In this document: positions 1 to 40,362 of the stretch, piece after piece
Layout: each line of letters starts with the position of its first letter
How positions within the stretch are numbered: position 1 is the stretch's first letter
Virus record (IMG/VR): IMGVR_UViG_3300025896_000059
Span: 1 to 40,362 of that record
Source of the DNA: a virus
Lineage: Duplodnaviria; Caudoviricetes
Strand: one strand, 5' to 3'
DNA length: 40,362 nucleotides
The notes under the pieces: model-generated
What the model saw: the letters and a program-made list of their open reading frames with translations, nothing else
Told to the model about the DNA's origin: nothing
Database searches by the model: none
Made by a program: the position numbers and the translations under genes

Positions 1-260
1 TGCAAATTGCTTGGTTTGTTGTTGGTATGGTTACCGTCTATGTGGTCCATATCTAACTGGCTACGGTGCTGTGCCACAAAACCACAGACTTCACAGTGTG
101 GTTTCTTTGACTTGTAATGGCGGGAGCGGTACTCGTTGTACTTATTACGACACGACCAGCCGTACTGTTTCTTCTTCAACCTTGTTGGTCCACATACTGC
201 ACAAAGACCCCACCTTTTGTCAGAGTGTTTGAGTAGTATCTTGTGATGCGGATTATCCAC
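1..260 (-). CDS. HNH endonuclease, truncated by the window edge (not in ORF track)
   Basis: Manual translation from GTG 260: MDNPHHK...CAVCG...CEVCGF...LDMDHIDGNHTNNKPSNL; CxxC plus HNH motif. Confidence 0.85.
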   Translation of the reverse strand, partial: MDNPHHKILLKHSDKRWGLCAVCGPTRLKKKQYGWSCRNKYNEYRSRHYKSKKPHCEVCGFVAQHRSQLDMDHIDGNHTNNKPSNL

Positions 261-420
261 CAGTTGAATAGAACCCACTGCCATTGAACTTCACTGGTAT
301 GACTGAGTAAACCTGTGACATAACTTCACCGCAACATGATGGTGACCAGTCACTACCCATTGGTTTATCTATCTCTTGTTGCCCGCCACAGAGATTACAT
401 TTGTAATCATACTTTGCCAT
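253..420 (-). CDS. FmdB-like zinc-ribbon protein, 55 aa (not in ORF track)
   Basis: MAKYDYKCNLCG...SCCGEVMSQVYS..VKFNGSGFYSTGG; Y-x-Y-x-CxxC and GSGFYST motifs. Confidence 0.8.
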   Translation of the reverse strand: MAKYDYKCNLCGGQQEIDKPMGSDWSPSCCGEVMSQVYSVIPVKFNGSGFYSTGG

Positions 421-553
421 TTAGTAATCTCTTTAATGCGCCAAGTCTACGAAGGCGAGCACGCTGTTCTGTCTTAATGCCTAACTTGTAAGCAAAAAAA
501 AATGATGTGATGTTGCTCACAATAAAGCACACAACATAAGTTAATTTAATCAT
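407..553 (-). CDS. small putative membrane protein, 48 aa
   Basis: MIKLTYVVCFIVSNITSFFFAYKLGIKTEQRARLRR...; hydrophobic N-terminus, basic tail, overlaps both neighbours. Confidence 0.55.
   Translation of the reverse strand: MIKLTYVVCFIVSNITSFFFAYKLGIKTEQRARLRRLGALKRLLNGKV
506..521. promoter_or_regulatory. CRP/GlxR-type box TGTGA-tgttgc-TCACA
   Basis: Perfect TGTGA-N6-TCACA, but lies inside the small ORF 407-553. Confidence 0.5.
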
Positions 554-797
554 CTACTGGTGTTGGAACTTTCACTAATGCACCACATGCGAAACACTCT
601 GCATCTGTAAACCATAGGCTTATATCCTTATCTTCAAACATAACGCCCACTTTAAAAACTTGTGAGCCACACATGCAAACATGCACAGGTCCAAGACTAC
701 GCAAGTCAACCTTGCTATCCTTTGCTATACTGGTTCGGCTCGATGGCCTCACCAGTTTTCTACTTAACCTGTTCATCACGAACAGCAGTGTAACCAC
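546..797 (-). CDS. hypothetical zinc-binding protein
   Basis: CxCG...CxxCG motifs; start may be the downstream ATG (MNRLSRK). Confidence 0.7.
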   Translation of the reverse strand: MVTLLFVMNRLSRKLVRPSSRTSIAKDSKVDLRSLGPVHVCMCGSQVFKVGVMFEDKDISLWFTDAECFACGALVKVPTPVDD

Positions 798-884
798 AAT
801 AAATTACAAATGTGTAATTCTATTCGGCGTGTCTAATAATAGAGCAGAGATTGTGTAGTAGTCTCCTCTATTGAAGGAGAAACA

Positions 885-1724
885 ATGACACTTGAACAAG
901 TTACGGGTAAGAACTACATCTCACATTCCGCCATGTCAACATGGCTTGGATGTGGGTGGCAGTATTACCTCACCCGTGTACAAAATGTAGCAGAGTCACC
1001 TTCCTACTGGCTTGCTGGTGGTAAGGCTGTACATGAGTGCACAGAACTATACGATATGAAACCTGAGGGTTTTGATTCTACCGCTACATTCATTGAGCGA
1101 TGGGAACACAACTACAAAATGGTTGACAACGGTATGCCATGGCGTGCTGGTGGTCGTGCTACTAAGGCTAATCCTAACAAGGAAGATGCTGCATGGTGGT
1201 TGGCTAACGGTCCGAAGATGGTGGACTTTTGGATACAGTTCCGTGAAGATAGTGGCTGGAAGATTTGGGATACACCCGAAGGAATCCCTGCTATTGAAAC
1301 TGAAATGAATCAACAAGTCAATGGTGTAAACATTAAAGCGTTCCTTGACCGCGTAATGGTTGCACCTACTGGTGAGTTAGTGATTGTAGATATTAAGTCA
1401 GGAAGTGCAGAGCCTAAGTCTCAAACACAACTGGGTATCTATGCAATCCTTGTGGAGAAAACCTTTGGTATTCGCCCACAACTTGGAAGTTATTTCATGG
1501 CACGCACAGGAGAATTAACGATGCCTGTCAACCTTGACCGATATACTGAGGCACGCCTCGGCTCATGGGCTAAGGGCTTTGAGATAGCAGTAAGCAATAA
1601 AATCTTTATCCCAGCACCTGGATTTATGTGCGGTACATGTGCAGTAAATTCATCATGCTATGCAGTGGGTGGCAAAGACTCACACCTTTATCCAGAGATA
1701 CCTATAGGAGAACCAAATGACTGA
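885..1724 (+). CDS. Cas4/RecB-like PD-(D/E)XK exonuclease
   Basis: SHS..STWLGC, LDRV...IVDIKSG, QLGIY, C-terminal CxxC-x5-C; SD AAGGAG. Confidence 0.9.
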   Translation: MTLEQVTGKNYISHSAMSTWLGCGWQYYLTRVQNVAESPSYWLAGGKAVHECTELYDMKPEGFDSTATFIERWEHNYKMVDNGMPWRAGGRATKANPNKEDAAWWLANGPKMVDFWIQFREDSGWKIWDTPEGIPAIETEMNQQVNGVNIKAFLDRVMVAPTGELVIVDIKSGSAEPKSQTQLGIYAILVEKTFGIRPQLGSYFMARTGELTMPVNLDRYTEARLGSWAKGFEIAVSNKIFIPAPGFMCGTCAVNSSCYAVGGKDSHLYPEIPIGEPND

Positions 1725-2121
1725 ATCGCTATACCAAGTAAATGTAAAGACACCTAAGGGTACTTTACTTAACATCCGTGCAACCTCTGATGCTGAACTA
1801 GATGCAGCGTTAGATGGCTTGACACTACGCATTGCATCTATTGCTGATTTAGAATCAAGCATTGATGCTATCTGTGCAGTAAGCAACGCTGGTCTTAAGC
1901 CAGAAGTTGTTGACCACTCAGCAGTTGCAGCAGTAGCGCCTTCATATCCAGCACCAGTTGGTTACAAGCCAATGGTTGGAACACCTGATTGCACTTGCGG
2001 TGCTGGCCCTATGCGCCATGTACCAGCAGGTATTGCTAAAGCAACTGGTCGCCCATACAAGGGTTTCTATGCATGTCCGAAACCACAGGGGCAGGCTTGC
2101 CAGAACAAGGTACCTGCATAA
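1717..2121 (+). CDS. hypothetical protein with C-terminal zinc finger (possible ssDNA-binding or recombination partner)
   Basis: CTCG...YKGFYACP...AC; coupled to the exonuclease. Confidence 0.7.
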   Translation: MTESLYQVNVKTPKGTLLNIRATSDAELDAALDGLTLRIASIADLESSIDAICAVSNAGLKPEVVDHSAVAAVAPSYPAPVGYKPMVGTPDCTCGAGPMRHVPAGIAKATGRPYKGFYACPKPQGQACQNKVPA

Positions 2122-2124
2122 ACC

Positions 2125-2904
2125 ATGCGCCTACTCAGCCGTGCTATTAAGACAGAATCACGAGGGGGTGCAACACTTCCTGTTGTGTGGCACTCACTTG
2201 CTGCTCAACAAATAGCAATTCGTTACGGCGAGGTGAGCATGATTGCTGGACCGCCAGGGGCAGGCAAGTCAACGCTTGCTCTGTCTCTGGCGGTTCGTGC
2301 GAAAGTTCCAACTCTTTATATCTCTGCAGATACACACTCACATACGATGAGCCTTCGCTTACTTGCTTTACTTACGGGTAAACAACAAGCAGAAGTTGAA
2401 CCTCTTATGGAAATGGATAGAGATTGGGCAGCGCAAATGCTCAAGCCTGCTGACCATATCTACTGGGAGTTTGATTCCGCACCAACACTTAAAGACATTG
2501 AGGATGCAGTACTTGCTACTCGTGAACGCTTAGGTGAGGATGTTCGTTTGATTGTGCTTGACAATGCAGTAGATGTAACCATGGATTCGCAAGATGAGTG
2601 GGGTGGTTTGCGTACACTAATGAAGGAACTTAAGTGGTGGGCACGGGAGACTGGTGCTGCGGTTGTGGTTTGTCATCACACCTCTGAGGGGGTACTTGGT
2701 AATCCATGCCCACCACAAAAAGCATTACATGGCAAGGTTGCTCAGACACCATCACTCATCCTTACAGTTATCAATCAGATTTCTACAATGGGTGTGTGTG
2801 CTGTTAAGAATCGTTATGGACCTGCCGATGCCAACGGAAGCACACCCGTGTGGCTTTCGTATGACCCCGCAAGTATGCAAGTATTAGATGTAGGACAACC
2901 TTAG
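2125..2904 (+). CDS. DnaB/RecA-fold helicase-like ATPase
   Basis: Walker A GPPGAGKS, Walker B LIVLD, VKNRYG motif. Confidence 0.9.
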   Translation: MRLLSRAIKTESRGGATLPVVWHSLAAQQIAIRYGEVSMIAGPPGAGKSTLALSLAVRAKVPTLYISADTHSHTMSLRLLALLTGKQQAEVEPLMEMDRDWAAQMLKPADHIYWEFDSAPTLKDIEDAVLATRERLGEDVRLIVLDNAVDVTMDSQDEWGGLRTLMKELKWWARETGAAVVVCHHTSEGVLGNPCPPQKALHGKVAQTPSLILTVINQISTMGVCAVKNRYGPADANGSTPVWLSYDPASMQVLDVGQP

Positions 2905-2912
2905 GAGAAGCA

Positions 2913-3245
2913 ATGGGAGAAATGTTTATGCAACGATTGGATAGCCCGTGGGAGTTATCAGTTGTTGAAAATGCTGGTGAAGTACCAGCCACAGAAGTTA
3001 AAGATGAATTTGTTATTAAGACAGAGCGCTTTCTTACTGACATCAAGGCACAACTTATGTTGATGCCTCGCGCACTTACATACACCGCTGGTTGGAGGGC
3101 ACTTGTTTGGAAGAATAAAGAAACTGGTCAGTTCCAAGACCTCACGGAAGAAGAATACAAATCTTACATTGACGGAGGAATTGTTTCTTATACCCGAAAG
3201 ACTGGAAGCAGTGCTAACGAAGTTGAAGGTACCGCAGGAAGTTAA
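2913..3245 (+). CDS. hypothetical protein
   Basis: SD AGGAG; within the operon. Confidence 0.7.
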   Translation: MGEMFMQRLDSPWELSVVENAGEVPATEVKDEFVIKTERFLTDIKAQLMLMPRALTYTAGWRALVWKNKETGQFQDLTEEEYKSYIDGGIVSYTRKTGSSANEVEGTAGS

Positions 3246-3513
3246 AGAGATTATTATTGCTGAGTTACCTAATGTCATTGAACAAATTGACGAGGCATCG
3301 AAGCAGATATATGACCCCAATACTATTTGGTTAGAGTCTATTCAGTTTGCTGATTATGTTAACCAGTATGCAAAACATTTAAAAGAAAACCATGGCCCAG
3401 AATGTATAGAAGAAATAGCAGACCATTTGATTCTTCTTTCTGTTTCATTCAAAGAGATGGGCGAGAGTGCCCTTACAGTTATTGACGAGAGCGAGGATAT
3501 AAATGGCGCATAG
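3169..3513 (+). CDS. hypothetical acidic helical protein (start uncertain; ORF open from 3103)
   Basis: Fills the operon gap and overlaps the next gene. Confidence 0.6.
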   Translation: MTEELFLIPERLEAVLTKLKVPQEVKEIIIAELPNVIEQIDEASKQIYDPNTIWLESIQFADYVNQYAKHLKENHGPECIEEIADHLILLSVSFKEMGESALTVIDESEDINGA

Positions 3514-4234
3514 TTCCAAAGAAACATTATCTATTGGTTGGTGTGACAATGGTTTGACTGATGGTAAGTTCACCGAAGGTCTGATGTACACCACAATCAC
3601 AGCACCAACACGCAACCTTACGATTAACAACGCGGTGCGTGTACAAGGTAATCAGATTGGTCGCCAACGCCAAGCCTTGTTTGATATGTGGGCTGACAGT
3701 ATTAAGACAGACTGGTTGCTATGGGTTGACTCAGACATTGTGCTCACCCTTGACATACTAGAACTACTATGGAATACAGCAGATAAAATTGCTCGTCCAG
3801 TCGTAAGCGGTGTTTACTTTATCTCTAAGCAGATGGAGTCATCGTTGATGCAACCTATGCCTGCACTCTTTGATGAAACTGACAGTGAGTTTGAGATTAA
3901 ATATAAACATCCGTTACCTAAGAACCAAGTGATTAAGGTTGATAACGCAGGGCTGGGGCTTACGCTGATGCACAAGTCAGTGGTTCCTTTATTAAGACAG
4001 AAGTTCCCAGACCAGTCCATGTTTGCAGAGATTGAGAATGTGGGTGAGAAGTTTGTGGGTGAGGACATTGTGTTCTTCCGTAAACTTAAAGCAGCAGGTG
4101 TGCCAGTACATGCACATACTGGTGCAATAGCCAAGCACATGAAGCGCTTTGCTTATGATGAGAATTACTATGCACTTTACTGGCAAGCAGCACAAGCAGC
4201 GGAGGTACAAAATGCCAACACAGCAAGCAAGTAA
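3503..4234 (+). CDS. GT-A fold (family 2-like) glycosyltransferase
   Basis: WLLWVDSD (DxD), GLGLTLMH, GEDIVF, HTG..AKH motifs. Confidence 0.8.
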   Translation: MAHSSKETLSIGWCDNGLTDGKFTEGLMYTTITAPTRNLTINNAVRVQGNQIGRQRQALFDMWADSIKTDWLLWVDSDIVLTLDILELLWNTADKIARPVVSGVYFISKQMESSLMQPMPALFDETDSEFEIKYKHPLPKNQVIKVDNAGLGLTLMHKSVVPLLRQKFPDQSMFAEIENVGEKFVGEDIVFFRKLKAAGVPVHAHTGAIAKHMKRFAYDENYYALYWQAAQAAEVQNANTASK

Positions 4235-4577
4235 TAAGCGCAGAGGTGCAGCATTTGAGATTGACCTTGCCGATTGGCTGATGTCACAAGGCTACAACGC
4301 ACAACGATTGCCACGGGCAGGGCGCAATGATGTGGGTGATGTTGCATTACCTACGGAGAATGACCTCTATGTTATTGAAGCCAAGGCACCACGGCGTGAC
4401 GGCAAGATAGATTTATCTGGTTGGATTCGTGAGGCTTTAGTTGAGGCAGAGAACTACCGTGTGTCTAAGAGATTGAAGTTAGCACCAACACCACTGGTCA
4501 TTATCAAGGCATCTAACAGGGGAATTGAGGATGCGTATGTAGTGCAAAGGCTCAGTGATGCTCTTGCAAAACTCTAA
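4212..4577 (+). CDS. Hjc-type Holliday junction resolvase
   Basis: NKRRGAAFE...DVGD...VIEAK; SD GGAGG before ATG 4212. Confidence 0.85.
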   Translation: MPTQQASNKRRGAAFEIDLADWLMSQGYNAQRLPRAGRNDVGDVALPTENDLYVIEAKAPRRDGKIDLSGWIREALVEAENYRVSKRLKLAPTPLVIIKASNRGIEDAYVVQRLSDALAKL

Positions 4578-4935
4578 GCATGACTTAGTTAAAGTACTAG
4601 AACACTACGGATTTGATGTACCTCAAGGCAGGCGTGGCTGGGTAACAGTACGCTGTGCTTTCCATGGCGATAGAGTAAAGTCTGCTCGTCTTAATACAGA
4701 AAACGGTGGGTTCCGTTGCTTCGGCTGTGACATGGCAGGAGATGTGTATTCCCTAATCATGAAGAAAGAAGGAGTTACTTTTAATGAGGCTAAGCAAATC
4801 GCAGAGAGAATTACTGGAGAGAGCAACGGAGACTTACGCTCAAAACCTAGAGGAGATTCTTCCGTATCTGGGGAGCAGAGGTATCACTCACACGACCGCA
4901 ACTATGTTTCGCCTCGGCTTCGTAAAGACACCTGA
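4555..4935 (+). CDS. DNA primase zinc-binding (CHC2) subunit
   Basis: CAFHGD...SA...FRCFGC...GDV. Confidence 0.9.
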   Translation: MMLLQNSKHDLVKVLEHYGFDVPQGRRGWVTVRCAFHGDRVKSARLNTENGGFRCFGCDMAGDVYSLIMKKEGVTFNEAKQIAERITGESNGDLRSKPRGDSSVSGEQRYHSHDRNYVSPRLRKDT

Positions 4936-5416
4936 GGTTGGACATGAACCATACATCGGTAAGTTATCTATCCCATACCTAACACCATCGGGCACCATTG
5001 ACATACGCTTTCGTGCCTTAAGTCCTGATTCACCTGGCCCGAAGTACATGTCAAGACCAGGGGCTACGACTCACATCTTTAATATCAACGCATTAAATAA
5101 AGATGATGACACCTTAGTTGTATGTGAAGGTGAACTTGACACAGTGATAGCAACACAAGCGGGCTTTGCTGCTGTCGGATTACCTGGTGCTAACAACTGG
5201 AAACCTTTTTACTCACGGGTGCTGGCTGATTGGAGCAAGGTAATCTTGCTATGTGATGGTGACAATGCAGGCAGAGAGATGGCTAAGAACTTAAGTCGTG
5301 AACTAGACAATGTGTTTCCTGTGTTCATGCCTGAGGGACAAGATGTTAATGATGTGTACCTAGCAGAAGGCGCTGATGGTTTGAGAAGGCGAGTCGGTGT
5401 ACTGATAAATGGCTAA
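4784..5416 (+). CDS. DNA primase catalytic TOPRIM subunit
   Basis: YLGSRG, PKY, VCEGELD, CDGDNAG, DVND. Confidence 0.9.
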   Translation: MRLSKSQRELLERATETYAQNLEEILPYLGSRGITHTTATMFRLGFVKTPEVGHEPYIGKLSIPYLTPSGTIDIRFRALSPDSPGPKYMSRPGATTHIFNINALNKDDDTLVVCEGELDTVIATQAGFAAVGLPGANNWKPFYSRVLADWSKVILLCDGDNAGREMAKNLSRELDNVFPVFMPEGQDVNDVYLAEGADGLRRRVGVLING

Positions 5417-5795
5417 TCTCTCATCGTTCGACCTAGACTTTGGCTACGGCAGAGAAGGTGAACAGTTAGTAGAAGAACTACTGACCAAGGGTAAGACCAT
5501 TGAAGTAAAGCGTGACCGCAAGTGGCACGCAACTGGCAATCTCTATGTAGAAGTTGAGTGTTGGTACCAGCGTTCTAATTCATGGCAACCATCGGGTTTG
5601 TCTGTATCAGAGGCAGAGTACTGGGCATTTGTACTAGAGCACGGCGTTCTTATGGTTCCTAAATCTCATGTAGAGTATGCCTTAAGACAGAACGGTAGAG
5701 AGATTACTTGTGAGATTCCCCCGAACAGGAGCAAGGGTTATCTCATTACAGTTAACGATTTACTAGAGGCAATGAGGATACTTAAGGATGAGTGA
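5409..5795 (+). CDS. putative PD-(D/E)XK nuclease-fold protein
   Basis: FDLD..G..GE...IEVKRD...TGNLYVE...SGL. Confidence 0.65.
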   Translation: MANLSSFDLDFGYGREGEQLVEELLTKGKTIEVKRDRKWHATGNLYVEVECWYQRSNSWQPSGLSVSEAEYWAFVLEHGVLMVPKSHVEYALRQNGREITCEIPPNRSKGYLITVNDLLEAMRILKDE

Positions 5796-6441
5796 CGAGA
5801 AAGATTTACTATGGGAGCAGGTCTATAAAGTAGCACGCTTATCTGCTGCTAGATGTACCCGTATTCATAGGCACTTAGTCACAGCAGATGATGTGTTTCA
5901 ACACCTGAACCTATGGGCATTAGAACATTGGCATAAGATTGAGGAGTGGGAAGGGCAAGACTCACTCGTATTTAAACTCAAGCGTACCTTTAACAATGAG
6001 TCACAGAAGTTCGCGGCTAAAGAGCGTGCCTATAAAACCAAGTCAGTACCATCGGATGCTTTCTATTACACGCATGAAATCTTGCAAGAGTTATTGCGTG
6101 ATGTGTGGAACTATGAGCAGTGGACAGTATCATCATCACCTAAGGATGAGTTCATCTCTACCTCAAGCAAGCCTAACGAGGGCATGAATCGTGAGGCTAT
6201 GTTAAGTGATGTGTCTTTCGGTCTTAAGAAACTAAATGAACAGGACAACCTGCTTCTACATCGTAGGTTTGCAGATGGTGGCATAGATATAGATGCCCTT
6301 GCTGTTGAGTACAGCATTAGTGATGAGGCAGTACGCAAGCGTGTGTCTCGTGCATTAACTAAGTTACAAGAACGACTCGGTGGTGAGCAACCACAATGGA
6401 ACAACCGAAGATACCGCAGACCAGATAGGGAAGAACAATGA
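5788..6441 (+). CDS. sigma-factor-like regulator (sigma70 region-4 HTH)
   Basis: C-terminal LAVEYSISDEAVRKRVSRALTKL; ADDVFQ region-2-like segment. Confidence 0.75.
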   Translation: MSDEKDLLWEQVYKVARLSAARCTRIHRHLVTADDVFQHLNLWALEHWHKIEEWEGQDSLVFKLKRTFNNESQKFAAKERAYKTKSVPSDAFYYTHEILQELLRDVWNYEQWTVSSSPKDEFISTSSKPNEGMNREAMLSDVSFGLKKLNEQDNLLLHRRFADGGIDIDALAVEYSISDEAVRKRVSRALTKLQERLGGEQPQWNNRRYRRPDREEQ

Positions 6442-6563
6442 TGATGACACATGAGTGGAACTGGAACATGTTCTGCATTGGCTTTGTTAAGTATAAGAAT
6501 CTTAAATGCTTTGAGATTTATATTGGCACACTTGCTATTGGTATTTGGTGGGGGCTTAAATGA
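6438..6563 (+). CDS. small hypothetical protein, 41 aa (not in ORF track)
   Basis: ATGA overlaps at both ends; MMMTHEWNWNMFCIGF... Confidence 0.55.
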   Translation: MMMTHEWNWNMFCIGFVKYKNLKCFEIYIGTLAIGIWWGLK

Positions 6564-7099
6564 TTATCGGATTGAGTGGCTATGCCCGCAGTGGTAAGGA
6601 CAGCACGGCTGAATTGTTATGTCTTAATTACGGATACCGTAGAGTATCTTTTGCTGACCCGATTCGTCATGCGTTGATGGTACTTAACCCTAGATTAGAT
6701 AGCATCACTCGTGTTGCTGAATATGTAGATGACTATGGCTGGGACATGGCTAAACAAAACCCTGAGGTACGCAGGTTAATGCAAGTGTTAGGTACTGAGG
6801 TAGGTCGCACCATGTTGGGTGATGATGTATGGATTAAGATGGCGCTTCGTGACTTAAGTCCTAACGATAGAGTTGTTATCTCTGATGTTCGTTATCCTAA
6901 TGAAGCAGATGCAATCAAGAAATTAAGTGGTTCGTTGTGGCGTATCAACAGACACAATCACAGTGCAGTTAATAGTCATAAGTCTGAGCATGCTATGGAT
7001 AACTACATGTTTAATCATGTTATCTATAATGATGGAACTCTTGATGACTTAAGTGATGAAGTGTTCATGCTTGCTAAGGAACTTGACTTAGATAAATAG
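6560..7099 (+). CDS. deoxynucleoside monophosphate kinase
   Basis: IIGLSGYARSGKD, FADPIR, RRLMQVLGTE, SDVRYPNE, HKSE. Confidence 0.92.
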   Translation: MIIGLSGYARSGKDSTAELLCLNYGYRRVSFADPIRHALMVLNPRLDSITRVAEYVDDYGWDMAKQNPEVRRLMQVLGTEVGRTMLGDDVWIKMALRDLSPNDRVVISDVRYPNEADAIKKLSGSLWRINRHNHSAVNSHKSEHAMDNYMFNHVIYNDGTLDDLSDEVFMLAKELDLDK

Positions 7100-7110
7100 T
7101 CTGGCTTAAT

Positions 7111-7160
7111 ACATAGAGAAACCCAGCGAGACAGGAGAGTATCACTGGGCTTTTCTATGT
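7111..7160. terminator. bidirectional terminator hairpin between convergent operons; loop contains GACAGGAGA / UCUCCUGUC
   Basis: 19-bp imperfect stem ACATAGAGAAACCCAGCGA / TCACTGGGCTTTTCTATGT. Confidence 0.75.
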
Positions 7161-7202
7161 ACACCAACCTCTATGCTTCCCCTTCACAGGGGCTGGTGTA
7201 CA
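7158..7202. other. second intergenic hairpin
   Basis: TGTACACCAACCTCT / AGGGGCTGGTGTACA stem with a 15-nt loop. Confidence 0.6.
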
Positions 7203-7214
7203 AGACAGACAGTA

Positions 7215-7556
7215 TCACCCAAGTTTAGGTTCTGTCAAAGCCCAACCTATTCTGTTGCGAATCTTGTGTCGCATAGGTGGTGTCGTCCCACCCCACACGC
7301 CGTACCTTTCATGGGCTAAGCCCCACTCAAGGCAAGCCATCATGACTGGGCACTCAATGCACATCTTCTCAAACATGCGCTCCTCGTCACGACTGAACAA
7401 CTCTTGTGCTGGGTAGAACACCTCGGTATCTATGCCCTTGCACACTGCCTTATCCCATAGCCGTTGGTTGTATCTTAAGACATAAGCAACTAGCCCTTTG
7501 CCGTGCCTATTCTTGGTACCTGTCTGACTGATTATTTTGTGGAACTGTGGCTTCAT
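7215..7556 (-). CDS. whiB: WhiB-family Fe-S transcription factor
   Basis: W..AVC...VFYP...CIECPV...CLEWG...YGVWGG. Confidence 0.93.
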   Translation of the reverse strand: MKPQFHKIISQTGTKNRHGKGLVAYVLRYNQRLWDKAVCKGIDTEVFYPAQELFSRDEERMFEKMCIECPVMMACLEWGLAHERYGVWGGTTPPMRHKIRNRIGWALTEPKLG

Positions 7557-7559
7557 GTC

Positions 7560-8003
7560 TTAATACCAACCCTTCGCTAAGTGATGCGCGTATGCCTTGC
7601 AGATTGCACCCTTGCCATAGTGCCTGTCAATGTATGCAAGCCCTGCATCTACCTGTCGGTAGCCGTTACTCGTGGGTTTAATCTTAAGTATCTTCCATGT
7701 GCGAGGCATGAGTTGGGCTATGCCCAGCGCATGACTTGACTTGTTCACTGCCTTTGGTCGCCAGTTAGATTCCTCAGTCCACAATTCATAGAGACATGCG
7801 TACTGTTCAAGGTCATCTTGCTTCATCAACTTGTCAATAGCATAGCGTTGGTAGTCGTTCTGATAGTAGGCAATCACCTTGCCATGTGGTGGTGACACGA
7901 ACTGCTGACCAGTTGGTGTCTTAAGTACTAAGATAGTTCCTAAGATAGTTGCTGTAACAATCCACAGTCTAGCCGATGGATGTATCTGTCTTAAGTTGAG
8001 CAT
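7560..8003 (-). CDS. membrane-anchored SLT-type lytic transglycosylase
   Basis: N-terminal TM; EESNW, ALGIAQ, YIDRHYG, GWY; SD GAGGAG before ATG 8003. Confidence 0.85.
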   Translation of the reverse strand: MLNLRQIHPSARLWIVTATILGTILVLKTPTGQQFVSPPHGKVIAYYQNDYQRYAIDKLMKQDDLEQYACLYELWTEESNWRPKAVNKSSHALGIAQLMPRTWKILKIKPTSNGYRQVDAGLAYIDRHYGKGAICKAYAHHLAKGWY

Positions 8004-8163
8004 CTCGTTTCTCCTCTGCTTGTTGGTCAAGGTATGTATCTATTGCTCGGTTGGCTTGTTCTCTCTGTCTTAATTCACAAGGCGTGCATCTCTCACTCAT
8101 GTAGTTTAATGTCTTAGGATTCTGCACCATGACACCGCAACTTTTGCACTCCATAAGTATCAT
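7969..8163 (-). CDS. small zinc-finger protein
   Basis: CKSC...CTPC. Confidence 0.65.
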   Translation of the reverse strand: MILMECKSCGVMVQNPKTLNYMSERCTPCELRQREQANRAIDTYLDQQAEEKRDAQLKTDTSIG

Positions 8164-8423
8164 GGCGTTACCTTCTCAGTGTGTGGTTCTAATGAGTCAA
8201 GGAAATGTCCAACACTCATGTCTCCGTCTGCCTCTATCTTATCTGCCCATGCTGGGGCACCAATCCACCTGCCTTCAAGGTCAAGCCACTGAATATCAAA
8301 GCCGTCATGGTCATCCCAATGTAGGATAACACGCACCTCCTGTCCTTCAAAGGTGATGTTCATATCCTTATCGTATGCAGTTTCTGTCTTAAGTAATGCA
8401 CCTACCTGTATCTTTGGAATCAT
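8160..8423 (-). CDS. hypothetical protein
   Basis: GACAGGAGA SD; coupled to neighbours. Confidence 0.75.
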   Translation of the reverse strand: MIPKIQVGALLKTETAYDKDMNITFEGQEVRVILHWDDHDGFDIQWLDLEGRWIGAPAWADKIEADGDMSVGHFLDSLEPHTEKVTP

Positions 8424-8569
8424 TTGTTTTCTCCTGTCTTTAGTTTGGTTTCGTACTTAATCATTATCTCGTGCCAGTAATCGAACCACTCGTTCGTAGT
8501 GCTGGCGTTGCGTTGCTCACGCGCTCGCTTGATTAGCGTGCGTGTGGCTTGCATCTCTTGTGAGTTCAT
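8420..8569 (-). CDS. hypothetical protein, 49 aa (not in ORF track)
   Basis: MNSQEMQATRTLIKRAREQ...KLKTGENK; ATGA overlap with the 8423 gene. Confidence 0.65.
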   Translation of the reverse strand: MNSQEMQATRTLIKRAREQRNASTTNEWFDYWHEIMIKYETKLKTGENK

Positions 8570-8572
8570 GTC

Positions 8573-8734
8573 TTAAGCCACAGTCGTAAGTGCTGGTGCT
8601 GTTTGACATAGAACTACATGGCTGTGCTTGCATGTGCATTGAGGCGCACGATTAACTTTCCGTCTCGTGGTCACCTCCATTGAGGTGTCGCATGAGGTGC
8701 ATACATACCAGTAACTAACCCATTGTGCGCTCAT
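8573..8734 (-). CDS. small zinc-ribbon protein
   Basis: MSAQW..YVCTSC...CTC; ATG 8734 directly follows the upstream stop. Confidence 0.65.
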   Translation of the reverse strand: MSAQWVSYWYVCTSCDTSMEVTTRRKVNRAPQCTCKHSHVVLCQTAPALTTVA

Positions 8735-8735
8735 G

Positions 8736-9026
8736 TTAGTTACCTTCTGTCTTAAGTACTGACATGAGTGACTTGAGGTGGTCAAGCGCCTGTTGCTTAC
8801 GCTTGTAGTTAGTACCTAGCATTTCGTTAGCCTTCTTAAGTGTGCTCCCATGTCGGGTCATCTTCATTCCTGTCTTAAGTTCTAACTCAATCCAACTGAT
8901 GAGTGAGATTAGAATGTATAAGTTCACACCTGACCCGCTTGCGCTAGTCATGTGCCCGTCCTCGTTGAATGACATGTTGGTAGCGCCATTGGTTAGTGCT
9001 TCTAGTGTTTCTTCTGGTAGTGCCAT
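8736..9026 (-). CDS. hypothetical protein
   Basis: GACAGGAGA SD. Confidence 0.75.
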   Translation of the reverse strand: MALPEETLEALTNGATNMSFNEDGHMTSASGSGVNLYILISLISWIELELKTGMKMTRHGSTLKKANEMLGTNYKRKQQALDHLKSLMSVLKTEGN

Positions 9027-9057
9027 TGTGTTTCTCCTGTCGTTAGTTGGTAGTTGT

Positions 9058-9113
9058 AGTTAATCGGTTTGGTTAGTTCATGTCAAGCATTTTGTGGTGT
9101 GATGTTCGTCACA
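9058..9113 (-). promoter_or_regulatory. leftward promoter candidate with CRP-type box
   Basis: TGTGA-tgttcg-TCACA at 9098-9113; TTGACA at 9086-9081; -10 element weak. Confidence 0.6.
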
Positions 9114-9275
9114 CTACGGGGCAGGGTATCCAGCAGGACATCCAACCTGTTCGACCAAGCATGATTCGGGTATATCCCATACACCTATTGCACTTGATAC
9201 TCCAATCATCGCGCTAAGTATTAAGACATAAATAAAGATTGCTCTGACTTGTTTGCCTCGGCGTGTGAGTTTCAT
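9114..9275 (-). CDS. small membrane protein
   Basis: MKLTRRGKQVR followed by a TM helix; ATG 9275. Confidence 0.7.
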   Translation of the reverse strand: MKLTRRGKQVRAIFIYVLILSAMIGVSSAIGVWDIPESCLVEQVGCPAGYPAP

Positions 9276-9508
9276 TTGTAATCCTTTCTGTGTTGGCATG
9301 TGGATAGGGGGATGAGACAATCACCGCAGATTGTGACAGTTACTTTCGGTCTTAAGGCCTCACTTAATAAGAGCAAGATGTTTGTGCGTGTGCTCATGGT
9401 TGCTCGGTAGATGTTGTTCTCATAGAGGTGATACTCGTTAGCAATATGGCGTGCTTCCCATAGGTTGCCTTCGGTGTCTGAGCCTTGTGCTATGGATTGT
9501 GTGGTCAC
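9272..9508 (-). CDS. hypothetical protein
   Basis: GTG 9508 overlaps the upstream stop; C-terminal CGDCL...C.H. Confidence 0.6.
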   Translation of the reverse strand: MTTQSIAQGSDTEGNLWEARHIANEYHLYENNIYRATMSTRTNILLLLSEALRPKVTVTICGDCLIPLSTCQHRKDYK

Positions 9509-10065
9509 GATGCCACCGCCATGACTGAGGGCAGGCTGGCCTTGAGTGCGTTGGTAATCTTCTGCATTTCCTCGACACTGAATCCACCTAGTGTGTTCCA
9601 AGATGAGCAGTGGTCGCCAGTAATCTGACTTAAGACAGTATAGAACTCTGCCTTGATTGGTTCTTCTTGCTTGGCTTGGTTGCGCTTGGCGATACGAACA
9701 AGGCGCTCGGCTCTGATGTCCTTAGTCCAGCGACCCTTACGCTTTTGGTGCATGTCTTTAATGATTGGCCAGTACTCGCCTCGAATATCCATAAGGCGAA
9801 AGTCTGTGCGTGGGCAGTTGGTATAAAGCCCGTCTGTCTTGTGAGTTGGGCACTCTTTACCAAAGGTTGAGCACTTGGTCATCCATATAACGCTTGCGCT
9901 TTTGTATGAAGTCTTAGGCTGTCCGTCTGATTCAAAGACTACATAGTGGCGATTGTATTCGTGATTTTTGTGTGTCTTAAACACTGAGTCTTGATAGGTT
10001 TCCATGCCGTTATTGCGTGAGGTTGCATAGTAAGCAACGCCCGCTCTGAGTTCTGCTTTCTTCAC
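9505..10065 (-). CDS. hypothetical protein
   Basis: GACAGGAGA SD before GTG; 186 aa. Confidence 0.75.
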   Translation of the reverse strand: MKKAELRAGVAYYATSRNNGMETYQDSVFKTHKNHEYNRHYVVFESDGQPKTSYKSASVIWMTKCSTFGKECPTHKTDGLYTNCPRTDFRLMDIRGEYWPIIKDMHQKRKGRWTKDIRAERLVRIAKRNQAKQEEPIKAEFYTVLSQITGDHCSSWNTLGGFSVEEMQKITNALKASLPSVMAVAS

Positions 10066-10104
10066 TTGCTTCTCCTGTCTTGTAGGTAACGGGATTGTTA
10101 CCAG

Positions 10105-10151
10105 TGCCTCAATGGTGGCATGAACACCGCGGTTTCTTCAACATTTGAGGC
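10105..10151 (-). ncRNA. tRNA-like mini-structure A (putative)
   Basis: GCCUCAA/UUGAGGC stem + A; GGUG-UUCAUGC-CACC arm. Confidence 0.35.
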
Positions 10152-10167
10152 TGTGATTTGCATCACA
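10152..10167. promoter_or_regulatory. CRP-type box TGTGA-tttgca-TCACA
   Basis: Perfect consensus, intergenic. Confidence 0.7.
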
Positions 10168-10182
10168 TGTTTTTATTCTGTC

Positions 10183-10347
10183 TTAAGCCACAACTTTCTG
10201 AACTCGCTTGAACTTTCTGATTCGGTCATGGTTCCTCTTAAGGTATCCTGAGAAATCTGCCTCATGTAGAAAGCCCTCAATTTCTGACCAATCATGACCA
10301 TTCACTGAGTAATAAATCTCAACATAGAAATGATTAAGTTGGGTCAT
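10183..10347 (-). CDS. hypothetical protein, 54 aa (not in ORF track)
   Basis: MTQLNHFYVEIYY...KVVA; start 3 nt after the upstream stop. Confidence 0.65.
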   Translation of the reverse strand: MTQLNHFYVEIYYSVNGHDWSEIEGFLHEADFSGYLKRNHDRIRKFKRVQKVVA

Positions 10348-10350
10348 GTC

Positions 10351-10662
10351 TTAAGCCTCGCTTTCTTTCGTGATGTAGTGGCGGGCGATTCGGTCAAAGG
10401 CACTAGACCCCCAGCCGTTGAGCATTTGGCTCATGATGTCAATCGTCACGCTTTCAACCTCGCCACTCTGTCTTAAGACATCAACTGCCTTGGCTATCTG
10501 TTCCGCCCAGCCTTCGCGCATTGTGTCGCTGATTGCGCTCATGCTTTCCTTCTTGGCGCGTACCATGTCAATGGTTTCAAAGTATGCTTCGCGGTCGTTA
10601 TCAACTACGAGGGTGAAATCATGGACGAATTGGTCAACGGCAAACGGTGTTTCTAGTGTCAT
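10351..10662 (-). CDS. hypothetical protein
   Basis: GACAGGAGA SD. Confidence 0.75.
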   Translation of the reverse strand: MTLETPFAVDQFVHDFTLVVDNDREAYFETIDMVRAKKESMSAISDTMREGWAEQIAKAVDVLRQSGEVESVTIDIMSQMLNGWGSSAFDRIARHYITKESEA

Positions 10663-10762
10663 TTTCTATCTCCTGTCTTAATACACAAGAAGAACGGTTC
10701 CCCTTGTGGTTTTGCTTGGTGTAATCATCCCACCGAATCGGGCAATTCCTTGCCATTTCCGA

Positions 10763-10778
10763 TGTGATGTTCATCACA
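10763..10778. promoter_or_regulatory. CRP-type box TGTGA-tgttca-TCACA
   Basis: Perfect consensus, intergenic. Confidence 0.7.
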
Positions 10779-10808
10779 CCTAACCCTCTACCTTAGGTTG
10801 AGAGTTCG

Positions 10809-10853
10809 TGCCCCCGTGAGTCGTGAACTCGCGCCGACTTATCGGGCGGGGGC
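10809..10853 (-). ncRNA. tRNA-like mini-structure B (putative)
   Basis: GCCCCCG/CGGGGGC stem + A; CCGA-UAAG-UCGG and GAG-UUCACGA-CUC arms. Confidence 0.35.
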
Positions 10854-10861
10854 TTTCTGTC

Positions 10862-11038
10862 TTAAGACAGTTTTGCTTTCTCCTTTTCCATCATGGCGCT
10901 AATCTTCACGATTGGAATAATGATTGCGCATTTCTCGGCTGGTGTGCCTAGGTCTGCTGCTAAATCATCATAAGCCTTGTCTAAAATCTCCTTGATTGTT
11001 TCCATGTCCTTGATTGTTAGTTTCATTCTCTGAGCCAT
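10862..11038 (-). CDS. hypothetical protein, 58 aa (not in ORF track)
   Basis: MAQRMKLTIKDMETIKEIL...; GACAGGAGA SD. Confidence 0.7.
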   Translation of the reverse strand: MAQRMKLTIKDMETIKEILDKAYDDLAADLGTPAEKCAIIIPIVKISAMMEKEKAKLS

Positions 11039-11059
11039 TTTTTTTCTCCTGTCTTAAGT

Positions 11060-11093
11060 AAGGGAGGGGGCGGGCTTTCCGCCCCTCTCCTTT
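11060..11093 (-). terminator. GC-rich intergenic hairpin (weak terminator or processing site)
   Basis: GGGAGGGGGCGG / CCGCCCCTCTCC. Confidence 0.5.
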
Positions 11094-11101
11094 CTTCTGT
11101 C

Positions 11102-11740
11102 TTAAGCGCTGAACGCTGTCTGACATAGGGCGCAGATTACGCCCGCTTCAATCACACCGCGAGAGGCGCGGATTACCTGCTCACAACCACACACCGCCTT
11201 GAGGAGGTTGGTGTTTCTGCCCTTAGGCTTGGCGCTTCCCTCGCCTGTTGCTGTTAGTTCTAGCGCCTTGGTGAGGATTCCTAGCGCCTTGCTCCAACGC
11301 TTGGCACCGAACTCGGTTAGCGATGTTGAGGCGTGTCCCTTGCCCTTGATTTCTTCGGTCTTAAGCCCTAACGCCTCCGCTTGAGCCTTGAACTTAGCGT
11401 TGTGATATTGGTTGCTTGAGCAATCTTCGATTCCATTCATGTGATTCATTGAATGTGCAACCTCATGCAAGAGAGTGCTCAAGAGTTCCTCGCCTGTTGT
11501 GAAATGCTCAAGATTGAAAGCGATTTCATTGAAAGATTCTGCCCCGTTTTGCCATGGTGTGTACGGGGTGAAATGTCCCTTTCTGCCCTTGAGGTCACGA
11601 GTCACGAGGAGAGTGGCGCGGGGTGCGCCTGTTTCGGTCTTAATCAACTCGTGAGCCTGTTCTAGCGCCTTGGTGAGAGTTGAGAGTGCTTCGGCCTTGG
11701 TTGCCTTGCCTGTTGCCTTGGTTGCTGTTGTTGCTGTCAT
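11102..11740 (-). CDS. SprT-like zinc metallopeptidase-domain protein
   Basis: LLHEVAH (HExxH), YHN..F, C-terminal CGC...CALC; ATG 11740 follows GACAGGAGA. Confidence 0.85.
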   Translation of the reverse strand: MTATTATKATGKATKAEALSTLTKALEQAHELIKTETGAPRATLLVTRDLKGRKGHFTPYTPWQNGAESFNEIAFNLEHFTTGEELLSTLLHEVAHSMNHMNGIEDCSSNQYHNAKFKAQAEALGLKTEEIKGKGHASTSLTEFGAKRWSKALGILTKALELTATGEGSAKPKGRNTNLLKAVCGCEQVIRASRGVIEAGVICALCQTAFSA

Positions 11741-11790
11741 TTGAATCATCTCCTGTCATGTCGTAAGTCCGATTTGAACTCACAAGGAGA

Positions 11791-11862
11791 TTTATACGCG
11801 CCTCCCTTGAGGCATGTCAAACACCGAACACGCTCAAATTGCCAAATGTGATGCAATTCACA
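11791..11862 (-). promoter_or_regulatory. main early leftward promoter with upstream CRP-type box
   Basis: TTGACA (11820-11815), 18 nt, TATAAA (11796-11791); TGTGA-tgcaat-TCACA at 11847-11862. Confidence 0.7.
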
Positions 11863-11903
11863 CCGATGAGCGTGAGGGCTTAGCCGTCTCGCATAGTGAG
11901 ACA

Positions 11904-12044
11904 CGCACACAAGCGCACACAAGGCCAAGCAATCCCCCCCCCGCGATTCATGCGGGCTTGTTCTAGTAATAGCGCACAAGCGAACTAGACCAAGCAAGAA
12001 CACAAGCAAGCAGGCAAGCAGATAGGGCAAGCAATAAAGCAAGG
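11904..12044 (+). repeat. short CAAGC / GCACACAAG repeats in the noncoding region
   Basis: CGCACACAAG x2; run CAAGCAAG..CAAGCAAGCAGGCAAGCA..GCAAGCA..AAGCAAG. Confidence 0.6.
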
Positions 12045-12400
12045 TGTGTTTTTAGGGGAGCGAATGACAGTGAGCGAACCCAGGGTTTTTAAATATGTGT
12101 GAAGTTATGTATATATGTAGGTAGTCACATAAGTTTGATAGGGGAGGGTGGCTCTGACCAGCACTTATAGTACAGTGGCTTAAGTCACAAAAAATAATTG
12201 CAAAAAAGATGTCCAATTAGTGTCCTCTGGACACCTAATACATAGTGTAAGGCTTTACATATTACGCCTTACCACTAAGCATTGGCAGCCCCATAGGCTG
12301 CCCCTACATTACGCCCTAACCTACGGCTTCCGCCTTGGGGCTACAGCCTACGGTTAGGAAAGGATAAACTGCGATTCTAACATAAAGCGGAATCGCTACT

Positions 12401-14269
12401 ATGCCTATGGAAAATAAAAGAGTTAACTCGCAAACTAAAAATGCGGATGCTATTAAAAAGCAAATTATAGAATTTCTGATGGAGGGCTACTCTGTCCAAA
12501 AGGCGATGGATGCTGTCGGTCGGTCCGTCAAGACCTACGAATACTACCGTAAGACCGATGAGACATTCCGTACCCAGATAGACAAAGTGCGGTCTATGAC
12601 CGCCCGTGGCGAACTACAGACAGGTACCGTAGAGGTGCCACCGTTTCCAGAGTTCTCATCCAGATACCTTGGGGTAGAAGTCTTTACCCATCAAAGACAC
12701 TGGATTGATTTACTGGAAGGTACACCCCCTTCCGATATACACCCTAGTATCATATATGAGCCTGGGGATAAAGATTTAATTATTATCAATACACCACCTG
12801 AGCACGCCAAGTCTACGACCATTACGGTCAACTACGCGCTCTACCAGATTTGCCGTAACCCTAACATCCGTATCTTGGTGGTGTCCAAGACTCAGGCTAT
12901 GGCGCAAAAGTTCCTGCTCTCCATTAAGAACAGACTCACCCATCCTCGTTATCAGGACTTACACCTTGCCTTTGGACCTCCAGGCGGCTTTGAAAAGAAC
13001 TCTGATTCGTGGAAGCAGGACCTTATTTACTTATCATCCGAGGCTCGTAACTCTGGTGAAAAGGACCCAACGGTGCAAGCCATTGGTATTCGTGGACATA
13101 TCTACGGTGCCCGTGCTGACCTAATTATCATGGACGACTGTGTTGACCATACCAACGCCCATGAATATGAAAAGCAGATTGACTGGATTCAATCCGAAGT
13201 TATGTCGCGTATTGACAATGACGGTGGTAAATTACTTGTCGTAGGCACACGCCTTCGCCCAAGAGACTTGTATTCAGAACTGCGCGACCCTATGCGCTAT
13301 CCAGATGAAACTTCCCCCTGGACATATTTTGCACAACCTGCCGTCTTGGAATTTAAAGATGAGTACCAGGACTGGGTAACGCTCTGGCCTAAGACCAATA
13401 TGGCACCTGTCTCTGGTAAGGGTATCTCCGATGAAGATGGACTCTATACCAAGTGGGATGGCGAGGCTTTGTCTAAAAAGCGAAGTCGTATGTCTCCCAA
13501 CTTGTGGGCAATGGTTTACCAACAGCAACAAGTTCATGAAGATTCAGCGTTCCCTGCTGCAGCAATCAAGGGCGTTATCAATGGCGCTCGCAACATTGGT
13601 TTGATTCCAAAGGGTAAGGCGGGCAACCGACATGAAGGCATGGATGGTCTGGTCATTGTGGCTGGACTGGACCCTGCTATGTCTGGTTATACCGCTGCTG
13701 TCTGTATTGCTTTAGATATTGCAACGCAGAAGCGTTATCTGTTAGATGTATCCAATGTACCTGGCATGAAGCCAGATGACATCAGAACTCTCATAAAAGA
13801 CTGGACTGATAAATACAAAATTTCTGAGTGGCGTGTTGAGAAAAATGCATTTCAAGCAATGCTTACCCAGGACCGTGAGGTACGGGAATACCTATCGGCT
13901 AGAGGTGCAACATTGCGTGAACACCATACAGGACAAAATAAATGGGACACCGACTTTGGTGTTGCATCTCTAACCACTTTATTCCATGGGTATGAAGAAG
14001 GAACTAACTTAATTGAGTTCCCTTCAACTCACTCATCAGAAGGACTCAAGGCTCTTATTGAGCAATTAGTTACCTGGTACCCCGATGCACCTAAGTCTCA
14101 AAAGACTGACTGCGTTATGGCTTTCTGGTTTACAGAACTTGCCGTTCGTGACCGCATCAATAGTGCAAATGTTTATGCACGCAACCATACCCGTCAATCT
14201 ATGTTCCACACACGGTATGACAAATCTCAGCAATCAACAATTTCTTTATCCGATTTAATGACAATCTAA
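12401..14269 (+). CDS. terL: terminase large subunit with N-terminal HTH extension
   Basis: Walker A-like PPEHAKST, GARADLIIMDD, GTR, nuclease GLDPA, VEKNAFQ, DCVMA. Confidence 0.92.
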   Translation: MPMENKRVNSQTKNADAIKKQIIEFLMEGYSVQKAMDAVGRSVKTYEYYRKTDETFRTQIDKVRSMTARGELQTGTVEVPPFPEFSSRYLGVEVFTHQRHWIDLLEGTPPSDIHPSIIYEPGDKDLIIINTPPEHAKSTTITVNYALYQICRNPNIRILVVSKTQAMAQKFLLSIKNRLTHPRYQDLHLAFGPPGGFEKNSDSWKQDLIYLSSEARNSGEKDPTVQAIGIRGHIYGARADLIIMDDCVDHTNAHEYEKQIDWIQSEVMSRIDNDGGKLLVVGTRLRPRDLYSELRDPMRYPDETSPWTYFAQPAVLEFKDEYQDWVTLWPKTNMAPVSGKGISDEDGLYTKWDGEALSKKRSRMSPNLWAMVYQQQQVHEDSAFPAAAIKGVINGARNIGLIPKGKAGNRHEGMDGLVIVAGLDPAMSGYTAAVCIALDIATQKRYLLDVSNVPGMKPDDIRTLIKDWTDKYKISEWRVEKNAFQAMLTQDREVREYLSARGATLREHHTGQNKWDTDFGVASLTTLFHGYEEGTNLIEFPSTHSSEGLKALIEQLVTWYPDAPKSQKTDCVMAFWFTELAVRDRINSANVYARNHTRQSMFHTRYDKSQQSTISLSDLMTI

Positions 14270-14287
14270 CAAAGGTAGGAGGTGAAC

Positions 14288-16102
14288 ATGGCGCTATCTA
14301 TTGACGAAATCAAAGATACCTACGACCGTTATCGCCGTATGTACGATGACCGTGACCAGAGAATGAATCAAGTTCTTTTGGTTCGTCAAGGCAGGATGCG
14401 TGATGTCTACCCAGATTTATTCCCCGATGGTCCTTTTGAGAATCCAATCGTTGCGAATATGGTGGATGTTGCAGCCCGCGACTTGGCAGAAACAATTGCA
14501 CCGCTACCTGCGTTTAACTGCAACTCTACATCTATGGTGTCTGAGGCAGTGCGCCGTAAGGCTGACAAGCGTGAAGAAATCGTTAACGGCATTGTTGACT
14601 TTTCTGATTTGCAATCACAGATGTTTAACGCAGCAGACCGTTATGTAACCTACGGATTTGTACCTGCAGTAGTTGAAGTTGATTATGAAGCACAGATGCC
14701 ACGCATCCGTTTTATGGATTCAATTGGTTCATACCCAGTCATTGACCGCTTTGGTCGTTGCACAATGTTCTTCCAACGCATTAACAAGCCAACTCAGGAA
14801 CTGATGTCTCAGTATCCAGAGATTGCACACTTGATTTATGACAAGAATACACAGTCAACTATGTCTGAGGTTGTGCGTTTCCATGATGCAGACCAAGATG
14901 TTTTGTTCTTGCCTCAGCGCAGTAACCTTGTTCTTGACCGTGCTCCAAACCCAATGGGTGAATGTATGGTTCGCGTTGTACGCCGACCATCTATTGATGA
15001 CCAATCACGAGGACAGTTTGATGATGCACTAGCAATTCAAGTTGCTAAGGCTCGTTACGCACTGCTTTCTTTGGAAGCAGCAACCAAATCAGTACAGGCA
15101 CCTATCGCAATGCCTCAAGATGTACAGGAGTTAGCCCTTGGACCAGATGCAATTATGCGTTCCAGCAAGCCTAATGAAATTCGCAGAGTCCCGCTCGAAC
15201 TACCTGCAAATACTTTCCAACAGCAGCATGTTCTTGAAAGCGAATTACGCTTAGGTATCCGTTTTCCAGAGACTCGCACAGGTAATTCAGATGCTTCTAT
15301 CATCACAGGCCGTGGTGTTCAGGCTCTTATGGGTGGTTTTGATACACAAATCAAGACAGCACACTCAATGTTTGCCCGTGCATTTACAGAGTTGATGGCT
15401 TTAGCACTTAAGACAGATGAAAAGATTTTTGGTAAGCAGGAAAAAACACTAGAAGGTATCTTTAATGGCACCCCGTACAACATTAAGTACAAGCCTGCCA
15501 AAGATATTGACGGCGATTACACAGTTGATGTGCAGTATGGTTTGATGGCTGGCCTTGACCCCAACCGTGCGTTGGTGTTTGGTCTACAGGCTCGTGGAGA
15601 TAAGTTAATTTCCCGTGATTTCCTACGCCGTCAGATGCCATTTAACTTCAATGCAACTCAAGAAGAAGAAAAAGTTGAAACAGAAGAACTGCGTGATGCA
15701 ATGAAACAGGCTATTGCCTCTTATGCACAAGCAATTCCAGCACTTGCCTCACAAGGACAAGACCCATCAGACATTTTGATGAAACTTTCTACCGTAATTA
15801 GCGAACGCCAAAAAGGAACAGCAATTGAAGTTGCTATTCAAAAGGCGTGGGCTCCTAAGAATCCCCCTCCTGCTGCTACCCCTGCAGAAGTAAGTCCTCT
15901 TATGGGGCAACCAGGTGAGGTTCCAGCAGGTGCGGGGCAAGAACTACCTCAAGGCTTAGCGCCTACAGGTCGTATGCAAGGAGTGGCAGCAGGACAGATG
16001 GCACCAGGCGGTCGTCCTGACATTCAATCGCTACTAGCAGGTTTAACCCAACGGGGAGAGCCTAATTTACAGGCATCTCTTATCAAACGCTTACCCGCTT
16101 AG
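14288..16102 (+). CDS. portal protein
   Basis: Follows terminase, ~600 aa, Pro/Gln/Gly-rich tail; SD AGGAGGTGA favours ATG 14288. Confidence 0.85.
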   Translation: MALSIDEIKDTYDRYRRMYDDRDQRMNQVLLVRQGRMRDVYPDLFPDGPFENPIVANMVDVAARDLAETIAPLPAFNCNSTSMVSEAVRRKADKREEIVNGIVDFSDLQSQMFNAADRYVTYGFVPAVVEVDYEAQMPRIRFMDSIGSYPVIDRFGRCTMFFQRINKPTQELMSQYPEIAHLIYDKNTQSTMSEVVRFHDADQDVLFLPQRSNLVLDRAPNPMGECMVRVVRRPSIDDQSRGQFDDALAIQVAKARYALLSLEAATKSVQAPIAMPQDVQELALGPDAIMRSSKPNEIRRVPLELPANTFQQQHVLESELRLGIRFPETRTGNSDASIITGRGVQALMGGFDTQIKTAHSMFARAFTELMALALKTDEKIFGKQEKTLEGIFNGTPYNIKYKPAKDIDGDYTVDVQYGLMAGLDPNRALVFGLQARGDKLISRDFLRRQMPFNFNATQEEEKVETEELRDAMKQAIASYAQAIPALASQGQDPSDILMKLSTVISERQKGTAIEVAIQKAWAPKNPPPAATPAEVSPLMGQPGEVPAGAGQELPQGLAPTGRMQGVAAGQMAPGGRPDIQSLLAGLTQRGEPNLQASLIKRLPA

Positions 16103-16118
16103 GAGGAGGTGAAAAAAT

Positions 16119-16313
16119 ATGGCATTTGGAAACCCAGTAAAGCCAAAGAACCAACCAGGAAAGGCATCAAAGCCTGCTAACCAGGGTGGTGCAGGACAAT
16201 CTAAGGCAACAACTTCTGGACCAATCAAGACAGGTACCCCTAAGGGCGGTAAGCCTAAGGCATCAGTAACGATGTTAACAAAGCAACCATCTGGTACTCG
16301 CGGTTCAAACTAA
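16119..16313 (+). CDS. small basic K/G/P-rich protein
   Basis: Strong SD GGAGGTGA. Confidence 0.75.
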   Translation: MAFGNPVKPKNQPGKASKPANQGGAGQSKATTSGPIKTGTPKGGKPKASVTMLTKQPSGTRGSN

Positions 16314-16318
16314 TCCAT

Positions 16319-16346
16319 AATCCTGGACATGATTTAAAACTGTCCA
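16319..16346 (+). promoter_or_regulatory. H-type RNA pseudoknot, copy 1 (putative)
   Basis: S1 AAUC/GAUU, S2 UGGACA/UGUCCA; covaries with 35312-35339. Confidence 0.6.
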
Positions 16347-16380
16347 CCCAAATACCGCTCTTATAGCGAAGGATAAAACA

Positions 16381-16833
16381 ATGGCAGTAGAAGCAGCAAA
16401 GAATTTTTCAGTCTCCGCCGTAGGTGGCGCAGGTAGTGCAGGACAGGCATCTCAATATGCTGTTGGCATTGACCGTGCACAAGACTTTATGGAATTACAG
16501 TCATCTGCAAAGATGAATAAATCAGGTGTATCGCTCCCTCAGGGTCGTAGCGGTGGAGCACCTGTAATGGACATGGCGGAAAAGCGCCCTACTCTTAATG
16601 AACTTAAAGGTACTGACCCAAACGCAGTTACCGCTGGTGCTGCTATGGATGCAACAACACCAGGACCAGAAGTTCTAGCCTCAACTGCAGGACTTGCAGC
16701 ACAGACAGATGAAGATATGGCTAAGTTAGCAGCACTTCTTCCTGTCTATGCTCGTATTGCAGAAATGCCTGGAGCAAGCAATGCAACTCGTAACTACTAT
16801 CGTTGGCTTAGAAGTCAAGTGACAGCCGTATGA
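16381..16833 (+). CDS. hypothetical virion-associated protein
   Basis: Position; ATGA overlap with the next gene. Confidence 0.7.
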   Translation: MAVEAAKNFSVSAVGGAGSAGQASQYAVGIDRAQDFMELQSSAKMNKSGVSLPQGRSGGAPVMDMAEKRPTLNELKGTDPNAVTAGAAMDATTPGPEVLASTAGLAAQTDEDMAKLAALLPVYARIAEMPGASNATRNYYRWLRSQVTAV

Positions 16834-19800
16834 GTTGGTTTAACACTCTTGGCAAGATGGCTAAAGGTGCTGCAGACTTTACGGGAGTTGCAGGTCTTTA
16901 TCATGACTTGTCTACTGCAATGTCCAATGATGACCCTTGGTATGTTGACAGTTTAAATGTAGCCAAAGACATTGCTAAAATTGGTACTACACCAATTCGT
17001 GGTGTTGTTAAAGGCGTACTTGCCGTAGGTGAAAAGTCTTATGAATTAGGTGGCGTTGCACGCCAGGCTGTTGCAAAGGGAATCCTTGATACACCTTTGA
17101 TGTATGGTCGTTTTAAAAATCAAGGCGAATCTTATGATGCTTACAAGATGCGTGTTGATGCAAACAAAGAAGAAATTTCTTTAGGTCAAGCAACGCTTTC
17201 ATTACTATCACCTGGTAAAAACTCAGGCGAACGCAGTGGTTTCTTTCAAGACTGGACAGAGAATAACCTACGCTTCATGTCTGCAGGTTTTGACATCTTT
17301 AATCCTGAGGACCGTAAGGCTGCGTTTCAGGACCAGTACACAGGCAAGATTCTTTCTGGCTTAGAAGATGTTGTTGCATCTACGGTTATTGACCCACTGA
17401 CATTTACTGGATTCCTTGGTAAAGGTGCAGTAATTGCATCAAAGGCAACAATGCTTGACCAAGTTAACGGTCGCATTGCTCGTGCTGTATTTGGTAAAGT
17501 AGCAATGACACCTGAAAAGGTTGATGAACTTGTTGCTGCTGGTCTTAAGGGTGAAGGTCCTGCTGCTAAAGATTTACAGTACTTAGCAGAGACAGATGCT
17601 GCTGAACAGGCTGGCTATTGGGCAAAGAAAAAAGTTACTAACCCTGATGCCATGGCATTTCTCTTTGGTCGTGCTAAGACTGTTGAAGAAGTTGGCGAAG
17701 TATTCAGCGCTGTTACTGGTAAGAATACAAAAGTTATGGCAGCACTTGCTGAGCGTGACCCGCAGAGTGGACTTGTACTTGAAAAGTTCCTCGATGGTCC
17801 ATCGCACGCAGAGCGCCAATTGCTTAATGGTAAACTAGAAGGCGACATCCTTGTATCGCAAGAGCACAACGCTGCTATTGCTGATTATGTAACAGATTTG
17901 ATTGCAACAGATACTCGCTATGCAATGGCAATGGATAAAGTTGCAACAGGTGGTACTCAACTTAAGTATGGCTTTGAGCGTGGACCAATGGCTGGCAAGT
18001 CTATTAAGGCTGGACAAAAGCAAGCAGCCCGTACATTCGGTGAACCTTTTATTGAAACTTTTCAAAAGACAAGCCTTCACCCAGTTATCAAGGTTGTTAA
18101 TTATCTCCGTGATGATTTGCCAAGTGGTGTATTTAATGTCAACGATGGCAACTCATACCAAGAGTTCAACACATTCTTGCGTGAAGTCAACGACTTGTCT
18201 GGTCGTACCTTTGGTGTTAAGGCTCGTGAGTTAGCAGATAACTATTTAACTTCTGCTACAGAAGCAGAGCGTATGACTGTTATTGCCAATGCAGAAAAAA
18301 TTGCAATGGGTCATCTGTTCCCAAAGTATTCTGAAAAAGAAATTGATACGCTGTATCAGTTATTTGATTCTCGCCGTGCTGGTGCAATTGCAAAACACAA
18401 AGACCAAGGTTTTATCTCTTACTTTGTAGGCGATACTATTCAGCACGCTGTTGCTCCGATTCTAAATCGTGAAGCAGCCAACACAGTTATTATTGCTGAC
18501 ATGCGTAAACTTAAGTACGCAATTGATGCACATGAGGGTTCTCTTAAAACATTACTTTCAGGCATTGACACACAAGATTTAGCGTTGCGTGGACAAAAGG
18601 GACTTGCTGCCCTTGACACAGTAAACGACATCTTTAAGACATCTGTATTGATGCGCCTTGGATACACAGTTCGTAACTTGACTGAGGCTCAACTATCTAT
18701 GGCTGCTAAAGGATTTGCCCTACCAGGTATGTTCCTAGCCAATGGTAAAGAGGGAGCAGTACGCTTCTTTAATAACCGTAAGACAGGCTTTTCACGCTTA
18801 GGTGACCATGTAAATGTAATGCTTGGTCGCGCTGATGATTCTAAAGTTTTGAACGATGAAGTTGGTCGTTACATTGATGCGCTACGCAACGATGACATGA
18901 CTGTTAATCAGATGGTCAAGCACATTAACCAACGCCTCGGTGAGTTGCTTGACAGTAAGACTGGATTTATTGAGCGCCAAGGTCCAATGCCACTTGAAGG
19001 TGGACGACCACTGCGTGCAAAAGATGAAGTTAAACTTCTCATGGGCGCACTTGCAGATTTAGAATCAAAGGTTACATACCATGGTTCTCCAACTAAATTT
19101 CAGATTGATGAGTCACGCCCTGTAGCAACTTCTGGCGTTAAGTCAATTGCTGACCGCTATGCCAAGGGTGGAACATTCCACTCCATTGAACAGTACATCC
19201 CAACTAAGACTGGCAAGCCTGGTCGTCTTGGTGAAAGACCAGAAACAACACCTGGTGCTGAATTTGGTTCACCTACTGTTGCTGAAAAAATGCCAGTTAC
19301 TGAAATGAACGCACTTGAAGAATATGTACAAGGTGCTCCATCTGTTCGTCAGTCACTTCAAGAAGTATTGCGTGGCAATGCATCTTTACAAGCGCAACAA
19401 AGCGCAAGTAAATTTCCAGTTAATGACCTTAAACGAGCAATTCAACGCAGTGTTATTAAAGAAAACATAGTTGTATTTCGTGGAACATCTAATCAAGATA
19501 TTCTTAACGCTAAAGTTGGCGACATCATTACGGAAAAAGGTTTTACATCTACATCTAAAGCATATCGTGGTGCTGAAAAATTTGCTGGAAAACTTGCAGA
19601 TAGTCAAGGTGTACCAAAAGATACTGTTGTAAGAATTGAGTTACCTAAGGGTACAAAAGGTTTAGATGTCAACGCTACTTATGGTGACTTTGCAAATGTT
19701 TCAGTTCCTGGATATGAAAAATCTGGATTAAAATTTGATAACTCTTTTGTTGCAGAACAAGAAGTTTTGCTTCCACCTGGAACAAGATTTGAAGTTGTCT

Positions 19801-22800
19801 TTAAAGCCGAAGGTGAACCAGCAACTAAAGATTTTCCTGCAATTGCACCAACATTTAAATTAAAAGCAATTGTAGAAGAACCTAAGTATCCTTCTGCTAA
19901 GCGCGAAGATATAACCAACGAAGCCATGCTTAAACTCCAATCAGATATGATTGATGCTGTTAACGCAGGCAAAAAAGTTGAAATTAAAAAAGGTGCCACA
20001 TGGCAGCGTGTCAAGGCTATTGACTACGACACACTTGTACTTGCTACTGAATCAGATGATTTAGAAACAGTCTTGTTTAAAGACTGGACCAAGCGCCCTG
20101 TATTCCGCGTAGGTTACAACGAAGGTAAGACGGCACAGATTCGTTCTTATGGTAAGACATTAACTCTTACAAAGAAAGAACAAGCAGAATTTGCTGCAGC
20201 CAAAGGTGATATGACTCCAACAGAAATTGTTGGCTCATGGCGCAACTTGCCAGAAGAACTTAAGACAGAAGTATTTGGCAACAAAACTTCTAACTTTAGT
20301 TTATGGCTTAAGACAAAAGGCTGGCAGGCAAAGGATGATGCTGTTACCCGTTGGGCTAAAGACAATGGTTACGGGAGCCTTCTTGTTTCTGATGATAAGC
20401 GTGCTGCTGGCTTAAGTCATATTATTCTTCCTGATTCAATTGGTGATAAAGGTCGTGCTCGTCAAGTAAAGCAGTACATCAAGTCACTTGAAGAAGGCAA
20501 TATGCCTCAGGCTATGGCAGATGTTGCAGTTGATTTTGAGGCTGCCAATATGACTCCTAAGGAGCGCCGTCTAGCAAGCCGTGCATCACGCAAGCGTGCA
20601 CGCTCAGGCATGAGAGATAACGCTGTATCACCTTACTATCTACAAGATGGTTTGCAATCAATGATTAACAACGGCATTGAAGATGCTGCTGCAAACATTG
20701 CTCGTAGCAAGGCTGAATCTCTTTCAGCACTTGATGATGCCGTTACTCGCCTTGGTGCTCGTATTGATGTAGCAGAATCAAACGCTGTTAAGCAGCGCAT
20801 TGGTTATGGCTACCACGAAGTTACTGCTGGTGGACATTCATATCAATTGCCTAAGGCATACCAAGATGCAACTTGGTTCATGGGTCGCACATCTGCTGAA
20901 CAAACTTGGAACAACCAAGTATCTAATCAAGAGATGGCTTTCCTTACAGGCATTGGTTCACGCAGCGTTCGCTTAGTTGAGCCAACAGACCCACGCTACT
21001 TTGAGGGCTGGGCAAACATTCTTAACATGCACTTCCGTGACCCTGAGACAGGTGTTATGGATGCTGTTGTCCGTCAGATTCTTGATAAAAAATCTGATGA
21101 CGATATTCTTAAATGGTTCCACACTCGTGAGGGACAGGCTTACGCTAACGAGACATACACTCAGGCTGGTAAGTACTTTGGTTTCCACAAAGTATCTAGC
21201 GGTGAGATGGATGAGAAGTTACTTGAAAAATTAAACACTACTCGTGGCGCAGTCAGGGCTTATATTCCAGATGCAGAAACAGAGTTAATTCTTAGCAGCG
21301 CTAACCCAGATGGTCGCCCTCTATCAGGTGGAGAAGTACAGAAGTTTCTAACAGAACGCTTCTCATCTACACCTGAAAAGTTACAACCATTAAACGGTTT
21401 ACTTGTTGTTAGTTCTAAGGAATACAAAGACCAAGAACGCATCATTGACACTGTTAACCGCCGTGTTATGCGCTTTCTTGGTTCACTTCCAGAAGATGTA
21501 TTTGCTCGTCATCCACTGGCAGTAGCCATGTATGACAAGCAATTGATGCAAAATCTTGAGGCTATCCAGCGTGTTAAGGGTTCAGATAAACTTACTGCTA
21601 ATGAACTTAACCGTGCTGTAACTCATGCTCGTGAAACATCACGCCAAGAAGTTGAGCGCACATTGTTCACAATTGTTCGCCGTACTGGTGCTTCATCTAG
21701 CCGTGTAGTTAAATTGCTGTTTCCATTCTATGCAGCATACGAAAACACACTTCGCCGTTGGGGTGGCATGGTTGCCGAGGACCCAATGATTGTTGCTACC
21801 GCTGGTCGTACAATTGCACAGGTTGTCAATGGTCAAACTATTGTTGACAAAGATGGCAACCGCATTACAGATGCAAGCAAGTTACAGGGTGGACAACAGG
21901 CTAACCTTGTAGTGCGTGTGCCACAAGGATTTATTGATTCATTGCCTAAGGCATGGCGTGGAGTTGTACAGGATTCATTTAAGAATCTCAACATTCCACT
22001 GACAAGCCTTGATGTTATTACTCAAGGTCAGCCAGGTAACCCAGGCTTTGGACCATTTGCTGTACTTCCTGCATACCTAGTACTTAAGGAACGCCCAGAG
22101 TTAGAAGATGCCCTCAAAGTATTCTTCCCAGCGGGTATGCCACAGAAGGCATCAGACTTGTTCTTGCCATCTGCGCTACGCCGATTGAGCACAGTATGGA
22201 GCAAGGATGATTTGTATGTTCGTTCATACAATCAGATGCTTCGTTATGAAACTTATGCATATAACCAAGGCAAGCGTTCAACTCCGCCAACGGTACAAGA
22301 AGTTACAGATAGAACTAACAAGTTCTTCTTCCTTCGCGCTTTGACTTCTATCTCAGCACCATTTGCTATTGCTCCTGAGATTGATTTCTATGCTCAAACT
22401 TACCGCCAGTTCCAACAGCAGTATGCTGACTACCGCGACCCAGAGACTGGTGAGCGTGTAATGGGAATGGCTGAGGCTAAGTTCCTTGAGATGTATCCAG
22501 ATTTCTTTGAAGCAACTATCAGTCAATCAAAGAACGAGGGTGGACTAGAGCCAAGCCTTGGCACAGTGCGTAACCTTCGTAAGTTCTCAAACCTTATGGC
22601 TAAGGCTCAGAGTTCAGGTGACCCAGAACTACTTGGGTTTCTTGCTAACGATGGCGATGACCAGTACACCTTCTCACAGGCTGCATATCAATGGCAGTAC
22701 AAGCATGGTGCTACACCTGGCAGTGGAAGTACATACCGTCAGAATCGCACAGCCAATGAACTTCTTATTGAGTCCAATGTCAAGCGTGGATGGGCAGAGT

Positions 22801-23264
22801 TCCAAGATTTAATGGGACAAATCAGTGCATACCAAAAGCAAAATGGTATTACTGACTCTAAGGACCCAAACATGGCGCTTCTTAAGGATGCAAAGGCAGC
22901 ATGGCTTGACCAGATGAAGGTGGATAACCTTGATTGGTACTCAGCCTATGTCTCACCTGACAAAGCAAAGTACGAACGCCGTGCACAAATTCTTGAGACA
23001 GCCTTTAAAGATAAGAAGTGGATGGCTCAAAATGGTAACCGTGCTGTAGTAAAGCAAGCACTTGTTTACTTAGATGGTCGCAAGCAGATTGCTGCAATCC
23101 TTCAAGAGCGTGATGCAGCAGGTGGTTCAGGTACACTTAGCGCTAAAAGCAATGCAGATGTTGCTGAGGTATATCAGATGTTTGTTGATGAACTAACAAA
23201 TGGTAGCCCAGAGTTTGAACAATTTATTAACCGTTACTTCGCAAATGATTCGGTGGTCCTATAA
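16830..23264 (+). CDS. giant internal virion / ejection protein with ADP-ribosyltransferase domain
   Basis: 2144 aa between portal and capsid; VFRG...FTSTS...EQEVLLP motifs at ~19290-19880. Confidence 0.8.
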   Translation: MSWFNTLGKMAKGAADFTGVAGLYHDLSTAMSNDDPWYVDSLNVAKDIAKIGTTPIRGVVKGVLAVGEKSYELGGVARQAVAKGILDTPLMYGRFKNQGESYDAYKMRVDANKEEISLGQATLSLLSPGKNSGERSGFFQDWTENNLRFMSAGFDIFNPEDRKAAFQDQYTGKILSGLEDVVASTVIDPLTFTGFLGKGAVIASKATMLDQVNGRIARAVFGKVAMTPEKVDELVAAGLKGEGPAAKDLQYLAETDAAEQAGYWAKKKVTNPDAMAFLFGRAKTVEEVGEVFSAVTGKNTKVMAALAERDPQSGLVLEKFLDGPSHAERQLLNGKLEGDILVSQEHNAAIADYVTDLIATDTRYAMAMDKVATGGTQLKYGFERGPMAGKSIKAGQKQAARTFGEPFIETFQKTSLHPVIKVVNYLRDDLPSGVFNVNDGNSYQEFNTFLREVNDLSGRTFGVKARELADNYLTSATEAERMTVIANAEKIAMGHLFPKYSEKEIDTLYQLFDSRRAGAIAKHKDQGFISYFVGDTIQHAVAPILNREAANTVIIADMRKLKYAIDAHEGSLKTLLSGIDTQDLALRGQKGLAALDTVNDIFKTSVLMRLGYTVRNLTEAQLSMAAKGFALPGMFLANGKEGAVRFFNNRKTGFSRLGDHVNVMLGRADDSKVLNDEVGRYIDALRNDDMTVNQMVKHINQRLGELLDSKTGFIERQGPMPLEGGRPLRAKDEVKLLMGALADLESKVTYHGSPTKFQIDESRPVATSGVKSIADRYAKGGTFHSIEQYIPTKTGKPGRLGERPETTPGAEFGSPTVAEKMPVTEMNALEEYVQGAPSVRQSLQEVLRGNASLQAQQSASKFPVNDLKRAIQRSVIKENIVVFRGTSNQDILNAKVGDIITEKGFTSTSKAYRGAEKFAGKLADSQGVPKDTVVRIELPKGTKGLDVNATYGDFANVSVPGYEKSGLKFDNSFVAEQEVLLPPGTRFEVVFKAEGEPATKDFPAIAPTFKLKAIVEEPKYPSAKREDITNEAMLKLQSDMIDAVNAGKKVEIKKGATWQRVKAIDYDTLVLATESDDLETVLFKDWTKRPVFRVGYNEGKTAQIRSYGKTLTLTKKEQAEFAAAKGDMTPTEIVGSWRNLPEELKTEVFGNKTSNFSLWLKTKGWQAKDDAVTRWAKDNGYGSLLVSDDKRAAGLSHIILPDSIGDKGRARQVKQYIKSLEEGNMPQAMADVAVDFEAANMTPKERRLASRASRKRARSGMRDNAVSPYYLQDGLQSMINNGIEDAAANIARSKAESLSALDDAVTRLGARIDVAESNAVKQRIGYGYHEVTAGGHSYQLPKAYQDATWFMGRTSAEQTWNNQVSNQEMAFLTGIGSRSVRLVEPTDPRYFEGWANILNMHFRDPETGVMDAVVRQILDKKSDDDILKWFHTREGQAYANETYTQAGKYFGFHKVSSGEMDEKLLEKLNTTRGAVRAYIPDAETELILSSANPDGRPLSGGEVQKFLTERFSSTPEKLQPLNGLLVVSSKEYKDQERIIDTVNRRVMRFLGSLPEDVFARHPLAVAMYDKQLMQNLEAIQRVKGSDKLTANELNRAVTHARETSRQEVERTLFTIVRRTGASSSRVVKLLFPFYAAYENTLRRWGGMVAEDPMIVATAGRTIAQVVNGQTIVDKDGNRITDASKLQGGQQANLVVRVPQGFIDSLPKAWRGVVQDSFKNLNIPLTSLDVITQGQPGNPGFGPFAVLPAYLVLKERPELEDALKVFFPAGMPQKASDLFLPSALRRLSTVWSKDDLYVRSYNQMLRYETYAYNQGKRSTPPTVQEVTDRTNKFFFLRALTSISAPFAIAPEIDFYAQTYRQFQQQYADYRDPETGERVMGMAEAKFLEMYPDFFEATISQSKNEGGLEPSLGTVRNLRKFSNLMAKAQSSGDPELLGFLANDGDDQYTFSQAAYQWQYKHGATPGSGSTYRQNRTANELLIESNVKRGWAEFQDLMGQISAYQKQNGITDSKDPNMALLKDAKAAWLDQMKVDNLDWYSAYVSPDKAKYERRAQILETAFKDKKWMAQNGNRAVVKQALVYLDGRKQIAAILQERDAAGGSGTLSAKSNADVAEVYQMFVDELTNGSPEFEQFINRYFANDSVVL

Positions 23265-23605
23265 TGGCAAAGAGCAGTGTAAACCTAGCACAGATACTTT
23301 CCACGCTTAAAGCAAATGGCGGTGGCACATCTAGTACTGGTCCTGTCTTTACAAAGCAGGAAGCAGATTACGCAGTTCAATCTGTTTACCAGCAAATGCT
23401 TGGTCGCAATGCCACAGGTAACGATTACTCAAAAGCAATTAACCTCGTCATGTCTCAATCACAGGATACAAGCACTGCTGCTCGCCAACAGGCTCTTAGC
23501 AACGCACTCATGCAATCACCTGAGTACAAGATAAAGCAAGATAATAAGTATCTTGATGTTATCTATCAGTCAGTTGCTGCTGATGTTAGAAACGCGCAGG
23601 CATAA
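23264..23605 (+). CDS. hypothetical virion protein
   Basis: Coupled to the upstream gene; YQQMLGR.A motif. Confidence 0.7.
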   Translation: MAKSSVNLAQILSTLKANGGGTSSTGPVFTKQEADYAVQSVYQQMLGRNATGNDYSKAINLVMSQSQDTSTAARQQALSNALMQSPEYKIKQDNKYLDVIYQSVAADVRNAQA

Positions 23606-23607
23606 CT

Positions 23608-25053
23608 ATGGCACTTACACTAGCGCAACTTAAAGAAAAAATTGGTCCTGTCAAGATTGGCGTTGCCCAATGGGGCATGATGATGGACAAAGAAAAAGTT
23701 GGCACAGATGCATACAACAAAGCCAAGACTCAATATCAAGCCTCTTTAAAACTTCTTAAAGACTATCAGGCACAGATTACTGCGCTTGAAACTGCTGCTA
23801 AGACTAAAGAAACTGCTGCTAAAAATAAAGAAAAAGAAAAAGCAGCAGCAGAAAAAGCACAGCGCGAAGCAGATAGAACTGGTCAACCTACACCTAAGTA
23901 CGGTCCTAAAGGTGAAAGCCTAGTTCCAGGAACGGATGCGTATGACAAAGGAACCTTTACTCGTCCTACTGTACCTGTTAAAACTGCTGCTGAAATTAAA
24001 GCAGAACAAGATGCTGCTACTGCAAAGAAAAAAGCAGATGAAGCAAAGGCAGCAGCAGACAAAGCCAAGAAAGAATCAGATGCAAAGGCTGCAAGCGACA
24101 AGGCTGCAGCAACGAAGGCTGCTGCCGATGCAGCAGTTACTGCTAAAGACCTTGCACTTAAGACAATGTATGTTGACTTCCTTCGTTCAACTTTTGCTGG
24201 ACTTGATGATAAAAAACAAAAGGCTGAGATTGATGGGTTATTTGATAGAGCGTCTAAAGAAGGTTGGACTTCTGAACAATTTCAGGGACAACTTGAAGGC
24301 ACATCTTGGTGGCAAACAACACTACCTAGCCTACGCTCATGGTATTTAAATACACATGACCCACGCAAACAATCAACAACTGTTGAATTAATCCGTAATA
24401 AGGTTGCTTCTGTATCTAGTTACCTAGAACAACTAGGTATTACTGTACAAGGTATTGACCCTGTAACTGGTAAGGCTTACGACAAGACTGGTTATGTCAG
24501 TGGTATCGCACAAGAAGCCGTCAAAAACGGCTGGGATGATAACCAACTAAGAGACTATCTTGCAGGTCAAGCACCTATTGTGTTCACAGGTGGCGGTGAG
24601 ATTGGTAGTTCACTATCAAAGATTCGTGATACTGCCTACGCCTATGGTGTCAAACTTGACCCTACTTATGAGAAGATGATTAACAACTCACTGCTTGATT
24701 CAAGCGATGGGCGTGATGCACAGTATTACATTGCAGAGATGCGCCGTCAGTCACTTGAGAATCCTAACAACAAAGCATTTGTTGAGGCACTTAACTCAGG
24801 TCGCACACTGTATGAGGCTACTCGCTCATACCGTGGACAGATGGCTAACCTACTTGAAGTAGATGAAAGCAATGTTACTTGGGATGACTTAATGGCTAAG
24901 ACAGTTGACAACACTACTGGTGCTGCTCGTACTTTTGCAGACTTTACTAAGCAAGTTAAGTCTGACCCACTATGGCAGCAGACACGCAACGCTAAGGAAA
25001 CATACAGTTCAACTGCACTTGACTTAGCCAAGATGTTCGGATTGGTAGGCTAA
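23608..25053 (+). CDS. putative internal virion protein
   Basis: A/K-rich coiled N-half, helical C-half; position. Confidence 0.65.
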   Translation: MALTLAQLKEKIGPVKIGVAQWGMMMDKEKVGTDAYNKAKTQYQASLKLLKDYQAQITALETAAKTKETAAKNKEKEKAAAEKAQREADRTGQPTPKYGPKGESLVPGTDAYDKGTFTRPTVPVKTAAEIKAEQDAATAKKKADEAKAAADKAKKESDAKAASDKAAATKAAADAAVTAKDLALKTMYVDFLRSTFAGLDDKKQKAEIDGLFDRASKEGWTSEQFQGQLEGTSWWQTTLPSLRSWYLNTHDPRKQSTTVELIRNKVASVSSYLEQLGITVQGIDPVTGKAYDKTGYVSGIAQEAVKNGWDDNQLRDYLAGQAPIVFTGGGEIGSSLSKIRDTAYAYGVKLDPTYEKMINNSLLDSSDGRDAQYYIAEMRRQSLENPNNKAFVEALNSGRTLYEATRSYRGQMANLLEVDESNVTWDDLMAKTVDNTTGAARTFADFTKQVKSDPLWQQTRNAKETYSSTALDLAKMFGLVG

Positions 25054-26981
25054 TGAGAATTAATCCAGATGTAATGTTACTTGATGGTGGCAATGAAGTA
25101 TCATCACTTGGTGCTTTAAATGTTTTGGCTGGTGTTACTGAACCTACTGCAGCAAAGGCTTCTACATTAGTAGAAAAAAATACTGTTGTTATTCCTGTTG
25201 TAGATGAACTTACTAAAAAAACAGGGGCTGCAGCATCTGTTGCAGCAGCAAATGCTGCTGGTATTTCTACATCAGTTCCTAAGACTAGCGGTACTATTAA
25301 CACAACAACTATTGCTGGTATTAACGCTGCATCAGGAATTAAACCAACAGTTCCTCAGGCTGCATTGCCTGATGGTGGAGTCAATACAAATACCATTGAA
25401 GGTATTAACGCAGCAAGCGGAACTGTAACTCCTGTAACTACTGTAACCCCTGATGTTACTGTAACTCCTATCACAACTGCTACTGTTGATACAAAGCCAG
25501 ACCCAAGTAAGACTGCTTATGCTGATTTAACTAAAGAGCAGCGTGCTGCAATGAGTCAACAAGAAAAAGTAGATTATTTAAAGGCTGCTCGTGATGCACA
25601 AAATGCAGCAGAGGCAGAGGCTCGCGCTAAAACTAACCCACTGTATAACTTTGCTGTTCGCCCAGAAGCACCAACTAAAGTAGGAATGATTCAGTATTAC
25701 AGTTGGATTGGTGACACAACTTCTGGTTCATGGAAACTTTATTCAGCCGTTGACACTCCAGAAAACCAAGCAAAGTATGGTGCTCGTGCAACTGGTGGAC
25801 CAACACAGGCAACACCTGATTCACCCGTAGGTGCTAACAGTCTTGCCCAGCCTCCAGTATGGGATGCTACATCAAGTACTTGGAAACCTGCAGGGTTTGT
25901 ACCTGCTACAACCAGCACTACAACTAAGCCTGTAACTACCAATACTACGGTAACTACAACTAAGCCTGTAACTAGCACTACTACTTTAACAACCAATCCA
26001 GTAACAGGTTCTAATTACAGTGGCAGTGGTTCAACTACTGACCCATTTACTGTAGATAGCAAACCGTACACAGGTACTATGTTTGGCTCAACCTATAACA
26101 ATGGTGTACTTGTTGATACTGCTGCTAAGACTGCAGATGATATTGCTAAGCAAGGCAGACTTGATGCCCGTACAGAATTTAGTAATACTCTCAAGGCTTT
26201 AGGTTTACCTCAGAATCTTGTTGATGAACTAGACAACATGATTAAGCAGGACTACACAAAGTCTCAAATGTACTTAGAATTGCAAAAAACTCCAGCCTGG
26301 AAAGAAAGATTTCCTGGTATGGAAAGTCTTGCTAAGGCTGGTAAAGCGGTAGATGCGGGTCAGTACATCAGTATGGAAAAAGGTTTCTTACAGACCCTTG
26401 ATTACTATGGCATTGACAAAAAGATATTTGGAACCACTGCCGAACTTGGTAAGCAGATTGGTAACTTAGTATCGCCTAAAGCGTTTGAAGATAGAGTTGC
26501 TTTGGCTGCACAAGATGTTGAGGCTAATCCAGATATACTTGCAGAACTTAACCTGTACTACGGTGTAGATAAATCTGCAGCAATTACATACTTGCTTAAT
26601 CCAGAAATTGGCATTGACATTATTAAACGCCAAGCCCGTGCTGCAGAAATTGGTGCTAAGGCTGCCAAGTCTAAGTTTGATTTTGGTACAAGCAAAGAAG
26701 GATACGGCGTTGCCGAATCATTCATCAACGCTGCAGGAACTATGGACTTGCAATCACTTGATGTGGCTTTCCAACAGTCTCGTCAACTTGCAGGTAACCA
26801 AGGCAAACTGGCAGCCATTGAAGGTGCTAGTTACAACGACCTTCAAGCGGTATCAGCAATCCTTGGCAAAGACCAAGCAGCAATTCTTGATAGCCAACGC
26901 CGTGCAGCCCGTGAAGCAGCACGCTTTGGTGGTGGCTCAGGGTTAGGCTCTGGCTCACTCAAGCGAGAAACAGCAATATAA
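25053..26981 (+). CDS. putative internal virion protein
   Basis: Thr-rich N-half, helical C-half ending in FGGGSG. Confidence 0.65.
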   Translation: MRINPDVMLLDGGNEVSSLGALNVLAGVTEPTAAKASTLVEKNTVVIPVVDELTKKTGAAASVAAANAAGISTSVPKTSGTINTTTIAGINAASGIKPTVPQAALPDGGVNTNTIEGINAASGTVTPVTTVTPDVTVTPITTATVDTKPDPSKTAYADLTKEQRAAMSQQEKVDYLKAARDAQNAAEAEARAKTNPLYNFAVRPEAPTKVGMIQYYSWIGDTTSGSWKLYSAVDTPENQAKYGARATGGPTQATPDSPVGANSLAQPPVWDATSSTWKPAGFVPATTSTTTKPVTTNTTVTTTKPVTSTTTLTTNPVTGSNYSGSGSTTDPFTVDSKPYTGTMFGSTYNNGVLVDTAAKTADDIAKQGRLDARTEFSNTLKALGLPQNLVDELDNMIKQDYTKSQMYLELQKTPAWKERFPGMESLAKAGKAVDAGQYISMEKGFLQTLDYYGIDKKIFGTTAELGKQIGNLVSPKAFEDRVALAAQDVEANPDILAELNLYYGVDKSAAITYLLNPEIGIDIIKRQARAAEIGAKAAKSKFDFGTSKEGYGVAESFINAAGTMDLQSLDVAFQQSRQLAGNQGKLAAIEGASYNDLQAVSAILGKDQAAILDSQRRAAREAARFGGGSGLGSGSLKRETAI

Positions 26982-27102
26982 AGAATCCCCACCCTGACCG
27001 ACCAGCCCAGGGGGGCGTATAAGACTGGGAGCAATAGCCGACTTGGTTTCCCCGAACCTTGTTTGTGGATTGCGAATACAACTAACAAAGGGAGATAGGT
27101 AG

Positions 27103-27570
27103 ATGGCTACCAATTACGAATACGATGACGAAGATGATGACTTTGGCAATGAGCCACAGGATGTTGTCAAGCAACTACGCAGGGTAAATCGCACGCTTGA
27201 AAAGCGTTTGAAAGAACTTGAAGTAGAAGCAACCACATTAAAAACACAGACTCGTCAGCGTACTGTCAAGGATGTTCTATCAGCAAAGGGAATTAACCCA
27301 AAAGTCGCAGCATTTATCCCACAGGATATTGATACTACAGAAGAAGCCGTGTCAGCATGGCTTACTGAGTATGGCGATGTGTTCGGAGTACAGCAGTCAC
27401 CTGAGGCAACTCAGGCTAAAGAGACTGCCTCTGATGCACAGCGTAGAATCCAAAATGTAATGCAAACAGGTACACCACCAGGTGTAGATGAAGATGCACT
27501 TGCAAAGATTTTAAATGCTACATCGGCTGCTGATTTAAGTTCAATCCTTGGCGTTCAAACATATAACTAA
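27103..27570 (+). CDS. capsid scaffolding protein
   Basis: Acidic N-terminus, coiled coil, directly upstream of the capsid gene. Confidence 0.8.
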   Translation: MATNYEYDDEDDDFGNEPQDVVKQLRRVNRTLEKRLKELEVEATTLKTQTRQRTVKDVLSAKGINPKVAAFIPQDIDTTEEAVSAWLTEYGDVFGVQQSPEATQAKETASDAQRRIQNVMQTGTPPGVDEDALAKILNATSAADLSSILGVQTYN

Positions 27571-27597
27571 AAACTACCAATCACCAGGAGGTGAACT

Positions 27598-28770
27598 ATG
27601 GCGTATACAGATACCTCTGCACTTGCAGGGTTAATCAAAACTGCGTATGACCGCTATGTAGAGTTTGCGCTTCGTGCTCAGCCACTGATTCGTTCAGTTG
27701 CAGACAAGCGCCCTGCTCAGCAAGCGATGCCAGGTTCAAGCGTTGTATTCTCAATCTACAATGACTTGGCTGCGGCAACATCCGCACTCTCATCAGAAAC
27801 AACTGACCCAGATGCAGTAGCACTGTCAGATGTTTCAACAGTTTCAGTATCACTCGCTGAATACGGAAACGCATCACTTGTAACTCGTAAGTTGCAATTG
27901 TTCTCACTCTCAGATGTTGACCCTGCAGTTGCAGACATCATCGCGTTCAACATGGCTGACTCACTAGACAAGATTGCAATGGAAACATTGCGCTCTGGTT
28001 CAAATGTTATCTACGGTGGAAGCCGTACATCAACTGCTACAATCACAGCAACAGATACAATCACTGCTGCTAACATCCGTAAGGGTGTTGCTAAGTTGCG
28101 TTCAAACAAGGCTGTTCCACGCGAAGGTTCACTCTACTGGTGTGGTATCCACCCAGAAGTTTCACATGACCTTCGTGCAGAAACAGGCGTTGGTGGATGG
28201 AACGACATGCACAAGTACGCAGAGACTGGCACAGGACAGTTCTGGCCAGGAACTATCGGAACATTTGAAGGTGCCTACTTTGTAGAAACACCTCGTATGT
28301 ACCGTGGCGTAGATGGCGCAGACCAGACAGCACTTGCTACAACAGCAGTAACTGTTGCTGGTACATCAGCAGGTTACACATTTGGTGTGGCTTCATCATC
28401 TGTAATTGCTACTTCTGCAGAAGCAGGAGATAAGATTTCAGGTACAGGTATTGCATCAGGTGCAAAGATTACATCTTTGGTTACATCTGGTTCAACAACT
28501 ACAATCACTGTTGACACTGCTAACACAGCAGCAGTAACAGCGACAACTGTTGTAACAGTAACTCCAGTAACAGCCAACTACCGCACAATCCTTGCTGGAA
28601 AGCAGGCACTTGCGGAGGCAGTTGCACAGGAGCCAAATGTTATCATCGGACCAGTCGTTGACCGCTTGATGCGTTTCCGCCCTATCGGTTGGTACGGAGT
28701 CCTTGGATTCTCACTATACCGTCAGGCTGCGTTGTACCGCATTGAGACTGGTTCATCAATCCAGTCATAA
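27598..28770 (+). CDS. major capsid protein (N4-gp56-like) with internal insertion
   Basis: LAEYGN, IHPEVSHDLR, GTIGTFEG, DRLMRFRPIGWY; SD AGGAGGTGA; downstream hairpin. Confidence 0.9.
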   Translation: MAYTDTSALAGLIKTAYDRYVEFALRAQPLIRSVADKRPAQQAMPGSSVVFSIYNDLAAATSALSSETTDPDAVALSDVSTVSVSLAEYGNASLVTRKLQLFSLSDVDPAVADIIAFNMADSLDKIAMETLRSGSNVIYGGSRTSTATITATDTITAANIRKGVAKLRSNKAVPREGSLYWCGIHPEVSHDLRAETGVGGWNDMHKYAETGTGQFWPGTIGTFEGAYFVETPRMYRGVDGADQTALATTAVTVAGTSAGYTFGVASSSVIATSAEAGDKISGTGIASGAKITSLVTSGSTTTITVDTANTAAVTATTVVTVTPVTANYRTILAGKQALAEAVAQEPNVIIGPVVDRLMRFRPIGWYGVLGFSLYRQAALYRIETGSSIQS

Positions 28771-28777
28771 TTTGATA

Positions 28778-28817
28778 GTAGGGGGCGGGAGTTAATTTTC
28801 TTTCACCCGCCCTCTAC
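28778..28817 (+). terminator. hairpin after the capsid gene
   Basis: GTAGGGGGCGGG / CCCGCCCTCTAC; weak U-tract. Confidence 0.55.
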
Positions 28818-28835
28818 ACTTAACAAGGAGAATAA

Positions 28836-29108
28836 ATGGCAGAGTACAAGTTTGTACCACCCACAGTATTTGAAACCCCGATTGCTTGGGACAGACTGTT
28901 TATTCGTTACGGTATCCACCGTGGAGTTTCTGTCTTAATGATTGATGGACAATACTCAAGTTATCGTTTCCCCGCTCAAACAGATATTGCAGCATCCACT
29001 GAACATTACTTAGGTGGACATGAATATATTATTGATGAAAAAACAAAGAATCGTTTAACCGACCCAACTATCGGTGGCGATTATGGGGAGTACATAACAG
29101 AACTATGA
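28836..29108 (+). CDS. hypothetical protein
   Basis: SD AAGGAG. Confidence 0.75.
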   Translation: MAEYKFVPPTVFETPIAWDRLFIRYGIHRGVSVLMIDGQYSSYRFPAQTDIAASTEHYLGGHEYIIDEKTKNRLTDPTIGGDYGEYITEL

Positions 29109-29377
29109 ACTTACATCAGAAAACTAAACACCCTGAGTTTGTTGAAGGATGTTTTGGTTGCAAGATTGGTACTTTAGAACTAGGTACTGGCGATGCAGGC
29201 AGAGCAGAAAACATGCCACAGAAAAAGTGGAACAAAGAGTTAGACCTTTACAAGTCTGCTCGTGACCAAGGTATTCAACCTGCGGGCACATCAACAAAGC
29301 AAGTTCAAAAAGCAATAGATGATTCCAACAAAGTTGGTAAAGCATTTGATGCCAACACGGGGGGATTTAAAGGATGA
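29105..29377 (+). CDS. hypothetical protein
   Basis: H..HPEFVEGCFGCK; coupled on both sides. Confidence 0.75.
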   Translation: MNLHQKTKHPEFVEGCFGCKIGTLELGTGDAGRAENMPQKKWNKELDLYKSARDQGIQPAGTSTKQVQKAIDDSNKVGKAFDANTGGFKG

Positions 29378-30099
29378 CTGCCATCGTAGGTATTCAGGGA
29401 AAAGGCTGGGCGGTAATCGCTGCAGATTCCATGACTACCTATGATGACAAGCCATACTTCTCCAAGAGTTTTGAAAAGGTTACACGCAAGGGTGATTATG
29501 TATTCGCCTTTGCAGGCGATGCCATTGCTGGCAACATAGCCAACTTTATCTGGACACCACCTAAGTTTATTAAGACAGTAACTACGGATGTATTCGTACA
29601 AACCAAGGTACTGCCTTCGCTTCGTGATGTACTCAAAGACAATGGCTATGAGCCAGATACAACTAAGAATCCAGATGCTGGCTTTGATGCCCTTATCTGT
29701 ATTAACGGAATCATCTATGAAGTAGACCAAGATTTCCTATGGTCACGAGATGACCGTGGGTTATATGCAGTAGGTAGCGGTGGCTCAATAGCACTAGGCG
29801 CATTAGCCACTGGCTTTAGTAAGAACTCTATGAAGGCTGCAGAGTTTGCAGCACGCAGGGCAATCAAGATTTCTGCCGACTACACAATCAGTGTTGGTGG
29901 AGATGTCAAAGTCATAACACAAAAGGGGAACGAAATGGCAGCAGCAAAGAAAATTACAAAGAAGGCAGCGTACGCAGCCTACGAAAAGACAGAACCAAAA
30001 GCACAGAAGAAATTAGAACTTAAGAAGGGCGAATCAAAGGCTCAGGTTAAGAAGGAAGTTGCTAAGGGTATGTCAATGCTAAAGAAGAAGGGCAAGTAA
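29374..30099 (+). CDS. proteasome-beta/HslV-like Ntn hydrolase with basic C-terminal extension
   Basis: M-T-AIVG...AADS, K, AG, AVGSGG..ALGAL, SVGG; internal SD and ATG at 29935. Confidence 0.85.
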   Translation: MTAIVGIQGKGWAVIAADSMTTYDDKPYFSKSFEKVTRKGDYVFAFAGDAIAGNIANFIWTPPKFIKTVTTDVFVQTKVLPSLRDVLKDNGYEPDTTKNPDAGFDALICINGIIYEVDQDFLWSRDDRGLYAVGSGGSIALGALATGFSKNSMKAAEFAARRAIKISADYTISVGGDVKVITQKGNEMAAAKKITKKAAYAAYEKTEPKAQKKLELKKGESKAQVKKEVAKGMSMLKKKGK

Positions 30100-30101
30100 T
30101 T

Positions 30102-30224
30102 ATGTGCACAACATGCGGATGCGGAAGCAAGGTAGTAAATCAAGATGACAACTTTGGAACAGTTAACCCTTATGGCATCCCAGCCCCAGAGGTTAATAAG
30201 CCAACTACTTTGGGACAGAAGTAA
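30102..30224 (+). CDS. 40-aa microprotein beginning MCTTCGCG (not in ORF track)
   Basis: Fits between neighbours with a TAATG overlap. Confidence 0.7.
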   Translation: MCTTCGCGSKVVNQDDNFGTVNPYGIPAPEVNKPTTLGQK

Positions 30225-30385
30225 TGCCAAAGGGAATGGGTTTCAAAGCAGCACAGAAGTCAATCGCAAAGAAGCAAGGAATCCCAATGAAGAACGCGGG
30301 AGCAATCCTTGCAGCAGGTGCTCGCGGTGCGAGTGCAGCAGCAAAGAAGTCTAATCCAAATCTTAAGAAGGTTAAAGGAAAGTAA
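30224..30385 (+). CDS. small basic protein, 53 aa (not in ORF track)
   Basis: MPKGMGFKAAQKSIAKKQG...NPNLKKVKGK. Confidence 0.75.
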   Translation: MPKGMGFKAAQKSIAKKQGIPMKNAGAILAAGARGASAAAKKSNPNLKKVKGK

Positions 30386-30643
30386 ATGACAGACCCAAGA
30401 CTAAAGCGAGCAGGAGTGTCAGGTTTCAACAAGCCTAAGCGCACACCAAGTCACCCAACAAAGTCACATGTAGTTGTGGCTAAAGAAGGAGATAAGGTCA
30501 AGACTATTCGCTTTGGTCAGCAGGGTGTCACTGGAGATAAGACTCCAACAGCAAGACAAAAATCATTCAAGGCTCGTCATGCAACAAACATTGCTAAAGG
30601 CAAAATGAGTGCAGCGTATTGGGCAGACAAGGTGAAGTGGTAA
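30386..30643 (+). CDS. small basic phage protein of unknown function
   Basis: NKPKRTP.HP.KSHVV..KTIRFGQQG..SFKARH..AYWADKVKW. Confidence 0.8.
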   Translation: MTDPRLKRAGVSGFNKPKRTPSHPTKSHVVVAKEGDKVKTIRFGQQGVTGDKTPTARQKSFKARHATNIAKGKMSAAYWADKVKW

Positions 30644-30645
30644 CT

Positions 30646-30921
30646 ATGGCTACAGGTTATGACGGTTCTACACTCGTTGCTGAATTAAACAGGCTTGCCA
30701 ATGCTGGCACCTATCCAGCCCGTACTGCTTTTAAAGAGGCACCAGGTGCTGCCAATCTATGGGCTGGTACCACTGGCAAGGATTTGCTAGGAGCATTGAA
30801 CTACAAGGCTGACTCAACTCGTCAACCAAATAACTATAAAGGTTTAAACGCAGTGTGCAATGAACTTGCTGGAACTACTGGTAAGTCAGCAGTATCAGCC
30901 TTAAGGAGCATTAACCTGTGA
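30646..30921 (+). CDS. hypothetical protein
   Basis: ATG 30646 after the upstream stop; ELNRLA/ALNYKA/CNELA internal repeats. Confidence 0.7.
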   Translation: MATGYDGSTLVAELNRLANAGTYPARTAFKEAPGAANLWAGTTGKDLLGALNYKADSTRQPNNYKGLNAVCNELAGTTGKSAVSALRSINL

Positions 30922-31832
30922 GTACTCTTGAACAGATGACTGACCGTATTGACACGCTTCTTCACGGTTACACAATGAATACAGAATCAACCACTTGGCT
31001 TACCGCTGCTGCAACAACATCAGACACTAGCATTTCAGTTAATGATTCAAGCGTAGCCAGCCGTGGCTTTATCCAAATTGGTGATGAATTGATGTATGTC
31101 AATAGCACTAACAACATTGACAATGTTCTTAACCTTGCCCCATGGGGGCGTGGACAGCGTGGCTCTGTTGCTGTAGCACATGACAACTTATCTAAGGTTA
31201 TTGCTTCTCCAGTATTCCCACGCTATGAAATCAAGAAGGCTATCAACGACACAATCAACTCTGTGTATCCACAAGTCTTTGCTATTGGTCAGTATCAGTT
31301 CAACTACATTGCTGCTCGTACAACCTATGATATTCCTGATGAAGTGCAGAACATCCTTAGTGTTACTCACTCAGTCATTGGTCCATCTAAAGAATGGCTA
31401 CCAGTTCGTGCATGGCAGATTGACCGTACCGCTAACCCAACAGCCTTTGGCGATGGTACTAACTTTGGACACAGCCTTAGCGTGTATTCACCTATCGTTC
31501 CAGGTCGTCCTGTGAATGTGGCTTTTGCTAAGCGCCCGTCACTATTTGATATTAACTCAACAGCATCACAAGAAATGTCTACTGTCACTGGCCTGCCATC
31601 GTATGCCGAAGATGTGCTTGTCTATGGAGCAGCCTTCCGTATGGTTTCATTCCTTGACCCAGCACGCTTGGGTCCACTATCTGCAGAAGCAGATGTTCTT
31701 GACAATCAGCGTGGACCAAGCAGCGGTGCTAACGCAGCACGCTTCTTGTTCAATGTTTACAACACTCGTCTAAACGAAGTGGCGGAGAACATGCGCCGTC
31801 AATTCCCCGTTCGTTCACACTATCAGAGATAA
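30918..31832 (+). CDS. putative head-tail adaptor / tail tubular protein
   Basis: Position; IGDELM...RG.RGS.A.AH beta insert; AINDTI helix. Confidence 0.6.
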   Translation: MSTLEQMTDRIDTLLHGYTMNTESTTWLTAAATTSDTSISVNDSSVASRGFIQIGDELMYVNSTNNIDNVLNLAPWGRGQRGSVAVAHDNLSKVIASPVFPRYEIKKAINDTINSVYPQVFAIGQYQFNYIAARTTYDIPDEVQNILSVTHSVIGPSKEWLPVRAWQIDRTANPTAFGDGTNFGHSLSVYSPIVPGRPVNVAFAKRPSLFDINSTASQEMSTVTGLPSYAEDVLVYGAAFRMVSFLDPARLGPLSAEADVLDNQRGPSSGANAARFLFNVYNTRLNEVAENMRRQFPVRSHYQR

Positions 31833-31841
31833 GGCACCCAC

Positions 31842-33656
31842 ATGGCAGCAGGCGACCCAGGAGTACTCAAGCGGAACTTTTCCGCCACAGCAATTCAGAC
31901 AACGCTGGTCAACTCTATTTCATCAGCAGCAACAGGCGATACAACAACAAGCGTTGCTGTCGTATCTGTTAGCGGTTTTCCATCAACTGTTCCCTACACA
32001 CTTATCCTTGACCCAGATGGTTCAAAAGAAGAAGTAGTAACGGTAACGGCTGCATCTTCAACCACCCTTACTATTACCCGTGGACAAGACAGCACACCTG
32101 CAGTAGCACACGCTGCTGGTACATCTGTCCGTCATGGTGTATCTGGTCGTGACTTCAAAGAAGAACAAACTCACATTGCTGCTCGTGGCTACGATGCAGA
32201 TACTGCCATTCTTTCATCTGCTGGACAGACACATGTGCACGGACTTCAAAGTGGCGATGGTTCAGTAGTTGGTGCTGACCAATCAGTAACACTTACTCGC
32301 AAGACTTTGACTACACCTACCATCAATGGTGCAACTCTTACAGGCACTGTTACTTCAACAGCATCTATTGTTGTTAGTGGTGCTGGAACGATTACTGGTC
32401 TTTCATCTGCTGGCATGGTGGCATCATCTGCTGCACCTAAGAATTATGTAGATTCAATCCTTGGCTCAGCCACTGCTGCATCTACCTCTGCAACAAGCGC
32501 TGCTACTAGCGCAACAAGTGCAGCAGCATCAGCAACAGCAGCAGCAACAAGCGCTACAAGCGCTGCTGCAAGTGCAACTGCTGCTGCAACTTCTGCTTCA
32601 TCAGCATTAACATCACAGACTGCTGCTGCTACCAGTGCCACAAGTGCTGCTGCTTCTGCAACGGCTGCAGCAACAAGCGCAGCCAGCGCTGCTACATCTG
32701 CAACAGCCTCTGCATCTAGCGCCTCTGCAGCAGCAACATCAGCATCTTCTGCTGCTACATCTGCATCTAGTGCTGCAACTTCGGCTACTGCATCAGCATC
32801 TTCTGCAAGCGCTGCTGCAACTTCTGCTTCAAGCGCTGCAACATCTGCTACTTCTTCTGCTGCTTCAACATCTGCTGCAGCAGCAAGTGCAACTGCTGCT
32901 GCTACAAGTGCAACATCTGCAGCAGCCAGTGCAACAGCAGCAGCCACATCTGCTACAAGTGCAGCAACAAGTGCATCATCGGCTTTAACTTCACAGACTG
33001 CTGCAGCCACTAGCGCTACTAGCGCAGCCACTTCTGCTTCTTCTGCTTTAACAAGTCAGACAGCAGCAGCGACAAGTGCTACATCGGCAGCAACTTCTGC
33101 CACCTCTGCAGCAACAACTTATACAGCATACGATGCCCGTTACTTAGGTTCTAAAGCATCTGCTCCTACGGTTGATAATCAAGGTGGAGCACTCATTACT
33201 GGTGCTACATACTGGAACTCAACATCTAGCCTTATGTATGCATGGAGTGGTTCTGCATGGCAGGCTATTTCTACAACATCATCTTACTCAGCACCTACTC
33301 TTGGTAGCACAACTATCAACTCAGGTGCGACTGTATCAAACATTAATGCTTTAACTATTAACTCAACTACAATTCCATCATCTAAGACTTTGGTTGCTAC
33401 TGACTCAACAGCCTATGTAGTACCAACACAAACTGGTAATTCAGGTAAATACCTAACAACTGATGGAACAACATCTTCTTGGGGAACCGTTGCTGGATAC
33501 AATGCACCAACTTTAGGTTCAACATCTATTGGCTCAGGAGCCACTGTAACAACAATTAATGGTTTAACTAAAATAGTATCTGCTACTGTAGCAAAACTAG
33601 ATGCTAGTGGATATGAGCAAGACTTTGACCTATTAACAATAATGGGTGCAATCTAA
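31842..33656 (+). CDS. tail fiber protein with Ala/Ser/Thr stalk
   Basis: N-terminal EVVTVT..TLTITRG domain; SATSAA repeats ~32470-33115; GKYLTTDG motif. Confidence 0.75.
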   Translation: MAAGDPGVLKRNFSATAIQTTLVNSISSAATGDTTTSVAVVSVSGFPSTVPYTLILDPDGSKEEVVTVTAASSTTLTITRGQDSTPAVAHAAGTSVRHGVSGRDFKEEQTHIAARGYDADTAILSSAGQTHVHGLQSGDGSVVGADQSVTLTRKTLTTPTINGATLTGTVTSTASIVVSGAGTITGLSSAGMVASSAAPKNYVDSILGSATAASTSATSAATSATSAAASATAAATSATSAAASATAAATSASSALTSQTAAATSATSAAASATAAATSAASAATSATASASSASAAATSASSAATSASSAATSATASASSASAAATSASSAATSATSSAASTSAAAASATAAATSATSAAASATAAATSATSAATSASSALTSQTAAATSATSAATSASSALTSQTAAATSATSAATSATSAATTYTAYDARYLGSKASAPTVDNQGGALITGATYWNSTSSLMYAWSGSAWQAISTTSSYSAPTLGSTTINSGATVSNINALTINSTTIPSSKTLVATDSTAYVVPTQTGNSGKYLTTDGTTSSWGTVAGYNAPTLGSTSIGSGATVTTINGLTKIVSATVAKLDASGYEQDFDLLTIMGAI

Positions 33657-33675
33657 TAACGAAAGGTAGTAACTA

Positions 33676-33978
33676 ATGGCTACAACAACTAAGGCGCTGG
33701 CTAGAACAGCAGCAGCAACATCAAGTGCAACGCTATATACAGTACCATCTGCTACAACTACAGTAGTAACTAACATTGTAGTAACTAACACAGCAGCAAG
33801 TGCTGGTACATTTACATTACTTCTTGATGATGTATCTATTGGCACAACTGTTATAGTTGCTGCCAACGATTCTACAATTATTGATTTAAAACAAGTCCTT
33901 GCAACTACAAAGACTATTAAAGGCTTTGCATCTGCTACTACAATTAATTTTCACATTTCAGGAGTGGAGATTTCCTAA
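33676..33978 (+). CDS. small tail-associated beta protein
   Basis: TLYTVPSATTTVVTNIVVTN...ISGVEI. Confidence 0.7.
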   Translation: MATTTKALARTAAATSSATLYTVPSATTTVVTNIVVTNTAASAGTFTLLLDDVSIGTTVIVAANDSTIIDLKQVLATTKTIKGFASATTINFHISGVEIS

Positions 33979-34895
33979 TGGCAGTTATTAAATTAACCGA
34001 ATCTTCAATAAGAACAAAAAGAACATATACTTCTTTTCGTGCTGGTAGTGCCTTTCCTACTTTTAATCTTGACATATTATTAGTTGCAGGTGGAGGCGGA
34101 GCACCAGGAACACAAGTTGGTGGCGGAGGTGGTGGTGGTTTTAGAAACCTAACAACTCAATCTTTTTCTACTAATACAGATTACACAGTAACTGTTGGTG
34201 CAGGTGGAGCAAGAAATCAATCTAGCGCAGTGGCTGGCAATGGAAGCAATAGCGTTTTTGGTTCATTGTTTTCTACTGGCGGTGGCGGTGGTGGAGTTTC
34301 TGGTTCTTGCCCTGGTTCTGCTAATGATGGTGCTGCTGGTGGTTCTGGCGGTGGTTCAGGAGATTCAGGTTGTTCTGGTGGTTCTGGTGGTCCTGGCAAT
34401 GCTGGAGGATTTACTCCAGTTGAAGGTTATGCTGGCGGTGCTATGGGTGGAACAACAGCCAACGGCGGTGGAGGTGGTGCTGGCGCAGTAGGTGGCAACG
34501 GTTCATCTAATGCTGCATCTGGTGCTGGTGGCGCTGGTGCTGCAAGTTCACTTAGCGGTTCATCAGTTACATATGCTGGTGGTGGTGGTGGTGGACAAAC
34601 TTATCTACAAGTTGCTAGTTCTGCAGGAGCAGGTGGCTCTGGTGGAGGTGGAGCGGGTGGTAATTCTAATGCTAATGGAACAGACGGAACAACTAATCTT
34701 GGTGGCGGTGGCGGTGGTGGTGGCCGTGGCGGAACTAATGGTGGTTCAGGTGGTTCAGGTATTGTAATTGTTAAATATCCTTCTACACGCACTATTTCTG
34801 TTGGTGGAGGTTTAACAAGTTCAACAAGTGGACCAAGCGGTGGTTTTTATACTACAACATTTACAGCAGGAACAGGGACGGTGAGTTTCGTATAA
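33978..34895 (+). CDS. glycine-rich tail / receptor-binding protein
   Basis: LLVAGGGG, YTVTVGAGG, YAGGGGG, GSGIVIVKY. Confidence 0.8.
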   Translation: MAVIKLTESSIRTKRTYTSFRAGSAFPTFNLDILLVAGGGGAPGTQVGGGGGGGFRNLTTQSFSTNTDYTVTVGAGGARNQSSAVAGNGSNSVFGSLFSTGGGGGGVSGSCPGSANDGAAGGSGGGSGDSGCSGGSGGPGNAGGFTPVEGYAGGAMGGTTANGGGGGAGAVGGNGSSNAASGAGGAGAASSLSGSSVTYAGGGGGGQTYLQVASSAGAGGSGGGGAGGNSNANGTDGTTNLGGGGGGGGRGGTNGGSGGSGIVIVKYPSTRTISVGGGLTSSTSGPSGGFYTTTFTAGTGTVSFV

Positions 34896-35257
34896 TGGCA
34901 CACTATGCATTTTTAGATGAAAATAATATAGTAACAGAAGTTATTACTGGAATAGATGAAACTGAATTAATTGAGGGTCTTGACCCTGAAACTTGGTATG
35001 GAAATTTTAGAGGACAAAAATGCGTTCGCACTTCCTATAATAACAGCATACGCAAAATGTATGCAGGTAAAGGAAGTATTTATGATTCTGAAAAAGATGT
35101 ATTTTATCCTGCAAAACCATATCCATCTTGGTTGTTTAATGAAACAACTTGGCAATGGGAAGCACCTGTTCCACGACCAGAAAATTGGAATGATTATCAC
35201 TGGTTTGAAGAAGGTTTAAGTTGGGAACCACATTTAATTATTGAGGAGAATAACTAA
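34895..35257 (+). CDS. partner protein of glycine-rich tail protein
   Basis: MAHYAFLDENNIVTEVI...TSYN..IRK.YAG..P.PYPSW. Confidence 0.75.
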   Translation: MAHYAFLDENNIVTEVITGIDETELIEGLDPETWYGNFRGQKCVRTSYNNSIRKMYAGKGSIYDSEKDVFYPAKPYPSWLFNETTWQWEAPVPRPENWNDYHWFEEGLSWEPHLIIEENN

Positions 35258-35295
35258 TGACTAAAGCCCGTGACCTAGCCAATGCAGGCAACTGA
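35257..35295 (+). pseudogene. 12-codon stub MTKARDLANAGN
   Basis: SD GAGGAG, TAATG coupling, early TGA. Confidence 0.5.
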
Positions 35296-35311
35296 ATAAC
35301 AAATAGTTATT

Positions 35312-35339
35312 ACCCCTGAGTATGGGTCTAAACTGCTCA
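35312..35339 (+). promoter_or_regulatory. H-type RNA pseudoknot, copy 2 (putative)
   Basis: S1 ACCC/GGGU, S2 UGAGUA/UGCUCA. Confidence 0.6.
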
Positions 35340-35370
35340 TTTATTATTTCTTAAGACACAAGGAGAAGCC

Positions 35371-37401
35371 ATGGTATCAAGAGCACCTGACATTTCAGAC
35401 CGCACGATAATTGATTTATCTGGTCGTCTCTCTACATATTATGACTTAAACGCTAACGCCTTTGATGTTGCTATTGCTGGCTTGCCATTCATTATGGCTG
35501 TTACAGACAACACACCATACAAGCGACAGACTGCAGAGTTCCGTGCTCAGCGTGTAGACCAGATGCGTGACCCAGGTGAGCATACCCTGGCAGGCTCTGG
35601 CTATTGGACACGCTCACAATCTTCTTGGCACTATGGCGAAGGCATTAACTTCACTGAGCCTTTAGAGGGCAACGACATGGAAGTTCGCTTTCGTTACAAA
35701 GATTCCTATGGCATAGATATATGGACTCCAGGACAAATAACATTACTTAAAAAAACTACGCTTGCACAAGCCTTTACTGGTAAATGCAAGGTTGATTCAG
35801 GTGGTTCCGATGCGGGAGTTCCTTTCCTTGTAGGAACTGACATGAGTGTACGCACAACGCAGACAACTGCCATGTACAAGATTACAACCGCTGGTACATC
35901 TACAGCATTAGTTAACTATTCTTCTATTAGCAATGAAACAATCCTTGCTACTACATCAGATGGTACATACATGTATGTGGCTACAACTGCTGGCATCTAT
36001 GATGTTAAATTATCCGATGGTACAACACATAAACATTACGCATATAATGCATTAACAGCAGACCATGTAGCCATTAAATATGTTAAGAGTAGAATTGTTG
36101 CTGGGTTTGGATTTACTGATGGAACTTACTCAGCCTATGAACTTACTTTTAATAGTAAAGGTGCAGGAGCAGCGGTTGATATTAAACCAACAATGAACGC
36201 TGCAAGTGGAACACTTATCAATGGTTCAACTGTTATGCCTGCTTTGTGGGATTGGACTTCTGTAACAGAAGGTTCCAACGCAATCTATTTAGGTGGTTAT
36301 GCTGGCGACCATTCTTCTATTTTTAAATTAACAGTTTCTGACACTGGTGCTTTGGGTACCATTATTACTGCTGCTGTAATGCCAAGAGGCGAGAGAATTC
36401 TGTCTTTATACACATACCTTGGCACATACCTTATGGTTGGAACAAACAAGGGTGCTCGCATTGCAACCTTAGACATGAACGGTGACATGACATACGGACC
36501 ATTGGTATTCCACAATGAGAACGGTGTTTACGACTTTGAAGGTCGTGATTCATACATCTGGGCAACCAACACTAATGGTGTTAACTCTGACTCAGGCACT
36601 ATGCGTATTAATTTAGGTCAACCTATTACTCTTGCAGGTTATGCACAGCCTATATCTACAGGTGTGTATGCACGAGCAACAGATGTTTATGCCGATGCAA
36701 TAACTGGAACAGTACAAGCGGTGCGTATTATTGGTGACAACAATCAAGTTGCATTTGCTGTTAATGGCTCAGGTATATGGCTACAACATGCAACAGATTT
36801 AGTAGATTCAGGTGTAATCCGTAACGGTAAGATTCGTTATGACACCATGGAAAACAAAGCATGGAAGCGTGTGCGTGTGCGTACAGTCAACGACACAGCC
36901 AACGGTGATATTGGTGTCTATAAGATGACAAGTACTACTGATGAAGTTATTACTACAATTCTTGAAGGCAACAGCACCGCTGCTGATATTGATTTAGCAA
37001 ATGCTTATCCATATATTTCACCAGATGCTGCGTTTAAACTGCAGTTGTATCGCAACACAACCAGTGCAACCACTGGTCCAATAGTTGTGGGCTTGGCAGT
37101 TAAGGCTTTGCCTTCACCTACTCGTGCTCGTGTACTACAAATACCTGTCTTTATGTTTGACCGTGAGACAGATAAGACTGGCAACATTATTGGCTACGAA
37201 GGCTATGCCCGTGAGCGTTTGTTTGCACTTGAGTCTGTTGAAAGTATTGGTGCAACTATTGTTATTCAGGACTTCACCGCAGGTGGAGAACCTATTGAGT
37301 GTGTAGTTGAACAGATTACATTTACTCGTGCTACACCATCTGCCCGTAACTACAGGCTTTGTGGTGGCATCTGCCAAATCATTGTTAGAACGGTTGTATA
37401 A
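35371..37401 (+). CDS. putative tail nozzle / beta-propeller tail protein
   Basis: 676 aa, beta-rich, repeated propeller-like blades; SD AAGGAG. Confidence 0.65.
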   Translation: MVSRAPDISDRTIIDLSGRLSTYYDLNANAFDVAIAGLPFIMAVTDNTPYKRQTAEFRAQRVDQMRDPGEHTLAGSGYWTRSQSSWHYGEGINFTEPLEGNDMEVRFRYKDSYGIDIWTPGQITLLKKTTLAQAFTGKCKVDSGGSDAGVPFLVGTDMSVRTTQTTAMYKITTAGTSTALVNYSSISNETILATTSDGTYMYVATTAGIYDVKLSDGTTHKHYAYNALTADHVAIKYVKSRIVAGFGFTDGTYSAYELTFNSKGAGAAVDIKPTMNAASGTLINGSTVMPALWDWTSVTEGSNAIYLGGYAGDHSSIFKLTVSDTGALGTIITAAVMPRGERILSLYTYLGTYLMVGTNKGARIATLDMNGDMTYGPLVFHNENGVYDFEGRDSYIWATNTNGVNSDSGTMRINLGQPITLAGYAQPISTGVYARATDVYADAITGTVQAVRIIGDNNQVAFAVNGSGIWLQHATDLVDSGVIRNGKIRYDTMENKAWKRVRVRTVNDTANGDIGVYKMTSTTDEVITTILEGNSTAADIDLANAYPYISPDAAFKLQLYRNTTSATTGPIVVGLAVKALPSPTRARVLQIPVFMFDRETDKTGNIIGYEGYARERLFALESVESIGATIVIQDFTAGGEPIECVVEQITFTRATPSARNYRLCGGICQIIVRTVV

Positions 37402-37402
37402 A

Positions 37403-37603
37403 ATGTCAACCATGGATTGGACTGCAATAGCAGTTTCTATTATGACTCTTGTTGCTGGATTTACTGCAGCAATCCGTTGGTTAGTTAAACATTATCTTTC
37501 TGAATTAAGACCCAATTCTGGCTCAAGCCTGCGTGATTCCGTTGACAGACTGGAACAAAGGGTTGACCGCATTTATGAAATCTTGTGTGAAAAATCTAAC
37601 TAA
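37403..37603 (+). CDS. membrane protein (TM plus coiled coil), lysis-associated
   Basis: ATG 37403; hydrophobic helix then ELRPNSGSSLRDSVDRLE. Confidence 0.7.
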   Translation: MSTMDWTAIAVSIMTLVAGFTAAIRWLVKHYLSELRPNSGSSLRDSVDRLEQRVDRIYEILCEKSN

Positions 37604-37616
37604 CTGAAAGGTACAA

Positions 37617-39161
37617 GTGAAACTTCCCCGTTTACTTGCAATCTGGTTCCTAGTATTTGGAACTTCTATTTTCTTTTTACCTCAGGCTAACGCTGAGAAC
37701 ACAGGCATAATAACTGTAACTTGTGCTAACGAGGCTGGCGAAGCCAGAACTTTTAATGTTGGCTGGGATACAACAACTCAATTCTTTGAAAACAAGGGCA
37801 ACATTGCTGCATTGTTTTGTTCTATTGGAACACAAGGGCAATGGAAAACTTTTGTATCTACTACTGCACCTGAAAGTACTTGGTATTACAACGGTGTGGC
37901 AACTACACCTGCTCCTGCTCCTTCACCTTCCAGCGAGCCAACTGCAACTCCGAGTCCATCATCCTCACCTGAGCCGAGTCCAACTCCGACTGTAGAACCA
38001 ACTGTCGAGCCTTCTCCTGCACCAACTGTGACTCCAACACCGCAACCTTCTGCAACAAATACTCCTGAGAGTAGTGCATCTCCTACTCCTGTTCCTTCTT
38101 CTTCACCAACAACGGTAGAAAATTTGCCTTCCCCGTTGCCTGAATCCAGCCCGCAACCCACCCCGACAGAAACCCCAACAGTACAACCCACTCCATTGCC
38201 TACTCCAATTCCTGTAGATACCAGTACAGCAACGCCAGTACTGCCAGTGCCACCGCTAACCCCAGAGCCACAGCCTACTCCTGTTCCTGTCGAACCAACA
38301 CCCACACCAGTAGTCCCACCAACAGTGGAACCAACACCAACCCCACAACCTGAGCCAACTCCGCAACCACAACCTACACCTTTGCCTGAACCCGTAGCAG
38401 TTCAACCTGACCCTGTGGACCTACCACCTGATGTAGCCCCACTCCCAGAGCCAAGTCCAGAACCTCAGCCTCAACCTGAGCCAGAACCCCAGCCTGTACC
38501 CGCAGAAGAACCTCCAGTAAATGAACCTGCTCCCGAACCTTTGCCAGTAGAAGAAGCGCCTCCTGCCCCTGCAGAAGAACCTCCTGCCGAGGAAGAACCT
38601 CCTGTTGCAATTCCTGACCCTGAGCCTGTTCCTGTTGAGGAACCACCTGCTCCTGAGCCAGAGGAAGTTCCTGCTCCTCCAACTCCTGAACCTGCCCCTG
38701 AACCTGCACCGCTACCTCCTGTAGATAAACCTGAACCACCTGTGGTGGCAACAGTTAATTCTACACCAGAAGAACGAGCAGCAGTGGCAGAAACGCTGAT
38801 TGAAGCAGCACAAGGTGAGCCAGTTACAGCGCAAGCAATCCAAGAAGCAGGTCTTACTTATGAAGATTTGCCACCGCAAACACCAATTGAAGTTCGTCAA
38901 GATGAGAACGGCAATGAGGTTGTTATCACTGCAGAGGTAGCAGCAGCCCTTGTTGTACTTGAAAACCCTGCTGCACTTATCTCTGCAATTTTCTCTGACC
39001 CAGGCCAAGCGCTACTTGCATTAGCAAGCATCGGTGCTGACATGTCAGAAGAAGAAAGAACAGAGTCAGAAAAAATTATTATCGCATCAGTCATTGCTGG
39101 GCAGGCTGCAGTTAATGCAGCAGGCATGGCAGGAGCAGCAGCCTATAGGAGAAAACCATGA
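37617..39161 (+). CDS. secreted Pro/Thr/Glu-rich protein
   Basis: Signal peptide ending ANA; long PT/PE linker; hydrophobic Ala-rich C-terminus then RRKP. Confidence 0.75.
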   Translation: MKLPRLLAIWFLVFGTSIFFLPQANAENTGIITVTCANEAGEARTFNVGWDTTTQFFENKGNIAALFCSIGTQGQWKTFVSTTAPESTWYYNGVATTPAPAPSPSSEPTATPSPSSSPEPSPTPTVEPTVEPSPAPTVTPTPQPSATNTPESSASPTPVPSSSPTTVENLPSPLPESSPQPTPTETPTVQPTPLPTPIPVDTSTATPVLPVPPLTPEPQPTPVPVEPTPTPVVPPTVEPTPTPQPEPTPQPQPTPLPEPVAVQPDPVDLPPDVAPLPEPSPEPQPQPEPEPQPVPAEEPPVNEPAPEPLPVEEAPPAPAEEPPAEEEPPVAIPDPEPVPVEEPPAPEPEEVPAPPTPEPAPEPAPLPPVDKPEPPVVATVNSTPEERAAVAETLIEAAQGEPVTAQAIQEAGLTYEDLPPQTPIEVRQDENGNEVVITAEVAAALVVLENPAALISAIFSDPGQALLALASIGADMSEEERTESEKIIIASVIAGQAAVNAAGMAGAAAYRRKP

Positions 39162-39328
39162 AGAAAATAATGAAAGATATGGTTGACCAACTATGGACTC
39201 TACTAGGCATGTTTATTGCCTGGGTAGTCCTTGATGGTTCAGCCAAGACAGTAGTTGGTTACGCCATTGCAGGCACACTTGTTGCTTGGGCTGTTACCTA
39301 TCCACTACGCAACTCAAAGGATGATTAA
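39158..39328 (+). CDS. small 2-TM membrane protein, 56 aa (not in ORF track)
   Basis: MKKIMKDMVDQLWTLLGMFIAWVVLDGSAKTVVGYAI...; SD AGGAG. Confidence 0.75.
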   Translation: MKKIMKDMVDQLWTLLGMFIAWVVLDGSAKTVVGYAIAGTLVAWAVTYPLRNSKDD

Positions 39329-39330
39329 CA

Positions 39331-39573
39331 ATGGCAACATTTAAAAATGTAATCATGCGAATCTTTGCAGTCATTGCAGCAGAAGCACTAGGAGTTATTG
39401 GTGCTGGTTCATTGGTTGGCATTGAAGTATGGCAAGCAGCAGTACTAGCAGGTGCACTTGGTTGTGCCCGTGTACTAGAAGCACTAGCCCGATTCTTCCT
39501 CAACGATGGCAGCCTAACGGCTGACGAAATCAATGCAGCCTTTGCAAAGGTTGACAAGAAAGCGAGTGAATAA
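39331..39573 (+). CDS. holin-like membrane protein
   Basis: Two hydrophobic segments; directly upstream of the endolysin. Confidence 0.65.
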   Translation: MATFKNVIMRIFAVIAAEALGVIGAGSLVGIEVWQAAVLAGALGCARVLEALARFFLNDGSLTADEINAAFAKVDKKASE

Positions 39574-40082
39574 TGGGTCAACGCCTTGATTTTATTGCAA
39601 TAGCCAAGTCACAACTTGGTGTAATTGAAGGACCTAAAGACAACGAGACTAAGTACGGTGCCTTTACTAAGGCTAACTTCTTACCTTGGTGTGGTTCATT
39701 TGTTATGTGGTGTGCTAATGAAGTGGGTTTAAAGATTCCTTCATGTGTATCAACAGTTGCAGGTGCCACAGCATTTATGAAGAAGGGTCAGTGGGAGAAA
39801 GCAGAAGAAGCAATCCCACTACCAGGAGACATAGTGTTCTTTGACTTCCCTAACGATGGCGTGGATAGAATTTCACACATTGGTATTGTGGTCAAGGACA
39901 ACGGCGATGGCACTGTCACCTGCTACGAGGGCAACACAGCCCCCGATAAGAAGGGTGACCAGCGCAACGGCGGTCAAGTGTGCGAGAAAGTTCGTGCATA
40001 CAAGAAGAAGAACGGAAGCAAGTTCCGTAAATCACAGGCAGTAACAGTGGTTGGCTTCGGCAAGCCAGTGTTTAAGTCATAA
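39573..40082 (+). CDS. CHAP-domain endolysin
   Basis: PWCGSFV (Cys), PGDIVFF, SHIGIV (His), EGNT. Confidence 0.9.
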   Translation: MGQRLDFIAIAKSQLGVIEGPKDNETKYGAFTKANFLPWCGSFVMWCANEVGLKIPSCVSTVAGATAFMKKGQWEKAEEAIPLPGDIVFFDFPNDGVDRISHIGIVVKDNGDGTVTCYEGNTAPDKKGDQRNGGQVCEKVRAYKKKNGSKFRKSQAVTVVGFGKPVFKS

Positions 40083-40090
40083 GGAGAAAC

Positions 40091-40282
40091 ATGTTTGATG
40101 TAGAAAAGATGAAACAAATCGGTCTGTCTTATGTTCGCGCAGCAGCAGCATCTGCTATTGCACTGTACACAGCAGGCGTTCACGACCCAAAGACATTGGC
40201 TACAGCCTTTGTTACTGGTCTAGTTGGTCCAGTGCTTAAGGCGCTAGACAAGTCAGCACCAGAGTTCGGTCTTAAGAAGTAA
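40091..40282 (+). CDS. holin-like protein
   Basis: 63 aa, two hydrophobic segments, SD AAGGAG. Confidence 0.7.
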   Translation: MFDVEKMKQIGLSYVRAAAASAIALYTAGVHDPKTLATAFVTGLVGPVLKALDKSAPEFGLKK

Positions 40283-40296
40283 CCTTTAGTAACATT

Positions 40297-40329
40297 AAAG
40301 CCCCTCGCTTAATTGCGGGGGGCTTTTTT
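40297..40329. terminator. intrinsic terminator, probably bidirectional
   Basis: AAAGCCCCTCGC-TTAATT-GCGGGGGGCTTTTTT. Confidence 0.85.
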
Positions 40330-40362
40330 GCTTTCCCAATCTTTATTTTCTTGTGTCTTAAG

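Follow-up and report, generated by a model that had tools for sequence, protein, structure and literature searches.

The window, by which we mean the whole 40,362-nt stretch analyzed here, comes from an actinobacterial phage whose best cultured terminase matches stand at 48 to 49% and whose layout resembles that of Streptomyces cluster BF (Beephvirinae). Judging from the terminase tree, in which it occupies a separate branch, the phage is probably a relative of the Beephvirinae and not a member. We infer an acI host from its WhiB and from kinship with the Planktophila phages E7 and F5 (44% terminase identity); alignment of WhiB itself matched only distant soil actinobacterial genes. At the locus, a leftward gene block converges on a rightward gene, with a hairpin between them:

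6560 to 7099, plus strand: dNMP kinase, last rightward gene, convergent on the hairpin
7109 to 7162, minus strand: Hairpin 2, with a covarying stem, lying between the dNMP kinase and whiB genes; probably terminates transcription from both sides
7130 to 7141, minus strand: 12-nt loop UACUCUCCUGUC, antisense to the tag (exact search); loop columns invariant but one
7159 to 7201, minus strand: Hairpin 1, a variable hairpin toward the 5' end of the predicted RNA (z of -3.2 on the minus strand)
7209 to 7214, minus strand: predicted -10 box TACTGT, adjoining the whiB stop codon on its 3' side; transcription predicted to start at about 7203
7215 to 7556, minus strand: WhiB-like regulator (whiB), last leftward gene, tag-free
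7233 to 7238, minus strand: TTGACA, weak -35 candidate inside whiB, 18 nt upstream of the -10 box
8430 to 8438, minus strand: Tag 1, 6 nt 5' of ATG 8423; 87-aa ORF
9033 to 9041, minus strand: Tag 2, 6 nt 5' of ATG 9026; 96-aa ORF, phrog_19182
10071 to 10079, minus strand: Tag 3, 5 nt 5' of GTG 10065; 186-aa ORF
10669 to 10677, minus strand: Tag 4, 6 nt 5' of ATG 10662; 103-aa ORF
11045 to 11053, minus strand: Tag 5, 6 nt 5' of ATG 11038; 58-aa ORF
11749 to 11757, minus strand: Tag 6, 8 nt 5' of ATG 11740; SprT-like protein, first leftward gene
11791 to 11820, minus strand: predicted early promoter TTGACA-18-TATAAA, preceding the leftward block; read from this sequence alone

Four leftward promoter candidates also have palindromic TGTGA-N6-TCACA boxes upstream. 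A separate 8-mer, TTAAGACA, was missed in the first reading; it is dispersed over the window in 37 copies and overlaps two of the tags.

The tag is the 9-mer GACAGGAGA. Exact search of both strands found it seven times in the window, where 0.29 copies were expected (shuffle mean, 0.29; largest count, 2; 0 of 100 shuffles reached 7), and a chance origin was rejected. The six leftward copies reported in the earlier note were recovered at 8430, 9033, 10071, 10669, 11045, and 11749, and its spacing of 5 to 8 nt before the start codons agrees with measured gaps of 6, 6, 5, 6, 6, and 8 nt, the last of which requires that the gene start at ATG 11740 rather than at the first ATG of the ORF. The seventh copy is the lone reversed one, at 7130 to 7138 on the plus strand; unrelated copies, which would have weakened the case, were absent. 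We rejected the view that the tag is an ordinary Shine-Dalgarno word of the host: across five actinobacterial genomes, GACAGGAG preceded ATG only 7 to 23 times and GGGAGAGA 11 to 23 times per 5 to 10 Mb. This rarity argument is weak, however, because the comparison word GAAAGGAG was as rare in the same genomes (3 to 23 per 5 to 10 Mb) and none of the five is a known host. It is extremely improbable that the tag acts at the DNA level, for example as a stoperator-like operator, or that it arose as a by-product of the dispersed TTAAGACA repeat, its copy in the loop being incidental. The overlap with two tags would fit such an origin, as would the fact that all tag copies of this genome lie sense to the local transcript; however, the spacing to start codons is fixed, in BF and E7-type phages the copy in the loop runs antisense to the local transcript, and E7 and two further genomes of our comparison set (G007 and G008) have tag and hairpin with an early region free of TTAAGACA (G001 has only two copies).

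The reversed copy was confirmed to lie within a 12-nt loop (7130 to 7141), and the hairpin was indeed more stable on the minus strand (-29.7 kcal/mol, versus -24.2 kcal/mol on the plus strand). Two extra pairs are predicted inside the loop in this genome (3.4 kcal/mol to open) and are absent in most relatives. The hairpin may end the leftward transcript, as the earlier note proposed. It was not listed by a simple terminator scan, which takes loops of 3 to 8 nt only, and we infer termination from the convergence of the flanking genes and from the T-rich tail on either side. Homologues of the hairpin in BF and E7 phages have no T-rich tail, and the hairpin RNA need be neither a terminator nor part of the early transcript. 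At gathering score, the window had no Rfam matches (families including RsaE, RNAIII, cuckoo, and c4), and a search over 7000 to 7300 returned only subthreshold chance hits.

Hairpin 1 and the -10 box were both missed in the first reading. Hairpin 1 was found in 39 of 51 distinct elements and is dispensable in some lineages, while a -10 pattern (TAnnnT) lies 4 to 9 nt 5' of the element in 47 of the 51 (shuffle mean, 9.0; maximum, 18), often overlapping the whiB stop codon, which contributes part of the match. The earlier note had proposed an RNA derived from a 3' untranslated region; given this conserved -10 box, a promoter of its own at the whiB stop is more likely than cutting from that region. 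TTGACA is only a weak -35 candidate because its spacing varies in relatives, and for the same reason a long-spacer, WhiB-activated promoter was dropped.

Among relatives, the loop was conserved in 73 of 80 loci anchored on the kinase gene, with a variant loop in 5 and 2 contigs ending too early; the loop thus passed the test of conservation that the earlier note had proposed. In 20 chosen rows, 11 of the 21 stem pairs of Hairpin 2 were changed on both sides, a covariation above that of all 500 shuffles and every slid control. In the same 80 relatives, 278 of 279 sense copies of the tag precede a start codon. Loop and tag also change together, as that note had asked: when loci with 3 kb or more of early region are counted, the 103 A-loop loci have 661 GACAGGA starts and 12 GACTGGA starts, whereas the 32 T-loop loci have 1 and 69, respectively. 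On the kinase tree, the A/T swap amounts to one change, and many loci are near-copies, so that the independent covariation events number about five, not hundreds. The 644 tagged ORFs fall into 70 families; therefore, the tag marks a gene class and not one gene. These comparisons demonstrate, at the level of sequence, the tags, the hairpin and its strand, a loop that stays fixed while its stem covaries, and the joint change of loop and tag. The element thus shares with trans-acting anti-Shine-Dalgarno small RNAs such as RsaE an exposed pyrimidine-rich loop on a conserved structure and evolutionarily kept complementarity to the ribosome-binding sites of several genes; the conserved -10 box would fit a discrete transcript with ends of its own.

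The wobble pairs of the stem favor one strand over the other. We counted 12 G-U and 0 A-C pairs on the minus (pyrimidine) strand, a ratio of 12:0 in its favor, and 26 of 27 hairpins fold better as that strand. This bias bears on the possibility that the tag is a site for protein binding or cutting, by a translational repressor or a nuclease like RegB of T4, which cuts GGAG in early T4 mRNAs (PMC1702504), with the purine-strand loop serving as a decoy or an extra site. The rightward transcript would finish in the hairpin with GGA in the loop, and some phages have the tag without the hairpin, both of which suit a protein site. Nevertheless, we regard it as very unlikely: the wobble and folding biases point to the other strand, BF and E7-type phages show no evident transcript of the purine strand, and the leftward ORFs, most of which have no family, yielded no such protein. 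The strand bias and the lineages without an evident purine-strand transcript likewise disfavor the GGA-loop decoy that the earlier note had offered as an alternative.

Predicted pairing singles out the tagged genes. Among 54 candidate starts (one gene entered twice), the six tagged starts took the top ranks at -15.2 to -15.7 kcal/mol, and the next stood at -12.0 kcal/mol. Opening costs of 3.4 kcal/mol for the loop and 0.7 to 4.2 kcal/mol for the targets leave a net pairing energy of only about -8 to -11.5 kcal/mol. The extension to 10 nt that the earlier note claimed for four targets is present, at 8430, 10071, 10669, and 11045, but the tenth base pairs with the closing pair of the stem. Such pairing could in principle be real and yet protective or activating, shielding tagged leaders from a host nuclease or aiding translation. 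In the E7 lineage, G021, and G022, a tag also marks the gene immediately behind the hairpin, which would be odd for a pure repressor; however, a duplex would mask the GGAG core that the ribosome needs, and known cases of this geometry repress, making such a role highly improbable.

The pair of tag and loop recurs in other lineages, some with different spellings. The Streptomyces cluster BF phages FlowerPower, Immanuel3, WRightOn, and Manuel each have 8 to 9 sense copies of GGGAGAGA, plus a lone antisense copy that occupies a hairpin loop inside the leftward block; in G022 the tag is GGAGAGGT and the loop CCACCUCUCC. By a fixed rule, the antisense word lay at the tip of a strong hairpin in 22 of 28 genomes having a shared word, where 4.25 were expected; the rule failed in the remaining 6, and in GC-rich genomes it has a null rate of up to 0.5. 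Neither hairpin nor tag occurs in G004, G006, G009, or G010, and in G027 and G029 the shared tag is present and no clear hairpin was found. Perfect 8-nt loop matches to early starts numbered none in G035, one each in G014 and G005, and two each in G003 and G026. The hairpins of G021, G026, G028, G031, and G035 were chosen after the tag had been seen, and a loop-versus-genome permutation (2/5040) was not used as proof for that reason.

The cultured phages E7 and F5, together with eight further genomes of their lineage, have the hairpin on the other strand from the early block and far from it (about 6 kb in E7 and F5). The early transcript therefore does not include the hairpin, and action in trans is indicated. 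Three rightward (middle) genes are tagged in E7 and F5, including the one directly behind the hairpin, so that the tagged class is not purely early there. The opposite-strand position of the hairpin makes it unlikely that the loop acts in cis, folding from the 3' end of a long leftward transcript onto the tags of the same molecule in the manner of icaR (PMC3868564). The hairpin does lie downstream of most tags on the same strand, in this genome and in BF phages; however, a single loop would have to serve six to ten tags, and the conserved -10 box suggests a free RNA. The same tag is common to phages with terminase identity of only 41 to 44%, as might be expected if the main job of the RNA were to exclude superinfecting relatives by silencing their early genes, with tag variants defining exclusion groups and a hairpin RNA that could be stable and abundant. 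We think this quite unlikely, since tag loss would be expected as an escape and yet most phages keep their tags, and the four tagless phages have lost the hairpin too.

Because tag and loop change together across related phages, a phage small RNA displaying the pyrimidine-strand hairpin loop probably pairs with the tags and shuts off the six early genes jointly. An RNA of about 95 nt (predicted 7203 to 7110, minus strand) would be transcribed from the host-type -10 box at the whiB stop; its loop would pair in trans with the 9-nt tag, which covers the Shine-Dalgarno sites of six genes that are likely early; and a loop-to-leader duplex of 9 to 10 bp would outcompete the ribosome, blocking translation of the whole group. 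The effect is presumed to be repression rather than another outcome. Tentatively, and with about an even chance, the RNA accumulates after its targets and acts as an early-to-later switch that spares untagged genes, among them whiB and the sigma factor gene.

A tag of this kind resembles the start-associated sequence (SAS) of cluster K mycobacteriophages, an overconserved word containing a Shine-Dalgarno site before nonstructural genes (PMC3203893; PMC11373665), with a similar word in cluster EF Microbacterium phages (PMC7302621). The extended SAS comprises 17-bp inverted repeats upstream, and four K1 phages have a single reversed SAS copy with no start attached (PMC3203893). Described in 2011, the SAS was still said to be of unknown function in 2024 (PMC11373665). 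In mycobacteriophage Anaya, we found that the single reversed SAS falls within a hairpin loop predicted for the transcribed strand; in the right-arm stretches examined, TM4 and Pixie have 10 and 18 SAS copies and no reversed copy. Both SAS and the tag of the window are asymmetric words a few nucleotides before nonstructural starts with a lone reversed copy, but the SAS has a 13-nt consensus, the word of the window is a different 9-mer, and the cluster K carriers are temperate siphoviruses unrelated to this phage. The loop words were absent from six supplementary files of a catalogue of 10,006 candidate viral RNAs (PMC10690425), and the hairpin may be listed elsewhere in that catalogue without a function. 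Nothing relevant came from PMC8244752, and the literature searched, which covers few subscription journals, yielded no paper on a phage RNA directed at a tag that early genes share.

It is conceivable, at somewhat less than an even chance, that in many phages a private ribosome-binding tag addresses a whole class of genes and one complementary loop RNA controls it, both respelled in each lineage, with the SAS being the address half and its lone reversed copy of 2011 the regulator. If so, this would be a naturally evolved, orthogonal translation switch and would offer a concrete, testable function for the SAS, including the mycobacterial phage tags unexplained since 2011. Shut-off of phage early genes is known mainly through proteins, and a class-addressing RNA with a coevolving tag would add a new layer to lytic control. 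Three cultured phages of harmless laboratory hosts carry the element: Manuel (Streptomyces lividans; hairpin near 38094), Immanuel3 (S. griseus), and Anaya (Mycobacterium smegmatis; hairpin near 59870). The first acI phages brought into culture have it as well (hairpin near 31660 in E7), and the natural variants of tag and loop are ready-made candidate orthogonal riboregulators for Actinobacteria.

Among known systems, the c4 antisense RNA of phages P1 and P7 pairs in trans with a ribosome-binding region through exposed loops, but c4 has a single target operon in a temperate phage, with no tag shared over a gene class, and no Rfam match to c4 was found in the window. RegB of T4 likewise shuts off a class of early phage mRNAs through GGAG in their leaders (PMC1702504), although it is a protein nuclease that involves neither a base-pairing RNA nor an antisense copy. 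In the icaR mRNA of Staphylococcus aureus, an anti-Shine-Dalgarno motif at the 3' end of the transcript blocks initiation (PMC3868564); there, one mRNA acts on itself, whereas here one loop would serve many genes, possibly from the opposite strand. RsaE and related S. aureus small RNAs pair with several ribosome-binding sites through an unpaired pyrimidine motif, which in RsaE is C rich and blocks initiation without Hfq (PMC2790875). Those, however, are host RNAs with a generic UCCC seed directed at existing sites, whereas the phage has a dedicated tag that is longer than the Shine-Dalgarno core and varies in step with the loop.

The complete 40.4-kb virus record encodes a terminase, portal, capsid, primase, helicase, sigma factor, dNMP kinase, and WhiB-like regulator. 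By terminase, its closest cultured phages are the Streptomyces cluster BF podoviruses (48 to 49%), and the terminase of Planktophila phages E7 and F5 (LanE43-AprE7 and LanE43-AprF5; PMC10202952) matches that of the window at 44%. We infer an actinobacterial host, probably acI. The small genes of the following block are taken to be early, given that they are small genes of unknown function with host-type promoter boxes:

7215-11740, leftward (minus) strand: block of small genes, converging with rightward replication genes at 7100-7215

An earlier note had claimed that six early leftward genes share a 9-mer just before the start codon, and exact positions bore this out: GACAGGAGA occurs seven times in the window (0.29 expected), and six copies lie 5 to 8 nt ahead of leftward starts. 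The seventh, the lone reversed copy, sits within the 12-nt loop of a hairpin between the kinase and whiB genes, which, as also claimed for its upper stem, is predicted to fold more strongly on the leftward strand than on the opposite strand. Predicted loop pairing was −15.2 to −15.7 kcal/mol for the six tagged starts versus −12.0 kcal/mol for the best remaining candidate (54 entries scored); the whiB, transglycosylase, and sigma factor genes are untagged. Target leaders are predicted to be mostly open (opening cost of 0.7 to 1.8 kcal/mol in five and 4.2 in the sixth) and the loop to cost 3.4 kcal/mol to open, so the net pairing gain is modest.

Loop conservation in relatives had been set beforehand as a test. 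Across 80 loci retrieved through the kinase, near-copies among them, the loop GACAGGAGAG(A/T)A was kept in 73 and differed in 5, and the contig ended too early in 2. In these same loci (near-copies included), a start codon was found close after 278 of 279 sense copies of the tag. Insertion of genes behind the kinase leaves the hairpin beside whiB; at two such loci (L065 and L075), the inserted leftward gene has, besides a plain terminator, a tag-like start of its own. Among 20 rows picked for diversity, both sides changed in 11 of 21 stem pairs while the loop stayed fixed, exceeding 500 of 500 shuffles and every slid control, a comparison that ignores relatedness and therefore counts as support, not as a probability. 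On the leftward strand, 18 distinct upper stems comprised 132 Watson-Crick, 12 G-U, and 0 A-C pairs, which argues that this is the working strand.

Loop and tag also changed together, as the earlier note had proposed to check. One relative group, picked by position before its starts were inspected, carried TTCCAGTCC in the loop and GACTGGA at early starts. With two further scans added, every one of the 193 loci with a whiB junction had either an A-type loop (153) or a T-type loop (40). Where the early region spanned at least 3 kb, A-type loci had 661 GACAGGA versus 12 GACTGGA starts and T-type loci 1 versus 69; the A/T switch is a single change on the kinase tree, and independent covariation events are few. 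Ahead of leftward genes, the BF phages FlowerPower, Immanuel3, WRightOn, and Manuel all carry GGGAGAGA, with one antisense copy apiece within the leftward block, in a strong-hairpin loop. One relative (G022) pairs a GGAGAGGT tag with a matching loop, and three (G003, G007, and G008) carry a CCUCCUGUC loop, with GGAGG-type starts in G003 and G007. Under a fixed rule, 28 of 34 genomes had a shared start word, and in 22 of these the antisense of that word lay in a strong hairpin tip, versus 4.25 expected from shuffled words. Both tag and hairpin are missing from four genomes (G004, G006, G009, and G010), which fall at two places on the terminase tree. Since 644 tagged ORFs spread over 70 families, the tag evidently tracks gene class while member genes turn over.

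In 47 of 51 distinct elements, a box matching the −10 promoter consensus TAnnnT ends 4 to 9 nt ahead of the first hairpin (shuffle mean, 9.0; maximum, 18), a weaker test because the box often overlaps the whiB stop codon. This box predicts a 95-nt RNA (7203-7110) with two hairpins; the first is absent in 12 of the 51 elements, where the predicted RNA is ∼50 nt. In the first hairpin (7159-7201 and relatives), the RNA-strand loop is often the purine-rich GGGGAAG, and some lineages have an unrelated hairpin instead.

The earlier note had read the tag-antisense hairpin as the terminator of the leftward transcript, with its loop on the early transcript's strand. The strand holds in the window but not in E7, F5, and eight genomes of their lineage, where the hairpin lies on the opposite strand, heading replication genes, with an identical or near-identical loop (in E7, ∼6 kb from the early block). 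Nor is a U tail general, as the BF hairpin lies inside the leftward block and lacks one. The element common to these layouts, judged from sequence, is the loop on a transcribed strand and not a terminator, which favors action in trans. It disfavors, together with the G-U and A-C counts, the alternative that the purine-rich plus-strand GGA loop is a decoy for a protein. In all three layouts, the RNA element lies after or later than most targets; this fits delayed shut-off, a timer to which we give about an even chance. In BF phages (L111, 38040-38130; L113, L114, and L549), a small hairpin lying upstream competes with the main hairpin base by the next gene's ribosome-binding site and could be a local switch. 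In E7 (L112, 31500-31640), a long AT-rich stretch with TATA repeats directly precedes the hairpin and could be a replication origin or a strong promoter. Two relatives (G024 and L128) carry, ∼8.3 to 8.4 kb upstream of the terminase, a second strong hairpin with its loop antisense to CAAGGGAG beside the usual one.

Two further repeats occur in the window. The octamer TTAAGACA occurs 37 times in the window (1.95 expected), most densely in the leftward block (22 of 37 sites within 7475-11105), mostly sense to transcription, within and between ORFs; twice (10469 and 10858) it extends to the full palindrome TGTCTTAAGACA. Of the 7 genomes in the window's lineage, 6 carry it, as do three others (G002, G011, and G012). 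G014 has GTTTAGAC in its place, and several genomes retaining tag and hairpin lack the octamer; we therefore consider it a separate system, probably docking sites of a DNA-binding protein. The second repeat is as follows:

506, 9098, 10152, 10763, and 11847: TGTGA-N6-TCACA box in perfect form, five copies versus 0.11 expected in the window

Four of the five lie directly upstream of leftward promoter candidates, and 23 of the 34 genomes have such boxes in their early region. They resemble CRP-family sites, so early transcription may read the host cAMP state. The early region of another relative (G023) contains a tandem array of ∼20 copies of a short GGAATGCCGCT-type unit.

Repression of the tagged genes in trans by the predicted loop RNA is, on this comparative evidence, quite probable. 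The loop would pair with the tag across 9 to 10 bases, the duplex most likely covering the GGAG core and blocking initiation, and bases beyond GGAG would confer specificity for phage leaders. Counting against this reading, five GC-rich hairpins were chosen after the tag was seen, several loops are a poor 8-nt match to the starts of their own genome, two tagged genomes (G027 and G029) yielded no clear hairpin, and E7 and F5 have three tagged rightward genes, one directly behind the hairpin.

Rfam gave no match in the window, and a literature search of limited coverage found no paper on a phage RNA of this kind. Pope and colleagues described start-associated sequences (SAS) for mycobacteriophages of cluster K, leaving an RNA or protein binder open, and reported a lone copy in reverse orientation in four K1 phages (PMC3203893); a similar word is reported in Microbacterium cluster EF (PMC7302621), and the SAS role was given as still unknown in 2024 (PMC11373665). 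In the mycobacteriophage Anaya, a hairpin predicted on the transcribed strand has the reversed copy (59870, between genes 96 and 97) as its loop, a weaker case because predicted folding is stronger on the opposite strand (−34 versus −28 kcal/mol); the right-arm stretches analyzed for TM4 and Pixie held no reversed copy. The tag-and-loop system is real, conserved, and covarying, and its proposed action can be tested at once in cultured phages. In RsaE, a UCCC motif blocks initiation (PMC2790875); the phage loop is proposed to do likewise over the GGAG core, and on sequence grounds we regard the system as a new form of Shine-Dalgarno-blocking small RNA.
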